Positions 1-64,000 of a stretch of 64,000 bases of DNA are shown in pieces (within the stretch, counting starts at the first letter, position 1; the number at the start of each line of letters is the position of its first letter). Source of the DNA: an uncultured delta proteobacterium (lineage in GTDB: Bacteria; Desulfobacterota; BSN033; UBA1163); assembly GCA_963708295.1 (NCBI GenBank), contig CAVPSJ010000015.1, forward strand, positions 96,001 to 160,000, read 5' to 3'. The notes under the pieces are model-generated. The model did not search any database. It had not been told where the DNA came from and worked only from the letters and a program-made list of their open reading frames with translations. The translations under genes and the position numbers were made by a program.

Positions 1-1010
1 GCCTCCAGCAATTCCTGAGCTTCTGCGACAGTTCGTTCAATCACCTCTTTGCAGGTGGGGATATCTTCCATCAACCCGATGGCCTGGCTCATGGGCAGCA
101 CTCCCGTTTCTAAGTCACCGTTATCAATGGCAGCCTGGAGTCCTTTAAGACTGAGTGCCTGACGGGCAAGGTCCCGAACACCTCGCTGTTGAAGGCCTCC
201 TAAGAGAAGCTTGGAAAAGGGAACATGGATCATACGTTTGATGCGAAGAGCACTGGACAGGGCCTGAAAGAGAGACGGCCTCCGTTCTGCCATCTTGAGG
301 GCGGCCGGGTTTTTGAGCCATCTTCCCGGCAAGCCATCGATCTTCTCGGAACAGATCGTATCTTCCATGGTGGCTTTAAGGGAAAGTTCTTTTGCCTTCT
401 GGTGCATACTGCATTCCTGAGTCAACATGAACCGGGTGCCCATGGAAATTCCTTCCGCCCCCAAAACCAGAGCGGCCGCTAATCCGCGACCGCCGGAGAA
501 ACCACCTGCGGCGATAATCGGAAGTTTTGATTGGCGAGCGATCGAAGGGATCAATACCAACGTGCCTACTTCTGCTCCATGGGCTGCTGCCTCGTGACCC
601 GTCACCACGAGAGCATCTACTCCATCCATTTCGGCTCGACGAGCATGCTTCTCGATGGCCACCGTCGCCAAAACCTTACCCCCATAGGCATGGGCGGCCT
701 TAATAATCCAATCGCCTTTTCCCAGAGCAAAATTTATAATCGGAACCTTTTCCTCAAGAGCGACCTCCAAATTTTCTCTCGCGTTGGGGAAGACCAGGGT
801 GGCATTTACGCCGAAGGGTTTATCCGTAAGAGATTTTACCTGCCGGATCACATCCTTTATTTGATCGGGAGTATAGGCGACGCAGTTCAGCATCCCCATT
901 CCCCCCGCATTCGAAACTGCCGCAACCAGTCTTGGCAAACTCACGAAGGCCATTCCTGCGAGCATAATCGGGTGCTTGATTCCCAGGAGCTCAGTCATTC
1001 TTGTTTTCAT
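1..1010 (-). CDS. Nitronate monooxygenase / FabK-like flavin oxidoreductase (3' end runs off window)
   Basis: Not in the ORF track. Manual translation from the ATG at 1010 gives MKTRMTELLGIKHPIMLAGMA...AAVSNAGG...GHEAAAHG...PIIAAGG...GISMGTRF, the NMO/FabK motifs. Confidence 0.9.
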   Translation of the reverse strand, partial: MKTRMTELLGIKHPIMLAGMAFVSLPRLVAAVSNAGGMGMLNCVAYTPDQIKDVIRQVKSLTDKPFGVNATLVFPNARENLEVALEEKVPIINFALGKGDWIIKAAHAYGGKVLATVAIEKHARRAEMDGVDALVVTGHEAAAHGAEVGTLVLIPSIARQSKLPIIAAGGFSGGRGLAAALVLGAEGISMGTRFMLTQECSMHQKAKELSLKATMEDTICSEKIDGLPGRWLKNPAALKMAERRPSLFQALSSALRIKRMIHVPFSKLLLGGLQQRGVRDLARQALSLKGLQAAIDNGDLETGVLPMSQAIGLMEDIPTCKEVIERTVAEAQELLE

Positions 1011-1269
1011 TTTCTTCTCCTCTGATGCCATTTTTTTTCGATTCAAAAGGAAACGCAAAAGGTGAACGAGGCGATTATCTCAGATTTGACCCAATTTTTC
1101 AACCTCAACGGACTTCACGTTTTTTCCTCCATGATGACACAGTTATCGCCTATCCATTTGACGGGGATCGACTTCACCCGGTTCATCTTTGCAAATAATT
1201 CTTGTAGTTTGATAGTGGATATGATAAATATTCCCAAATCCTTAATGGTTTCAGAAAGGAGACGGGGAA

Positions 1270-2386
1270 GTGGCTTCCTATAAGGTTATCTTTCTAGGCA
1301 TCTCCGTGGTCGGACCGGAAGAGGAGGGTCGTTTGCTCAGCGGCCTCCAGAAGAGATTTAATCTGACCCCCGGAAAGGCTGAAGGCTTGCTCCAAAAAGT
1401 CCCCGTCGTCGTAAAAAAAGGCCTTTCAAAACTGGAGGCGGAAAGGTTTGTGAGGGCTTTTGAGGAGATCGGGGGGAGAGTCGAGGTAGAGGAGGAGATT
1501 CCCGCTCCGGAAATTACTCTGGATCATGAGACCGCAGCAGGACCGGGACCTAAACCCGGCCCCGGGCCTGAGCCGAAGCCCACTCCTTTGAGCCCTGAGC
1601 CTAAAAAGAAGGCTTACAAAGTGGGAATGGTGAGCTTGTCCCCAATGTGGGTTCGAGCAGCCTCAAACCGATGAGTGCGTTAAATGCGGGATCATCATTT
1701 CCAAATATGTCCAATTTCAGGAGACGGCTCGATCGGTTGAGGGTCAGGTTCGAGAGATTTCCGCGGAAGAGTACACCCCATGGGAGAGTGGAGAAGGATT
1801 CATAAACGCCTTTTACAGAACGACACGGGATTGCCTCTTTTCACCCGTCGGGTTCTTTAGGAGGATTTCGGTCGGTGAGGGATACTGGACTCCGCTGATC
1901 TATGGGTTGATCACAGGGATCATTGGACAAGGTGCCGCGTTCTTTTGGGTTTGGCTTTTCATGGCACAATTCATTCCATTAGATAAGTTGCCTTTTCAGT
2001 ATAGTTTTTCCATCCTCCAGTTTATTATTCCTTTACCCTTCCAGCAAGCCATCATCCTTTTTATCGCCAGTGCTGTCATTCACCTCTGTCTCATGGTTGT
2101 AGGAGGGAACCACAAGGGGTACAAGACAACCTTCCGCGCCATTTGTTATTCCAACAGCGCTCAACTTTTTAATATTGTCCCTTTCATTGGGAGTATTATC
2201 GGATTTATTTATATGATCATCCTCTTTATCCTTGGGGTAAGAGAGGGGCACGGCATTCGAACTGGGAAGGCAGTTCTAGCCGTCCTCCTCCCGGTGATTA
2301 TAATCCTCGCACTCATTATTATTGCCGTGGTTCTCGCGATCATGTTCGTCGGGTCAATGGGGTTCTTTAGCGGGGTGCGAACGTAA
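1270..2386 (+). CDS. Multidomain membrane protein (N-terminal L7/L12-like domain, Pro-rich linker, zinc ribbon, Yip1 domain), split by one frameshift near 1630
   Basis: ORF 1270-1674 continues in a shifted frame as CPQCGFEQPQTDECVKCGII...TPWE...PLIYG and into ORF 1907-2386, whose TM helices are Yip1-like. Confidence 0.75.
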
Positions 2387-2415
2387 GCCTGAGTCAAGAG
2401 CTTTCGTTTTCATCC

Positions 2416-2440
2416 AAGGGGCGTACGGCCCTTTTTTTTT
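2416..2440 (+). terminator. Rho-independent terminator
   Basis: GGGC-GTACG-GCCC stem followed by T9, just after the Yip1 gene. Confidence 0.6.
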
Positions 2441-2573
2441 AATGACTGAAGAAGGAGTTGAGATAAAAACGTCAGGAGCGAAGAGTTCAACGTGGCGAGT
2501 TAAAGAAAGGGATGAATGACGGAGAGCTTTTCAACACGGGCCATCCATCCTTAGCCATCAAGTTCTGAGGACG

Positions 2574-4754
2574 ATGAAGAGAAAAAGAGCAAAAAGAGAG
2601 AAAGAACGGGATCCCGGGGAGGTCCGCCGGGATTTTTCTGGCGAACAAATCCTTGACCTGATGAGGGAAGAAGACCGGCCTCTTCTTTTGAAAGAAATTC
2701 TCCGGCGGTTGGGCCTTGAAAAGGAGCAAAGACATCAAGCGAGAGAAACCCTGAAGGATCTGGCGGATGGGGGAAAAGTTGTTCGGATTCGAGGAAACCG
2801 TTACGGCCTTTCGTCGAAGATGAACCTGGTCGTGGGCAGGGTCAAGACGCACCCGGATGGATATGGATTTGTCATTCCCGAAGCAGAGGGAGAGGAAGAT
2901 GTCTTCATCGGCCCCAGAAATCTCAAAGAGGCGATGCACGGAGATCGTGTCGTCGCAAGAATCGAGTCCATCCGGAGGAAGGGCAAAGAAGGCAGCGTCA
3001 TCCGGATCCTGGAACGAAAGACGCGGAAGGTCGTGGGTAAGTTTATGAGGGCCAAGAATTATGCCTACGTCCTTCCGGAGGATGAACGGATCCTCCAGGA
3101 AGTCTACATCCCGGAAGGAGAGACAAAGAGAGCGAGGCCGAGTCAGATTGTGGTGGCGGAGATCACCCAGTATCCGATGGAAAGGACGAGACCGGTAGGG
3201 AAAGTGACTCACATTTTGGGATACCCTGATGATCCGGAGATTGAACCCCAAATCATGATTCACAAATACGACCTTCCTGATCGGTTTACATCCGCCGCGT
3301 TGAAAGAGGCGCTCGACCTCCCTCCGATTCCGTCGCCCCATGAATGCCGGGGCCGAGTTGACTTGAGAGGGATTCCGACCTTCACCATCGATGGAGAAAA
3401 CGCAAGAGATTTCGATGACGCCGTTTCCATTGAGAGAGAAAGAGAAGGAGGCGTCAAACTCTATGTGTCGATCTCCGATGTCAGTCACTATGTCGAGGAA
3501 GGGAGTGCCTTGGATGACGAAGCGTATCTCCGGGGGACCAGCGTCTATTTTCCAGACCGCGCGATTCCTATGTTCCCGCCCGAGCTCTCGAATGAGATCT
3601 GTTGTCTCCACCCCAAAGTCGACCGGCTGACTCTTACAGCCGAGTTGACCTATGACGGAAACGGGGAGGGAAGGGAAGTTCGATTCTATCCCAGTGTGAT
3701 CCGAAGCAACGAGAGGCTGACCTACACAGGGGTTAGAAAAATCCTGGTGGATGGGGAGATGGAACTCAGAGAGAGATTCAGCCCTCTCCTCCCTTCCCTG
3801 GACCTTATGGCGGATCTCTGTCGAAAACTTCGCCGGAAACGAATCGAAAGAGGAACCATAGATTTCGATCTTCCGGAACCCGAGGTCATCCTCAATCTCC
3901 AAGGGGAGGCAGAGGACATCATTCGGGCAGAGAGAAGCCTCGCTCACCAGATTATTGAAGAGTTCATGATCGCCGCCAATGAGGCCGTCGCTCGGTTTAT
4001 GGAGGAAAAAGGGGTTCCGTTCATCTATCGCATCCATGAACCTCCGAAGGAAGAAGCGATGGATGAGTTCCGAAGGTTTATTTCCCATTTCGGATACAAA
4101 ATGAAAAAGGAGCCAGGCCATTCTCCAAAAGAAATCCAGAGAGTCCTTTCGGATGTCAAGGGAAGGCCTGAAGAAAGGGTTGTGAACGAAATTCTTCTTC
4201 GGTCGATGAAGTGGGCCAAGTATTCAGCCAAGAACTTGGGACACTTCGGCCTGGCCTCCGACGGCTACACCCATTTTACTTCTCCCATCCGAAGGTATCC
4301 TGATCTGATGGTTCACCGGTTCTTGAAAAAAGTGCTCTCCGGGGAAGCGATGAGAATCCAGGAGGAGGTTTTAGCCAACAAGGCTGCCCATCTCTCCAAT
4401 AGGGAAAGGGTGGCCATGGAGGCGGAGAGGGAAATTCTGAACCGATACAGGGTCCGCTTCATGAAGGATAAGATCGGCGAGGAATTTGAAGGAGTGATCA
4501 GCGGAGTGACCGCTTTTGGCTTCTTTGTAGAGCTGAAGGATATTTTTGTAGAAGGGCTGGTGAGGGTGACCAGCCTTCATGATGACTACTATCAGTACCA
4601 CGAAAAACGGTATGCTCTCGTTGGCGAGAGGACCCACAAAGCTTTCAGAATTGGAGACGAAGTCAGGGTCAGTCTGGAGCGGGTGGATGTGGAAAGAAGA
4701 CATATTGATTTTGGAATGATTAAAAAGACGGAAAGAGTGAGAGATGGGAAATAA
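2574..4754 (+). CDS. rnr: Ribonuclease R
   Basis: 726 aa with HTH, cold-shock domains, RNB motifs (TIDGENARDFDDAVS, HFTSPIRRYPDL) and a C-terminal S1 domain. Confidence 0.97.
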   Translation: MKRKRAKREKERDPGEVRRDFSGEQILDLMREEDRPLLLKEILRRLGLEKEQRHQARETLKDLADGGKVVRIRGNRYGLSSKMNLVVGRVKTHPDGYGFVIPEAEGEEDVFIGPRNLKEAMHGDRVVARIESIRRKGKEGSVIRILERKTRKVVGKFMRAKNYAYVLPEDERILQEVYIPEGETKRARPSQIVVAEITQYPMERTRPVGKVTHILGYPDDPEIEPQIMIHKYDLPDRFTSAALKEALDLPPIPSPHECRGRVDLRGIPTFTIDGENARDFDDAVSIEREREGGVKLYVSISDVSHYVEEGSALDDEAYLRGTSVYFPDRAIPMFPPELSNEICCLHPKVDRLTLTAELTYDGNGEGREVRFYPSVIRSNERLTYTGVRKILVDGEMELRERFSPLLPSLDLMADLCRKLRRKRIERGTIDFDLPEPEVILNLQGEAEDIIRAERSLAHQIIEEFMIAANEAVARFMEEKGVPFIYRIHEPPKEEAMDEFRRFISHFGYKMKKEPGHSPKEIQRVLSDVKGRPEERVVNEILLRSMKWAKYSAKNLGHFGLASDGYTHFTSPIRRYPDLMVHRFLKKVLSGEAMRIQEEVLANKAAHLSNRERVAMEAEREILNRYRVRFMKDKIGEEFEGVISGVTAFGFFVELKDIFVEGLVRVTSLHDDYYQYHEKRYALVGERTHKAFRIGDEVRVSLERVDVERRHIDFGMIKKTERVRDGK

Positions 4755-4910
4755 AGTGTCCCGGCCATTGTTTGAGTTGCCGGACAATGTCAAGATAACC
4801 CTTCTTACGGGTTCCACCTACCTATCTTCAGTGAAAGGATGATCAGAGAGTTGATGATTACGGGTAGAAACACGCACAGTTTATAAATTTCGTTTGTTGG
4901 GAAAACGAAA

Positions 4911-4948
4911 AGGGATGCAGCCTAAATAATCATCAGAACTGCATCCCT
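4911..4948 (-). terminator. Terminator hairpin between convergent genes
   Basis: AGGGATGCAG / CTGCATCCCT perfect 10-bp inverted repeat, with a T-run following on the minus strand. Confidence 0.55.
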
Positions 4949-4986
4949 TCTTCTCAAGGTTCAATACCCGAAAACCTTTAGTTAAA

Positions 4987-7207
4987 CTAATCAGGGTTTG
5001 TGGTCAAAGGCACATCGGACGCTTCTCCTCCCCAGCCCATGCCATAGGTACTTCCATCGGAAGAGTGGATAATCCACCAGCCGCCATTGCTATTCTGGTA
5101 AACGGCCACGTCGGTCTTTCCATCACCATCGTAATCCCCAGGCACAGGGGTGAATCCAGATCCGCCCCATCCCACTCCGTAGGCCCCCACCTGTCCTTGT
5201 GGTCCCACACCAGAAGAAGGAATGATCCACCAGGCACCGGTGGTGGTATTGTAGATGGCAATGTCTGTCTTCCCATCTCCATCATAATCCCCAAGAACAG
5301 GGCTGAATCCAGAGCCTCCCCAACCGACTCCGTAAGCGGGGGTACCGGAAGAGGGGATGATCCACCAGGCACCTCCAGTGGTATCGTAGATGGCAATATC
5401 CGTTCTTCCATCTCCATCGTAATCTCCTGGGAACGGGTTTGAATCCAGATCCACCCCAGCCGACTCCATAGGCTGGAATACCGGAAGAGGGGATGATCCA
5501 CCAGGCACCTCCGGTGGTATCGTAGATGGCAATATCGGTCTTTCCATCTCCGTCGTAATCTCCAGGGAACGGGTTTGAATGCCAGAGTCCACCCCAACCG
5601 ACTCCATAGGCTGGGACTATCCAGAAGAGGGGATGATCCACCAGGCACCTCCTGTGGTATCGTAGATGGCAATATCGGTCTTTCCATCTCCATCATAGTC
5701 TCCGGGGACAGGTTTGAATCCAGAGTCCACCCCAGCCATAGCCATAGGCAGGAGCACCTGAGGAGGGAGTGATCCACCAGACACCGGTGCTGGAACGGTA
5801 GAAGGCAATATCGGTCTTTCGATCACCATCAAAATCAAAGATCTCCGGGCGGGGATTAACCATCACGTCATCAAATAAAGCTTCGATGGTCGCCTCCTTG
5901 CCGGCAAGATCCCGAATCCGGGTCGTTATTTCTTTCGACTGAATATTGGGTGGATGAGTACTCGTTACCGGTGTATAGCTGGCACTTTCATTATCAATTT
6001 TAAAGGTGATCTGACTTCCATCCCAGCCAAGCAATAGCGTATAGGTATTCCCTAATGTAATCGGCGTAGCAAATGTCCCCGATGTTATGACCACCGAATT
6101 ACTTCCCGCAGAATCCGAAAATGTCCAAACAGTCCAACCCACGATTGGATTTTCTCCTGTCCCCCCAATATAAACTTCAGCCCCTACGTCACCCAAGAAT
6201 CCTCCTCCTGGGGTCCCATCATTATAGAAAATTCCCCCGATGCGAGCGCTCACAACCGCTCCTTGCGCATTTTCGTATATCGTTGGCGTTACCTTGGCTT
6301 GGATTACATTGATCGAAGAAGGATTTAGAAATTCATGACGATTATAAATACCAGAGGTAGATGCCGTACTGCTTCTGACCTTTGACCGAAGCTTTCCGTC
6401 TGATATCTCCTTCACATATTCATAGTCGATCCATTTTGTTTCATCGATGGTTGGAGGAGAGAAATCATCATATAGAACCCCGTTCTTGTAAATATTATCA
6501 AAAGTAGCAGAGATGTACCCTGATGAGACGGAGTTAGTTACATCAACCCGGGTTCCAATGACTTTCCGGGGGACGTTAGCATATCCGACTCGTGTTGGAA
6601 GTCCAACAGGGCCAAAGGTTTTTTCTTCCGCCCCAACTTTGAATGTAAATTGGTTAACTCCCGGATCATAGCTGACGTATAAGGTATAGGTCGTCCCAGC
6701 ACTAATAGGTGTCGCAAATTCCCCATACCCCAAGACAGGACCCGTACTACCATCAGCACTCGTGAGCCTTACAACCTCCCACGCAGCATAAAGTCCCGTA
6801 GAATCTTTCCGAAGGAACACCTCTCCAACGATGCTCCCTATAATCCCTCCACCTGCAGTGCCATCATAGTACCATGTACCTGAGACCCTTGCCCACGTCT
6901 CGGCCTGATTGCTGATATCCGCTTGATGAATGGTAACATCCGCTTGAATTGAATTAACGGAGTTCGGGTCTACAAACGCCAAGCGATTCGCATCCCAATA
7001 GGGATAAGCAGAAGGTCTTGTACTGGCTTGTTTCACCAATAGCCTCTGATTTGCCGAGTCGATCTCTCTTACCATTTCGCCTTGTCTCCATTTAGTTCTG
7101 TCGATATAGGTCCCTGAAAAATCATCATAGGGAACAAGTGAGAAAGATAATGCGGGAAGAAATAAAACAAAAGATAAGACGATCAAGAATATCTTAGGCT
7201 TTTTCAT
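4987..7207 (-). CDS. Secreted protein with two tandem homologous domains and six C-terminal FG-GAP/VCBS-like repeats; several frameshifts in the repeat region
   Basis: Signal peptide MKKPKIFLIVLSFVLFLPALSFS. The DYDGDGKTDIAIY...WWIIPSSG..YGVGWGG repeats are spread over ORFs 5693-7249, 5617-5838, 5282-5641 and 4987-5607. Confidence 0.8.
5030..5840 (-). repeat. Six tandem coding repeats of about 135 bp (FG-GAP-like)
   Basis: GTAGATGGCAAT-type motif recurs at about 5251, 5386, 5522, 5662 and 5798, with a diverged copy near 5097. Confidence 0.9.
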
Positions 7208-7306
7208 AGAAATGTTCTCCTTTCTGACTATATATGGCCTCTTAGACATTTTTGATGGCTCCCTTTTGGATTAAAAAAGTCCCTCGCATTCAGGCGATCA
7301 CTTTAG

Positions 7307-7585
7307 TTAATCGAAAAAAGATTTATAGCGTGATAGGAATATCTGACGGATCTCCACCCCACACTCCACTGCATCTACTACACTGGCAAATTCAGCCAGA
7401 AAGTTGTCTCCTGGTGCATCCACCACCCGGCCATGATGATGCTGAATGAGGTTGGCCATCACCTCTTTGTTAGTGTTCAGGGTTTCGAGGGTTCCAGCCT
7501 CATCCTTGGCCTTGAGGCGGTGGCAGGCCTTCACATCCGCACTTAGGATGGTAGTGAGTCTGCGTTTAACTTCTTGCGTGGTCAT
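7307..7585 (-). pseudogene. Truncated class III adenylate/guanylate cyclase N-terminal fragment
   Basis: MTTQEVKRRLTTILSADVK...HHGRVVDAPGDNFLAEFASVVDAVECGVEIRQ, then an abrupt end. Confidence 0.8.
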
Positions 7586-7843
7586 GGAGTCCCCCAAAAA
7601 CTCCATAAAAGGAAGGGAAAAAATAAGGTTATTTAGAAGGGTTCTTACTCCAATATTGATAAAAAACTACTCTTTTTGGATAAAAATGTCAACCAGAAAT
7701 AAACGATTAACATTTGAAATGTTGTATTGAGGCGAGATTTTGGAAAATAGCGAGGAAGAAGTCACCATCACGCTTGACAATGTCTGCAAAGTCAAATTCC
7801 GACTTTCACAAATAAAGGGATGTGACGATGAGAGGGCGGTGGA

Positions 7844-8717
7844 TCAGTGATAAAGCCAATACGTAGCGCTAATCGAATCTTCGCCGAGCATGGGCATCTT
7901 CACTCCGCTGGCAATCAGGCTATAACGCATCAATATTCCACCGATGAGAATGAGACCTGAGCCGACCTGAAGCAGCGGTGCCGAGGATGAAATATTATCG
8001 ATGATATACAACACGAGCGGTACGACCAACCCTATGGCTACGACACCCATCACGAACATAAAAAAGAGATTGCCTTTGATCAACTGACGGACCGAGAACT
8101 GAGCTGCTTTTGAACCTTGCCCTGCGATGATCATATAAATCAGAAGGAATGACCCATAAATCACGAGTAGCCAGAGCGTGACTCGGCTCAAATTGAAATT
8201 TACATGGCCCAATCCTCCCACTAAGGTAACCACAGCGCTCCCAGAGACCAAGGCAGCACTCAGTAAAAGTAACGAGAGGCCGGACCCACTCCAAAAGGGT
8301 ATCGCCTTCATGAGGCCCATCAGCGCTCCGGGATATATTATTGTGAGGAATGATACCATCACACCAAGCCACACGACTGAATACAATGCACCCGTTGCTA
8401 AACCGGTGGACAGTATCCCGATCGTTGCTATCGAAAAAATGATGAGGAGGGAAAGGCTGATGGCACCTACAGTCAACGGCGATTTGATATTAAAAAATGC
8501 TCTCGGGACCCGCCGCTACAGAAGTCGAATCTTTTACAAGCCCGAATACGCATATTAAGACCAAAACCAAAGATGCGAATACGCCGGTTAAGAAAATCCT
8601 GCCGCCGAAAAACAGATAGGGGAGCACCGATATCATATAAACGCCGCCAGCCGTTCCTCCACAAAATACCTCAATGGCGATAGGCCAACCCCATTCCCTT
8701 TGCGATTTATACGCCAT
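7844..8717 (-). CDS. NrfD/PsrC-type membrane anchor (PadD-like position), frameshifted near 8500
   Basis: MAYKSQREWGWPIAIEVFCGGTAGG in ORF 8490-8873 joins the multi-TM ORF 7844-8476 ending LILIGGILMRY. Confidence 0.8.
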
Positions 8718-9417
8718 TTTCCAATCCTTCCTCACCCCCATCGCTTCTCTGCTTCGTCCTGACCCTTGCCGGCAAGGGTCTGCCAACAGAGACGTAAAAT
8801 ACCGACGGACCCGTGTTAAATTCTCCGTGTAGTACCTCCCCTCTATGACTGCCGATGAGTCTCGATATTTCACTCTTTGGATCGTTCAGATCGCCGAACG
8901 TCCTGGCGTTCACGGGACAGGCGTTTACACATGCCGGATTTGCATCCCACTCCACCCCCGGCGTCAAACCATGTGCGATTCCCCGTTCGATTCGATCTTT
9001 ACAGAAGTTGCATTTCTCGACAGTGCCGGGTTGCCTTGAAATAGAGCATTCTTCTTTCCGGCAGCCTTCCGTTGTTAAATAAGTGTCCTCGGGATTTTCA
9101 AACCGAACATGATACGGACAGGCCACCATGCAGGCCTTGCATCCTATGCATTTATTCTGGTCGATAGCGACGATACCATCAACTCGCTTATGCGTTGCCC
9201 CTGAGGGGCAGACTTGCTCGCAAGAGGCATTCTCGCAGTGCATGCAGAGTATTGGCAAGAAGGTCCTGATGACATTTGGGTATTTTCCTCGCTCGTAATC
9301 ATAAACGAAAGTCCAAAATACCCCCTTTCCTGTCTTATTTTCCGCCTTGCAGGCGTACGTGCAAGCATGACACCCAATGCAGCGGAACAGATCGATTACC
9401 ATTCCCCATCTTGACAC
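8707..9417 (-). CDS. 4Fe-4S dicluster electron-transfer subunit (DmsB/PadC-like)
   Basis: CIGCHACTYAC, CMHCENASCEQVCP, CIGCKACMVACP and KCNFC...GLTPG..PACVNACP motifs. Confidence 0.92.
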   Translation of the reverse strand: MSRWGMVIDLFRCIGCHACTYACKAENKTGKGVFWTFVYDYERGKYPNVIRTFLPILCMHCENASCEQVCPSGATHKRVDGIVAIDQNKCIGCKACMVACPYHVRFENPEDTYLTTEGCRKEECSISRQPGTVEKCNFCKDRIERGIAHGLTPGVEWDANPACVNACPVNARTFGDLNDPKSEISRLIGSHRGEVLHGEFNTGPSVFYVSVGRPLPARVRTKQRSDGGEEGLENGV

Positions 9418-9423
9418 GTCACG

Positions 9424-12167
9424 TTACCTCTTTTTGGAGATCTTAACTTTAACGTGATCCGAGCTTGAGCCTGTCGCATCTGTCATCCGGATTTCATTTG
9501 GCTCAATTTCATTCATGTTAGGCCAGCGTCTGTCTTTGGCGAAAGGAGTCATCCAGTGGCCGAAATATTGAGTGACGACCAGGCAATCGGGCCTTACCCC
9601 TTGACGGCAGAATGCTTCCGCCTCTATCTCTCCCCATGGGGATCGGATGAGGAGCTTATCTCCAGTACGGATGCCCTTCCCGGCAGCCATATCGGCATTG
9701 ATTTGAACCTGAGGGAGACCCATCACATGCTCGGAAACATCCAGAGCCATTGGAAGCATGGCGTTGGTCGCCCATGCAAACTGACCGGCCCGGCTACAAA
9801 TCAACCACATGTCGTATTCATCGCCCGTCCCAAAATCTTTGGAGAAATCATAGCAATCTGGTATTCCTTTATATTCCTCCATCTGCTTATCCCAGAATTT
9901 AAGGTTGTGCTCTTTGAGCCTCTCCTTAAGCTCATCACCTATTTGCTTGAGGCGGCCCTGATACGGGAGCTCATAGCGAAGCTCATTCTTTACCATCTCC
10001 CTGTAATGATAAGTCTCAAGCCTGGGATAAGGCATAAAGTAGCCCCCATTTTCTTTGAACCAGTCTAATCCATGCTTTCCTCCGGTAACCGTCTTGCATT
10101 GAGCGTCAACGATCTCCTCGACCGTGTACTTCTCTTTCAGATTTTAGCGAGTACGGACCCGGTTCCTTGGTCACAGGGTCCGCCAACATCGTTCGGTTGA
10201 TTCCCTTATTGTACGCTTCAAGGATTCCAATCCTGGCCGCTAGTTCTGTAAATATGTCTGTGATGTCCATCGTGTTTACTGGAGTCGCCACGGGTTGCCG
10301 GATATGGAACCCCTGATAAGGTTCGTTGCCTCTTTTGACAAAGTTGGGGCCGCCCATCCGGAAAAGCTGCAAACCTTCCAAATCTGTTGCTTCCGGCAGA
10401 AGGATATCGGCGTAGTGAGAGGTCTCGTCGAAAGTGTAGGCAAACGCCACATGAAAAGGGGATCCTCTCAAGGACTTTGCGCACTGTTTCGAGATTAAAC
10501 TGGGAAAGCGCCGGGTTGGCTCGATGAGTGATATAGACTTCTGGAACGCTTGCCTTCGGCCAGCCCTCGGGCGGGTCAAGAATCGTCTTCCAAGCGAGAT
10601 GGTAGGCCCCCATCCAGCTTGATAGAGGACTGAGGCTATGGACCCCGGTTCTCAGTGATGGCGGCCACTGCCAGTGTTCTTTGTCAGTCGGAGCGAATGC
10701 TCTCTTAGCAAAGCCATATGAATCGGGGATACGTGGCCCGGTCTCAGGAGCCCTTTCGACCGCTTCCAGCAATCTGGCTCCTGGAGACATGTGCCCGCCG
10801 GGCACCTCAAGCCCGCCCACCAAGACAGAGAGCATGTGCGATCCCCATTCCGCCTGATAGGCGCCGAGACCGTTGTTCACATCTTTACCGAGGTTTATGC
10901 ATACCGGTCTGTAAGGCAGGACTTCGCCGTCTATCTCTATCGTGCTCCCAATTTGAGCAGTCTCTACCCATTCCATTGCAAGGCGTCTAATCGTGGATGC
11001 GGGCACGTCACATATCTCGGCTGCCCATTCGGGTTTGTACTTTTCCATCTCCTCCTTAAACAATTGGAAGCTTGGCTTAGCTCTTAATGCCGTTCACTTC
11101 ATATTCGCCTTCGAGAGCAAAATCCTGGACATGACGGTCGAACGGCTTCGCTTCGTTGGCGACGGAGTCCCATACGAGCGGCTTATGAGTTTCTGAGTCT
11201 TCCAGGTAATAACCGTTATCGAGCCTGATGAGGTAAGGAGCGTTGGTCCTCTGTTTGAGGAAAGGGATATCGAGCTTGCGGATCTCGTAGAGAATGGAAT
11301 GGATCATCGCAAACATAAACGCTGCATCGGTCTTCGGCTTTATTGGGATCCATTCATCGGACTTGGCTCCGGATACCGAAAGATGGGGTTCGACCTGGAC
11401 GAATCTGGCCCCTCTGGCTCGAGCATCCGCGTACCTTCGATACCCCTGCGTTCCTGTGCTTGTGTTTATACCCCTTCCAAAATTTATCACGAGCTTGACA
11501 AAGGGGGTATCATCGAAGCAGACGAAGGAGCTATGCCAGAGTTCACCGTAGACGTGTTCGCAGTGAGCGCATTTCACGCCGCTCCCTTGACGCAACGACC
11601 CATCCACGGGACCCAGCGCCCCGAAAAACGGGGTCCACGTGCCATTAAAGGCCGGCCCAACCCCGTCCGAAGCCGTGGAGACCGCGACTCTCAATTGCCC
11701 GCTCTCGTCACGCATCCCTTTCTTTCTAATCTCTTTCAACTTCGAAGCGACGATATCGAGCGCCTCATCCCAGCTGATTTCCTTCCAACCGGGATCTTCG
11801 CTGGCCCCTTTTCTCGGATTGGTGCGTTTCATCGGTCCTTTGATCCGATGGGGGTTATAGAGCTTTTCGATCAAACTCATCGCTTTAAAACAGCATTTCC
11901 CGTCATTCGGATGCATGCCCATGAAATTGGGGTTGCCTTCGACCTTATCCGCAACACCCTCCTTATTTATGTGAACTCGGATAGGATCAGGACCACTGTT
12001 ACATAATAAGCAGTAAGTGGAAACCCATTTTTCTCCGGGTTCGGCTTGGCCGGCACCCATGGGCGACCAGAATAAAGTGGATTCCTGGAATGGCTGCTCT
12101 TTCGCCGCAGTGAAGAACTTGTTTTTTGTTTTATGCAATCACAGTTTGGCGAACAGCCATCTTTCAT
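9424..12167 (-). CDS. Molybdopterin oxidoreductase large subunit, PadB-like (phenylacetyl-CoA:acceptor oxidoreductase family); about five frameshifts
   Basis: Fragments 11077-12138, 10218-11063, 10106-10579 and 9424-10035 are collinear pieces of one DMSO-reductase-family protein: TYCLLCNSGPD, MKRTNPRKG.EDPGW, GVKCAHCEHVYGELWH, VEPHLSVSGA, ADILLPEATDLE, and a C-terminal molybdopterin-binding domain. RBS GGAGG precedes 12167. Confidence 0.85.
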
Positions 12168-12373
12168 AACCTCCATAAATTCATCTATTTTAATATTTCT
12201 GAACTGAGAAACGCCATTCCCCTTTGTATCGATTCATCAGTGGGCCATCTGGCCGTTGACAACTCTGCCTGAAGTGGGTTACGTGTCAAAAAAATGAATG
12301 ATTTTTCTGGAAACTTCATAGACATTTTTATGGGGCACGTTTGAGAAGAGAATTTGTGTGTGAGGAGGTTTAA

Positions 12374-13322
12374 ATGAAGAGAATCGTAGCGTCATTCGTG
12401 ATCATTCTGCTTCTGATGACGGCAGGGACTGCATTTGGTCGAAGAGAAGGTAAAGATCGGTTATCTTCGCATTGTCGATTAGCCTGCCCACCTTTGTGGC
12501 GGTGGAGAAAGGCCTTTTCGAGCAGGAGGGGCTGAAGGTGGAGCTTACCCCTTTTGAGTCAGGCACGTTGATCGTCAGTGCCCTGATGGCGGGCAGGATC
12601 GATGCCAACGCCTGCAGCGCCATTACCGGGTTCTGGTTCGCCGAACAGAGCACGCCGGATCAATTCAAGATCTTTTTGACGTACGGGACCCCTTCTCGGA
12701 AGAACCCGAGCTTTGTGGCAGTGGTGAAGAAGGACTCCCCGCTGAAGGATTTAAGGGATCTCAAGGGGAAGCGGGTTGGGACATACCCCGGTGCCTCCTC
12801 TGTAGAATTGGCCAGGGCGATCATCCGCACTCAGATGGACCCAGCGGGTGTTATCTTTCAAGAAGTGCCCCCTACGATTCTCATTTCCGCACTTAGCCGC
12901 CGGACAGATTGATGCCTTCTTTGCACCGGAGCCGATGGGGATGATCGCGATCTCTCAAGGGATAGGAAGGCACCTGGTAGAGGAACCCTTCGGTCTCCTT
13001 GGGCTGGAGAAAGGATTCGCCGGGCGCAGGTTTTGGCTTTTCGTCTCAATTCCTAAAACAGAACCCCATGCTTGCGAAGAAACTTAAAGCCTTGTACTAC
13101 AAGGCCGTCGATCTTATCGAGAAGGACGAAAAGGCTGCTCGACCTTTGCTGCCAAAATACACGGGCCTTTCTGAATCGATCGCCATGAATATACCCATCC
13201 AAAAGTGGATGAAGATCGAGACACTCGACAAGGAGGCGACACAACAATATTTTGATCTTCTTTACAAAGAGGGGGCCTATAAGAAGAAGGTTGATACGAC
13301 GAAGTTGTACTATCAGGACTAA
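12374..13322 (+). CDS. ABC transporter substrate-binding protein (SsuA/NMT1-like), frameshifted
   Basis: AGGAGG-ATG and signal peptide MKRIVASFVIILLLMTAGTAF, continuing through ORFs 12472-12912, 12848-13087 and 12999-13322 (EKGLFEQEGLKVEL, DLKGKRVG). Confidence 0.8.
13282..13322 (+). repeat. 41-bp direct repeat, copy 1 (3' end of the SBP gene)
   Basis: 35/41 identity with 15082-15122. Confidence 0.8.
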
Positions 13323-13404
13323 ATAAGAGGAAGCAGCCGATTTCTCAGTCGGACATGGCGAATGGTTTCATCACGCGCACCTCTCGTAGGTTGTACTCTG
13401 TTTC

Positions 13405-14911
13405 CTATAACTGTCTTTTGGCAATCTTTCCTGTGCTCAACTTGGGCAAGGAATCTTTGAATTCGAGTTGCCGAGGCATCTTAAAACTGGCCAGTCTTTC
13501 TTTACAGAAGGATAGGATCTCCTGATGCGTCGCTGTTTCACCATGCTTCAAGACAACAACCGCCCTTATCACTTGACCCCGTTTAGCATCCGGGATCCCG
13601 ACCGCAGCTGCTTCCTGGACTTTGGGATGGTTAAGCAATACGGTCTCTACCTCTGATGGATAGACATTGAGACCTCCGCTGATGATCATATCGTCAGCCC
13701 GACCCAGGACATACAGATAACCCTCTTCATCAAATCGTCCTAAGTCTCCGGAATGATACCATCCGTCCTTAATCTTTTTTGCCGTGGCCTCAGGATCTTT
13801 GAAATAACCTTTCATGATTTGAGGCCCACGGGCAATAATCTCCCCTATCTGACCTACTTCGACTTCTTTTCCATCTTGACCGATGATCTTCAGCTCCGCC
13901 CTGGGAGCTGCTTTCCCAACACTCGCCATCTTCCGTTTGAGCATCCTTCAAATGAGTATGGGTCAGAAGAGGAGAGGTTTCGGTTGCTCCGTAGCCCTGA
14001 ACAGGTTGGAGGTGTGGATATCTTTCTCCAAGGTCCTTCATCAACTGTTCCGGAACGACCGTCCCCATCATAGAGATTACTCTTAAACTGGAACAATCAT
14101 ACCGCTCCCAATGGGGAATATTCAAAATCAATTGGAAAATGGAGGGAGTACCAGGTAAATAAGTAATCCGATGGTTTTGGATCGCATCGAGAATTTTCTT
14201 CGGTTTCATCTCATCAATGACAGAGACCGACATCCCGGATTCCACCATCAAATTCAGGATGCAGGGACCAACGATGTGAGAGATGGGGAGAACAAGACCA
14301 TAGGTGTCTTGTTCAGAGATGAGCATGGCATGACGTACCGTTTCAGGGAAGCAGGTGAGATGATCGTTGGTGAGAACGACCCCCTTCGGTCTTCCTGTCG
14401 TCCCAGAGGTATAAAGGTAGAGGGATTCATCTTCTTCTTGAAGGGGAATCGAAATTTTTTCAGAGGATTCCTTTTCGATGATCTCTTCATAGGAGTGCCA
14501 ATCCCTGATATCTTCGCCCTCGGCCCCCGTCACCACAATATGCTGCAAGGTAGGAACACTCTTTAGCACGCGATCAATGAAAACTTTCTGCCTGACATTG
14601 GTAATCATGGCGGAAACCTCCGCCTCCTGAAAGATCGGCTCCATTTCGGCAGGGCTGAGACGAACATCGAGGACCACGGCGATCGCTCCAATTTTCAGGA
14701 TGGCAAAGTAAGCCACACAGAACTCAGGACAGTTTTGAAAAAGTAGGACAACGCGATCTCCCTTTTTGACCCCAACCTTGAGGAGTCGATTAGCTAATCG
14801 GTTAGAGAGGGTGTTAAGGTCAGAGAAGGTAATCTTCTCTTCCTTGAACAGAATGGCAGGTTTCGTTGGCCTTTCCTTGGCCTGCTTTTCTAAATAATCT
14901 CTTACGATCAT
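13405..14911 (-). CDS. Acyl-CoA synthetase (AMP-forming CoA ligase), one frameshift near 13940
   Basis: YTSGTTGRPKG, GYGATE, GWYHSGDLG, GGLNVYPSEVE and PKLSTGKI motifs across two ORFs. Confidence 0.9.
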
Positions 14912-15081
14912 AACGATCCTTATTTATCCAAATTTTGTCGATAAACGTAAAATGCTTTCTCAAATAAGTCAACCATTCGACTCCCAATGATACTTATTCT
15001 GCCGTTGACAACTCAATATAAATAGGTTAATCGAAATTAATTATTTGAATTAGAACCTACGAGTTGAAGCCTTCCGCTCAC

Positions 15082-15122
15082 AGAAGAAGATTGATACGAC
15101 AAAGTTGTACTACGAGAATTAA
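15082..15122 (+). repeat. 41-bp direct repeat, copy 2 (orphan SBP 3' end encoding KKIDTTKLYYEN*)
   Basis: Matches 13282-13322 at an offset of exactly 1800 bp. Confidence 0.8.
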
Positions 15123-15131
15123 CTCAGGAGG

Positions 15132-15980
15132 ATGAAAAGGACCGTGGCTGCGCAAGATACAATGATACCCATGGATACAGTATTATCGGCGGATGCCGTT
15201 AGTCAGGAAGAGGCAATGCAGTGCTGGGATGACGGCGCTGAGGAATTCGCCGGGCGTTTCAAGAGAAATGAGGAATTTTTTCATAAGCATGTCATTAATC
15301 CTACCCTCCTCGATCTCCTTGGCGATGTTAAAGGCAAGGCCGTCCTCGATGTCGCATGCGGGGAAGGGCACTTTTCTCGGAAGTTGGCTGAACAAGCCAA
15401 GGGCGACATTCAGATCACCGGTATTGACGCTTCAAAAAAGCTGATTGACATTGCTCAAAAGAAAAATGAACCCTTTTCACATTGTATTAGGTTTCTGGTT
15501 GGCGATGCGAGCCGCCTGGACCAGTTATCGTCGAATTCTTTTGACGTCGTTGTCTGTAATATGGCCCTCATGTTTATCAAGCGATATGAGGAAACGATCC
15601 AAGAGGTCGCCCGCGTCTTAAAACCACAGGGGCTCTTCGTTTTTTCTCTTCTCCATCCCTGTTTTTTAACCCCGGGTTCGGGATGGATTTTAGAAGATTC
15701 TCCTGACGGGAAGAAGGGGAAGCGAATCGGGTGGAAGACGGACAATTATCATCTCGGGCTTGTTTATCATGGTGTCATGGCGGTATGTGATACAAAGGAA
15801 ACTTATTATTTTTGCCGTACCTTGGAGGATTATTTTCGTGCCCTGCGAAAAGGTGGATTTGTGGTAGAGGATCTTCGAGAACCCTTACCTCCTAAAGAAC
15901 TGATGGAGAGGCATCCCAATTTCAAGGGTGAGGAGAAGAGGTCGATCATGCTTATGATGAAATGCAAACGACTCGTGTGA
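15132..15980 (+). CDS. Class I SAM-dependent methyltransferase
   Basis: VLDVACGEG motif I, FDVVVCNMAL and RVLKPQG. Confidence 0.92.
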   Translation: MKRTVAAQDTMIPMDTVLSADAVSQEEAMQCWDDGAEEFAGRFKRNEEFFHKHVINPTLLDLLGDVKGKAVLDVACGEGHFSRKLAEQAKGDIQITGIDASKKLIDIAQKKNEPFSHCIRFLVGDASRLDQLSSNSFDVVVCNMALMFIKRYEETIQEVARVLKPQGLFVFSLLHPCFLTPGSGWILEDSPDGKKGKRIGWKTDNYHLGLVYHGVMAVCDTKETYYFCRTLEDYFRALRKGGFVVEDLREPLPPKELMERHPNFKGEEKRSIMLMMKCKRLV

Positions 15981-16126
15981 TCCCCGTGTCTCCCCATCCA
16001 TCATTTCCGATCCTTCGATATGTTCTTGCCATAGTAAAAAAGGAAAGGTTCTTTATCGGAACCGAATTTCCTTACCTCTTTATTTAACGCCTTGGCGACT
16101 CTTCGACATCATAGGTGTGTTTAAAC

Positions 16127-16157
16127 TTGACATTTCTGAAGGCATATTCTAATATGC
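16127..16157 (+). promoter_or_regulatory. sigma70 promoter of vapBC with an overlapping palindromic operator
   Basis: TTGACA(16127)-N17-TAATAT(16150). The palindrome GCATATT-CT-AATATGC (16142-16157) covers the -10 box. Confidence 0.7.
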
Positions 16158-16185
16158 TACAGAAAGATGTTTCTGGAGGCATATT

Positions 16186-16440
16186 ATGAGAACAACACTG
16201 GCAATAAAAGAAGATTTACTTGAGGAGGTAAAAGCCTTGTCAGGCGTAAAAACAAAGAAGGAAGCCGTAGAGAGGGCTCTTGAGGAGTTTATTCGAAGAA
16301 GAAAAGCAAAGAAGTTGCTTGATTACGAAGGGAAAATGGAGCTTTCCTACACCCTGAGCCGGTTGACGAAAAAGGAGAAAAGATGTTCCTCATCGATAGC
16401 TTCGTCTGGGTTGAATACCTTCGTCCAAAAGGGTCCATGA
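16186..16440 (+). CDS. vapB: VapB-type antitoxin (RHH)
   Basis: MRTTLAIKEDLLEEVKALSGVKTKKEAVERALEEFIRR, located upstream of a PIN gene. Confidence 0.88.
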   Translation: MRTTLAIKEDLLEEVKALSGVKTKKEAVERALEEFIRRRKAKKLLDYEGKMELSYTLSRLTKKEKRCSSSIASSGLNTFVQKGP

Positions 16441-16778
16441 AGGTTAAAGATAGGCTTAGAGAAATCCTCCAGAAAGAAGAAGCGCTTTCCTGTGGAGTGG
16501 TTCTCGTGGAGATATTAAGGGGCGCCAAAAGTGAGAAAGACTTTCAAGCCTTGCATGATTCTCTCATATCTCTTCCTCAAATCCCTATAGATGACGGAGT
16601 GATCGAAAGAGCTTCGAAATGGGGATTTCTATTGGATAGAAAAGGTAAGTCCATTTCCACTACCGATTTGCTCATCGCCGCCGCAGCCTACGAGAAAGCC
16701 CGTCTTTTACATGCAGACAGTGATTTCGAGATCATTTCTTCTATGGTCGATCTGGTTGAAGAAAGAGTAGAATTATAA
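16383..16778 (+). CDS. vapC: VapC PIN-domain toxin
   Basis: LIDSFVWV, E.LRG, DLLIAA and LLHADSDF acidic PIN motifs. Confidence 0.92.
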   Translation: MFLIDSFVWVEYLRPKGSMKVKDRLREILQKEEALSCGVVLVEILRGAKSEKDFQALHDSLISLPQIPIDDGVIERASKWGFLLDRKGKSISTTDLLIAAAAYEKARLLHADSDFEIISSMVDLVEERVEL

Positions 16779-17130
16779 TGATTCCCTATGAGCGGGCGAA
16801 ACGAAGGACGGTCATGGGGCACGAGGAAGCACTTCATGAGGTCTCCCTTAATCCCCTGGGCGAAATCAAATTGCCCGACCAAGAACTGGTGCCGCGGACA
16901 TTAGGACAGGGCTAGTAATTGGATTAAAGAGACACAAGCTGGCTTCATTTCTTGGCTAGTTTTTCTTTGCCAGTTCAATTCTTGCTTCTCGCCTGGCAGT
17001 TAACCTCCGAGATGTTAAAGCTTTCTTCCTGTAATATTCTTTTCCCTAATTCTTAAAAAAAGTGTATCTTACAAATGCAAATGAGCAATGCAACTATGCC
17101 TCGCATAAATGATTTGGGGGTCAATTACAA

Positions 17131-17559
17131 ATGAGACTCTGGGCCAAGATTTTACTCGGCACTGTCATCATAGTCGTTCTTCTTGTCGGGTATCTTTTTT
17201 ATGGGTTCTATAGATTCTCCGTAGGAGGGTGTGAAAACGAAATAGTGTCGGAGATTCCCAACCCTGACAAAACACTAAAGGCGGTCATTTTCCAAAGGAG
17301 TTGCGGGGCAACTACTGGTTTCAACACCCAGATTTCTGTGCTCCAAATATCAAGGTCTCTTCCAGATGATGACGGTAACATTTTTGTAGCAGATACCAAT
17401 CATGGCAGAGCACGAAGTGCAGCTTGGGGTGGCCCAGAAGCTAAAGTCTACTGGGAAACTTCTCGCAAATTAGTTATTGAGCACCAAATAATGGCTCGTG
17501 TTTTCATGGCGGAAAAGCAAATTGATGGAATTGTTGTAGAGTACATAGGGACATTGTAA
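17131..17559 (+). CDS. Hypothetical membrane-anchored protein (DUF5412-like)
   Basis: N-terminal TM helix, then CENEIVSEIPNPD..KAVIFQRSCGATTGF. Lower GC than flanking genes. Confidence 0.7.
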   Translation: MRLWAKILLGTVIIVVLLVGYLFYGFYRFSVGGCENEIVSEIPNPDKTLKAVIFQRSCGATTGFNTQISVLQISRSLPDDDGNIFVADTNHGRARSAAWGGPEAKVYWETSRKLVIEHQIMARVFMAEKQIDGIVVEYIGTL

Positions 17560-17769
17560 GTGCCTAACAATCTCATCAACCCATCTCTCTCCAATGGAAA
17601 TCATCACCCCTTGATATTATGTAGGCTCAATGACTTGTAGGTGCTATACGTAATTAGGGATTTACGTCAGATGAGATTGCATCAGCTACCTTACGGTGGA
17701 TTCGTGACATGGGGAAAAGATGGATAGGAAGATACGGAGACACGGTGATGGGGAGATCGAGACAGGAAG

Positions 17770-17838
17770 CTGTCATTGCGAGGAACGAGAGCGACGCGGC
17801 AATCTGTTGAGATTGCTTCGCTTAGCTCGCAATGACAG
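17770..17838. repeat. REP-like palindrome CTGTCATTGCGAG...CTCGCAATGACAG
   Basis: 13-bp perfect outer inverted repeat and an inner GCAATCT/AGATTGC pair. It supplies the stop codon of mutY. Confidence 0.85.
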
Positions 17839-18976
17839 TCCGTTGGGTTCCAATGTATTAGCGATTCTTCGGTGAATGCGGGACATTGGGAAAAGGGAAA
17901 GGTCCTTCAGGAAGACCCATTTTCCTCTTCCTTTTCCGTCGATGACCGACAGTGAAAAACGTGGAGCGTGAGCTTGAAGTGGGAGAAAGTCTGTCTGGAA
18001 AGTTCCGATAGACTCTTTGACTTCGGCGGTCATTCCCATCTCACTCTTGATGTTATGTCTTAACCTAAACCTCGAACTTCTTTTCACCTCAATAGTCCAG
18101 TTTGGAAATTCCCAGAGTCCTCCCAAAAGTCCCCGCGGCGGCCTTTGCCGCAGAAGAACTTTTCCATTCTCGCTGAATCACGGCGGAGATCGCCTCGATA
18201 TGGGGAATCTTCTTCTTAAGGATTTTTGTCGGGAATCTCTCCGGATCTCCGGAGGCCCTTCCGTTACAAAGATCAAGGAGGGGGCATTCAGGGCATTGGG
18301 GTTCTTTGGGGGTGCAGATCATCGCGCCCAAATCCATCAGGCCCTGGTTAAAGGAGCTCGCCTTGCCTTTCGGAATGAGAGATTCAGAGAGATGCCAGAG
18401 ACGGACTTCGCTCTTGCCCCCGGCCGGTGGTTCTGCGATGGCAAAGAGCCTGGACAGCACCCTCTTCACATTTCCATCCAGAACAGGTGCTTCTTTATTG
18501 AAGGCAATAGAGAGGATGGCTCCTGCTGTGTAACGGCCGATACCCGGGAAGGTGCGAAGGTCCGTTAGGTTATCCGGAATTTTCCCATTAAAATCGTTTG
18601 AAACGATCCGAGAGGCGCGGTGGAGGTTTCTGGCCCTTGAATAATAGCCCAGCCCTTCCCAGACTTTTAAGACCTTTGAGAGATCGGCCTTCGCCAAATG
18701 GCGGACGGTGGGAAAAGCTTTTAGAAATCTTAGGTAATAGGGAATCACCGTGGCTACCTGGGTTTGCTGGAGCATGATCTCCGAAACCCAGATGGCATAA
18801 GGATCCCTGGTTTTTCTCCAGGGAAGGTCTCTTCCGTTTTCCTTATACCATTGGAGAAGTTTTGCCTGAATTTTTCTTCTTCGGGGGATGTCAGATGTAG
18901 CGTCGGCATTTACTGCCGACGGAATTCTCGTTTTAATTCGCCCCCAATAAATGGGGGCGCTACGATTCTTGTTCAA
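17773..18976 (-). CDS. mutY: A/G-specific adenine glycosylase, frameshifted near 18170 and 17995
   Basis: WVSEIMLQQTQV, WEGLGYYSRARNL, PGIGRYTAGAI, the Fe-S motif CTPKEPQCPECPL, and a NUDIX-like GGLWEFP segment in the second ORF. Confidence 0.92.
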
Positions 18977-18991
18977 GGGGCTAATAATTGG

Positions 18992-19954
18992 TTAGATCAG
19001 GCTGCAGCACATCTCAACGAATTTCGTATCGAGACCGATTTCTTTTGCATAATCGATGGTTCCCTGCAAGGGGTACGCGATGGTGTTGATTCCGGAGTCG
19101 ATCGCCCCTTTCTCCATTGCTGCTTTCCATGGATGGGCTGGCCGGATACACCCCATTCGGATGGGAGTGCCAGGATTAAGAATACGGGCGATCGCTGCAA
19201 TCTTGGATATTTCCTCCGGATTGGGGACTCTGAAACGATTTTCTCCGTCGGGTTGCAGGTTTTTGAGGATGACCAAAACAATGGTTTCAACGGCGACGCG
19301 AGTCACCATCTCTAAAGCCCGCCATTCTCCCCGGATCTCTCCAAAGTGATGTCCGATGATGATGTGCGGAGCGAGGCGATGCCCCATCTCTTTTAACATC
19401 CAGAGTGTTTCTTCGTAATCTTCCACTCTTTTGTTGAGATGGTAGACTTCGCGAATCGTGTTCTCGTCGCCGATGACATCGATCAGAATCTGATCAACCG
19501 CCGCGTCTTTGAGTTTTTCAGCGATTTCCCTTCGAATAAGACCGGTGTGAACGATGACCTTAAATTGTGGGTTCTTCTTTTTCAGGGACTTCAACGATGG
19601 GATGAATCGTTCCAGGGGGACTTCCCCATTAAGGTTTGCTCCCCCGCTCACCAAAATACCCTGAGCCCCCTTGAGCCGAAGCTGGTCAACCGCCTCGGAA
19701 AAGGTTTCAGGGTCTGCCGCAGGGATCATCGACTCAAGAAGTTTTCCTTTGCAGTGTGCACATCGAAGATCACAATGGTCTCCCGTCACACTGATTGCTG
19801 CAAAACGGTCTTTTTGAAGAGAAAGTGTATCGTCATGGTAATGAACAGTCCCGGGGATAGAAAAGGCAAGTTCATTGCCGAAATGGGCCTTTCGAAGCCG
19901 GAAAGCTTCGGATTGAAGAACAGTTAATGGAGTTTGGATTAATTCCCGAATCAT
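18992..19954 (-). CDS. Radical SAM protein, LipS1-type lipoyl synthase subunit
   Basis: CDLRCAHC, GCIR and a C-terminal CC motif, in an operon with a lipoate ligase. The probable start is ATG 19954 because the longer ORF start lies in a repeat. Confidence 0.8.
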   Translation of the reverse strand: MIRELIQTPLTVLQSEAFRLRKAHFGNELAFSIPGTVHYHDDTLSLQKDRFAAISVTGDHCDLRCAHCKGKLLESMIPAADPETFSEAVDQLRLKGAQGILVSGGANLNGEVPLERFIPSLKSLKKKNPQFKVIVHTGLIRREIAEKLKDAAVDQILIDVIGDENTIREVYHLNKRVEDYEETLWMLKEMGHRLAPHIIIGHHFGEIRGEWRALEMVTRVAVETIVLVILKNLQPDGENRFRVPNPEEISKIAAIARILNPGTPIRMGCIRPAHPWKAAMEKGAIDSGINTIAYPLQGTIDYAKEIGLDTKFVEMCCSLI

Positions 19955-20028
19955 TTGATTATTTACAATGTTAGTATAAATCCGAAATACAGCAGGTATA
20001 TTAATGAACCCAAAAGAATTTCTTATAA

Positions 20029-20126
20029 AATCCCTCCCCACCTCCCTTTGCCTGCTCCCTGGCAGGGAAAACACACCAAAGGGAGGAATACCCCCCTCTT
20101 TGGCAAAGAGGGGGAGGGGGAGATTT
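20029..20126. repeat. REP-like double hairpin (CCTCCCTTTG..CAAAGGGAGG, CCCTCTTTG-G-CAAAGAGGG)
   Basis: Same style as the DUF559-flanking palindromes and 59892-59989. Confidence 0.7.
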
Positions 20127-20140
20127 TCCGAAAATTGTGT

Positions 20141-21184
20141 CTAGTCAATTATGGAGTTCTTATTAAATCCCAACTGGGTTCTTATTTCTTCAATATCTTC
20201 CGCTTCGGGCATAAAGGGAAAGTTTCGAATCGGGCCCGAAGGTCGCTCATTCCCATAGGGCCGGTTGCAGGCCACTTTCCCGTCCCTGCCAGGACACCCG
20301 GAGGTCATAAAGGGTTCTCCGATCCGAACAAGGGGCTCGACGTCCGTCCCGAAATCGATCAATCTTCCGCTTTCGTCAAACTTCATCTGGGTGGCTGAAC
20401 CGAGGGATTCATTGATGATCCAGCGGGCAAGCTGGATTCTCCGGTACTGGTCAAGGGGAGGGGAGGAATGCTTTTCCATGGGACTTCCTTTCTCAGGAAA
20501 GAACGAGAAGAGATGGGTATGGGTCCCCATGTCTTGTCCTCGCTGAATCGCCTCGACCATCTCCTTTTCTGTTTCCCCCAGGCCGACGATGAGATGGATT
20601 CCAACATAAGATCTTCCGAAGACAGAAACGGCCATGCGGGTCACCTCCCAGTAATGATTCCACTGATGAGGGCCTCCTACCCCTGTTCCCCGCAATTGAT
20701 CGAAAAGTTGAGGTGTTGCGGCGTCAATGGCAATTCCAACCCGGTCCGCTCCTGCCTTCTTCATGGCCACGAGAGAACCTTCGGTGCGGATCAATGTCGG
20801 AGAGAGGAGGACGCTTATAAACAGATCGGTCTCTTCTCTCAATCTTTCAATCACATAAAGGGTATCCTCCATCGCCTTCGGATGGGTGATCATCGAGATG
20901 CAAACGCGATGGATTTGATCTTTGCCCTTTGTCCTTTCGATGATTTCCTCCAGCGGGTAGAGAGGCCAGTCCACCCTGATAAAAGTTTTCCCCTTTGGGC
21001 CTTCTTGCCTTGATTTCGAAAGCCCACAGAAATGGCATCTTCCCAGACAACCCTCGTCATAATGAAGGAGAAGGTTCAACCCCTTCAATTTCGCATTGCG
21101 GTGAAAAGATCCCGATTGAAACCCTAAGGTCAGAGAGGCAGCCAAACTGGTCTGAATAAATTGAGGACTAACTTTTTGTTCCAT
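20141..21184 (-). CDS. Radical SAM protein, LipS2-type lipoyl synthase subunit
   Basis: CLGRCHFC, FIRVDWP and a TSGCPG...CNRP motif. Confidence 0.82.
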   Translation of the reverse strand: MEQKVSPQFIQTSLAASLTLGFQSGSFHRNAKLKGLNLLLHYDEGCLGRCHFCGLSKSRQEGPKGKTFIRVDWPLYPLEEIIERTKGKDQIHRVCISMITHPKAMEDTLYVIERLREETDLFISVLLSPTLIRTEGSLVAMKKAGADRVGIAIDAATPQLFDQLRGTGVGGPHQWNHYWEVTRMAVSVFGRSYVGIHLIVGLGETEKEMVEAIQRGQDMGTHTHLFSFFPEKGSPMEKHSSPPLDQYRRIQLARWIINESLGSATQMKFDESGRLIDFGTDVEPLVRIGEPFMTSGCPGRDGKVACNRPYGNERPSGPIRNFPFMPEAEDIEEIRTQLGFNKNSIID

Positions 21185-21358
21185 GGGTTTTCCTTCTTTT
21201 CTTAAAATCTCGTAGTGTAAAGAGCTACTGATAAGGCCATTATTGTTTAGACACCATCGATTGGCATCTATTAGGCTCTTATGGCATTTGTGTGGATCGT
21301 GTCTTTATCCCCTTACCTTTATCCCCCTTAGGCAAGGGTTTCTTGCCTTCATCCCCCC

Positions 21359-21842
21359 TCTTAACCCCACCTCGCCTCCCCTTAATCTAAGGGGAGGTAG
21401 GGAGGGGTTAAGGGTTATGAGGGGTTGCCTTCAACGTCAGTCCGGCCAGGACGCTCTCTAGATCATGCAGTACTTCATTATCCCAGAACCGGGTCACTTC
21501 AACACCATGAGCTTTCAGATATTCGGAACGGGCTGAATCATATTCCTTATTCTCGGGCTGGTTGTGCTGTCCACCGTCCAATTCTATTGCGAGCTTCAAG
21601 GCCGGAGAGTAGAAGTCTAAAATATAAGGACCTATGCTGTACTGACGAAAAAATTTCATTCCATAGGACCGCTTGTTCCGTAGGTGCGTCCAGAGGGCCT
21701 TCTCTGCCTCAGTCTGATTGCGCCTCAGGTCTCGTCGCCTTGGCTTTAACGTCGGATCATTCCGCAAGAATTTCATAATCCTTTCCCGCCTCTTAACTCC
21801 AGCTCGCCTCCCCTTAATTTAAGGGGAGGTAGGGAGGGGTTA
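21359..21842. mobile_element. DUF559 gene bracketed by two 52-bp palindromic direct repeats (21359-21410 and 21791-21842)
   Basis: Copies are 49/52 identical. Each folds as TAAC(C/T)CC..CCTCCCCTTA-loop-TAAGGGGAGG..GGGGTTA. Confidence 0.7.
21408..21776 (-). CDS. DUF559 (Vsr-like PD-(D/E)XK) endonuclease
   Basis: RRRDLRRNQTEAEKALW..LR, KFFRQYSIGPYILDFY, AIELDGGQH and RFWDNEV. Confidence 0.92.
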   Translation of the reverse strand: MKFLRNDPTLKPRRRDLRRNQTEAEKALWTHLRNKRSYGMKFFRQYSIGPYILDFYSPALKLAIELDGGQHNQPENKEYDSARSEYLKAHGVEVTRFWDNEVLHDLESVLAGLTLKATPHNP

Positions 21843-22976
21843 TCGAAGAGGTACATTTCCCCCTGTGGGTAAAGGCGGACGAAGGGCGATCTTTCTTCGG
21901 TCCGCGTAGTACTCTTTGAAGCCAACCCAGGTTTTGCGGATCAGCCCTTCGAAATCAACGCCGGGTTGGTTCCAGTGCGCCTCAAGAAATTCTCTTTTCA
22001 GAGCGGCGTAGGAGAGGATTTTTCCAAATGCCTCTTGCCATTCAATTTCATAGTTCTTCAAATAGTGAAGATCTCCTCTTACAACTGCCTCTGCAGCAAT
22101 CTTTCCTGCGATCTCCCCGTCCATGGCAGCGTTAAAGATCCCTGCCCCTGTAATGGGATGGGCGTGCCCTGCCGCATCCCCTAGGAGAAGGATGTTGTCG
22201 AAGAAAGTCCTCCGGTAGGGCTCACAGGGGATTGACCCTCCTGTTTTTGAAACGATTTCAGCGCTTACCCATTTCTTGGATTTTCTCAATAGATTTAAGA
22301 AATCACCGAGCAGACTTGGCAATTGAGCGGTTTTGGAAGCCACCACTCCCACTCCCACATTGGCCGTACTCCCTTTCGGGAAAAACCAGGCATATCCTCC
22401 CTCAAAGTCTTTATGGAAAAAAACCTCCACATGATTCTGAGGCTTCGGCATCACGACTTCATATTGAAGGGCCACAAGGGTCTTCAAAGAAGGTTGGCCA
22501 ACGAAACGCGCGATGGCTGAGTGGACCCCATCCGCACCGATAAAGATCTTCGATCGAATGATCGCTTTCTCAGGGCCTCGCTCTACAGCAAGGCCCTCGG
22601 CAAGAAGACTCACTGCCCTCGTTTCTATAGAAATCTTTGCTCCGGCTAAAACGGCTGAAGCGACCAACTCCTTATCGAAGAGGGACCGGTCGAGCATATA
22701 CCCGGGGCTTTTCATCTCATAGGATGCCCCGTCAGGGAGATGAGTGACCATCGAATCAATGGTCTGATGAATGCAGGTTGGCGAGAAATGAGCATGGCGA
22801 GAGATCCATTGGGGGACAAATTCAGCACACTGAACCGGAACCCCCACACGCTGCCTCCGGTCAATGAATAGGACCTTCGCTCCCCTTTCCGCCGCGGTCT
22901 TCGCTGCGCTTGAGCCCGCTGGACCGGCCCCAATGATGACTATGTCATAAGGTTCTGCCAAAGAAGCTTCACCCAT
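21840..22976 (-). CDS. Geranylgeranyl-reductase-family FAD protein (LipT-like)
   Basis: DIVIIGAGPAGS, IGADG, GGYAWFFPKG and LLGDAAG..PITGAGI, located between the lipoate ligase and radical SAM genes. Confidence 0.85.
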   Translation of the reverse strand: MGEASLAEPYDIVIIGAGPAGSSAAKTAAERGAKVLFIDRRQRVGVPVQCAEFVPQWISRHAHFSPTCIHQTIDSMVTHLPDGASYEMKSPGYMLDRSLFDKELVASAVLAGAKISIETRAVSLLAEGLAVERGPEKAIIRSKIFIGADGVHSAIARFVGQPSLKTLVALQYEVVMPKPQNHVEVFFHKDFEGGYAWFFPKGSTANVGVGVVASKTAQLPSLLGDFLNLLRKSKKWVSAEIVSKTGGSIPCEPYRRTFFDNILLLGDAAGHAHPITGAGIFNAAMDGEIAGKIAAEAVVRGDLHYLKNYEIEWQEAFGKILSYAALKREFLEAHWNQPGVDFEGLIRKTWVGFKEYYADRRKIALRPPLPTGGNVPLR

Positions 22977-24525
22977 GGCAATACTCAAGAACTCTTTGAA
23001 GGAGAGAAAGGTTGAGATGCGTCTGATTCTCAAAACGGCCTGTTAAGGCCTCTTTTTCCTGTCCGAGATCGTAACAGGTGCTCCTCTCGACGTCGATCAG
23101 GATTCCGGATAATCCGATTCGTTCAAAGTCCGGCCGATGTTTACCATAAAAAGGCTCGCAACAGGAACCGACGAATTCCTTCACTCCGGAATGTTTGAGG
23201 TCGCGAAGGGTTGATTCAAGCTCTTCATAATTCTGGATGGTGATAGGGTCCATCCCAAAGAACCTTGCCATCTGAGCGGCGTCTCCCACCGAGCACCGAC
23301 CACACTCTTCGCAACCCTGCGAGTTTCGGTAGACACATTCCACTTCCTTCGCACAATAGGGGAGGAGAAGGACTTCAGGCTTTCTCACTTCCTTAAAGGG
23401 CTTCAAAACCGGGAAGAGGTGGTGGGTCTCTTCTTCACTGAATCCCTCGGGGAGAAGGTCTATCTTTTGAAGGGCCTCTTCGACGGCCCGAATGAGATGG
23501 GTTTCGCTGATTCCGGGGATCTTCGGTTTTTCTGTTGAGAAAAAGGAACGAATGATTTCCTCGGTATTTGAAGGAGTGGCCTTTGAGTTCTTAAGAAGAC
23601 TTTCGAGGTCGAAGATCGCCCTTTTGGGATAGGCGAAGAAATCACCCGTGATCAGAATTTGGTTGATCAGACGGGCTTTGCTGTCCATCGCAATCGAGAT
23701 TCTGATCAACCCGCCCGGAGCCTTCAGCAGGGAGCTTACGGTCTTCCTTCTGGGCAAGGAGTTTCTTGTCTTGAAGATATACTCCTGAGAGGAGAAGTAT
23801 GGCAGTTTGGTACTGAGCGAATTCTCTTCGTCTGCCGTGAGGGGTTTGTTTTCGAACCGGACTCCAAAGGCCTCTTCAAACCCTTTGGCCAAGGAGGCCT
23901 TGATGGCCCGAATCGACGGGGTTCGGCCCAATTCCCACTTTAAACAGGTCACCCTTTCTTTGACGGATTCGATTTCTTTATCCTGGAGCTTTTCGGTGGG
24001 AATTCTGAGGCTTCGGAGCATCTCATCAACGTTGAAATCAACCAGGAGGGTCCCCTGGAAGAGGATTGCGCCGGAGAGCTCGGTTCCCCCTGTTCCTGAA
24101 ATCTTGCGGCCCTGAATTTCGATATCGTTTCTTGGTCGAAAATAGGCGCGGACCCCGAGATGACGAAGCCCAAGGGCGGCCGCCTCCCCCATCTTTCTAT
24201 AAAGATCTTCAATTCTTGAGGGAATCCGTGGGTCTTTCCTGGAGATGTAAATCTCCCAGCCCAGTTCATTTCTCCCCCAGTAGAGAGCGCCTCCTCCTGT
24301 GAGCCTCCGGTTAATGGCGATCCCGTGATCTCGACAGTAGTCGAGCCTCACTTCTTCCTCCACCGATTGATGATGTCCGACCAACACCGTAGGGGTGGAG
24401 AACTGGAGAAACCGGAGGGTGTGGGGGATTTTCTCCGCGGCTTTCCATTCGAGAAGAGCCTCGTCCGTGGCCATGTTTTCAGCGCCCGAGCGGGGACCTG
24501 TATCTATGAGTCTCCATGTTTCCAT
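22969..24525 (-). CDS. Lipoate-protein ligase with a C-terminal Cys-rich DUF116-like domain
   Basis: NMATDEALL, RRLTGGGA, NDI..GRKISGTG and ITGDFF motifs, followed by LPYC...CEECGRC...GSCC. Confidence 0.9.
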   Translation of the reverse strand: METWRLIDTGPRSGAENMATDEALLEWKAAEKIPHTLRFLQFSTPTVLVGHHQSVEEEVRLDYCRDHGIAINRRLTGGGALYWGRNELGWEIYISRKDPRIPSRIEDLYRKMGEAAALGLRHLGVRAYFRPRNDIEIQGRKISGTGGTELSGAILFQGTLLVDFNVDEMLRSLRIPTEKLQDKEIESVKERVTCLKWELGRTPSIRAIKASLAKGFEEAFGVRFENKPLTADEENSLSTKLPYFSSQEYIFKTRNSLPRRKTVSSLLKAPGGLIRISIAMDSKARLINQILITGDFFAYPKRAIFDLESLLKNSKATPSNTEEIIRSFFSTEKPKIPGISETHLIRAVEEALQKIDLLPEGFSEEETHHLFPVLKPFKEVRKPEVLLLPYCAKEVECVYRNSQGCEECGRCSVGDAAQMARFFGMDPITIQNYEELESTLRDLKHSGVKEFVGSCCEPFYGKHRPDFERIGLSGILIDVERSTCYDLGQEKEALTGRFENQTHLNLSLLQRVLEYCHG

Positions 24526-24760
24526 TGCGATCCTTTTATAACTAATTTCTCTACAGTCTTCAATTTGAAAATAGCATAGGCCGAAACTACCAGGTCCTGC
24601 ACGAAGGCCGATGAGCAGAAAAGAGAACGAAGTGAAATCGAGGGAAGGAGGTCGTTCTTCTTCGGAAGATGAAAGTCTTTGATATTGTAACGGGAGAGGG
24701 TTGATGATTTACTTACCTGAGTGTCTGAGAAATTAGCGTAGCCGAACCGGCTGGATCATT

Positions 24761-25129
24761 TCACTCTTTTAAAAGCGATTCAATCAATGATCTGATCTCC
24801 ATGCCATCCGACGTACCCTTGACAAAGAAATGACTCGCGCCACATTCCATGGCCGCTTGCCGGTACTCAGGAAGGTCATGGCTCGTCAGCATGACGACGT
24901 CAGAGGTCGGATGCTTCCCCCTTATTTTCTTGGTCAATTCGAAGCCCGATTCACCCGGCAGGCTGATGTCCATAAAGATGAGCTGAGGGTGGAAGGATTC
25001 CATTTTCTCCATCGCTTCTTGACTGTCGGAGGCCTCCTCGATCAAAACCGAGGGGAACCAGAGGCTTAACTCCTGTTTCAGAATCTTCCGAAAGTGTCCA
25101 TTATCTTCTACAAGCAATATGTGAAACAT
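24761..25129 (-). CDS. Single-domain response regulator
   Basis: ILLVEDN, FMDISLPG and FFVK receiver motifs. Confidence 0.9.
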   Translation of the reverse strand: MFHILLVEDNGHFRKILKQELSLWFPSVLIEEASDSQEAMEKMESFHPQLIFMDISLPGESGFELTKKIRGKHPTSDVVMLTSHDLPEYRQAAMECGASHFFVKGTSDGMEIRSLIESLLKE

Positions 25130-25262
25130 TCGACTCCTCCAGTCCAGCTTCCAAAAAACGAATCGGTGAAACGGAGAAAGATCTTTTTCTCCGTTTCACC
25201 GGCTCCTTCGCAATCCGCAATCCGAATTCCGCATTCAGAGGGGCCATGCGACCCGGATGGCA

Positions 25263-25462
25263 TTCATCACGAAATCTGTTCAACCAATTTAACAAGGGCT
25301 TCCAACTCATCCCATTCCAGCGATTCTTTAACAAAAAAGCCGTCAAGCTCCATATTGAAAGGCAGCTTGCCGGTACTCCAGTGAAGCATAACCTGTCAGA
25401 ACGGCAATATGAATGTCTGGAAAGTCAGTTTTTATCTTTTGGGTAAGCTTGAGGTCATTCAT
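25263..25462 (-). pseudogene. Receiver-domain remnant paralogous to the neighbouring regulator
   Basis: Manual translation LTQKIKTDFPDIHIAVLTGYASLEYRQAAFQYGA, then after a frameshift GFFVKESLEWDELEALV. Confidence 0.65.
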
Positions 25463-25781
25463 GACTCGCCAACATGACAACGTTGACAGTTGGCGACTTC
25501 GATTATACCAAGGATGCCGAAAATGTGAATAAGTAAAGCGCTGTATTTTGAGAGGAAAAACACTGTATTTTTACGCTCCTTATTCATGATTGTCGAGTGA
25601 AACCTTGTGGCGTTTTAATGACAAAAAAGGAGAAGGGAGAACGCGATGATGCTCATGGAGCCGTTCTTTTCTTTCTGGCGAGAAGCAGGCGATAAGCTTG
25701 CCCGCCGGCCCAGCTGCTCACCGGCAAGCAGGGGCCGGTGAGCAGGGGTTGGGCGGGAGGGGGGAGGACTGGCTAATCATT

Positions 25782-26075
25782 CTATCTCAAAACGGCGATC
25801 CGGGTGACGGCGTTCCTCATGATCGAATCCTTGATATACTCGATCTTGACTCTGTCACCGATCAGCGGGGGTCTCGAATCCAAGAAAGTCTTATACCCGC
25901 ACCAGAATACGGATACTCTCCCGTCCTCATCCCTCACCTGGAGCAGGGAAAATTCTATCCCGATCACCTGGCCATAATAGACCCTGGTCGACGCTCCAAC
26001 GGAGTTGATAAAGAGAGAGGCGAGGATTAAGTTTACAAGAAATCCGACGACAAGAATTTTTTTTCTGCTTTCCAT
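25782..26075 (-). CDS. Small exported hypothetical protein
   Basis: MESRKKILVVGFLVNLILASLF signal/TM segment, with RBS GGAGG upstream. Confidence 0.65.
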   Translation of the reverse strand: MESRKKILVVGFLVNLILASLFINSVGASTRVYYGQVIGIEFSLLQVRDEDGRVSVFWCGYKTFLDSRPPLIGDRVKIEYIKDSIMRNAVTRIAVLR

Positions 26076-26181
26076 TTTAGATAAACCCTCCTTTTCAACC
26101 ACCAAAGACATAAGACGGCGGTATAGAAATCGATCACGATTCTGAATTTGAGTGAGAAATCCATAGTTACCCTCTTTTTGG

Positions 26182-27345
26182 CTACGGATTGACGGGTGCC
26201 ATCTGCAGCTGTGTTCCAATCGGTGATGGCTCCAAGGATGGTGCCGGCTTGGGAGGAAGGGTAAAGACAAAGTTTGACCCGTGGTCTTTTGCCTCATACC
26301 AGATCTCTCCTCCCAATTTCCGAATAACATTGTTGACAAGATAGAGACCCAGGCCCGTGCCGCCCGCTCCCCCTTCTCCGTCCCGGCTATTCACGTGACT
26401 CATCGATTTTGTGAAAAGTCTCTCCCGGTATTCCTCAGGGATGGGTTTTCCGCTGTTATAGACGTTCAACCGGTAATAAGACCCCTGATCTTCGAAACCG
26501 ATGGCGATCATTCCCTCCTTGTCGCCGTACTTGACGGCATTCCTGAGAAGATTCCTGAGGACCATCTTCAGCCAGATTCCATTCGTTTTGATGGAGATAG
26601 GTCTGTTCGACATGGCATGGAGACGATGGTCTATCATCAGGCGGCGGCCCTTCAGCTCGGAGGAGAGTTCCTTCAGGACCGGAATCAAGACCTCTTTCAT
26701 CAAATCCAAAGACTCGAGTTCTGTGTTTAAATCATCGTTTACCGAAAAGCTCCTGCCCAGATATTCTTCCGTGACCCCGATTAACCCCGAAGTTTTTGAA
26801 AAGAGTTCTTTTATTCTACCGACCACCGCCTCATCCATTTTTCCATAATAGCCGCGGCTCAACAATTTCAGGGTGGCGGACATGGAGAGGAGGGATCCTC
26901 GCACATCGTGAGACAGGGCCTTCACCATGTTCAGGATCTTCTCGTTAAGGGTAAAGTCGAATGATCCGGGTGGCGGGTCCTCTCGAGTCTCCATCTTTTC
27001 AATGCAATGGGAGACCCGCATTTCCATCTCCGCCAATCCGAAGGGTGTAAACAGGTAGTCATCCGCAGAAGACCGAATGGCGTGGATCGTGGGGATTGAT
27101 CTGCTGCTGGTGGCCAGTATGAGAATGGCCAGGATTCCCGGGTTCGACTCTTTGGCCGTCTCCAAAACAGTCAAAAGATCGGTGACCACCAAGTCGAAAT
27201 TACGGGTCCGTATCCTCTCCATGGCGGATTCATCCTTTGTTTCTGCGGTGACTCGATAGCCCTTTTCCTCGAGGGCTGATTGGATCACCCTCCGTCCGTG
27301 TGAACCTTCTTCTGCAAGCGCAAGCAATATCTCAACCTTTTTCAT
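26182..27345 (-). CDS. Hybrid receiver-histidine kinase
   Basis: Degenerate REC domain, H-box LSHDVRGSL, N-box NLLRNAVKY and G-box GTGLGLY. Confidence 0.9.
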   Translation of the reverse strand: MKKVEILLALAEEGSHGRRVIQSALEEKGYRVTAETKDESAMERIRTRNFDLVVTDLLTVLETAKESNPGILAILILATSSRSIPTIHAIRSSADDYLFTPFGLAEMEMRVSHCIEKMETREDPPPGSFDFTLNEKILNMVKALSHDVRGSLLSMSATLKLLSRGYYGKMDEAVVGRIKELFSKTSGLIGVTEEYLGRSFSVNDDLNTELESLDLMKEVLIPVLKELSSELKGRRLMIDHRLHAMSNRPISIKTNGIWLKMVLRNLLRNAVKYGDKEGMIAIGFEDQGSYYRLNVYNSGKPIPEEYRERLFTKSMSHVNSRDGEGGAGGTGLGLYLVNNVIRKLGGEIWYEAKDHGSNFVFTLPPKPAPSLEPSPIGTQLQMAPVNP

Positions 27346-27349
27346 GAGT

Positions 27350-28396
27350 TCACCTCCTTGCAGTGACCGGAACGTGCCCCATCCCGTCGAGGCAAGATAG
27401 GCGGGGAGAGGGGAACATTTCAGAGATTCCTGCGTTTTGGTGAATGACGCCTTCCGGATTCGCCTCATTCATCTTTTCCCTCCTAAGCTCATGACCAGCG
27501 ATATCTTTGTAAACGAGTTCATCCGTCTCGAGGTCATATTCTGGAATAGAAGGATTGTTCCACTTTCCTAGGAAATATTGATAAAAAGGGAAGTAAAGAC
27601 TGCCGATATTCGGGTCGTGCTTAAACACGTATCTTGGCATCCTTTGAACATCCAAACCCGGTTGATAATGCTGGAGCCAGATGAAGTCGCCCAGGATCGT
27701 CATTTTCAGGAAAGGGGGATCGGGATAGAGTTTGAGTCTGACATTCTTCTGGGCACCCTTAAGGATCTTGAGAAAGTCAATGCTCCTTCTGATCTGCTCT
27801 CCAAAAGTCTCCGGAGTCACATCCGGGTTCGGGATCCCTTTCGCCCGCAGAATCGCTCCTTCGCTGCTCGGGTCGAGCAGCATAATTTTTGCCTTCCGGC
27901 AATTCCGGATGACCTGGTGAAGTTCTCCATTTGGGTCGACAAAGGTACGAAAACCCGTCGAGCTGATGACCATGACGTCCCTTGCGATCCCTTGGCTTTC
28001 CTTCAATTTCTTGATTCTTCTCTTTGCAAAGAATCCCTTGGCAGGGGTGACAAACACCATGCCGGCAACCCTTGCCATATTGGAAAGTTTTCGATCCTTC
28101 CAGCTTTTGCGGAGGTGAGCGAAGAATAGGATAATGCATACGGTTAAAATGATTTCCACGGATAAGAAGAATATCTTATCGTTCCCTATCCGGGACCAGT
28201 AGAGGAGAAACTCTCTCGCCACAAATCTGATCACGAAGGGTAAGGAGAGGGCAAGGGCAGCGCTGAAGCCCACCATCACCATGTGATGGAGCACATAGGA
28301 AGAGCCCTTTATAAAATCATCGAAGAATCTCTTTTTGATCAAAATGACCTCTTGTGGCAAAGGGCGCACCCTTTCGTACCGTATTCTCAGTGACAC
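27350..28396 (-). CDS. Membrane protein with two TM helices and a DUF5919-like cytoplasmic domain
   Basis: TM segments followed by KIMLLDPSS...RLKLY. The 3' end is derived from a repeat. Confidence 0.6.
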   Translation of the reverse strand: MSLRIRYERVRPLPQEVILIKKRFFDDFIKGSSYVLHHMVMVGFSAALALSLPFVIRFVAREFLLYWSRIGNDKIFFLSVEIILTVCIILFFAHLRKSWKDRKLSNMARVAGMVFVTPAKGFFAKRRIKKLKESQGIARDVMVISSTGFRTFVDPNGELHQVIRNCRKAKIMLLDPSSEGAILRAKGIPNPDVTPETFGEQIRRSIDFLKILKGAQKNVRLKLYPDPPFLKMTILGDFIWLQHYQPGLDVQRMPRYVFKHDPNIGSLYFPFYQYFLGKWNNPSIPEYDLETDELVYKDIAGHELRREKMNEANPEGVIHQNAGISEMFPSPRLSCLDGMGHVPVTARR

Positions 28397-28409
28397 ATCC
28401 GGAAAATGT

Positions 28410-28769
28410 TTAAATCAGAGTAATTAATGCCGTCATCAACAAGAAAGCAATTTCGGAACCCGTGGTGTTTCCCTCCTTCGTGACCCGATCAGAAAGGGAA
28501 GCGATCAATCGGATCTGTCTATGATCCAGGGTCAATAGTTTATCCTTTGTTCTTTCGAGTAATTGTCGGTCTTCCATCCTGCTTTCCAAAGCTGAAAGGA
28601 TCTGAGATATGTCGGCCGAAAAGCTCAGCCGATAAGGGATCCCGGGATCGGAATCGGGTTTTGCGGTTTTGGCAAGGGTTGCCGTGGGGAGAAAGATGAG
28701 ACTTTGAGCGAGGACAAGCCCTGCCGCGACCGATTTTACGAATCTCTTTGCCTTTATTTTCATGTTCAC
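28410..28769 (-). CDS. Exported hypothetical protein
   Basis: Signal-peptide-like N-terminus and hydrophobic C-terminus, in operon context. Confidence 0.65.
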   Translation of the reverse strand: MNMKIKAKRFVKSVAAGLVLAQSLIFLPTATLAKTAKPDSDPGIPYRLSFSADISQILSALESRMEDRQLLERTKDKLLTLDHRQIRLIASLSDRVTKEGNTTGSEIAFLLMTALITLI

Positions 28770-28781
28770 TCTGTCTCTTGT

Positions 28782-29135
28782 TTAGGATCGAGAAACAAGG
28801 CTGATCAATTCATTCTTGGAAAAGGGCTTTTCCAGAACCCCTGCATGATACTTTTTCTTTTCCTCTTCCAGGGGTGACACGTACTGGCCAACATCGCCGC
28901 TCATATAGATTGTCCGGACACCCGGGTTATGACACCTTATTTCCTTTATCAGCTCCAAACCGTTCTTCTCAGGCATTTGAATATCCGTGAGGACGAGGTC
29001 GGGGTTAAACAAAAGATACGTGGAATATCCATCGTTCCCATTCTTGGCTGATTTTACCTCATACCCTTCATCCTCCAGCATCCACTTGATGAGGAAAAGC
29101 AAATCCTGATTATCGTCTACTATCAATATTTTCAT
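28782..29135 (-). CDS. Single-domain response regulator
   Basis: ILIVDDN, LTDIQMP and LEKPF. Confidence 0.92.
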   Translation of the reverse strand: MKILIVDDNQDLLFLIKWMLEDEGYEVKSAKNGNDGYSTYLLFNPDLVLTDIQMPEKNGLELIKEIRCHNPGVRTIYMSGDVGQYVSPLEEEKKKYHAGVLEKPFSKNELISLVSRS

Positions 29136-29187
29136 CTTCCTTCCCCCTTTCTTTGTGAGTTAAGATCAAGCATCTGGTAGGGATTAA

Positions 29188-29205
29188 AAGCAAAGGGGGT
29201 GCCAA
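29188..29205 (-). promoter_or_regulatory. sigma54 (-24/-12) promoter
   Basis: Minus strand TTGGCACCCCCTTTGCTT, which has exact GG-N10-GC spacing, 53 bp upstream of the ATG at 29135. Confidence 0.85.
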
Positions 29206-29281
29206 GTCTAAAGATAGGGATTATCCTATTGAATTTAAATGGTTTTTGTCGATTGCAGGTTCTTTTGTGATTGTCTTGTTT

Positions 29282-29330
29282 GAAGGGATATTCCTACAGG
29301 AAGGCCTCTACGTAGTAGGTAATTCCCTAC
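29282..29330. promoter_or_regulatory. Two putative enhancer sites G(T/A)AGG-N6-CCTAC
   Basis: GAAGGGATATTCCTAC (29282) and GTAGGTAATTCCCTAC (29315) lie 33 bp apart, about 80-125 bp upstream of the -24 box. Confidence 0.55.
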
Positions 29331-29354
29331 GTTTCTGGAGTCGGGAAGTTCACT

Positions 29355-30722
29355 TCACGAGGGTTTCTTGAAATCTTCGCTTTTCAGGCGATGTTTTTTG
29401 AGGAGATCATAGAAATCGGCGCGATACTTTCCTGCAAGCTTCGCGGCCTTGGTGACATTTCCTTCGCAGATATCGAGAAGGTGGATCAGGTACCCTTTCT
29501 CGTAAGCATCTCTGGCCTCTTTTAGCGGCTTTAACGGTTCTCCAGGCATGGCTCCTTTGGTTTGGAGGATAAAGGCTTCTGTAATTAAATTCTGCTGGGT
29601 CATGACGACTGCGTACTCCACCGTGTTTTCTAATTCTCGGACATTCCCCGGCCAGTCATAGAGCATCAGTTTTTGCATCGCCTGAGGCATAAGACCCGTG
29701 ACCTCTTTCTTCATCTGCTGGCTGAATTTCTGAAGGAAATGTTCTACCAACGGGGGAATGTCTTCCTTTCTTTCTCTCAGGGGGGGAAGTTGTATAGGAA
29801 TCACGTGAATCCTGTAGAAAAGGTCTTCGCGGAAGAGACCTTGCTTGACGAGACTTTCGAGGTCCTTTTGGGTGGCGACGATCACCCTCACATCGACGTC
29901 CACGGGTTTTTCGCCGCCGATGGGATAGAATTGTCGCTCCTGGAGGGCCCTCAAAAGTTTGGCCTGAATGGAAAGCGGCATGTCTCCGATTTCATCCAAG
30001 AAGAGGGTTCCGCCGTGGGCCTGGGTGAACAAACCTTTTGTACTTCGAACCGCTCCCGTAAAGGCTCCCTTCTCATGACCGAACAGTTCGCTCTCCAGCA
30101 GGGCTTCGGGGAGGGCGGCGCAGTTGATGGCGATAAAGGGTCTGTCCTTCCTCTCGCTGGCGAGATGAATGGCTTTGGCAATGAGTTCTTTCCCGGTTCC
30201 GCTTTCCCCGTGGATATAAACCGTTGATTCCGTTTTGGCAATCTGGGAGACCATCTCCAGAACCCTCTTCATCTTCTCGCTTCGGGTGACAATGTTTACA
30301 AAATCGTATCTTTCCTCCAACAGCCCTTTCAGCCTGTTAATCTCAACGTTGAGCCTTTGATTCTCGAGGGCCCTGTCGATTTGGAGAAGGAGATGCTGGG
30401 GCTCAAAGGGTTTGGTCAGATAGCCGTAGGCTCCCCTTTTCATGGCCTCCACAGCACTTTCGATGCTTCCGTAGGCTGTGAGGATGACCACAGGCATCTC
30501 CGGGAGGATCAGGTGAAGCTCTTCCATCAGAGAGATCCCGTCCTGACGGACAAGCTGCAGGTCAACCACCGACAGGTCAAAGATATGGCTTTTGACAGCT
30601 TCGACGGCATCCTCTTCCTTGAGTGCGGTGGTTACCTCATAATCTGCCGACTCCAGCCGCATCTTTACAAGCTCCAGGAGATTTCTATCATCGTCGACCA
30701 CCAAGATTTTTCCTTTAGACAT
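29355..30722 (-). CDS. sigma54-dependent response regulator (NtrC family, GlrR-like)
   Basis: REC domain, [21 protein letters not shown] and [10 protein letters not shown]. The C-terminal HTH reads [12 protein letters not shown]. Confidence 0.95.
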
Positions 30723-30770
30723 CGTTCCTCTTCTCTCGCTTTCTTTCTTGCGAAGTGCCGGAGCACACTT

Positions 30771-31631
30771 TCATTTTGTTTTCTCTCTCTTCTTTTCCTC
30801 GATCTCAATGTCCACCTGCTTCGATTTTTCAATCACCAGGCTGAGCTCCTCAATCGAGCGACTCAGTTTCTCATTTTCTTGAAGCACCCCGACCCAAGTT
30901 TTGGCTTGCTCGGCCCAGGGGCTTCCCGGGTGATCCTTGATCAGCCTTTTAAAAAAAGCGAGAGACTTTCCGTAATCCTTCTTTGTATTCCCCGGGTGAG
31001 CAAGGATCAGTCCCATGTTAAAAAGGGCCCCATCCCCCGGAGGATTCTGGCCGGAGACGGACAGGATCCTTTGGTTTTCCTTCAAAGCCCCTTCGTAATT
31101 TCCCTCAGACAGAAGCTCTTCAGAAAGGAGGAAAGGTTCGCGTGTTTGTTCCCATTCTTCAACCCTCCTGCCTAATTGTCTTGATTCTGCGTTCATTCGG
31201 TCGAGTGTTTCAACGGTCTGGTTTAACTTCTCGTTCTCCTGAAGGATTTTTACCCAGATCTTGGCTCCTTCGCTCCAGGAGCTTTGAGGAAAATCCTTCA
31301 AGAGTTTGTCGAAAAAGAAGATGGACTTCTTATAATCCTTCTTCGGATATCCAGGATGGGCATAGATCCACGCCATGTTGAAAAGGGCCTCATCCTCCGG
31401 AGGTCTGTGAATGGAAAGGGACAGGATTTTCAGGTGTTCGTGAATGGCGCCTTCGTAGTTTCCCTGAGCAAGAAGTGCTTTGCCGCTGCGGAGATATCGT
31501 CTGGCCTCCACCCCTTCCTTTATTTCAACCCTCATCTTCTCCAGAGGAGCACACCCCTGGAGGGCCAGGACAATCAGACCGGCAACACAAAAATAAATGA
31601 GGCTCCTTGCCCCGGTTCGCTCTCTGCCCAT
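30771..31631 (-). CDS. TPR lipoprotein with two internal repeats (QseG-like position)
   Basis: Lipobox LALQGC and a duplicated GNYEGA...ALFNM....HPG..KKDY unit. Confidence 0.8.
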   Translation of the reverse strand: MGRERTGARSLIYFCVAGLIVLALQGCAPLEKMRVEIKEGVEARRYLRSGKALLAQGNYEGAIHEHLKILSLSIHRPPEDEALFNMAWIYAHPGYPKKDYKKSIFFFDKLLKDFPQSSWSEGAKIWVKILQENEKLNQTVETLDRMNAESRQLGRRVEEWEQTREPFLLSEELLSEGNYEGALKENQRILSVSGQNPPGDGALFNMGLILAHPGNTKKDYGKSLAFFKRLIKDHPGSPWAEQAKTWVGVLQENEKLSRSIEELSLVIEKSKQVDIEIEEKKREKTK

Positions 31632-33016
31632 ACTCTGCCTCCGTGAGCATCAATCACATGCTTGACAATAGCCAGCCCCAAACCGGTCCCCTGGATGCGA
31701 TTCGAATGTCTGAAGGGCGCCTGACGAAACTTCTCAAAGATGGTGGTCAGATTTTCTTTTTTTATGCCTGGACCGGTATCCGACACCGAGATTTCTATCT
31801 CTCGATTCATGAGCCGGGCGACGACCCTCACCTGCCCCCCCTCCGGCGTGAATTTCACGGCGTTTCCGATCAGATTTCTTAGCACCTGCAGGATTCTCTC
31901 GCGATCGACCTTGATCATGGGCAGCTTCGCTTCAACCTCTTTCCTGAAGGCGATCTTCCTGGCCTCGACCAGGGGGATCATCTCCGTGGCTGCCCTTTCA
32001 ATCAACGGGGCGAGGCTCCCGGGTTCGTAGCTGTAGGTCATCATCCCCGCTTCCATTTTGGATAGATCTAACAACGAGTTGACCAGGTCGATCAAACGTT
32101 TGCTTTCCTCGGAGAGAATGGCTAAAAGCCGCTTTTGCTTTTCCGGGACGGCTCCCCCGGCCCCTTCCCGTAAGAGGTTTATTCCTTCCTTGATGGAAGT
32201 GAGCGGCGTGCGCAATTCGTGGGACATCGAGGAGTAGAAGTCGGACTTCATTTTATCCACCATCTTCAGCTTACCGCACATCGAATTGAAAGCCGCCGTC
32301 AACTCCGATATCTCCGGAGGAGAGGGGATATCCAAGTTATCGATGAAGACACCTTTGGAAATCTCTTTCGTTTTGTCCATGAGAATGGTCAGGGGTCTGG
32401 AGATGCTTCGCGTGATCCAAAAGGAAGTGGCCATGACTAAGAGAATGGCAATGGCCGACATGACGATCCCCAGGATCCGGGCAGAGGCCGCCGATTCCCC
32501 CAGCATTTTCATTCTTTTTTGAATGTCATGCCGGGAATAGACCTCGAGTTTTTTCAGCGCTTCCAAGATTTCATCCGAGGTCTTTTCCATCTCCCGTTTA
32601 AGCCCTTCTTTGGGGTTTTGATTTCCCCGGACGTATTCAATCTCTTTGTCAATCAAAGACTGTAAGTGCTGATGGTGGGCCTTTACGTTGTTCAGCGAAT
32701 CCTTTTTCTCGGGGGTATCCGCAAGGGTGAGGGCTTCGGAAAGAAGCTGGGCAAATCCCTTTTTCGCCGATACATACTGGTTGTAAAGGACGATATCTTT
32801 TGTGATGGTATATTTCTTTTCGTATCGCAGTTGCGAGAGGTAGGAGTCGGTCAGTTTTTCCTTATAATCGAGAACGGCGTAGTCGACATTAAGCACGTGA
32901 CGAGCCCCGCTGTTTAGCTGATGTAGCCTAAAGATAGCATAGACGCTCACCAAAATGACGAGAGAGAGTACGACAAAGTAACCAATCATCAATCTGGCAA
33001 GTATGGTTAATCTCAT
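31574..33016 (-). CDS. HAMP sensor histidine kinase (GlrK-like)
   Basis: Two TM helices, HAMP domain, SHELRTPL, NLIGNAVKF and GTGLGLAI. Confidence 0.95.
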   Translation of the reverse strand: MRLTILARLMIGYFVVLSLVILVSVYAIFRLHQLNSGARHVLNVDYAVLDYKEKLTDSYLSQLRYEKKYTITKDIVLYNQYVSAKKGFAQLLSEALTLADTPEKKDSLNNVKAHHQHLQSLIDKEIEYVRGNQNPKEGLKREMEKTSDEILEALKKLEVYSRHDIQKRMKMLGESAASARILGIVMSAIAILLVMATSFWITRSISRPLTILMDKTKEISKGVFIDNLDIPSPPEISELTAAFNSMCGKLKMVDKMKSDFYSSMSHELRTPLTSIKEGINLLREGAGGAVPEKQKRLLAILSEESKRLIDLVNSLLDLSKMEAGMMTYSYEPGSLAPLIERAATEMIPLVEARKIAFRKEVEAKLPMIKVDRERILQVLRNLIGNAVKFTPEGGQVRVVARLMNREIEISVSDTGPGIKKENLTTIFEKFRQAPFRHSNRIQGTGLGLAIVKHVIDAHGGRVWAESEPGQGASFIFVLPV

Positions 33017-33577
33017 GTGCCACCTGACTCCATTCGGCGCGATGCAGAACCGCTGAGGAGCTAAAACACTTCGATGATGATCAATAAAGGACGGACAGAA
33101 CCGCTGGTGAAAAAATTTATCTCCCGCCTCGGGAAAGGGTAAGCCACAAAAAATTTAACACATCTTTCCAAATCAGGCAATTTTGATTGGTTTTTTGACC
33201 CTTCAGGCGCAACACTCCACCCTCCGGCTTCTTGCGGGGCCAATCTCTCCATGGGCTTGCAGCCCGGTAGCGGACCTTAAAAGGTTTCGGCCCTAGGCCT
33301 TCGTCGCTGAGCGCCTGCCCCCGCTGTATCTTCCGTTCATGACGATTGCCTGAGGGAGAGGAAAAGACGCTGCTATCCGCAACCGAGGCAGGGAAAAAGG
33401 GGTGCTTATTGACCTGAAAGGGGGGAGTTTGATATTTCAACGTTAACGTGCTAAGTTTGAATTTATCCTCCCGAGGATAGACGGGGAAACAGAATCCGGA
33501 GGGAGCGTAGAGTTGCTTCCGTCGTGTTCTCGGGAAAACGATGATTGAAGCAACGGCGAGACGTGACGGAGTGACCC

Positions 33578-34042
33578 ATGGGAAAGAAAGAGGACGCGGA
33601 ACGGATATCGGAGAAAGCAAAGGGCTATTTCAACCATGGTTTTAACTGAGCGGAATCCATCTCCTTGAGTTTCAAGGACTATTTTGGGATAAAAGATTCC
33701 CTCATTCCGCGATTGGCCACAGGATTTGGCGGAGGGATCGGCCGAAAAGGCTCGCTTTGCGGAGCCTTCACGGGTTCGATCATGATGATTGGGATGAAAA
33801 CGGGAAGAACCGATCCCAAAGATAAGGAGGCCGTGGTTAAGGTCTACGAAAAGTGTCGGGAATACTGGGACCGATTTGAGAAAGAATTTGGAAGCAATGT
33901 CTGTTACAACATCATCGGGATTCATTTGGACAATGAGGAAGAGCGGCAGAAATGGCTGACTTCAGGCGGCGTGAAGAAGTGCGAGCGTGTCGTTGAGAAA
34001 ACGGCAGGGATGCTCTGCGATTTCCTCGACGAAATCAAGTGA
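33578..34042 (+). CDS. C-GCAxxG-C-C family redox protein with predicted selenocysteine at codon 24 (TGA 33647-33649)
   Basis: MGKKEDAERISEKAKGYFNHGFN-TGA-AESI is in frame with GFGGGIG...LCGAFTG. The family motif is N-C-A-E. A hairpin follows the TGA. Confidence 0.85.
33652..33700 (+). promoter_or_regulatory. Putative bacterial SECIS element
   Basis: TCCTTGA-GTT-TCAAGGA (33662-33678), with the G-starting loop 20 nt after UGA. Outer pair GGAATC/GATTCC. Confidence 0.7.
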
Positions 34043-34095
34043 ACATGTTGATTTTTTAGTGAAATTGGGATAAGTTGCTGTTTCATGATTCAGGC

Positions 34096-34224
34096 ATGAA
34101 GGGAATGAAATCCGTCTGGAGATGGCGCGAAAGCACGAGAAGGGGATATTGCTCGGGACCTCGGTGTTTATGATTCAACAAGGTTAAACGGACGAGAGGC
34201 CATGGGTAATACCATGGCTTTTTT
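34096..34224 (+). promoter_or_regulatory. Trp leader peptide (MKGMKSVWRWRE...; 34096-34173) and intrinsic terminator (34199-34224): putative trpS attenuator
   Basis: TGG-AGA-TGG codons, the terminator GCCATGG-GTAATA-CCATGGC-T6, and an alternative pairing CCTCG..GTTTA / TAAAC..CGAGAGG that overlaps the terminator 5' arm. Confidence 0.7.
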
Positions 34225-34428
34225 ATTAAGATCGCACCTGAAAACCCCGTCCTGTGGACGGGGATGAAAGGTGCGTCTGCTGAAAGCAGAAAAAATAAAT
34301 CAGATGCTGAAACAAGTTCAGCATGACAGGACGGTTCGGTTCTGATCTTTTTGTCATCCCGAACCAGGTCCTGAACTTGATTCAGGATCTATCGATTTCT
34401 CGATCTCGGTTTTTGGCTTTAGAATTTG
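34222..34428 (+). repeat. Composite palindromic repeat of about 200 bp, copy A
   Basis: Reverse complement of 56387-56566 apart from an inserted hairpin. Confidence 0.85.
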
Positions 34429-34527
34429 GGTTTTAAAAGCCCGCCCTGTGAGCGGGGTTCTTTACTTAAAATTCTCATTCGGATTTGTTTCGAGTTTAGG
34501 ATTTTGGATTTCGATATTGTCACCTCG

Positions 34528-34572
34528 TTGACCGGAACGTGCCCCGTCCCGCCTTGTGGGCAGGGAGCTTCA
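34528..34572 (+). mobile_element. Minimal IS200/IS605-type end element (TTGACCGGAACGTGCCCC...GGGAGCTTCA)
   Basis: Shares both ends with the copies at 45805, 52795 and 54243. Confidence 0.65.
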
Positions 34573-34607
34573 TAAAGGAACCTAGCGAAATTGGAGGCGA
34601 TGACAAG

Positions 34608-35603
34608 ATGGACCGAATTTTTAGCGGGATTCAGCCGTCGGGTGAAATTCATATCGGCAACTACGTAGGGGCTATTCGCAATTGGGTCCAACTCGTCAAT
34701 CGTTATGACTGTATCTACTCTGTGGTGGACTATCATGCCATCACGATCGAATACGATGTGGCTTCGATGCCACAGAGGATTTTAGAAACGGCGACCGTCC
34801 TTGTGGCTTGCGGTTTAACTCCCGACCGGTGTAAGGTTTTTGTCCAATCCCACGTGCCGGAGCATACGGAACTGGCGTGGATCTTCAACTGTGTGACCCC
34901 TGTGGGCGAATTGGAAAGGATGACTCAGTTCAAGGAGAAGGGAAAGCAGCACCGGCACAACGTCAACGTGGGGCTCCTGGATTATCCGGTGCTCCAGGCT
35001 GCGGATATCTTGATCTATAAGGCCGGGTATGTGCCGGTGGGAGAAGATCAAATACAGCATGTGGAATTTTCAAGAGAGATTGGCCGAAAGTTCAACGCTC
35101 GATTCGGAGACACCTTCCCGGAGCCCAAAGTGATCCTTTCCAGTGCGCCGAGAATTCTGGGCACAGACGGAAACGCAAAGATGTCCAAATCGTTGAACAA
35201 TGCCATTGGTCTACTGGATTCTCCCGAGGTCATCTGGGAGAAATTGAGAACCGCAGCAACGTGTGAGCACAGACAGCGGCGAAGCGATCCGGGACATCCG
35301 GAGCATTGCAATATTTTTACCATGCACCAGGCCTTTTCAAAACCGGACCAGATTGCTTTTGTGGATCATCAATGTCGGACGGCGGGGTTTGGATGCATCG
35401 ATTGCAAAAAGATCCTTTTTGAGAACATGGCGGAGGAGATCGTCCCGATCCAGACCCGTGTCAAAGAGATCAATCAAAATCCCCAATATATGGCCGACGT
35501 ATTAAGATCGGGCGCCACTCGATGTAAAGCCATCGCGGAAGAGGTGATGGATGAGGTGAGGGCGAAAATCGGCGTAAAGTCAGAGTGGATGGGTCGAGGA
35601 TAA
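34608..35603 (+). CDS. trpS: Tryptophanyl-tRNA synthetase
   Basis: SGIQPSG..HIGN, YPVLQAADIL, VPVGEDQ and KMSKS. It also carries a C-x21-C-x6-C-x2-C motif. Confidence 0.97.
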   Translation: MDRIFSGIQPSGEIHIGNYVGAIRNWVQLVNRYDCIYSVVDYHAITIEYDVASMPQRILETATVLVACGLTPDRCKVFVQSHVPEHTELAWIFNCVTPVGELERMTQFKEKGKQHRHNVNVGLLDYPVLQAADILIYKAGYVPVGEDQIQHVEFSREIGRKFNARFGDTFPEPKVILSSAPRILGTDGNAKMSKSLNNAIGLLDSPEVIWEKLRTAATCEHRQRRSDPGHPEHCNIFTMHQAFSKPDQIAFVDHQCRTAGFGCIDCKKILFENMAEEIVPIQTRVKEINQNPQYMADVLRSGATRCKAIAEEVMDEVRAKIGVKSEWMGRG

Positions 35604-35607
35604 TATT

Positions 35608-35893
35608 CAGGCTGCTGAAAAACGCCCATCCGTCCCGCACTTGGCGGGATTTCCCTCATCCTTCCCTGAGTCAAAGCACAGGGCAGGCTGATTGCGGCGT
35701 ACCCCGAGGTACGCCTCCGGCCGGCTCACCCACTCGTCGGCGTGCCTGCACGCCGTAGTCTCCGTCTCCATCTGCATGTGGGTCAATGTTTTGCGTGGAG
35801 AGCTTGGCTCCGTCATAGACAGGGATGTTTCGGCACGCAGGCGTGGCAAGAAGTCACTCCTTATCCGTCGTGACGCCACTTTCAGGATTGCCT
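35608..35893. mobile_element. MITE-like element beginning CAGGCTGCTGAAAAA with nested small repeats
   Basis: IS-type left terminus, internal hairpins (GGCGTACC-CCGA-GGTACGCC) and a nested element at 35741-35844. The right end is degenerate. Confidence 0.5.
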
Positions 35894-35904
35894 GCGTGAT
35901 CGGC

Positions 35905-36095
35905 AGGTGAGCGGGTGACGGTAAAGGTGATGTTATTCCCCCAGCCCTTTTGTTCGAGGGCATGATGCATGTCTCTTCCCTTTGACACTTCTTTCCCTCC
36001 GATTGCAACGAACGGATCGTCCGGAAAGCGGCCCGCCTTTTCAGGAGGGCTTTCCGGAAGCACCTTTGCGATCGCGGGCAAACGTTGATCCATGA
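35905..36095 (-). pseudogene. Degenerate PDZ-domain remnant
   Basis: IAKVLPESPPEKAG..PDD.FVAIGGKEV...ITFTVTR resembles the PDZ consensus and is truncated next to the MITE. Confidence 0.55.
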
Positions 36096-36167
36096 GAAGC
36101 CCGCTTGCATCTGGAGGGAAGATTATGGTAATGAACATAGGAGAAATCGCCTTTTTAGGGGAGAGGA

Positions 36168-37259
36168 ATGAAAACGGCAAATATCATCGTTTCCATTTTG
36201 TGGGCTGGCTTTTTTCTCAGCTGCGCCCCGGGTCAATCCGTACAAAAGGAACCCGAGAAGATCACGGCCCCGAGTAAATCCTCGGAGAAAGATGATGCGA
36301 AAGATGAGGCCAGATTGAATGCCCTCCTGGAGAGAGTGAAGACGTTGGAGGAATCTGTTTCCGTCCTGCGCTCAGAGATGGCGGGCATGGGAAACCAACT
36401 CGGCAGCAATCAAAGCCGTCGTTCTCTTGCCAGCTTTAAACTTCCTAAGGAGGTCTCTCTCTGCGAAGAGCGCTTTCCGTCAGAAGACAGAAATGTCTGG
36501 GAGAATCTGGATCGGGAATTTCTCGTGGCTTTATCCAACGAAGTCCAGGTCCTTTTATGGATGAAGCGAGCAAGACGATATTTCCCTTTTATTGAGAAAA
36601 GGTTGAAAGAGATGGGATTGCCCGACGATTTGAAGTATGTGACCATTACGGAAAGCAGTCTTCGACCCGAGGCCGTCTCCTCCTCCGGTGCGGCCGGGAT
36701 CTGGCAGTTCATTCCCTCCACCGGCGAGAGATACGGGATGAGAAAGAATCGAAGCGTTGATGAACGGTTTGATTTTTTCAAGGCGACGGAAGGGGCCCTC
36801 TCGTATCTGAGAAGCCTCTACGAAGAATTCAGGAGTTGGCCACTTTCAATGGCCGCCTATAACGCCGGGGAGAACAAGGTTCGAAAAGAGATCGATCTCC
36901 AAAAGACGAGGAATTACTTCTATCTTGATCTTCCCTTGGAGACGGAACGGTATGTGTATAAGATCGCTGTGGCTAAAATCATTCTTTCCAACCCCGAGAA
37001 ATATGGATACGCCCTCGGGGAAAAGGATTTTTATCATCCTCTTCAGATGGAGAGAATCCAAATCGAATTAACCCAGCCTCTCCCCGTGATGGAGGTCGCC
37101 AGGGCCACAGGTCTTTTTTACAAAGAGATTAAAGAGATGAACCCGCACCTCTTTGAGGACACGATTCCCCCTGGAATTCATTTTCTGAATCTTCCCCCGG
37201 GAACCTCGGAGAGGTTTTTGCTCTTCTTCTCTGCGTGGAAAAAGGAGACGGGGAGGTGA
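36168..37259 (+). CDS. Lytic transglycosylase lipoprotein (MltD-like)
   Basis: Lipobox FLSC, then ITESS, AAGIWQF and AAYNAGE SLT motifs. Confidence 0.92.
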   Translation: MKTANIIVSILWAGFFLSCAPGQSVQKEPEKITAPSKSSEKDDAKDEARLNALLERVKTLEESVSVLRSEMAGMGNQLGSNQSRRSLASFKLPKEVSLCEERFPSEDRNVWENLDREFLVALSNEVQVLLWMKRARRYFPFIEKRLKEMGLPDDLKYVTITESSLRPEAVSSSGAAGIWQFIPSTGERYGMRKNRSVDERFDFFKATEGALSYLRSLYEEFRSWPLSMAAYNAGENKVRKEIDLQKTRNYFYLDLPLETERYVYKIAVAKIILSNPEKYGYALGEKDFYHPLQMERIQIELTQPLPVMEVARATGLFYKEIKEMNPHLFEDTIPPGIHFLNLPPGTSERFLLFFSAWKKETGR

Positions 37260-37475
37260 TCGTTGTAAAACGCCCGAGCTTCCGTCCTGGCGCAAACGGG
37301 GAGGGCGCTTGGGAGCTTTTCTTAAGAGCCACAGGCCTTGCCCGCGGTGCCCTACAATGCCCTTGAAATTGTGAGGGAAAAAGAATATTCTTTTTCTCAA
37401 TGTCTCTCCGGTCCAAACCGCAGGCAGGAGCTCAGGGAGAACAGGGGGCCGTCTAGCCCCGGAAGGGTCATTCTT

Positions 37476-39011
37476 GTGAGTCAGGAAACAATCTTGGTCG
37501 TGGATGATGAGGCGGACGTGGGAGAGATGGTCTCCAAGATCATCAATCTGATGGGCCACGAGGCGGCCACCGCTCTCAATGGGAAAGAAGCCCTACAGAT
37601 TCTAAGGAATAGGCCTTTCAGCATCATGATTACGGATGTCAAGATGCCGGAGATGGATGGGTTCGAACTGATGAAGGCGGTGCGGGACCAGTTTCCAGGG
37701 ACCTATATCATCTGTATGACCGCCCATGGCGCCTCCTATTCTTACACGGATGTGGTCGGCATGGGGGGGACAGACTACATTACCAAGCCCTTCACCATCG
37801 ACGAGATGATGGCAAAATTGAATCGGGTGATTCGCGAGAAGGATCTCATCACCGACCTGACTCAGAAATCGACGGAGCTGGAGAAGGCCAATCAAGAATT
37901 GAAGCGGCTCGACCAGATGAAGTCCACCTTCATTTCCAGCGTCTCCCATGAACTTCGAACCCCTCTGACAGTCATTAAGGAGTTCATCTCCCTGATGCTG
38001 GAGGGACATGTGGGAGCGCTGACCGAAGATCAGCAAGAATACCTGGGTATTGCCAAGAGGAATATTATACGCTTGACGAACCTGATCGAGACCCTCCTTG
38101 ATTTCTCCAGAATCGAATCCGGGAAGGGTTTGAAACTGAGGTTTGAGCCGGTTCGTCTGATGGAGGTCGTGGAAGATGCGGCGATGACTTTTTCCCAACA
38201 GTTGGAGGAAAAGAGAATTACCTTTGAAAATCGGCTCGATCCAGATATCCCCACCGTTTTGGTCGATCGTAATCGATGGGTGGAGGTCTTCATCAATCTC
38301 ATCGGCAACGGAATTAAGTTCACCCCTCCGGGGGGAAAGATTACGATCGATTCGAAGGGGCTGACCGAAAAGAGGGATTATCTCAAGGTTGTGGTGGCGG
38401 ATACCGGGGTGGGTATCTCCCCGGAGGATTTGCCCAAAATATTCGACCGTTTTTATCAAGGGGGGAGAACCCAGACAGGACTCATCATGGGGACGGGACT
38501 GGGGCTCGCCATTGTTAAAGAGATCATCGAAGCGCATCAGGGTTCGATTCACGCGGAGGACAGGTCCGAAAGCGGCGCCTCCTTTGTCTTGACCCTTCCC
38601 CTTTTTAGGATCGAGACCATTTACACGCTCCTCCTCAATCCCATGCTCGAAGAAGCGGAAAGAGATAAGGTCCCTTTTTCCATGATTCGACTGGACTTCT
38701 GGGAGCAAAGGACCAAACGGGAATCTGTCCTCAGCCAGGAGTCCTGGGAAGGGGTGATGTACGCCCTTCAGAAGATGGTTCGTACGGTTGACACGGTCAT
38801 CCCTTTCCAAAACAGCGCGGTTTACATTCTTTCTTTTAACGACAAGAAGCTGGCCAAGGAGATTGGAGAGAGGATTCAAGTGAAATTGACCCAGGGAAAC
38901 TATACTCCCAAAGGGATAAACGTTCAGTTCAAAACTTACTCTTACCCCAAAGAGGCCCGTTCCAAGGAAGAATTTCTGAAAGGATGCCGGCTGTTCCTAA
39001 AAGAGGATTGA
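37476..39011 (+). CDS. Hybrid receiver-histidine kinase with a degenerate C-terminal domain
   Basis: ILVVDDE, TDVKMP, SHELRTPL and GTGLGLAI. Probable GTG start at 37476. Confidence 0.92.
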   Translation: MSQETILVVDDEADVGEMVSKIINLMGHEAATALNGKEALQILRNRPFSIMITDVKMPEMDGFELMKAVRDQFPGTYIICMTAHGASYSYTDVVGMGGTDYITKPFTIDEMMAKLNRVIREKDLITDLTQKSTELEKANQELKRLDQMKSTFISSVSHELRTPLTVIKEFISLMLEGHVGALTEDQQEYLGIAKRNIIRLTNLIETLLDFSRIESGKGLKLRFEPVRLMEVVEDAAMTFSQQLEEKRITFENRLDPDIPTVLVDRNRWVEVFINLIGNGIKFTPPGGKITIDSKGLTEKRDYLKVVVADTGVGISPEDLPKIFDRFYQGGRTQTGLIMGTGLGLAIVKEIIEAHQGSIHAEDRSESGASFVLTLPLFRIETIYTLLLNPMLEEAERDKVPFSMIRLDFWEQRTKRESVLSQESWEGVMYALQKMVRTVDTVIPFQNSAVYILSFNDKKLAKEIGERIQVKLTQGNYTPKGINVQFKTYSYPKEARSKEEFLKGCRLFLKED

Positions 39012-39038
39012 TCCCTTCGAGGAAGAGACCTAAAAAGT

Positions 39039-39326
39039 ATGAAGAAAATATTCGTCATCTTGATGGCGTGGATATTTGTCCTCATTGCTTGCGGTAAGGA
39101 ATCCCTCCCTCCACAAGGCAAATCAGAAAATGTGCCGGTTCCGAAGGTCACTGTGGAAAAAGAAAAGACGGGAAAGGAACCACCGCTGCCACCGGAGGTA
39201 AAGATCAAGCTGAAAAAAGACGGCAAGGATGGGTATTCCTGGGAGCTCACCGGCTCCGATGTGGACCAGGTCTTAAAGGTGAATGAAAGACTGAAGAAGC
39301 AATTGGGGGGAGGGCAACCCCGGTGA
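39039..39326 (+). CDS. Small lipoprotein
   Basis: Lipobox LIACG. Confidence 0.75.
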   Translation: MKKIFVILMAWIFVLIACGKESLPPQGKSENVPVPKVTVEKEKTGKEPPLPPEVKIKLKKDGKDGYSWELTGSDVDQVLKVNERLKKQLGGGQPR

Positions 39327-39340
39327 TTCCCGGGTAAGCA

Positions 39341-39478
39341 TCAAATTCCAAATGTCAAATACCAAATAAATCCCGATGGCCGAAATCCAAAATTCCAAAC
39401 AGAAACCTTTTGGTCATTTGTCATTGGGGATTTTGAGCTTGTTTGGAATTTGTAATTTGAAAATTGGGATTTGAAATC
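39341..39478. repeat. Inverted array of degenerate heptamers (CAAATTC-like / GAATTTG-like)
   Basis: CAAAT-rich left arm and ATTTG-rich right arm. Confidence 0.7.
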
Positions 39479-39545
39479 CGAGTCGTTCGACCAGGAATAA
39501 AACCTTCACGGTTTTGGGATTAATGGGAGGGAGGTGCGGACAGGA

Positions 39546-39773
39546 ATGGAAGGGTACATCCAGCAGATCTTTCAAGAGCTTCCTTTTGGGATTGCCGTTG
39601 CAATCGTAGTCTTTTTTGGCATCCTCTTGATTCTTTGGCTTCTTCTTCCCCTCTGGGTTTTATTTATTCAGTGGAACACAGCAAAGATCAAGGATGAACT
39701 TCGGAACCTCATCGAACTTGAAAAAGGGGATTGGGATGAAAAAAGGGAAGAGACGGCTGAGCCGAAAGATTGA
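39546..39773 (+). CDS. Small membrane protein
   Basis: Long hydrophobic stretch, with RBS GGAGG upstream. Confidence 0.6.
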   Translation: MEGYIQQIFQELPFGIAVAIVVFFGILLILWLLLPLWVLFIQWNTAKIKDELRNLIELEKGDWDEKREETAEPKD

Positions 39774-40185
39774 AGGGGCCTTTTTCATCCTGTTTTTGCT
39801 TTGGATCCCCATCGCGCAATCCCAGAGTCTCCTGAGAATCCCTCTTTATATTCATGAAAAAGAAATCCGGGTGGAGGTCGCCAGGACTCCAGAAGAGCGG
39901 AGCCATGGGTTGATGGGCAGAAAACATTTAGGGAAAGACGAGGGGATGCTTTTTATCTTTGAAACAGAGGACACCCACGGGTTTTGGATGAAAGATACCC
40001 TCCTCCCTCTGAGTATTGCCTTCATCGGCAAGGATGGCCGAATTGTTTGGATGACCGATATGAAACCCTTGACCTTGGATTCCCACGATCCTCCCCGACC
40101 CATCCTTTATGCTCTGGAAATGAACAAAGGCTGGTTTTCTTCTCACGGGGTGAAAGTGGGGGATGAGGTGCGATTCTCGAAATAG
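39736..40185 (+). CDS. DUF192 family protein
   Basis: VEVARTPEERSHGLMGR, GMLFIF, FWMKDT..PLSIAFI and ALEMNKG. Confidence 0.92.
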   Translation: MKKGKRRLSRKIEGAFFILFLLWIPIAQSQSLLRIPLYIHEKEIRVEVARTPEERSHGLMGRKHLGKDEGMLFIFETEDTHGFWMKDTLLPLSIAFIGKDGRIVWMTDMKPLTLDSHDPPRPILYALEMNKGWFSSHGVKVGDEVRFSK

Positions 40186-40229
40186 GTCTGAGGTTAAGCC
40201 TTGAATTCAGAGTCCATTGCGCTCAAAGT

Positions 40230-40604
40230 TCAAAGCTCAGGGCTCAATGGTTCCCCGAAGGTTTCCCCCTCCTTGAGAAGCTCTGAACCCAATTCATTCA
40301 CGTTCTCTATCAACCCTGCGACAACAATAGCGAAATTTCCGAACTTGGTTCCGATCAATAGAGGTTGAGGATCCCGATCGCTGATGGCCCCAATGCCCAG
40401 CGGACCTTTCATCTCTTTATATTCGCCAAAAAACTTCGATTTGAATTGGGATTTGCTGATATCATGAATGGAACGGTGCAATTGCTTTCCGAAGACCGCC
40501 ATGCCGCCGTATTCCGTCCCCATGTGGGAATGATAATCGGTGCCGTAGAGCAGGTCGTCCGCACAATTTGTTTTACTCGACACAATCCCGAAAATTCCGC
40601 TCAT
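40230..40604 (-). pseudogene. N-terminal fragment of an amidophosphoribosyltransferase-like protein
   Basis: MSGIFG..DLLYGTDYHSHMG..GGMAV..IHDI..QF..KF..ISD.DPQPL. Stops at 124 aa with no PRTase domain downstream. Confidence 0.75.
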
Positions 40605-40732
40605 AGAACCTCCCTTTTCCTATCGGCGTTTTATCCACAGCCAGGAAGTGAATCTGCGTCCGCTTTTTTGTCTGAAATTCTCAGACGGGATGACGTCTCA
40701 AGAAATTCGAGGCCGTGGCATAAAAGACCGGT

Positions 40733-41179
40733 CTAGTCAGGTTGGCAGGCCGCAGGAGTCCATTGGATGATCAGGGCATCTTCGTTCCCATAATAGTTCG
40801 GAACCGTACCGATCGTTTGGAATCCCATCTTAGAATAAAAGGCGTGAGCTCCTCGATTGCTTCGTCTCACCTCTGCCCACACTTTTTTGGGGGGGCAAGC
40901 CTTCATCGCCCTCTGAAGGAGTTCCCTCCCGATGCCGTTCCTGCGGTATGGAGGCCGGACAGCGATGGAGAGGATATGCCCGTCCTGAGTGAACACGATA
41001 TATCCTAAAATCTTCTCTCCCGTCTGTCCATGGCTTGTGCCGACATAAACCAAAAATGTCTCCGGGTAGAGGCTGTGAAGGTTGAGGAGGGTTGCCCCAT
41101 CATAGGGCGATTTGGGAAAAGAATGGTTTTCAATTTGAAGAATGAATTCCAAATCGGCGAGGGAGAACGGGCGGATCAT
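40733..41179 (-). CDS. rimI: Ribosomal protein N-acetyltransferase (GNAT)
   Basis: HILSIAV.P.YRRNGIG, EVRRSN..A..FY.KMGF and NYY..EDA. Confidence 0.85.
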   Translation of the reverse strand: MIRPFSLADLEFILQIENHSFPKSPYDGATLLNLHSLYPETFLVYVGTSHGQTGEKILGYIVFTQDGHILSIAVRPPYRRNGIGRELLQRAMKACPPKKVWAEVRRSNRGAHAFYSKMGFQTIGTVPNYYGNEDALIIQWTPAACQPD

Positions 41180-41928
41180 GGGCTCCCTTTTATTCCTGAG
41201 ATAACAGAAGCCACTCCGCCCGTCAACGGCCGGGAGCCGACATTGACGAAACCAACCTTCCTCATGATCCGCTCATAATTTTCCGAGGATGCAAAATGGA
41301 AAACCGATTCCGGGAGATAGGCGTAAGCTCCCCGATCTCCGGAGATGAAGCCTCCCACCCGCGGGAGGACTCTTTGAAAGTAGATCGGATAGAATCTTCG
41401 CATCCATCCCCTTTGGGGAAAGGTGAATTCTAAAACGATCACCTTCCCACCCTTTTTGATGACCCTCACCATCTCGGAAAGGGCCTGTTCTTTGTTCACA
41501 ATATTCCTCAAACCAAAGGCGATCATCGATGCGTCAAACGTATCGTTCCGGAAAGGGAGGGAGAGGGCGTCTCCGAGGCTCAACGTGATCGTTTGTGACA
41601 GACTTTTTTTCAAAATCTTATGCCGGGCTCTTTTAATCATGGGTTGGGAGAAGTCCAATCCGAAGACTTTCCTTCGATGACCATTCTGGCGGATGATCTC
41701 AATGGCGACATCCCCCGTTCCCGTAGCCATATCTAATATCCGACCTTCGAGCCCTTCCAACTCCTGGACCGCCCTTCTCCTCCAATAAAAATCTCTTCCC
41801 AGGCTGAGAAGATGATTGAGCAGATCGTAGGTGGGAGCAATATTGTCGAAGAGGTTTCGAATCGATTCGGGATGAAGAAAGTAAGTTTTCATCTCTGATT
41901 TCTCAAAAGGAGAACGAAGATTAGGCAA
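41176..41928 (-). CDS. ubiE: Demethylmenaquinone methyltransferase UbiE/MenG
   Basis: FDNIAPTYDLLNHLLSLG, LDMATGTGD, AFGLRN and AYAYLPES. The start may be ATG 41892. Confidence 0.93.
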   Translation of the reverse strand: MPNLRSPFEKSEMKTYFLHPESIRNLFDNIAPTYDLLNHLLSLGRDFYWRRRAVQELEGLEGRILDMATGTGDVAIEIIRQNGHRRKVFGLDFSQPMIKRARHKILKKSLSQTITLSLGDALSLPFRNDTFDASMIAFGLRNIVNKEQALSEMVRVIKKGGKVIVLEFTFPQRGWMRRFYPIYFQRVLPRVGGFISGDRGAYAYLPESVFHFASSENYERIMRKVGFVNVGSRPLTGGVASVISGIKGSP

Positions 41929-42418
41929 TTTTCATGAAGTTCTTGCCAGGAGCTCCGCAGATCGGGCAGCTTTCCGGCGGTGCCTTTTCAACGGTATTAC
42001 CGCAGACAGGACACACATAATAATCCACCCCCTCATTTTTCCCAATTTTCTCTAAGGCGGTTGAGTAAAGAGCGGCGTGAATCTTCTCTACCTCATTGGC
42101 GAAATTAAATGTCTGGAAGGCTGCGTCATCCTTCTCCGCTTTTGCAGCTTCCTTCATTTCGGGGTACATCTTTTTGAACTCATGGGTTTCGCCATTGATG
42201 GCTTCCTGAAGGTTTTCCTTCGTCGATTTGACCCCTTTCAAAACACGAAGGTGGTTGTGGGCATGGACGGTTTCGGCTTCAGCGGCCGCTCTGAACAGTT
42301 TTGCCACTTGCGAGAATCCTTCCTGATCTGCCTTCTTAGCAAAAGCGAGGTATTTTCGATTAGCCTGAGATTCTCCTGCAAACGCCTCTTTGAGATTTGC
42401 TTCTGATTTGGCTCCCAT
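41921..42418 (-). CDS. rbr: Rubrerythrin
   Basis: AFAGESQA, AETVHA, EKIHA and CPVCG...CPICG. Confidence 0.95.
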   Translation of the reverse strand: MGAKSEANLKEAFAGESQANRKYLAFAKKADQEGFSQVAKLFRAAAEAETVHAHNHLRVLKGVKSTKENLQEAINGETHEFKKMYPEMKEAAKAEKDDAAFQTFNFANEVEKIHAALYSTALEKIGKNEGVDYYVCPVCGNTVEKAPPESCPICGAPGKNFMKIA

Positions 42419-42494
42419 AGTGCCCTCCTTTCAATTTTTTAATACTAGAAATTATAGCAGAGTGGATAGGAAACAGCAATTGACCCATTCGAAC

Positions 42495-42743
42495 GGGTAG
42501 TGGGTTAGTTTCCCGCCCGCGAGAGGGGTGTCGAGGGTGGCCTGTTCCTCCTCGCGTTTCAGAAGGGCGATCGTATCTATAGGTCTGCGGGATCGTCCGT
42601 CGTGCGTTCCAATGACGGTCTCATGACTTAGGATGTGAGCAGCCGGTCAGCCAAAAGAAAGGAAGCGCCCCTGAACCGCTCCGGGGGACCAGACCCCCCT
42701 CGGCTCGGTATGGGCATTCGCGACCCAAACTGACCCACTACCC
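42495..42743. mobile_element. 249-bp MITE-like element with 17-bp terminal inverted repeats
   Basis: GGGTAGTGGGTTAGTTT ... AAACTGACCCACTACCC (16/17 match). No ORF inside. Confidence 0.75.
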
Positions 42744-42845
42744 TTCAACGGCGTTCAGCCTCATCTCTTGCAAGTTCATTGAATGTGGGACAGGGTCCAG
42801 GCTGCGCAGGCTCTGGCGTGGAGCCCCCGATGGCGGGCTGAAGGG

Positions 42846-42874
42846 TTGACATCGTTCGGTAGAGTGAGTAAAAT
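42846..42874 (+). promoter_or_regulatory. sigma70 promoter
   Basis: TTGACA-N17-TAAAAT, 35 bp before the ATG at 42910. Confidence 0.7.
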
Positions 42875-42909
42875 GCGTGTGTCTTTAGGAAGAAGGAAGG
42901 AAGGAAGGG

Positions 42910-43764
42910 ATGAGATTTTTAATTTCCTTTATCGTTGTGTTGGCTGTCTTCGCGCCCTCCAGTTACGGAGAGATGTATAAATGGGTAGACGAAAGAGGAA
43001 CGGTTCACTTTACCGACGATCTTTTAAACATCCCGGAGAAATATCGCGAAGAGGCAGAGACCCGAAAGCCTCCTAAAGAGACCTCGACCCCGAAACCTCA
43101 AGAAAAGCCCCAGCCCCTTCTCCCTGAAAAGGTCTCTGAACCCGAAGGGATGAGCGTTGACCTCGTGAGAAGCGGGGAAGTGTCATTCGTAGAGGTGGTT
43201 CTGAATGAGAAGATAACGCAGCATTTTATTGTGGATACAGGAGCGAGTTTTACAGTCATCAGTCGAGAAGCGGCAAACGAGTTGGGAATTACGATTGATG
43301 AAAACACCCCTTTTATCCCGATCACTACCGCCAGTTCCGTCATCTTTAATCCTCTGGTGACACTGAGGTCCTTACGGGTGGGGCAAGCAGAGGTTGAAAA
43401 TGTAGATGCCCTGGTCCATAACCTGCCGGGTCGTTCCGCGGGGCTATTGGGTAATTCCTTCCTCAGTAAATTTAAAGTGGTGCTGGATTCCATCCAGGGG
43501 AAAATGACTCTTTATTCCTTGCAAGGAACTCCGTCCCCCGATCGTCCGGGCGGGTACGGAAGGGATTTTTGGTCAAGTCAGTTTCGTCTCTATACCGGGG
43601 CTTTGGATGAGTTGAACAGGATGAAACGGAGGTACGAAGGGAAGGGAGGGGCAAGTTCTGAATTGGTTCGGATCAACAATGCCATCCGACATTTTGAAAA
43701 CCAGCTGAATGAGCTTGACCGAAGGGCCTCCCTGGCGGGAGTCCCCAGGAACTGGAGACAGTAA
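42910..43764 (+). CDS. Exported DUF4124 plus retropepsin-like aspartyl protease
   Basis: YKWVDERGTVHFTD, then FIVDTGAS and GLLGNSFL. Confidence 0.9.
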   Translation: MRFLISFIVVLAVFAPSSYGEMYKWVDERGTVHFTDDLLNIPEKYREEAETRKPPKETSTPKPQEKPQPLLPEKVSEPEGMSVDLVRSGEVSFVEVVLNEKITQHFIVDTGASFTVISREAANELGITIDENTPFIPITTASSVIFNPLVTLRSLRVGQAEVENVDALVHNLPGRSAGLLGNSFLSKFKVVLDSIQGKMTLYSLQGTPSPDRPGGYGRDFWSSQFRLYTGALDELNRMKRRYEGKGGASSELVRINNAIRHFENQLNELDRRASLAGVPRNWRQ

Positions 43765-43770
43765 AAAATA

Positions 43771-43880
43771 TTGGAGTATTGGAGTACTGGGGTATTGGAG
43801 TACGGGAGTAATGGAAAACCTAGAACTCCACCACTCCATTGCTCCATTACTCCAATAATTTATCCCTCCATCACTCCATG
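43771..43880. repeat. Inverted array of octamers (TGGAGTAN)n / (NNACTCCA)n between convergent genes
   Basis: About five TGGAGTA-like units followed by about six CTCCA units. Confidence 0.85.
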
Positions 43881-43883
43881 CAG

Positions 43884-44438
43884 TTAGGGTGTATAGATCA
43901 CGACCAGGAGTTTGGCTTCTTCTTCGCTGACGTTACGAAGTTTGTGCGTGGTGCCTGAATTGAAGTGAAGCGTTTCCCCCTTCTTAAGAAGATTTTGAGC
44001 TTCTCCTACCCTCACCTCGACATGACCTTTCAAGACATAGAGAAATTCCTCCCCCTCATGCTTGTATTCCACCATCTTGTGATCCTGTTTGGGATCGATG
44101 GTGACGAGAAAGGCCTTCATATGTTTTGTCTCTGCCTCCGGAGTGAGGGTTTTATAGGAATAGGCCTGAGTCCTCTTGTAAAAACTTTCCCTCCTCTTTT
44201 TCTCTGAAGCCTCCTTTTCTTCGGCGGAAAGGAAAGAGCCCGAGTCAATGGCAAGAGCCTTTGCGATCTGGATCACCGCAGAGACCGGAGGGATGGCGAT
44301 TCCTTCCTCAATTTCTTTCAGATAGCGGTGGGAGAGTGCTGTTTTGTCGGCCAATTGTTCGAAGGATATCTTTCTCAATTCCCGAAGTTGCTTCATCTTG
44401 GCTCCGAAAGATTTTTCATCAACCTTTTTGGTTGCCAT
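43884..44438 (-). CDS. XRE-family HTH plus cupin transcriptional regulator
   Basis: HTH_3 N-terminus and a HEGEEFLYVLKG...HFNS..HKLRN cupin domain. Confidence 0.92.
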   Translation of the reverse strand: MATKKVDEKSFGAKMKQLRELRKISFEQLADKTALSHRYLKEIEEGIAIPPVSAVIQIAKALAIDSGSFLSAEEKEASEKKRRESFYKRTQAYSYKTLTPEAETKHMKAFLVTIDPKQDHKMVEYKHEGEEFLYVLKGHVEVRVGEAQNLLKKGETLHFNSGTTHKLRNVSEEEAKLLVVIYTP

Positions 44439-44899
44439 GACTCCTCCTCTCGCAAAAGCTTCTGTAGGGCTTATTATATTCCCAATTTTCAATTTTTCAA
44501 CCTAATTTTTCAGCGTAATGTTTAGACCTCGCCGGATCTCTTTCTCTAGGACAACCCTGATATGTCACTTCGATGCGAGTCGAAGCGATCTTCCCTTTCC
44601 TTTGATACCATCGTAGCGAATGGGAGATACGGCAGGGACAGGGACCCAGGGGCTCAGCTTCAGAATGCGGTCTGGTAGCGCAAGGGTCCTGGGCCTTTCG
44701 CAAATGCAATTTCTTCACGGGCTTTCAGCTCAGCAGCGGATCGTCAAGAGGTTTCCGCCCTGCCTTTGCGCAGGCGTGAAGCTTCGTCTCCCGATCCCGC
44801 CTCGGGGGATTCGCCACAGAACGGGTCGTTCCCGATGAGGTTTTTTCTCACTGAAATTTATTCTTTGGGTTGTAGCCATTTCATTATATAATAAAGTTA

Positions 44900-45169
44900 A
44901 TGGAAGCGATGGAGCAATGGGTAAAGGTGGGAACGGTCGAGAATCGATTTGAGGGCGATCGGATCTCTCAGGTTCTTCAGGAAGCCGGGATTCCATTTTT
45001 CATCAAATCGTTTCTCGATACGGCCTATGACGGGCTTTACATCCCTCAGAAAGGGTGGGGGATCGTGATGGTTTCTAAAAAAGATAAGGGAGAGGCAGAA
45101 AAACTAATTTCCGAAGTCAAGAAAACGTTCGTGAAGGAGGAAGAGGATGAAACTGGACAGCTTGGATGA
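44900..45169 (+). CDS. DUF2007-like small signal-transducing protein
   Basis: ENRFEGD....L.EAGIPF..KSF.DTAYDG....QKGWG. Confidence 0.75.
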   Translation: MEAMEQWVKVGTVENRFEGDRISQVLQEAGIPFFIKSFLDTAYDGLYIPQKGWGIVMVSKKDKGEAEKLISEVKKTFVKEEEDETGQLG

Positions 45170-45596
45170 AATTCTGAGGTTTGCTATCCGGAAAGAGGCG
45201 GATGCGGCCGCTTTCTACAAAATGGCAGCGGACCGCTCGGCCCCTGGCGTCAAAAAGACGTTTGAAGAATTGGCTGCCATGGAGGAAGGGCACAAGAAGA
45301 AACTCGAAAAATTTGATCCGAAAGAGATCGGTCGGATGAAATTGAAGGAAACGGAGGGGCTGGGGATGAGCGAGATGCTGGAGGATGTGCCTTTTAGCTC
45401 GGACATGAGCTATGCGGACCTTCTTCGTATGGCGATCAAAAATGAAGAGAAATCCCAGCGTCTTTATCTGAACACAGAAAAAATGGTGACGGAGCCGAAT
45501 TTAAGAAAATTGCTTTTAATCCTCGCCCAGGAAGAATCGACCCATAAAGAGAAACTGGAGAAGATTTACGATGAAGACATTCTGAAAGAGTTCTGA
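45147..45596 (+). CDS. Ferritin-like (rubrerythrin di-iron) protein
   Basis: AIRKE...FY, EEGH, AIKNE and EESTH di-iron motifs. Confidence 0.88.
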   Translation: MKLDSLDEILRFAIRKEADAAAFYKMAADRSAPGVKKTFEELAAMEEGHKKKLEKFDPKEIGRMKLKETEGLGMSEMLEDVPFSSDMSYADLLRMAIKNEEKSQRLYLNTEKMVTEPNLRKLLLILAQEESTHKEKLEKIYDEDILKEF

Positions 45597-45804
45597 AAAA
45601 AGCCTTAAATCCAGATGTCAAAATCATCCGCTAAGGCGGGACCCAAGGAATGTCAAAATCCAAGATGAATCTCCGGGCGGGACGGAGAATGGGAAAAGAT
45701 GCGACCCGGGGAGAGAAAGCAGACCCGGAAGTATTTTACCCTGGTTTTTCATCCACGATGGGCCATGCCCTCTGTGATTTTTCGATTCGAGGGGTAAGCT
45801 TCAT

Positions 45805-45915
45805 TTGACCGGAACGTGCCCCGTCCCACCAAGAGCGGGATAGGCGGGGTCAAGGGGCACAATATAAACGAAACTTCACTTCCGGGAAGCCTCGCCCTGT
45901 GGGCGGGAAGCTTCA
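45805..45915 (+). mobile_element. IS200/IS605-type non-autonomous end element
   Basis: TTGACCGGAACGTGCCCC..GGGGCAC left hairpin and CGCCC-TGT-GGGCG..AGCTTCA right end. Confidence 0.7.
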
Positions 45916-45955
45916 GATTTAGAATTTGTCATTTGACATTGCGTTGGGAGGGTCC

Positions 45956-46342
45956 ATGATACCCGGATTGACCGGAAAATGTGAGATGGTCGTCAAAGAA
46001 GAAGATCTGGTCAGCCAACTGGGGGATATCCCTCTAAATGTCCTCTCCACGCCAAGGCTGATTCAACTTTTGGAGAACGCTGCGATTGAGGCGATCCGTG
46101 ATCATATGCCCGGGGATCAAGTGAGCCTTGGCGCAGAGATCAAGGTCAGGCACCTGTCGGCGACGCCCCTTGGCATGAAGGTCACTGCCAACGCCCTTCT
46201 AAAAGGAGTGGAAAAAAACCGGCTACACTTCCTGGTAAACGCCTACGATGAGAAGGAAAAAGTGGCAGAGGGAGAGCACGAAAGAGTTCTCGTGTCCAAG
46301 GAGCGTTTTCTTGAGAAGGTGAAGAACAAGAGCGCGGGATGA
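45956..46342 (+). CDS. FlK-type hotdog thioesterase
   Basis: VLSTPRLIQLLENAA, SLG..I.VRHLSATPLG and GEHER. Confidence 0.88.
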   Translation: MIPGLTGKCEMVVKEEDLVSQLGDIPLNVLSTPRLIQLLENAAIEAIRDHMPGDQVSLGAEIKVRHLSATPLGMKVTANALLKGVEKNRLHFLVNAYDEKEKVAEGEHERVLVSKERFLEKVKNKSAG

Positions 46343-46390
46343 TTCCGATTTCACGGACGGGCATGACACGTTGAACAAACCTGGGGAGCC

Positions 46391-46807
46391 ATGAGGCGCT
46401 TTGAGATCTTGGATCATACGGCGGATATCGGTATTATCGTCCATGGCGAGAACCTCAAGAGGCTTTTTGAGAATGCGGGGGAGGCTTTTTTCCGTCTCAT
46501 CACCGATTTAAGAAAGGTCAAAGGTCGGATCGAGAGGCGGGTGAATATCGGAGCAGAGAGTTTGGATCGGTTGATGGTAGATTGGCTGAGCGAACTTCTC
46601 TACCTTCACGACGTCGAGAATCTTCTCTTTAAAGGGTTCAACGTCGACTCCGTCGGGGAGGACGGCTTGAAGGCTGCTGTGAAGGGGGAGCCGTTTCAGG
46701 AGGGGGTCCATGTGATCAAGACGGAAGTGAAAGCCGTGACCTACCACCAGATAGAAGTTCGACAGGAGAAACGGGGCTGGAGAGCTCAGGTCATCTTGGA
46801 TCTTTAG
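46391..46807 (+). CDS. Archease (RtcB activator)
   Basis: FEILDHTADIG, WLSELLY, EVKAVTYH and VILDL. Confidence 0.95.
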   Translation: MRRFEILDHTADIGIIVHGENLKRLFENAGEAFFRLITDLRKVKGRIERRVNIGAESLDRLMVDWLSELLYLHDVENLLFKGFNVDSVGEDGLKAAVKGEPFQEGVHVIKTEVKAVTYHQIEVRQEKRGWRAQVILDL

Positions 46808-46915
46808 TTAGGACGGTCAAGAATATCTCCAAAGTTTTGCAAATGCAAAACTTATCCGACATCGTTGCCCGTCCTTTGCACCGGGACAATGTGCTCACTC
46901 CTTCCCTTCGGAAGG

Positions 46916-47144
46916 GAGACTGTGTCACAATGGAACGTCTGAGGGGAGAGGCAGTCGGGTTCCAAAGCTTTAGAACGCGGGTCTTTTAGGAATGGGGAAC
47001 CGTCGTTGGCTAAAAATCGAATGTGTTCATATGGTTGGCGACCCTGAATCCAAACGGTTATAAAGGTTGCCGCTCTAAATCTTCTCCACCCGACCGCCTT
47101 TCCCCTTTTTTGAAAAGCGTGTTTTCATATTGCGACACAGCCTC
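46916..47144 (+). mobile_element. MITE copy A (229 bp), target duplication AGG
   Basis: Termini GAGACTGTGTCACAAT / ATTGCGACACAGCCTC, with AGG on both sides. Confidence 0.85.
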
Positions 47145-47173
47145 AGGGGGGAAAGGAATAGATAGGAGTACCC

Positions 47174-48628
47174 ATGTCTGATCAAGAGAAAATCAAGATA
47201 CAGAAGATAGATGATTACCGGTGGAGAATTCCCCGGGAAGGAAAGATGAGGACCGATGGGGTGATCTATGCCGACGAGCGGTTGTTCAACGACATCCGGA
47301 AGGACCAGAGTCTGACCCAGGTCGCGAATGTCGCATGGCTTCCGGGTATCGTGGGCCATTCCCTGGCGATGCCGGATATCCATTGGGGTTATGGCTTTCC
47401 TATCGGGGGCGTGGCGGGCTTCGACATGGATGAAGGAATCGTTTCCCCCGGAGGGGTGGGTTACGACATCAATTGAGGTGTCCGTTTGATGCGCTCAGGT
47501 CTGAGCCGCACGGACGTTCAGGGAAGAATGAAGGAATTAGTGGAGGCCCTCTTCGTCAACATCCCTTCAGGCGTAGGTTCTCACCGGAAGGACCTCAAGC
47601 TGAACCGGGAGGAGGAACGGCGAGTTTTAAAAAAAGGAGCCCGGTGGGCCGTAGAAAAAGGGTTCGGCTCAGCGGAAGATCTTGACCACATCGAGGAACA
47701 CGGCCGCATCGAGGGAGGCGATCCGGACCGGGTCTCTGAAAAAGCGATGGAAAGAGGCAGAGCCCAATTGGGGACGCTGGGCTCGGGGAATCATTTCGTT
47801 GAGGTGGGGTACGTGGCGGAGGTTCTTGATGAGTCCGTCGCTCGATCGTTAGGGCTCTGGAAGGATCAGGTCACGGTGATCGTCCATACCGGTTCAAGGG
47901 GTTTGGGTCACCAGGTTTGCGATGATTACATCCGGGTCATGCTCGATGCAGCCAGGAAATACCAGATTGAACTTCCAGACCCCCAGCTCTGCTGTGCCCC
48001 TTTGTCTTCGCCGGAAGGGAAGCGGTATCTCGAGGCCATGGCCTGTGCGGCCAATTTTGCTTTCACCAATCGGCAGATGATCACCCATTGGGTGAGGGAA
48101 ACATTTGAGCAAGTATTCCGAAAGGGCCCCCGGGATCTTAAATTAGATTTGATCTATGATGTCTGCCACAATATTGCAAAGATTGAAACCCATACGGTGA
48201 ATGGAACAAAGAAAAAGCTCTGCATCCACAGGAAAGGTGCGACGAGAGCCTTTCCTCCAAACCATCCCGACCTTCCCTCGGATTACCAATCGACCGGCCA
48301 GCCCGTCCTCATCCCGGGGGATATGGGGAGATGTTCGTATGTTTTGGTGGGGACGGAAAAAGCGATGGAAGAGACCTTTGGGAGCACCTGTCATGGAGCG
48401 GGCCGGGTGATGAGCCGGCATCAGGCCGTGAAGGCAGCAAGGGGGAGAGCGATCGTCAGGGAACTGGAAGATAAAGGGATCATCGTCAAGGGTGCGAGTC
48501 AAGGGACCCTTGTGGAGGAGATCCCCGACGCCTATAAGGATGTGAATGATGTCGTGAATGTAGTCCACCGGGCCGGCATCAGTCGAAAAGTGGCAAAGCT
48601 CGTCCCCCTGGGGGTGATCAAAGGATAG
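47174..48628 (+). CDS. rtcB: RtcB RNA ligase, 484 aa, with predicted selenocysteine at codon 101 (TGA 47474-47476)
   Basis: ORFs 47174-47476 and 47486-48628 are in the same frame: [15 protein letters not shown]. The other catalytic motifs are intact ([36 protein letters not shown]). Confidence 0.92.
47480..47515 (+). promoter_or_regulatory. Putative SECIS element of rtcB
   Basis: GTCCG..TGC-GCTC-AGGTCT-GAGC-C-GCA-CGGAC. The apical AGGUCU equals the E. coli fdhF SECIS loop and begins after a 20-nt spacer from UGA. Confidence 0.85.
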
Positions 48629-48713
48629 TCAATAGCAAGAAAATGGAAGGTGGAACGTAGTAGCGGTAGTCAACATAAATGCCATAAGCTATATCCGAAA
48701 GGAGTAAGCCACT

Positions 48714-49739
48714 ATGAGAATTCTTGCGATAGATATCGGTGCGGGGACTCAGGATATTCTCCTTTTCGATTCGGGACAAAAGATCGAAAATTGTACCAGC
48801 CTCGTTCTTCCTACGCCGTCCAAGTTTCTTGCAGAAAAATTGAAGACGATCGAGAGTCCTGTCTATATCCATGGCGATACGATCGGAGGAGGTTCCCTGG
48901 GCGGGGCTATCCTTGACCACCTTCAAAAGGGATATGGCGTGGTGATGGAAGAGTCTGCGGCTTATTCCATTCGCAATGACCTGGATGAAGTCAAATCCAT
49001 GGGGATTGGGGTGGGAAAGAAGCCTGAGATCGATCGCATCCAGGAGTTGGAGATACGAGAAATCGATCTCGTTCTGTTTGAAAGGTTCCTGATCCATTTC
49101 GGACAGAACCTTCAGGTGGACGTGATTGCGATTGCTGTTCAGGACCATGGCGTTTCCCCTAAAGAAGTTCCGGACCGAGCCTTCCGTTTTGAGAATATGG
49201 AGAGGATGCTCCGAAGAGATAACCGACCCGAGACGTTTCATTTCTTAGAGGACTCGATCCCGGACCATCATCTTAGGATGAAATCAGCCGCAGCCGCGGT
49301 GAAGAGATCTTTCTCGGTTCCAGTGCTGGTCATGGATACAGCGTTCTCGGCCATTTTAGGCTGCCTCGAAGAGACCAGCGGCCCTTCCCTGATCGTCAAT
49401 GTGGGGAACAGTCATACGATTGCCGCGTTGATCATGGAGAGAAAAATCGAAGGCCTCTATGAGCACCATACCCATGAACTGACTCCTGAAAAAATGGAGG
49501 ACGATCTGCGGCTCTTCGCCCGGGGAGAGCTGGAGGGGGAAAAGGTTTTCAAGGAAAACGGCCACGGGGCTGTCACCCTGAAGCCACTCCCTGGAGTATT
49601 TCCAGTGATCGTCACCGGTCCCAACCGCGATCTTTTCAGAAAGACGTCTTTCCCATTCACCTATGCGGCTCCGGGCGGAAATACGATGATGACAGGACCG
49701 ATGGGTTTGGTCAGGGCGGCGCAATACCGATTCGGGTGA
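48714..49739 (+). CDS. DUF1786 family protein
   Basis: MRILAIDIGAGTQDILL, AVQDHG, NVGNSHT, YEHHT and APGG..MMTG. Confidence 0.85.
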   Translation: MRILAIDIGAGTQDILLFDSGQKIENCTSLVLPTPSKFLAEKLKTIESPVYIHGDTIGGGSLGGAILDHLQKGYGVVMEESAAYSIRNDLDEVKSMGIGVGKKPEIDRIQELEIREIDLVLFERFLIHFGQNLQVDVIAIAVQDHGVSPKEVPDRAFRFENMERMLRRDNRPETFHFLEDSIPDHHLRMKSAAAAVKRSFSVPVLVMDTAFSAILGCLEETSGPSLIVNVGNSHTIAALIMERKIEGLYEHHTHELTPEKMEDDLRLFARGELEGEKVFKENGHGAVTLKPLPGVFPVIVTGPNRDLFRKTSFPFTYAAPGGNTMMTGPMGLVRAAQYRFG

Positions 49740-49776
49740 AATGGTTTCGAGTTTTAAACCATTCCTCCCCCTCTGG

Positions 49777-49903
49777 GAGACTGTGTCACGATGGGACGTC
49801 TGAGGGGAGAGGCAGTCGGGTTCCAAAGCTTTAGAACGCGGCTTCTCCACCCGACCGCCCCCCCTTTTTTGAAAAGCGTGTTTTCATATTGCGACACAGC
49901 CTC
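49777..49903 (+). mobile_element. MITE copy B (127 bp, internally deleted), target duplication TGG
   Basis: Same termini and subterminal sequence as 46916-47144, with TGG on both sides. Confidence 0.85.
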
Positions 49904-49945
49904 TGGACGGGGGAGGGTGAGGTAGAGGGAGAGGGAGGGGACAGG

Positions 49946-50452
49946 ATGGAAACGATTTACTATTCTTGTTTTAATTCGCGCCTCTTAAAAAAGGTCTTTG
50001 TGGCCTCTACGGAGAGGGGGCTCTGTTTTGTGGATTTTGTCAGAACGGAGAAGGCCTTTATGAAAAGACTGAGGGAGAGGTTTCCCGGAAGGATTGTGAG
50101 GGATGATCGAAAGAATAGGAATGTCCTGAATCAACTCAAGAGATACTTAAGAGGTGAGCTCCGGCGTTTTGATTGTAAGCTGGATTTCAGAGGGACCCCA
50201 TTTCAGAAAAAGGTCTGGTCGGCGCTGGCAAAGATTCCCTACGGCCGAACCCGATCCTACGCAGACATTGCACGGGCGATTGGCCACCCCAGGGCCTTCC
50301 GAGCCGTCGGAAGTGCCAATGGCCGAAACTCCATTCCGTTGATCATCCCCTGCCACAGGGTGATCGCGAGCGATGGAGGGATGGGTGGATTTGGTCATGG
50401 GATCAAGGTAAAAAGACAGTTACTGGATTTCGAAAAGACCCATGAAATTTGA
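49946..50452 (+). CDS. ogt: Methylated-DNA-protein-cysteine methyltransferase
   Basis: GTPFQKKVW, IPYG.TRSY, RAVG.A and IIPCHRV. Confidence 0.95.
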   Translation: METIYYSCFNSRLLKKVFVASTERGLCFVDFVRTEKAFMKRLRERFPGRIVRDDRKNRNVLNQLKRYLRGELRRFDCKLDFRGTPFQKKVWSALAKIPYGRTRSYADIARAIGHPRAFRAVGSANGRNSIPLIIPCHRVIASDGGMGGFGHGIKVKRQLLDFEKTHEI

Positions 50453-51254
50453 GGCATTCATTAAAGAAGCAGCTTCCCTTCTTGACCTTCAATGGCGGCG
50501 GTTTGAAAGAGGAGGGATCAAACGAAAAGTTGAACGTCGGATTGCTGAGCTCGGCCTCTCTCATCTTGAAACGTACCTGGCAAAAATCAAGCAAGATCCT
50601 GAAGAGAAAAGCCACCTGTCCCATATTCTTACGATTACCATTACGAGATTCTTCAGGGACAGGAGGGTTTTCGACATCCTCGAGAATTCTATCCTCCCTT
50701 CGATGATTGACGACAAAGTCGCGGGCGATTTCAAAATATGGTCGATAGGCTGCGCCAATGGTGAAGAACCTTACAGCCTTTCAATGTTGTGGAAAGAGAG
50801 ACTCGAAAAAAGATTCCCCCGGATTCGTCTTACCGTCTTAGCTACAGATATTATTCAGGGCCTTCTTGAGAGGGCAAAGGGGGGGAGATATAAGAAAAGC
50901 AGTTTAAAGGAAGTCCCGGAGGAAATCCTCCGAAGATTCTTTGAGATAGACAATGGATTCTATATTCTTGACCGATCCGTTCGGGAAGGCGTGGAGTTTA
51001 AGAAGCATGACATCGCCCATGAAGAGCCGTTTTCCGGAATCGACGTTATTCTTTGTCGAAATTTGGCTTTTACCTACTTTTCGAAGGAATGCCAGATGAG
51101 GGTGCTGAAAAAGATAACCCCCAGTTTGAAAGAAAACGGGTATCTCATTATCGGAATGAATGAATCCCTTCCTCTGACCTATCCCACTCTGTTTGTGCCG
51201 GTTTTCGCTACAGAAAGAATATATCAAAAATTCAGTCCGCCATCCGGAAACTGA
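50442..51254 (+). CDS. CheR-type methyltransferase
   Basis: TITRFFRD, IWSIGCANGEEPYS and ILCRN. Confidence 0.9.
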   Translation: MKFEAFIKEAASLLDLQWRRFERGGIKRKVERRIAELGLSHLETYLAKIKQDPEEKSHLSHILTITITRFFRDRRVFDILENSILPSMIDDKVAGDFKIWSIGCANGEEPYSLSMLWKERLEKRFPRIRLTVLATDIIQGLLERAKGGRYKKSSLKEVPEEILRRFFEIDNGFYILDRSVREGVEFKKHDIAHEEPFSGIDVILCRNLAFTYFSKECQMRVLKKITPSLKENGYLIIGMNESLPLTYPTLFVPVFATERIYQKFSPPSGN

Positions 51255-51419
51255 TAACTCATTCTTCTGGGCGCTGTCTGATAATCTCTCACCCCTTTTC
51301 GTCATTTCACGCTTGACAAATGTGGCCTCCGATAACTAATTTAAAATTGAATGGTTTCTGGTTTCGCGCAGTTGAGTCCGGAGGATGAAAAAGGCAGGAT
51401 ACGGAAGGAGGATAAGATA

Positions 51420-51695
51420 ATGGAAACAAAAAGAAATTATTTCGGTCTGTGGAAAGGTCTCATGGTTGGCAGCTTTTTGGGTGCGGCAGCGGGCATTCTA
51501 TTGGCCCCGAAATCCGGGAAAGAAGTAAGGTCAGAAATCAAAGAGAGAACAGATAAGGCCCTGGACGAGACAAAGCGGTTTTGGTCAGATGGTCGCACAA
51601 AGCTTAATGACACGATGGCCTACATTGCCGGAAGGAAAGAAAGGGCTTCGGCAGGCCACATTGAGTCCCCCGAAGAGATAATGGCGGATGCATAA
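51420..51695 (+). CDS. YtxH domain protein
   Basis: GLMVGSFLGAAAGILLAPKSGKEVR. Confidence 0.85.
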   Translation: METKRNYFGLWKGLMVGSFLGAAAGILLAPKSGKEVRSEIKERTDKALDETKRFWSDGRTKLNDTMAYIAGRKERASAGHIESPEEIMADA

Positions 51696-51997
51696 GAATT
51701 CAGAAGCGAGGGGGGACAAGAACCAGGAGTGACACAGAATGCGTTATCGAAGCCGGAGCTTCAGGGGTGGCGTTTATGTGCATTCCAGAGGTTCCGGGGT
51801 GGAAATCTCAAATAGAATACTGTTCTTTCCATATTAAAGTACTAAGTTTACCTTATTTACTTCACTTGCTGTTTTTGATAATTTTGGAACAGAGGGTTTT
51901 GTGCGCATTCGCGGGTATTCTTTCGGCTAAGGGCAGGGCGAGGGGATTCCGGAAAAGCTGAATGATAACCGACAAAATGAAAAGGAGGGCTAATTCT

Positions 51998-52396
51998 ATG
52001 GCAGAAAATGATAATGATCGTGGAGGGTTCCTTGGAGGACTCCTTATTGGGAGCTTCCTTGGAGCACTGGTTGGACTTTTATTTGCTCCTAAATCCGGAA
52101 AGGAGTTGAGATCTGAGCTTAAGCGGAAGGGAGGCGAAGTTATCGACGAGGCAAGTGAATTTTATTCAGAAGCACGGGCCCGGGCGAAGATTATCGTCGA
52201 AGAGGCTCATCGTCGGGCTGAAGAGCTTAAGAAAGAAGCCAATCTTCAGCTTGCCGAAGCACGCCTGAAGGCAAAGGAAGTTATCGAGGAGGCAAAAGCA
52301 GGGGCGAAAAAAGTGAAAGGGGCGGTGGAAGTAGGTCTGGAAGCGGCAAAGCAGGAGTTATCGAAGGGGTCGAGAAAAGACGAGACCAAGGCTTAA
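51998..52396 (+). CDS. YtxH domain protein
   Basis: FLGGLLIGSFLGALVGLLFAPKSGKELR. Confidence 0.88.
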   Translation: MAENDNDRGGFLGGLLIGSFLGALVGLLFAPKSGKELRSELKRKGGEVIDEASEFYSEARARAKIIVEEAHRRAEELKKEANLQLAEARLKAKEVIEEAKAGAKKVKGAVEVGLEAAKQELSKGSRKDETKA

Positions 52397-52417
52397 GCGG
52401 AAGGGAGATCGCCACTT

Positions 52418-52798
52418 ATGTTACAGACTATCAGTATCACTGTCATTGCGGCCGCTATCGTTGTTGTTGCGATTGTTCTCATCCCTGTTATTCTTCAGAT
52501 TCGTAAGACGGCTCGTGAGGCTGAGAAACTTTTCGAGACAGCCCGCATGCAGCTTGTCCCCCTAAGTCATGACCTGACGGTCATTTCCAGGGAAGCCAGT
52601 AATATCCTGCAATCCGTCCATCGGCAAGTGGATCGGGTCGAAGAAGGAATTGCCACGGTTCAGGGTGCTGCCGAACGCTTGCGGGACTTTGAGGACGCAG
52701 TCCTAGGCAGGGTTGGGGAGCCCCTGCTCGAGCTGGCAGCGCTGGTCAGAGCCGTGAGCCGGGGGTTCGCGGCTTCCTTCCGATTTTTGCGAAGTTGA
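52418..52798 (+). CDS. DUF948 (YtxG-like) membrane protein
   Basis: N-terminal TM helix plus coiled coil, adjacent to ytxH-like genes. Confidence 0.75.
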   Translation: MLQTISITVIAAAIVVVAIVLIPVILQIRKTAREAEKLFETARMQLVPLSHDLTVISREASNILQSVHRQVDRVEEGIATVQGAAERLRDFEDAVLGRVGEPLLELAALVRAVSRGFAASFRFLRS

Positions 52799-52986
52799 CC
52801 GGAACGTGTCCCGTCCGCCAACGGGAGAGAGGCGGGGTTTCGGGGCACCCGATGAATGAAATTTCCTTTCCTCCCATTCTGCCCGACACGGGTGCGCCCC
52901 GAAAGCTCTTCGACAAGCTCAGAGCCGTGAGTCCCGCGAAACGCGGGATCGAACGGCCCCGCCTTTGATGCGGGCAGGGAGCTTCG
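52795..52986 (+). mobile_element. IS200/IS605-type non-autonomous end element with nested TTCGACAAGCTCAG repeat
   Basis: TTGACCGGAACGTG... left end and GGGAGCTTCG right end. Interior is similar to 54243-54393. Confidence 0.7.
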
Positions 52987-53026
52987 CCTGCATAGCAACG
53001 GAGCCCTTCGAACCAAGAGAGGGCCA

Positions 53027-54169
53027 CTAAATGTTTCCTCTTACAAAAAAAAAGAAGTAGGCAAAACCGATCAGGCCCGTGAGGGCCAGGGAGAGGAACA
53101 TGGTCGGAAAGTCGGTCAAGCGAAGAACGACGCCCATGATCATCGGTCCAAGTCCTAGCCCTAAATCCCCCATTGCTGTCAGCCATCCGATCGCCGTTCC
53201 ATGCGAAGTGCCTACGAGGTCAAGGACGTAGGCGAATAAAGAGGGCACGAGAAAAGCGTGCCCCGCGGCTGCGATGACAGCCACAAGAATGAACATCCCA
53301 AGAGACTTCGAGAAGGCGAGAAGGGTCATCGCGAGAATAAAGGCGATGATACACGGCAGGATGACTTTTTCTCTCTTTTGAATATCGAAGACCCTTCCTC
53401 CAAAAACACGGCCGGAAATCATGACAAAGGCATAGGCCGTAAAGAAGAGACCGGGATTGGCCACGCCCTGATTGATGGCATGCAGGGGGAAAAAGGCCAT
53501 TAAAGCTCCAAAGATCATGTGAACCATGAAATATAAGAGGATCGGGGAAAGGGCTTTGAAACCGAAAGAGGAACGGACCTCCGTGGGTAAAGGGGCAATG
53601 GATTCGGGTTGTTTCTGGCTTAACTTGCTGGCAATCCATAAGGAGCAAAGCGAAAGAGCCGTGCAAACTGAGAAGAGAACATTAAAGCTGAATCGGTTGA
53701 TCAAAAACATGCCGATGATCGGGGCCAACGCCATCGAAATATTGAAGGAGAGAAAGAAATAACCGAGGCTTTGCCCCCGATAGGCCTCCGGGGTGATGTG
53801 GGTGATCAGTGCAATGGAGGCCGTAAAAAAGAAAGCCGTTCCGATTCCCTGAAAAACTCTCACCAGGAGAAAAGGCCAAAAGGGAGGGGTTAAAATATAG
53901 GCGATGGAGGTAACGGCGAAGAGAATGGCGCCGGCGAGCATAAATTTTTTTTCGCGGATTTGAGAAAGTTTCTTGCCAACGATGGGCCTGAGGACCAGAG
54001 AAGAGATGCCGAGAGCTCCGATCAGAATGCCAATCTCAACCTCGGTCGAGCCTGATTTCGAAAGATAGATCGGAATGGTGGGGACCAGGATGTGGAAGAC
54101 AGACGTGAAAGCAAATTGGGAAAAGAAACAGAGAATGAATTCGCGGGAAAGTATCTTTCTAAGTGTCAT
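53027..54169 (-). CDS. MFS transporter
   Basis: About 12 TM helices, with RVFQGIG and P..YRG..LG motifs. Confidence 0.92.
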   Translation of the reverse strand: MTLRKILSREFILCFFSQFAFTSVFHILVPTIPIYLSKSGSTEVEIGILIGALGISSLVLRPIVGKKLSQIREKKFMLAGAILFAVTSIAYILTPPFWPFLLVRVFQGIGTAFFFTASIALITHITPEAYRGQSLGYFFLSFNISMALAPIIGMFLINRFSFNVLFSVCTALSLCSLWIASKLSQKQPESIAPLPTEVRSSFGFKALSPILLYFMVHMIFGALMAFFPLHAINQGVANPGLFFTAYAFVMISGRVFGGRVFDIQKREKVILPCIIAFILAMTLLAFSKSLGMFILVAVIAAAGHAFLVPSLFAYVLDLVGTSHGTAIGWLTAMGDLGLGLGPMIMGVVLRLTDFPTMFLSLALTGLIGFAYFFFFVRGNI

Positions 54170-54242
54170 GTGGGATCGCAGGGTCGTAATATCGGCGGCT
54201 GATGGATTTTACAGGTTGGGATTGCCCCGGGGTATCTCATCG

Positions 54243-54393
54243 TTGACCGGAATGTGCCCCGCAAGGGGGCACAATATGAATGAAACTTTCTTTGCTCGCA
54301 TTCTGCTCGCCACTGCGTGCCCGGGAAGCTCTTCGACAAGCTCAGAGCCGTGAGTTCTGTCGAATGGCCCCGCCCTATGGGCGGGGAGCTTCA
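54243..54393 (+). mobile_element. IS200/IS605-type non-autonomous end element
   Basis: TTGACCGGAATGTGCCCC-GCAAG-GGGGCAC ... CCCCGCCC-TAT-GGGCGGGG-AGCTTCA. Confidence 0.75.
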
Positions 54394-54446
54394 CCTTTCT
54401 CGGCAATTTGACGGTCGACCCGTTCCTTCTCGGGGGGGCGCCATCC

Positions 54447-56310
54447 TCAGAGGCATCCCTGTCGCTTCAGGTTGACCATCAGGATCGAGATGGCGGCAGG
54501 GGTGACACCCGAGATTCTTGAAGCCTGGCCGAGAGAGTGGGGCTTGATCTTCTTCAATTTCTCCATGACCTCCGTCGTGAGTCCGATCACAGAGCTGAAG
54601 TCAAATCCCCCTGGAAAGCTCACTTCCTCCAATCTCTTAAACCTTTCGATCTGGTCCATCTGCCTCTGGATATAACCCTCGTACTTCACCTGAATCTCGG
54701 CCTGCGCTTGTACGGACTGCGAAAGGCCTTCAAGGCTTCGGTCAAAATCGAAAAGATGGGTGAAGCGAATTTCAGGCCTTCGCAATATTTCCTGGAGGGA
54801 GGAATCCTTCTTCAGCGTCGCGGTTCCCCATCGATGGAGAATATCGTTATTTTCCTTCGTCGGGTTGACTCTCACCTTTGAGATTCTGAAAAGCGTTTCT
54901 TCAATCGCCGTTTTTTTCTTCAGGAAGGTTTGATGATCTTCCTCTTTCACCAATCCCGCTTCATATCCCTTTTCTCTCAATCTCAAATCGGCATTGTCTT
55001 CTCTCAAATGGAGACGGTATTCCGCCCTGGAGGTAAACATGCGATAGGGTTCGGCCGTCCCTTTGGTGACCAGGTCATCGATCAAGACGCCGATATAAGC
55101 GTCGGAACGTTTCAAGAGAAGGGGTTCCTTCCCTCGAAGATAAAGCGAGACATTGATCCCGGCCATGAGTCCCTGTGCGGCTGCCTCTTCATAGCCGGAC
55201 GTTCCGTTGATCTGCCCGGCGTGGAAGAGTCCTCTGATCTTTTTTGTCTCAAGGGAAGGCTTCAGTTCCGTGGGATCGACAAAGTCGTATTCGATGGCAT
55301 AACCGGGCCGGAGGATCTCCGCATGCTCCAGCCCCTGGATCGACCTCAGCATGCGGATCTGAATATCCAGAGGAAGGCTGGTGGAAATCCCGTTCGGGTA
55401 GATCTCATTCGTATGGCGGCCGTCAGGTTCCAGGAAGATCTGATGTCTTTTCTTGTCTGCAAAACGGACCACTTTATCCTCGATCGAAGGACAATAACGG
55501 GGTCCGACGCCTTTGATGATTCCGCAGTACAGAGGCGATCGATCGAGGCCGCTTTTGATGATTTCGTGGGTCGCGGGGTTTGTATAAGTCATGTAGCAGG
55601 GGACCTGCTCAATGTCGATCTTCTCCGTTGAGAGAGAGAAGGGAAGAGGCGGGGTGTCTCCGTGCTGAGGTGTGAGCTGAGAAAAATCAATGGTCCTCCC
55701 GTCAAGCCTCGGGGTGGTACCGGTCTTGAGCCTCCCCATCCGAAATCCCAGCTGTCTCAATGACTCTGATAGACCCATGGAGGGGGGATCCCCCATCCTG
55801 CCCGAGGGAAAGTGTTCGAGACCGATATGAATCAGACCATTCAGGAAAGTCCCCGGGGACAGGACCACGGCTTTTGCCCGAAGGGTTTCACTCGAATCCG
55901 TCTTCACACCGACCACCTGATTTCCGTCGATGAGAATTTCCTCAATCGTGGCTTCTTTGATCGAGAGATCTTTCTGATGCTGCACCGTCCTTCTTCATTC
56001 GAAGCCGATAACCCTGGCGGTCCACTTGAGCTCGTGAGGAGCGAACCGCAGGACCTCTCGTATCGTTAAGCCGGCGGAACTGTATTCCTGTTTCGTCCGT
56101 GGCCTTTGCCATCTCTCCACCCAGAGCATCGATTTCCTTCACCAGATGTCCCTTGGCCAGCCCACCCACGGCCGGATTGCAGGACAGATAACCGATCTGT
56201 TCGACTTTTTGGGTGATCAGGAGGGTCGGGTGTCCCATGCGGGCGCAGGCCAAGGAGGCTTCAATCCCGGCATGTCCCCCACCCACCACCACTACCTCGT
56301 AATCAGCCAT
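54447..56310 (-). CDS. mnmG: tRNA uridine-5-carboxymethylaminomethyl modification enzyme MnmG (GidA), one frameshift near 55990
   Basis: [10 protein letters not shown] and SCNPAVGG in 55942-56310. [28 protein letters not shown] and [12 protein letters not shown] in 54447-55985. Confidence 0.95.
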
Positions 56311-56386
56311 GAAGGTTATATCACCTCTAAGTCGTAGGAATTAAATCAACCCTCCGACCATCACAGAATTCCAAGTAAGCCGAACT

Positions 56387-56566
56387 CAAATTCCAAAGCC
56401 CAAAACCGAGATCCCGAAACAAGTTCGGGATGACAAAAAGATCAGAACTGAACCGTCATGTCATGCTGAACTTGTTTCAGCATCTGATTTATTTTTTCTG
56501 CTTTCAGCAGACGCACCTTATCATCCCCGTCCACAGGAAGGGGTTTTCAGGTGCGATCTTAATAAA
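56387..56566 (-). repeat. Composite palindromic repeat, copy B
   Basis: Reverse complement of 34222-34428. Confidence 0.85.
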
Positions 56567-56643
56567 TCACAATTTCTCAATGCTCAAACCGTCAGAATTC
56601 ATATAACGCTTACTTTTGAATTTTGGTCATTCAGAATGGGTGA

Positions 56644-57378
56644 TTATTTGGTTATGGGTGCCTGGAATTTTGGATTTGATAAATCGTTCTGCCCTGTGCG
56701 GTTTTGATTTCCCCGGCAGGCCTTTACGCAAACACCACAGATATTATGGCTGAAATGGAGGGTTTTGGCAAAAGTTCTCAGCTGCTCATAGCATCGAAGA
56801 TGGTCGAAATCTTTTTGCCGTTCCTTGATGGCTCCCGCGGGGCAGACCGGCACGCAATCCAGACAGGAGCCACAATCCCTTACGGAAGGAGGGCTGACGA
56901 TCAGGGGGATCCCGGTGAGGATGGTCACGAGGCGAATCCGGGATCCAAATTGCTCGTTCACGAGGAGGTTGTTCCGGCCGATCCATCCCAGCCCTGCGGC
57001 GCGAGCCACATGTTTATGCGAAAGGTGGGCTCTTTGCGTTTTCCAATCGACAAGTTGAGAGGCAGCGATGGGCATGGCCTGGTATCCCAGATCTTGAATG
57101 GTTGATGTCACGATCAGGCCGAGGGTGTCCAGAAGAATATTGGTTCTCTGATAGTGATGGAAATAAAGGGGGGTAGGTTGGTTCTCAACCTCTTCCAGAA
57201 CGGCATCCGAAAGGTGAAATCCTACCGAGATGGCGTAGGGAAGTTGGTCGATGAGGGACGAAGGCAGCAGGAAGTCCTCTTTCTTGAAGGAACGAAGGTC
57301 CGCCACTCCAAACAAGGAACCTCCCCAACGGCGGCAAAGGGTCTTGAGCTTTTCGGCGTTTTCCTGAGAATTCGTCAC
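56644..57378 (-). CDS. QueG-like 4Fe-4S double-cluster protein
   Basis: SHKHVARAAGLGWIGRNNLL, CGSCLDCVPVCP and CGVCVKAC. Confidence 0.85.
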   Translation of the reverse strand: MTNSQENAEKLKTLCRRWGGSLFGVADLRSFKKEDFLLPSSLIDQLPYAISVGFHLSDAVLEEVENQPTPLYFHHYQRTNILLDTLGLIVTSTIQDLGYQAMPIAASQLVDWKTQRAHLSHKHVARAAGLGWIGRNNLLVNEQFGSRIRLVTILTGIPLIVSPPSVRDCGSCLDCVPVCPAGAIKERQKDFDHLRCYEQLRTFAKTLHFSHNICGVCVKACRGNQNRTGQNDLSNPKFQAPITK

Positions 57379-57553
57379 AGGTTAAATTGTGACTTCTGGA
57401 TGAATTTATTGCAAGAGCCCCGAATGCGGATTTTGCCTGCCTTCGCGCAGGCAGGGAACTCGGTAAGTAGCCAGAATCGTCTAGCCTAAAGATCTGAACC
57501 TCATCCCCTCGGGAAAAGCATCTGAAGTTTACATTCCGCACCCCGCCATCGGA

Positions 57554-58378
57554 TTAATCATTCCGAACTTTAACCTTCAACTCTTTCATCTTTTTGCGAA
57601 GGGTGTTCCGATTGATCCCTAAGAACTGGGCGGCGGCAATTTGAACATGACCCACTCGCTCTAAAGCAGACTTAATCAAGATCTTCTCGACCACTCTAAT
57701 AATATCGTCGAAGATTCCCAATTTGGTCTTCGTCTCCACATAAAGGTCAATCTTGTTCAGAACCTCGACCAGCTTCTGTTCCAGGATCTCATCCAGCAGG
57801 TGAGACCTTGATTTGAGCTTGGTTTCCTTCGCAAGGGATTCGCTCTTCTTAAAGTGGTAATTCTTGATCGCCGGAGAGAGGATCGCCGAGAGGACGGAGA
57901 GGAACTGGAAGTCCTCCATAAATTCGTGTCTGGGTCCGTAGAGAGAATTCATATTGATCACACCCATCGGCTCATCCCCCGCCATCAGAGGGATGCAGAG
58001 GAGAGGGGCTTCGATCTTCTCGGTGCGTTTCTGGCCCTTCATCATCTCCTCGTAGAGCGGTTCTTGATTTAGATTCTGAATAACCATGGGCTGTCGCGAT
58101 TCGAGAACCTTCCCGATCGTCCCTTTTTGGCTGGGGCAGGTAAAAGGATGGATTTCTTTTTCGATTCCGTAGAGGGCCTCCACATGGAGAGAATCCTCTT
58201 GGGGGTCCTGGAGAAAGAGGGCTGAATATCGAATCGAAAAATACTCGGACAGGATAGCCATCGCTCCGATAAAATAATCCTGAAGATGGCTTGGCTGAGG
58301 AAGGAGGATAATCTCGTGAAGGCTCCTCAATTCAGGATTTGACCGGGGATTGATGAAGAATGTGGAAGGCATGTCCAT
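57554..58378 (-). CDS. GAF domain fused to a Fis-type HTH, without a AAA+ domain
   Basis: NifA-like GAF (GTIGKVLES.QP.VI, LCIPL...MGVI) and AAQFLGINRNTLRKK. Confidence 0.82.
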   Translation of the reverse strand: MDMPSTFFINPRSNPELRSLHEIILLPQPSHLQDYFIGAMAILSEYFSIRYSALFLQDPQEDSLHVEALYGIEKEIHPFTCPSQKGTIGKVLESRQPMVIQNLNQEPLYEEMMKGQKRTEKIEAPLLCIPLMAGDEPMGVINMNSLYGPRHEFMEDFQFLSVLSAILSPAIKNYHFKKSESLAKETKLKSRSHLLDEILEQKLVEVLNKIDLYVETKTKLGIFDDIIRVVEKILIKSALERVGHVQIAAAQFLGINRNTLRKKMKELKVKVRND

Positions 58379-58500
58379 CTCCTATCGGTTAAAATTTAAA
58401 TGCGCGATGATTTCAGGAAAGCGGGGAATCAACGACAGCGTTAATCCTACAAAAAATAGATTAGAATTTCAAGGGAATTCTACCGCCTACGCTGAAGACT

Positions 58501-58564
58501 ACGCCTGCGTGCCGAAACCCTTGTTTGCCAGATGCTTTGAGGGGCACTTCGGCGTGCAGGCACG
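58501..58564 (-). repeat. Small element with ends CGTGCCTGCACGCCG / GTTTCGGCACGCAGGCGT; second copy at 35741-35844
   Basis: Identical termini with interiors of different length. Confidence 0.75.
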
Positions 58565-58648
58565 GGCTTTGCCCGTTGGGCTCCGTCACCCCCTCGCGTC
58601 ACCTTTACCCTTGAAGTCTCACGATGAATTCATTAAAATCCACTCCAT

Positions 58649-59605
58649 ATGGGCGCGGCGGTTGAGCATGACAGGCCTCGGATCGTGATTCTCCTCGGTC
58701 CGACGGGAATAGGAAAATCCAAATTGGCCATCGATTGGGCGGAGGCGATAGGGGGAGAAATCGTCAGCGCCGACTCGGTGCAGGTTTACCGGTTTATGGA
58801 CATCGGGACAGGCAAGCCCTCGCGCGACGACCAAGGAAGGGTTCGGCACCACCTGATTGACTTAATCCCCCCGGATCAACCTTTTCATGCCGCTCTTTAT
58901 CGGACGCTCGGCCGGAAGACGATCGACCAATTGTTCCATGAAGGGAAACTCATTTGGGTCGTGGGAGGGACCGGACTCTACATTAAAACCCTCACCCAGG
59001 GACTCTTTCACAGTCCTCAAATAGACCCTCAGGCCAGGGAGAGTCTCAGGCAGGAAGCCGAGGAAAAAGGGGCGGGCGCCCTTTATGAACGTTTGAAAAA
59101 AGTCGATTTCCAAACGGCCTCTCGTCTTCATCCCAATGACCTTTTTCGAATCATACGAGCCCTGGAGGTCTTTGATTCGACAGGGGTCCCGATCTCTTCC
59201 TATCGGGAACAGCATTGCTTTGGCGAAAGGCCGTATCTCACCCTGAAAATTGGTCTGGAGACGAACCGGGACAAGCTCTTTCGCCGTATCGACGAGAGGG
59301 TGGATCAAATGGTAGAAAAGGGGCTCCTTCAGGAGGTCGAGAGGCTGATGGAGATGGGTTATGGGCCTGAATTGAAGCCGATGCAGAGTTTAGGTTATAA
59401 ACAAATGGTTCAATTTCTGTTGAAAGAGATCGGATGGGACGAAGCCGTCAGACAGATGAAAAGAGAGACCCGGCATTATGCGAAGCGGCAATGGACATGG
59501 TTTAAGGCTGACCCGGAGGTTCGTTGGTGGGACGAGTCAACGGATCGCCAAAAATTATTTCTCAACATCCAATCCTTTTGGGGAAGAGGGGGGGCCATGA
59601 CATGA
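58649..59605 (+). CDS. miaA: tRNA dimethylallyltransferase
   Basis: GPTGIGKS, SADSVQVY, VGGTGLY, RIIRALEV and YAKRQWTWF. Confidence 0.97.
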   Translation: MGAAVEHDRPRIVILLGPTGIGKSKLAIDWAEAIGGEIVSADSVQVYRFMDIGTGKPSRDDQGRVRHHLIDLIPPDQPFHAALYRTLGRKTIDQLFHEGKLIWVVGGTGLYIKTLTQGLFHSPQIDPQARESLRQEAEEKGAGALYERLKKVDFQTASRLHPNDLFRIIRALEVFDSTGVPISSYREQHCFGERPYLTLKIGLETNRDKLFRRIDERVDQMVEKGLLQEVERLMEMGYGPELKPMQSLGYKQMVQFLLKEIGWDEAVRQMKRETRHYAKRQWTWFKADPEVRWWDESTDRQKLFLNIQSFWGRGGAMT

Positions 59606-59829
59606 TGAAGACTCAGATGAATATCCAGGACCAATTTCTCAATCGTGTCCGGCGGGATCGGAAACAGGTCGTGATTGAGCTGACCGCAGGCCGTAAGATC
59701 GAAGGGGTGATTCTCAGCTTTGATAACTTCTGCATCATCCTTCGGGGAGAAGCAGATCATCTGCTGTATAAACACGCCATCTGCTCTATTTCTCCTGGTG
59801 AAAGAATAGAGTTTCTTGAGACAAGATAG
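59602..59829 (+). CDS. hfq: RNA chaperone Hfq
   Basis: NIQDQFLN, SFDNF and LLYKHAI, with an ATGA overlap with miaA. Confidence 0.93.
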   Translation: MMKTQMNIQDQFLNRVRRDRKQVVIELTAGRKIEGVILSFDNFCIILRGEADHLLYKHAICSISPGERIEFLETR

Positions 59830-59891
59830 GACAAATTCCAATGACCCGATTCCAAGCTCCAAATGATCAGCCATGACCGGTTCGAGGAAAA

Positions 59892-59989
59892 ATCGCCCTT
59901 CATCCCCCTTTCGCCTGTCTTTGACAGGAAAAAGATTACAAAGGGGGGGATTGCTCCTCCCTTTTGTAAGGGGAGGTGGGGAGGGGTTT
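59892..59989. repeat. REP-like hairpin repeat (CCTCCCTTT-TGT-AAGGGGAGG type)
   Basis: Same architecture as 20029-20126 and the DUF559-flanking repeats. Confidence 0.65.
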
Positions 59990-60070
59990 AAACAGGTTAT
60001 TTTCAAACGAATATCAAGAAGCGTTGGAAACACTGGATTGGGTTGATTAAAATGTAAGTTAGAGGACAGA

Positions 60071-60766
60071 ATGATGGATGATTTCGATGTCAAGCCGATA
60101 TTAGAAAGTCTCTTCTTCATTTCGGATTCCCCCATCCGGCTTGAAGCCCTGGTCGAGATGCTGCCCGAATCGAACAAAGAAGGTATTTTAGAAGGGATTC
60201 GTCAGATTCAGGCAGAATACGGAGATCGGTCCAAGGGCATTGAGCTGGTAGAAATAGCCGGTGGATATCAATTCCGAACGAAACCAGGCTGGGCCGAATG
60301 GGTTCATCGGCTGAAAAAGACGAAGCCGGTGAAGCTGAGCCAAGCCGCTCTGGAGACACTCGCCATCGTGGCCTATCGCCAGCCTGTCATACGACCTGCG
60401 ATCGAAGAGATTCGAGGAGTCGATACGGGATCGGTTCTTCACACTCTATTAGAGAAGGGGCTGGTCAAGATCATGGGCCGAAAAGAGCTACCCGGGCGGC
60501 CCATTGTCTATGGAACCACCAAAGCCTTTCTCGAACTCTTCAGTCTTAATTCGGTTTCCGATCTCCCCAAGCTCCAGGAAATTGAACTGCCTCCAGCGCC
60601 TCAGGAGGTATCACCCCGGGAAACATTCCCCCAAGAGACGCCTACACAAGAAGCGTCACCCCAAGAAACGTCATCCCAAGAAGCGTGCGAGGGAGAGATG
60701 ATAAAACCCGAGACGGAGGAGGGTCCCTCTCCTCAAGACCTCCCCTTGGATCAAGGAGAGGAATAG
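60071..60766 (+). CDS. scpB: SMC-Scp complex subunit ScpB with a pentapeptide-repeat tail
   Basis: LSQAALETLAIVAYRQPV, IRGV and GRPIVYGTT, plus (PQExx)n 15-bp repeats. Confidence 0.95.
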   Translation: MMDDFDVKPILESLFFISDSPIRLEALVEMLPESNKEGILEGIRQIQAEYGDRSKGIELVEIAGGYQFRTKPGWAEWVHRLKKTKPVKLSQAALETLAIVAYRQPVIRPAIEEIRGVDTGSVLHTLLEKGLVKIMGRKELPGRPIVYGTTKAFLELFSLNSVSDLPKLQEIELPPAPQEVSPRETFPQETPTQEASPQETSSQEACEGEMIKPETEEGPSPQDLPLDQGEE

Positions 60767-60775
60767 AGACTTCCA

Positions 60776-61540
60776 TTGGCACTGGAGCGAATTCAAAAGA
60801 TAATAGCCAAAGCCGGGATTGCTTCGAGAAGGGAAGCCGAGAGGATGGTGGTCGAAGGAAGGGTTTCGGTCAACGGAAAGATCGTTGAGACCCTGGGTTT
60901 TAAAGCCGATCCTTCCAGAGATTACATCAAAGTCGACGGGAAGAGACTCGCCTCTTTTGAACCGAAAGTCATCCTGCTCTTGAATAAACCCAGAGGCTAT
61001 CTTTCCACGGTCAAAGACCCCGGGGGAAGGCCGACCATCATGGACCTTCTCAGAAACGTCAAATGGAGAATCTATCCGGTAGGCCGTCTGGATTTCGATG
61101 CGGAGGGACTGCTTCTTCTCACGAATGATGGTGACCTGGCTCATCTCCTCTCCCATCCCAGATTCTCCATTCCAAAGACCTATCTGGTGAAGGTGGCAGG
61201 CGTTCCGGAGGAGAAGAAACTGGAGCGGCTCAGGAGGGGCGTGATGCTCGAAGACGGGAAAGCCAGAGCGGTCTCATGTAGCCTGATCCGCCAGAGGGAG
61301 AAAAATAGCTGGGTACGGGTCGTGGTGACAGAAGGGAGAAACCATCTGGTGAAGCGAATGTTTTCAGCCATTGGCCATACCGTTCTCAAGCTGAAACGAA
61401 TCGAATACGGACCCATTCCATTAGGGGACCTTCCTTTCGGACGATCCCGCACTCTGACCGTTGGAGAGGTGCAAAAGCTCGAACAAATAAGTTCGGAGCG
61501 TCGAGGTCGGAGTTCGGAGGGTGGAGTCAAAAACTCTTAG
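60776..61540 (+). CDS. rluB: RsuA-family pseudouridine synthase (RluB-like)
   Basis: S4 domain RIQK..A.AGIASRR, PVGRLD and EGRNH.VKRM, following scpB. Confidence 0.88.
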   Translation: MALERIQKIIAKAGIASRREAERMVVEGRVSVNGKIVETLGFKADPSRDYIKVDGKRLASFEPKVILLLNKPRGYLSTVKDPGGRPTIMDLLRNVKWRIYPVGRLDFDAEGLLLLTNDGDLAHLLSHPRFSIPKTYLVKVAGVPEEKKLERLRRGVMLEDGKARAVSCSLIRQREKNSWVRVVVTEGRNHLVKRMFSAIGHTVLKLKRIEYGPIPLGDLPFGRSRTLTVGEVQKLEQISSERRGRSSEGGVKNS

Positions 61541-61672
61541 CTATTCTACCCCCTCGTTGCTTTACACCCAGCCGAATTGTGCTTAAGATGTTATTCTGTA
61601 TTCGGAGCTGCGAACGCTGAAATAAGTTGGATTTAGGTTGTTACTCCGAACGCTGAACTCCGAACCCCGAAC
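61490..61672. repeat. Inverted array of heptamers (TTCGGAG)n / (CTCCGAA)n
   Basis: Degenerate units on both arms. The left arm overlaps the 3' end of rluB. Confidence 0.65.
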
Positions 61673-61678
61673 GAAACG

Positions 61679-62251
61679 ATGCTGACCGGCGTTGAGATCA
61701 AGAGAAAGATTGTCCATTTTGCCACCCTCATCGTTCCTGTCGGATACGGGCTGACTTCTGAAAAAACGGTTATCCTCTTCCTCGTTCCTTTCTTTTTAGC
61801 CCTTCTCCTGGTGGATCTCCTTCGTCACTTCCACCCCGGGATGGCTTCCCTTTTTCATAAGTATTTCTTTGGAAGGGTTCTCAGAGAGGAAGAGAAGCCT
61901 TCTTTTATGGGAGCAACCTATTTCATTTTCTCAACCATCCTGACCATTCTCCTCTTTCCTAAATCCATTGCCATTGCAAGCATTCTCATCCTGATCGTTT
62001 CCGATACCGCGGCCGCCTTGATCGGGAAGGGGATAGGAAGGATCAAAATCTTTGGGAAAACCCTTGAAGGGAGCATGGCCTTTTTGATCACATCCCTGGC
62101 GATTGTGTGGATCTATCCTCATCTGGACCGATTCTCAGGAAGTCTTGCAGCGTTGGGGGCCACAGGGATCGAGATTCTTCCCATAAGAGTGAACGACAAT
62201 CTCAGCATTCCCCTGGTGGCAGGGGCGATCATGTTTTTCGTGGCGGGATGA
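61679..62251 (+). CDS. CTP-dependent polyprenol/phytol/diacylglycerol kinase family membrane protein
   Basis: RKIVH, SDTAAALIG, GKTLEGS and DNLSIP. Confidence 0.88.
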   Translation: MLTGVEIKRKIVHFATLIVPVGYGLTSEKTVILFLVPFFLALLLVDLLRHFHPGMASLFHKYFFGRVLREEEKPSFMGATYFIFSTILTILLFPKSIAIASILILIVSDTAAALIGKGIGRIKIFGKTLEGSMAFLITSLAIVWIYPHLDRFSGSLAALGATGIEILPIRVNDNLSIPLVAGAIMFFVAG

Positions 62252-63113
62252 AGGAAGAAAATTTCGTCAGGATCTCGACGATTGTTCTGGCTTCTTCTTC
62301 CGAAGCAATCCTGGGAATCGCCGCATAAACCTTCAGTTCATCAAAGAGAAAAGAAAAGGCCCCCTCGGATTCTTTTAAGAGCGTTCCGTCAGCAAGAGGG
62401 TTGAGGCTGATCACGGGTTTGTCAAACTTCTTGATCAGCTGGGCGGCACGCTGCAGATCGAAGAGGCTCCATTTATTATTGATGGGAACGGCGTAGGCCG
62501 CCACGTCGAGGGGTTTGGCCTTTGGAAGGACAAAGGTCGCCCATTGACCCGAAAAGAGGGGAATGAATCCTTTTCTCCTGATCCTTGCGACCATTTCGTG
62601 GAGGAGGTCGATCCGGCCCAGCGCCAGGAGCCAGTCCCCGTATTGCTCTCCGATGAAGAGGAATGGAGACTCTTCCGGATCGAAGAGAGAAAGGGCCTCC
62701 TCAAAACGAAGAGGGTCGAAGGCGATCCGGTCAATCTCTTTTTGTGTGAAGACCTCGGAAGAAGAAGAGGCGGGGAGAATATTACGGGGAAGATTGGAAG
62801 GGAGGAGGTCCCTTCTGATCGTTGAGGTGATTTTGGATTCAAATCGATGGAGGGGTTTCCCCAAAAGAGAAGCTCCTTTCTCCGCGTCCAGATGGCAGAA
62901 ACCCATGAGATCGCCGTCATCCGTTAAGTCTCTTAACTTTCGGAAAGATTCAAGTTGCTTCGGAGAGGAGAGATCGAAGGACCAAGCTCCGATTCCATAG
63001 GCTATTCTCATCAGAGAAAGAACCTTCTGGGGGTCCGGTGTTGAGGCATGGACGGAGAAAATGACCCGGGGTACCTTTCTCCCCTCCAAAAGGGTGATGG
63101 GCAACGGCATCAT
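62229..63113 (-). CDS. Hypothetical protein
   Basis: 294-aa ORF filling the gap between recognisable genes. No confident motif. Confidence 0.65.
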   Translation of the reverse strand: MMPLPITLLEGRKVPRVIFSVHASTPDPQKVLSLMRIAYGIGAWSFDLSSPKQLESFRKLRDLTDDGDLMGFCHLDAEKGASLLGKPLHRFESKITSTIRRDLLPSNLPRNILPASSSSEVFTQKEIDRIAFDPLRFEEALSLFDPEESPFLFIGEQYGDWLLALGRIDLLHEMVARIRRKGFIPLFSGQWATFVLPKAKPLDVAAYAVPINNKWSLFDLQRAAQLIKKFDKPVISLNPLADGTLLKESEGAFSFLFDELKVYAAIPRIASEEEARTIVEILTKFSSFIPPRKT

Positions 63114-63223
63114 CTTTTCATTCTATTATTTTTTGTCTATCTTCTCAAATCAAAAAAAAGGAGGACGCGTTCATGGTGTGAAAATAACAAGATTAGGTTA
63201 AGAAAACGGAGTCAAAAAACACA

Positions 63224-64000
63224 ATGGATGCCTTAAGACTTTTCAAGAATCGACTGCAAGCGCGATTCCTTCGCCGGCCCAACCGGTTCTTGGTTCGATG
63301 CCTACGGAGGGGACGAATCCTGTCCGCTTTTCTGCCAAACCCGGGGAGGCTTCAAGAATTGCTCTTGCCAGGCCGAAACATTTATTTGGTGAGAGAAGAA
63401 AAATCATCAAGCCGAAAGACCCGCTACACAGCCGTGGCGGTCGACCGGGACCGTCATCCCGTCATGCTCCACACCCATCGTACGAATGAAGTAGCCCGAT
63501 TCCTTCTCCAGGAAAGGAAGATACCGGGGTTGGAGAATGTAAGAAGGGTGAGGTCTGAGATTCGGGTGGGGAGGAGCCGGTTTGACTTTCTCTTAGAAGA
63601 GAGGAGCCAAGATATCCTCCTCGAGGTGAAGTCTTGCACCCTGGTCGGAGAAAAAGTCGCCATGTTTCCCGATGCCGTGACCGAGAGAGGGGCTCGTCAT
63701 CTCAGAGAGCTGGCCGAGATTTCAAAGGAGGGCATCCGAACGGTCATTCTCTTCGTTGTCCATTGGCCCTTCGCCAAAATCTTTATGCCTGATTTTCACA
63801 CAGACCTCCGTTTCTCCCAGACGCTTCTTCGGGTTCGGGACAGAGTCGAAGTAATCGCTGTCTCTGTCCGCTGGCGACAGGATCTTTCACTCTCTTCCAG
63901 GATCAAGGTTCTCGACATACCGTGGGATGCCATTGAAAAGGAGGCCAAGGACCGGGGGAGCTATCTTCTGATTTTGAATCTGAAGAGGAATCGGAAGATC
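63224..64000 (+). CDS. sfsA: SfsA family nuclease, apparently fused to a DUF123/GIY-YIG-like domain (runs off window)
   Basis: Not in the ORF track. Manual translation gives RPNRF, LPNPGRLQELL, SRFDFLL, EVKSCTL and FPDAVTERGARHL, continuing into DRGSYLLILNL. Confidence 0.9.
   Translation, partial: MDALRLFKNRLQARFLRRPNRFLVRCLRRGRILSAFLPNPGRLQELLLPGRNIYLVREEKSSSRKTRYTAVAVDRDRHPVMLHTHRTNEVARFLLQERKIPGLENVRRVRSEIRVGRSRFDFLLEERSQDILLEVKSCTLVGEKVAMFPDAVTERGARHLRELAEISKEGIRTVILFVVHWPFAKIFMPDFHTDLRFSQTLLRVRDRVEVIAVSVRWRQDLSLSSRIKVLDIPWDAIEKEAKDRGSYLLILNLKRNRKI

Follow-up and report, generated by a model that had tools for sequence, protein, structure and literature searches.

A candidate selenocysteine-containing RNA ligase RtcB, encoded with an in-frame TGA at the metal-bridging cysteine position, in bacteria of several phyla

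Does the TGA that interrupts the rtcB gene of an uncultured delta proteobacterium end its translation, or is it read as an amino acid? The window analyzed here, a stretch of 64,000 nucleotides (GenBank assembly GCA_963708295.1, contig CAVPSJ010000015.1), was earlier given a sequence-only reading in which two rtcB open reading frames were taken as one frame broken by this TGA alone and predicted to encode a selenoprotein. According to our analysis, the gene very probably yields an RNA 3'-phosphate/5'-OH ligase of full length (484 residues), with selenocysteine (Sec) inserted at UGA-101. The insertion of Sec, the activity of the protein, and the advantage of Sec are what we infer from the genes described below.

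The rtcB gene and its in-frame TGA

When the window sequence was read again, the frame proved to be single, running from its ATG to a TAG at 48626 to 48628 and open apart from the TGA, and reading through the latter gave the expected product length (Table 1). TGA is otherwise the commonest stop in the window, where it ends 20 of the 36 long open frames. The read-through protein gives a full-length match to the Pfam family PF01139 (RtcB; 601.3 bits, profile positions 1 to 426 of 426), and a PF01139 search of the genome, which is 91.5% complete, returned this gene as the sole RtcB-family match (594 bits, with one TGA within the match).

Table 1. Features of the archease-rtcB locus, in positions of the window.
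Feature	Position	Strand	Description or basis
Archease gene (138 aa), activator of RtcB guanylylation	46391..46807	+	PF01951, NF001617
rtcB	47174..48628	+	484 codons plus stop, single frame with one in-frame TGA
TGA codon, predicted selenocysteine	47474..47476	+	Residue 101, equivalent of Cys98 in P. horikoshii RtcB
Predicted SECIS hairpin, within coding sequence	47480..47516	+	Fold and pairing across Sec forms
Apical loop GGUC	47498..47501	+	4 nt, starts 21 nt after UGA

The same protein aligns end to end with the solved structures of the enzymes of T. thermophilus (2epg; E value, 4e-184) and P. horikoshii (7lfq; E value, 8e-179), and in both of them TGA-101 falls on the Cys of the DINCGVRL motif. 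The remaining catalytic residues, D98, H207, H238, H332, and H407, correspond to D95, H203, H234, H329, and H404 of P. horikoshii RtcB in the alignment to 7lfq, as read by eye, with the roles of the ligands and of the nucleophile taken from PMC9745838; the metal ligands and the His nucleophile are all matched, in agreement with the earlier statement that every other RtcB motif is intact. Cys98 of P. horikoshii RtcB is described in the same source as bridging M1 and M2 and as prone to oxidation, and the TGA does therefore stand at the metal-bridging, oxidation-sensitive Cys, as had been proposed. The protein would have a ligand of this kind only if UGA-101 is decoded as Sec or Cys.

The archease gene reported upstream of rtcB is intact, with a full-length match to PF01951 (152 bits, profile positions 1 to 136 of 136) and a match to NF001617 (134.8 bits). 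In 105 of the 115 loci with at least 1 kb of sequence upstream of rtcB, an archease gene precedes rtcB on the same strand, and in 4 more of them it follows rtcB directly. The 366-nt spacer between archease and rtcB was considered as a regulatory RNA and rejected, being unconserved in relatives and mostly a dispersed repeat. Rfam gave no match in the window at the gathering score, and around rtcB only two chance-level snoRNA matches (E values, 0.57 and 0.9).

Conservation and distribution of the TGA

Comparison with relatives showed that TGA predominates over Cys codons at this column, being present in 35 of 40 relatives' genes, down to 65% identity, and in the independent assemblies of 34 of the 38 related genomes with a match. 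In a phylum sample, 47 of the best 150 matches listed carry exactly one TGA and fall into 13 family codes. A pattern scan of species genomes yielded at least 119 stretches, every one of them an RtcB with this TGA, titled mainly Thermodesulfobacteriota, Nitrospirota, and Acidobacteriota; viral contigs searched with the TGA pattern gave no match. Across 179 loci, the column holds TGA in 154, TGC in 16, and TGT in 9, the last two making up 25 Cys forms, and a tree of 131 proteins requires at least nine switches between Sec and Cys. More than 100 bacterial species have this arrangement of TGA and rtcB, in which the stop is most likely read as selenocysteine.

Among 67 Sec forms, the 90 codons that precede the TGA have a pN/pS of 0.16 and the 375 that follow it one of 0.20, with synonymous sites near saturation (pS, 0.68 to 0.73), and by this comparison purifying selection acts on both sides of the TGA. 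TGC or TGT had been named as the letters that reads might show instead; Logan contigs from three other metagenome runs list neither these nor any other differing letters at 47474 to 47476, an absent row not being proof of identity.

The runs in which parts of the stretch occur bear the labels wetland, freshwater sediment, sediment, and soil metagenome, with shares of at most 0.34, and these labels are not taken as evidence of a habitat. A 326-nt contig of a relative in the metatranscriptome run X20 covers 47186 to 47492; it is not evidence of transcription through the TGA, since it ends only 16 nt past it and an RNA library can hold DNA.

Selenocysteine machinery

The genome was also inspected for the Sec machinery, as the earlier reading had suggested, and selA, selB, selD, and tRNA-Sec were all found. 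SelB and SelA score 353 and 625 bits, respectively, and there are two selD genes, each with one in-frame TGA. ARAGORN detected a single tRNA with a UCA anticodon and called it tRNA-Sec; its score to Rfam RF01852 is 81 bits, and the remaining, weak matches to this family in the genome are ordinary Ser, Leu, or Tyr tRNAs. In other lineages, SelB is above the cut-off in 20 and SelA in 19 of 22 TGA-rtcB genomes. SelA, SelB, SelD, and tRNA-Sec were all not found in 2 of the 22 genomes examined, of which one (L098) has a truncated rtcB and the other (L130, a draft of Candidatus Magnetobacterium casense) an intact one.

The candidate SECIS hairpin

Directly after the TGA, the letters reported earlier are present as claimed, with GTCCG (47480 to 47484) and CGGAC (47511 to 47515) flanking GCTC-AGGTCT-GAGC. 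In the predicted fold, an outer stem pairs 47480 to 47485 with 47510 to 47515, and an upper stem pairs 47491 to 47497 with 47502 to 47509 through four contiguous base pairs, a bulged C, and three more pairs. The fold energy is -15.2 kcal/mol for 47483 to 47516 and reaches -17.8 kcal/mol when the 57 nt that follow the UGA are folded. The general criteria for bacterial SECIS elements, as given in the legend to Fig. 2 of PMC13188914, are an apical loop of 3 to 9 nt on an upper stem of 4 to 16 bp, a G in position 1 or 2 of the loop, a distance of 16 to 37 nt from the UGA to the apical loop, and a minimum free energy (MFE) of -7.5 kcal/mol or lower; the window hairpin falls within all four. In the same genome, the fold of the selD gene L011 has a 4-nt loop, GAUC, at a spacing of 21 nt, as read by eye.

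The sequence-only reading had likened the hairpin to the SECIS of E. coli fdhF, which likewise is a hairpin directly after the UGA, lies within the coding region, and has a small apical loop containing G and U. PMC8659212 describes for the fdhF element a bulged U17 on the 5' arm, G23 and U24 in the loop, and a minihelix 11 nt from the UGA. The likeness holds for the GU letters of the loop but not for the rest, because GU stands at +26 and +27 from the U of the UGA in rtcB, 3 nt further away than the +23 and +24 of fdhF (PMC8659212), and the one bulged base of its MFE fold is a C in the 3' arm instead of a U in the 5' arm. For these reasons of spacing and of the missing 5'-arm U bulge, the rtcB hairpin fits the general bacterial SECIS model and is not strictly of the fdhF type.

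Clades of the family differ in their hairpin, which lies at the same place after the TGA. With our own MFE-only implementation of the published criteria, 84 of 134 Sec forms pass and 50 fail, compared with 977 of 5,360 (18%) background codon positions in the same genes and with 9 of 23 Cys forms. Of the 141 unique Sec forms, 55 have GGUC or GGUU as the loop of their best stem, and many loops of the Nitrospirota type (for example, A-rich loops of 9 nt) miss the early-G criterion. In this Nitrospirota-type group, where the helix has 16 bp, both partners have changed in 10 pairs; shuffles give 3.7 ± 1.3 such pairs, and none of the 500 attains the observed number. Of the cells in this helix, 83.1% are paired, against 42 to 59% when the helix is slid. 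In the main group of 111 Sec forms, 83.1% of the cells are paired in the upper helix and 72.1% in the whole structure, the latter against 28 to 40% when slid.

The earlier note had looked for a hairpin both conserved and covarying in relatives. Relatives do retain one behind the TGA, its pairs altered in a compensatory way from clade to clade, but the outer GTCCG/CGGAC stem, paired in 56.8% of the cells across the 111 sequences, is kept in close relatives only. The main alignment has two pairs changed on both sides, which is below the shuffle mean of 4.5, a count that understates covariation because its clades use two registers one base apart; on account of these registers, one common structure for all Sec forms other than those of Nitrospirota was rejected.

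By free energy alone the hairpin is unremarkable, since the dinucleotide-shuffle z value of the 61-nt fold is -1.04 and an equal or better fold arises in 28 of 200 shuffles. With synonymous recodings as the reference, the z values average -1.24 in 135 Sec forms and -0.93 in 23 Cys forms (Mann-Whitney P = 0.74), and as the two are not separated, free energy was dropped as an argument for the hairpin. Cys forms had been expected to be without a hairpin, which is true only of distant ones (L056 and L057), whereas sister Cys forms keep it: a stem of at least 5 bp is retained in 13 of 23, and a perfect 9-bp stem in five. The Cys forms that bear the hairpin may be recent Sec-to-Cys conversions with a fossil SECIS.

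Alternative readings of the TGA

If translation ended at the UGA, the locus would give a 100-residue N-terminal peptide and perhaps a 379-residue C-terminal protein from the ATG at 47489, that is, a split or truncated RtcB. A possible ribosome binding site, the GAGG in TGAGGTG, does lie 10 nt before this ATG, and gene callers do call the 379-aa protein. However, the GAGG is forced by the UGA and the Gly codons, and only 57 of the 141 Sec forms have an ATG at the putative downstream start; 65 have a non-start codon there, and 27 lack any ATG, GTG, or TTG in frame over a span of 20 codons. The C-terminal piece would be without the equivalents of Asp95 and Cys98, and the change of the bridging Cys to Ala abolishes all steps, according to PMC9745838. 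The 90 codons upstream of the TGA are, moreover, as constrained as the rest (pN/pS of 0.16), which also speaks against a split gene. We regard termination with or without such a restart as very improbable, and it is unlikely that the 100-aa product alone is made.

The UGA might instead be read as an amino acid other than Sec, either as Cys through a Sec-like tRNA or as Trp or Cys by near-cognate reading, which would make the protein an ordinary RtcB with Cys or Trp at this position. Anaerobes are known to have Sec-like tRNAs that carry Cys, and Cys at position 101 would yield a normal enzyme. Little credence can be given to this reading all the same, given that the only UCA tRNA in the genome is a tRNA-Sec according to both ARAGORN and RF01852, that the genome encodes SelA, the enzyme that turns Ser-tRNA(Sec) into Sec-tRNA(Sec), and that both selD genes carry the same kind of TGA. 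The gene might also be a pseudogene, or the TGA might be a TGC or TGT misread in sequencing or assembly, from either of which it differs by a single base, and TGC does stand at this column in two relatives of the same genus (L022 and L026); premature stops downstream of the TGA occur in 3 of the 119 scan stretches listed (L098, L125, and L127). Yet the rtcB of the window has no other stop or frameshift, the same TGA recurs in the related assemblies and in the at least 119 further records, pN/pS stays at 0.16 to 0.20 with synonymous sites near saturation, and the contigs of the three other runs, within the limit stated above, list no other letter, so that an error or a decayed gene appears extremely improbable.

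Proposed decoding, comparison with known systems, and significance

The TGA column, the hairpin, the Sec machinery, and the letters of other contigs were thus checked, and with none of them contrary the prediction of a seleno-RtcB is supported. As the ribosome nears the UGA, SelB would bring Sec-tRNA(Sec) to the hairpin starting a few bases past it and bind there, and Sec would be inserted at UGA-101 in place of termination. In the folded enzyme, a selenolate would stand in for the thiolate as the bridge between the two Mn ions beside the GTP phosphates. Catalysis would otherwise proceed as in any RtcB: with the help of archease, the His nucleophile (His407) would be guanylylated, GMP would then pass to the RNA 3'-phosphate, and the 5'-OH would attack last.

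Cys-type RtcB proteins, such as PH1602/RtcB of P. horikoshii, TTHA1785 of T. thermophilus, and human RTCB, resemble the protein described here in fold family, length, and motif and have in common with it the metal ligands, the His nucleophile, and the archease partner gene, but they have a Cys codon for the residue bridging M1 and M2, where here there is a UGA followed by a hairpin. Sec has been placed at exactly the homologous position in the engineered P. horikoshii RtcB U98, an artificial protein that is UAG encoded, via EF-Tu and without a SECIS (PMC4150793), whereas the genes studied here are natural. That U98 protein is reported to cleave a nearby peptide bond spontaneously (PMC4150793), and Sec at the bridging site is therefore not automatically harmless; the conservation of the natural TGA-rtcB genes under purifying selection suggests that their product is stable.

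Sec in place of a metal-coordinating Cys, as proposed here, is found in the formate dehydrogenase FdhA (Mo/W) and in [NiFeSe] hydrogenases, which are redox enzymes, unlike RtcB, which ligates RNA by GTP-dependent nucleotidyl transfer at a binuclear Mn site. We know of no redox step in RtcB. For [NiFeSe] hydrogenases, section 7 of PMC13188914 gives as the proposed advantage of Sec that the metal site is spared irreversible over-oxidation. The single active-site Cys of RtcB is a known weak point, found oxidized in crystals. In metazoan RTCB it is protected from oxidation by PYROXD1 and thioredoxin (PMC12263435, PMC10653391, and PMC10630183), so that there a partner oxidoreductase guards the Cys, while here the residue itself is changed, and by analogy Sec in RtcB may serve the same purpose. 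Our guess is that Sec confers resistance to irreversible oxidation of the ligand or an altered metal preference.

We tentatively suggest, as a possibility, that Sec-RtcB is an uncatalogued and widespread selenoprotein family, found mainly in Thermodesulfobacteriota, a subclade of Nitrospirota, and Acidobacteriota, and the first selenoenzyme of RNA repair and ligation, in which a selenolate bridges the binuclear Mn of a non-redox nucleotidyl transferase and Sec is kept because it lets the ligase withstand the irreversible oxidation, or the inactivation by metals, to which Cys-RtcB succumbs. RtcB is absent from the May 2026 catalogue of 119 prokaryotic selenoprotein families, and a literature search for Sec-RtcB, which covered the main texts of selenoproteome surveys, found only the engineered Sec98 RtcB. 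If the suggestion is true, these bacteria would have an alternative, built into the enzyme, to the protection that metazoan RTCB receives from PYROXD1 and thioredoxin, and RNA repair would depend on selenium supply wherever the sole RtcB is the Sec form. A natural, conserved Sec at this residue would be a ready-made experiment on the role of the bridging ligand and on building in oxidation tolerance. For selenium biology, the family would lie outside the usual pattern of thiol oxidoreductases, with strong evidence across many species.

Because annotation pipelines systematically truncate Sec-RtcB, both selenoproteome counts and calls of RtcB presence or absence are biased in these phyla. The earlier expectation that gene callers would split the gene is borne out by public databases, which hold truncated 379-aa proteins named RtcB: 35 of the 120 database relatives listed have this length and start with MRSGL.

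Reading frame and active site of rtcB

According to our analysis, the rtcB gene very probably encodes a genuine selenocysteine (Sec)-containing RtcB, in which Sec would be inserted at an in-frame UGA, and both the observation and the interpretation of the sequence-only reading stand overall. The two rtcB open reading frames had been taken as one frame broken only by a TGA, located at the invariant metal-bridging Cys (C98 in Pyrococcus horikoshii), with the remaining RtcB motifs intact, and all of this was borne out. The read-through product matches Pfam RtcB end to end (601 bits) and aligns over its full length with the solved RtcB proteins of T. thermophilus (2epg; E value, 4e-184) and P. horikoshii (7lfq/1uc2; 8e-179). 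In these alignments residue 101 corresponds to the Cys of DINCGVRL, Cys98 in P. horikoshii numbering. Read by eye, the same alignment pairs D98, H207, H238, H332, and H407 with Asp95, His203, His234, His329, and the nucleophile His404, respectively. The passages of PMC9745838 that deal with the active site give His234, His329, and Cys98 as M1 ligands and Cys98, Asp95, and His203 as M2 ligands. This Cys, they report, forms the bridge between the two Mn ions; replacing it by Ala abolishes every step, and one crystal contained it oxidized to the sulfonic acid. No second RtcB-family match was found in the window's genome, which is 91.5% complete.

Features of the rtcB locus and selD genes of the same genome (coordinates without prefix are window positions)
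Feature	Position	Strand	Remarks
Rubrerythrin/ferritin-like protein gene	45147-45596		Pfam, 60 bits
Fluoroacetyl-CoA-thioesterase-like hotdog protein gene	45926-46342		108 bits
Archease gene	46391-46807	+	Upstream of rtcB, same strand; Pfam, 152 bits
rtcB	ATG 47174 to TAG 48626-48628	+	Single frame, 484 residues read through; TGA is the sole interruption
In-frame TGA	47474-47476	+	Residue 101, context [15 protein letters not shown]
DUF1786 protein gene	48714-49739		243 bits
selD (L010)	G000:C17:66608-67531		Outside the window; one in-frame TGA
selD (L011)	G000:C4:371872-372792		Outside the window; one in-frame TGA

TGA is otherwise an ordinary stop codon here and terminates 20 of the window's 36 long open frames. 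Gene callers start a 379-residue protein at ATG 47489, but this codon lacks conservation. Among 141 unique Sec forms (rtcB genes with an in-frame TGA at the residue 101 column), the codon at this position is ATG in 57, GTG or TTG in 19, and not a start codon in 65, and 27 of the 141 lack any in-frame start codon at a distance of up to 20 codons from the TGA. The C-terminal piece by itself would be devoid of Asp95 and Cys98. When 67 Sec forms were compared with the window's gene, pN/pS was 0.16 over the 90 codons preceding the TGA and 0.20 over the 375 that follow, with synonymous differences near saturation in both parts (pS of 0.68 and 0.73, respectively). The sequences thus favor a frame that would be translated across the TGA into one protein rather than two. 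The prediction that gene callers would split the gene proved correct: the close relatives stored in a large protein collection are either full-length Cys forms (TGC or TGT at this codon) or 379-residue proteins starting with MRSGL (35 of the 120 relatives listed), some of which are named tRNA-splicing ligase RtcB, so Sec forms are kept there in truncated form.

Conservation of the TGA

An RtcB match was detected in 38 of 41 genomes from the window's genus, family, class, and phylum, and 34 of these 38 matches contain one TGA. Forty gene copies were cut out of the relatives, of which 35 have TGA, not a Cys codon, at the same position, the other five having TGC or TGT. In an even sample of the phylum, 357 of 401 genomes had an RtcB match, and exactly one TGA, the position of which was verified in fetched genomes only, occurs in 47 of the best 150 rows listed (261 rows lie beyond those), across 13 family codes. 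Metagenome contigs of three other runs cover the site and show a synonymous T>C at 47473; letters other than TGA at 47474-47476 were not listed for them, a missing row not being proof of identity. We also scanned one genome per prokaryote species with a degenerate DNA pattern for G-[VI]-G-[YF]-D-I-N-TGA-G-[VIM]-R, which returned at least 119 stretches, and the RtcB motif with TGA is present in 119 of the 119 listed. By record title, 30 belong to Thermodesulfobacteriota, 27 to Nitrospirota, 24 to Acidobacteriota, 2 to Binatota, and 1 each to Eisenbacteria, Gemmatimonadota, and Planctomycetota, while for 33 labeled vaguely as "Deltaproteobacteria," "Proteobacteria," or "uncultured bacterium" the mapping to taxonomy is unreliable. 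The TGA in rtcB is therefore conserved and not an accident. Phyla differ in how common it is: among 101 evenly sampled genomes from the phylum of one Nitrospirota holder, RtcB was found in 80 and the TGA in 3 of the 85 rows listed, one being the starting genome.

A genome of the same genus, G010, carries two TGA-containing copies, at C1:160725-162167 (L059) and C1:2028919-2030361 (L029), each 91% identical to that of the window. Three of the 119 scan hits have premature stops downstream of the TGA, after 133 (L098), 86 (L125), and 324 (L127) codons, and are probably decaying.

Selenocysteine machinery

SelA (625 bits), SelB (353 bits), two selD genes, and one tRNA-Sec with the anticodon UCA (81 bits) were all found in the window's genome. 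The TGA of the selD genes lies in the contexts ...KKAG-TGA-AAKLGP and ...RTCG-TGA-AAKIGP, each followed by a hairpin. No second UCA tRNA was detected by whole-genome ARAGORN analysis, and the weaker Rfam tRNA-Sec matches are ordinary Ser, Leu, and Tyr tRNAs. ARAGORN also called a "tRNA-Stop" at G000:C15:66807-66880, on the window's own contig about 29 kb before the window start, with the anticodon UUA at the unusual position 31; this may be either a miscall or a tRNA resembling an ochre suppressor.

Among 22 TGA-rtcB genomes picked to span other lineages, SelB was above the cutoff in 20 and SelA in 19, with SelA fragmented in one more. Neither SelA, SelB, selD, nor tRNA-Sec was found in the remaining two. 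One is a Gemmatimonadales MAG (G440), whose rtcB (L098) looks dead given its early stop; the other is a "Candidatus Magnetobacterium casense" draft (G444), whose TGA-rtcB (L130) is intact with a 378-codon downstream frame, and here either the assembly is incomplete or the selenoprotein gene was recently stranded. In an Acidobacteriota MAG (G434, holding the rtcB locus L110), selA and selD lie in several adjacent frame-shifted pieces, which look like indel errors of long-read assembly rather than gene decay.

The predicted SECIS hairpin

Downstream of the UGA, GUCCGU pairs with ACGGAC around the upper stem GCGCUCA/UGAG-C-CGC with the loop GGUC. The hairpin by itself (47483-47516) folds with -15.2 kcal/mol, its loop starts 21 nt past the UGA, and it agrees with four of four features of a published bacterial SECIS model (PMC13188914, Fig. 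2 legend). It had been described as fdhF-like. The loop letters G and U are indeed shared, but relative to Escherichia coli fdhF the GU is shifted 3 nt away from the UGA and the 5' arm has no bulged U, the SelB determinants named in the relevant part of PMC8659212 being G23, U24, and bulged U17. In one of the two selD genes of this genome the loop is also 4 nt long (GAUC) and, read by eye off the printed fold, likewise starts 21 nt past the UGA.

Across species the hairpin varies in form but keeps its position. Most Thermodesulfobacteriota and many Acidobacteriota have GCGCUCA-GGUY-UGAGC, Binatota-like and other Acidobacteriota sequences have GAAGACC-(A/G)GU(U/C)U-GGUCUUC and relatives, Syntrophorhabdus-like sequences have GCGCUC-CGUGUU-GAGCGY, and the Nitrospirota type is a long 16-bp helix. 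In the latter (30 sequences), 83.1% of cells pair versus 42 to 59% with the partner slid, and 10 pairs changed on both sides versus 3.7 ± 1.3 in shuffles, none of 500 of which reached 10. In the other 111 sequences, pairing amounts to 83.1% of cells in the upper helix and 72.1% in the whole structure (28 to 40% slid), whereas only 2 pairs changed on both sides, below the shuffle mean of 4.5, which is partly due to the mixing of two registers that differ by one base. The hairpin flanked by GTCCG and CGGAC was confirmed in the window, but this outer stem, with 56.8% of cells paired in the 111 sequences, is a feature of close relatives.

A script implementing the published SECIS features on minimum free energy structures only passed 84 of 134 unique Sec forms and 9 of 23 Cys forms; of the other codon positions in the same genes, 977 of 5,360 (18%) passed. 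The following results lend the Sec reading no support. The fold energy is unremarkable against dinucleotide shuffles (z, -1.04), and Sec and Cys forms did not differ against synonymous recodings (mean z, -1.24 versus -0.93; p, 0.74). The nearest Cys forms often retain the hairpin, with a stem of at least 5 bp in 13 of 23 and a perfect 9-bp stem, GCGCUCC-GUY-GGAGCG(C/U), at the SECIS position in five (L184, L186, L188, L189, and L193), all of one family (f15) and close in the tree to the Sec form L101. In the tree, hairpin-keeping Cys forms lie within or beside Sec clades. The simplest reading is a fossil SECIS left by a recent TGA-to-TGY change, the direction of which is not fixed by the data; the f15 hairpin may be such a fossil or may have a second role.

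Evolution and significance of the probable Sec-RtcB

In a FastTree phylogeny of 131 distinct full-length proteins (106 Sec, 25 Cys), Sec forms group largely by phylum, including an all-Sec clade of 22 Nitrospirota sequences. The window falls in a well-supported clade whose named records bear the titles Thermodesulfobacteriota or delta proteobacterium, in keeping with an assignment to Desulfobacterota. The tree needs at least nine Sec/Cys changes, seven of them forced by well-supported branches; since it is unrooted and its sample is biased (Sec forms retrieved via the TGA pattern, Cys forms from the window's phylum only), we do not derive a number of Sec origins from it.

Sec-RtcB joins two known kinds, RtcB and bacterial selenoproteins, and is not a new kind of system. 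Among selenoproteins it stands out as a non-redox RNA enzyme; it is widespread and open to direct testing. The [NiFeSe]-hydrogenases offer an analogy, and the bridging Cys is known to undergo oxidation; on these grounds we favor the idea that Sec would make the enzyme resistant to irreversible inactivation, whether oxidative or metal-induced. A changed metal preference is an alternative.

In agreement with the sequence-only reading, which knew of no characterized Sec-RtcB, full-text literature searches (including the old names COG1690, UPF0027, and HSPC117, with subscription journals mostly outside their coverage) returned no natural one. The only relevant paper among those returned, PMC4150793, describes a P. 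horikoshii RtcB in which an engineered UAG system placed Sec at position 98; this protein is reported to cleave a nearby peptide bond. A May 2026 review (PMC13188914) offers its Table 1 as the most comprehensive inventory, with 119 selenoprotein families or subfamilies; RtcB and RNA ligase are absent from that table, and RtcB and ligase from the whole text. Neither the deep-Sep paper, including its Table 3, nor, by term search, the 2016 ISME J survey mentions it, although the surveys' supplementary tables could hold an earlier listing. A 2023 RtcB review has no occurrence of "selen," and the selenoprotein models of NCBIfam release 20 include none for RtcB.

Gene neighborhood

The archease gene was predicted to be intact and was recovered as such. 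Of 115 loci with sufficient flanking sequence, 105 have archease upstream of rtcB in the same orientation, and another 4 have it just downstream. Neither an RtcR-type regulator nor rtcA is among the genes neighboring the window's rtcB, the RtcA cyclase gene being on another contig. Spacers between archease and rtcB in relatives are short (median gap, 77 nt) and unrelated to that of the window, which measures 366 nt and includes a dispersed repeat of about 235 to 245 nt at 46919-47153. The window's genome contains 27 matches to this spacer, of which about ten are nearly full length with 82 to 96% identity, and a second, internally deleted copy of the repeat lies at about 49775-49906. A contig of the metagenome run X1 joins 46918 to 47154 and looks like an empty site, and the repeat appears to be a small noncoding mobile element (MITE-like) inserted between archease and rtcB.
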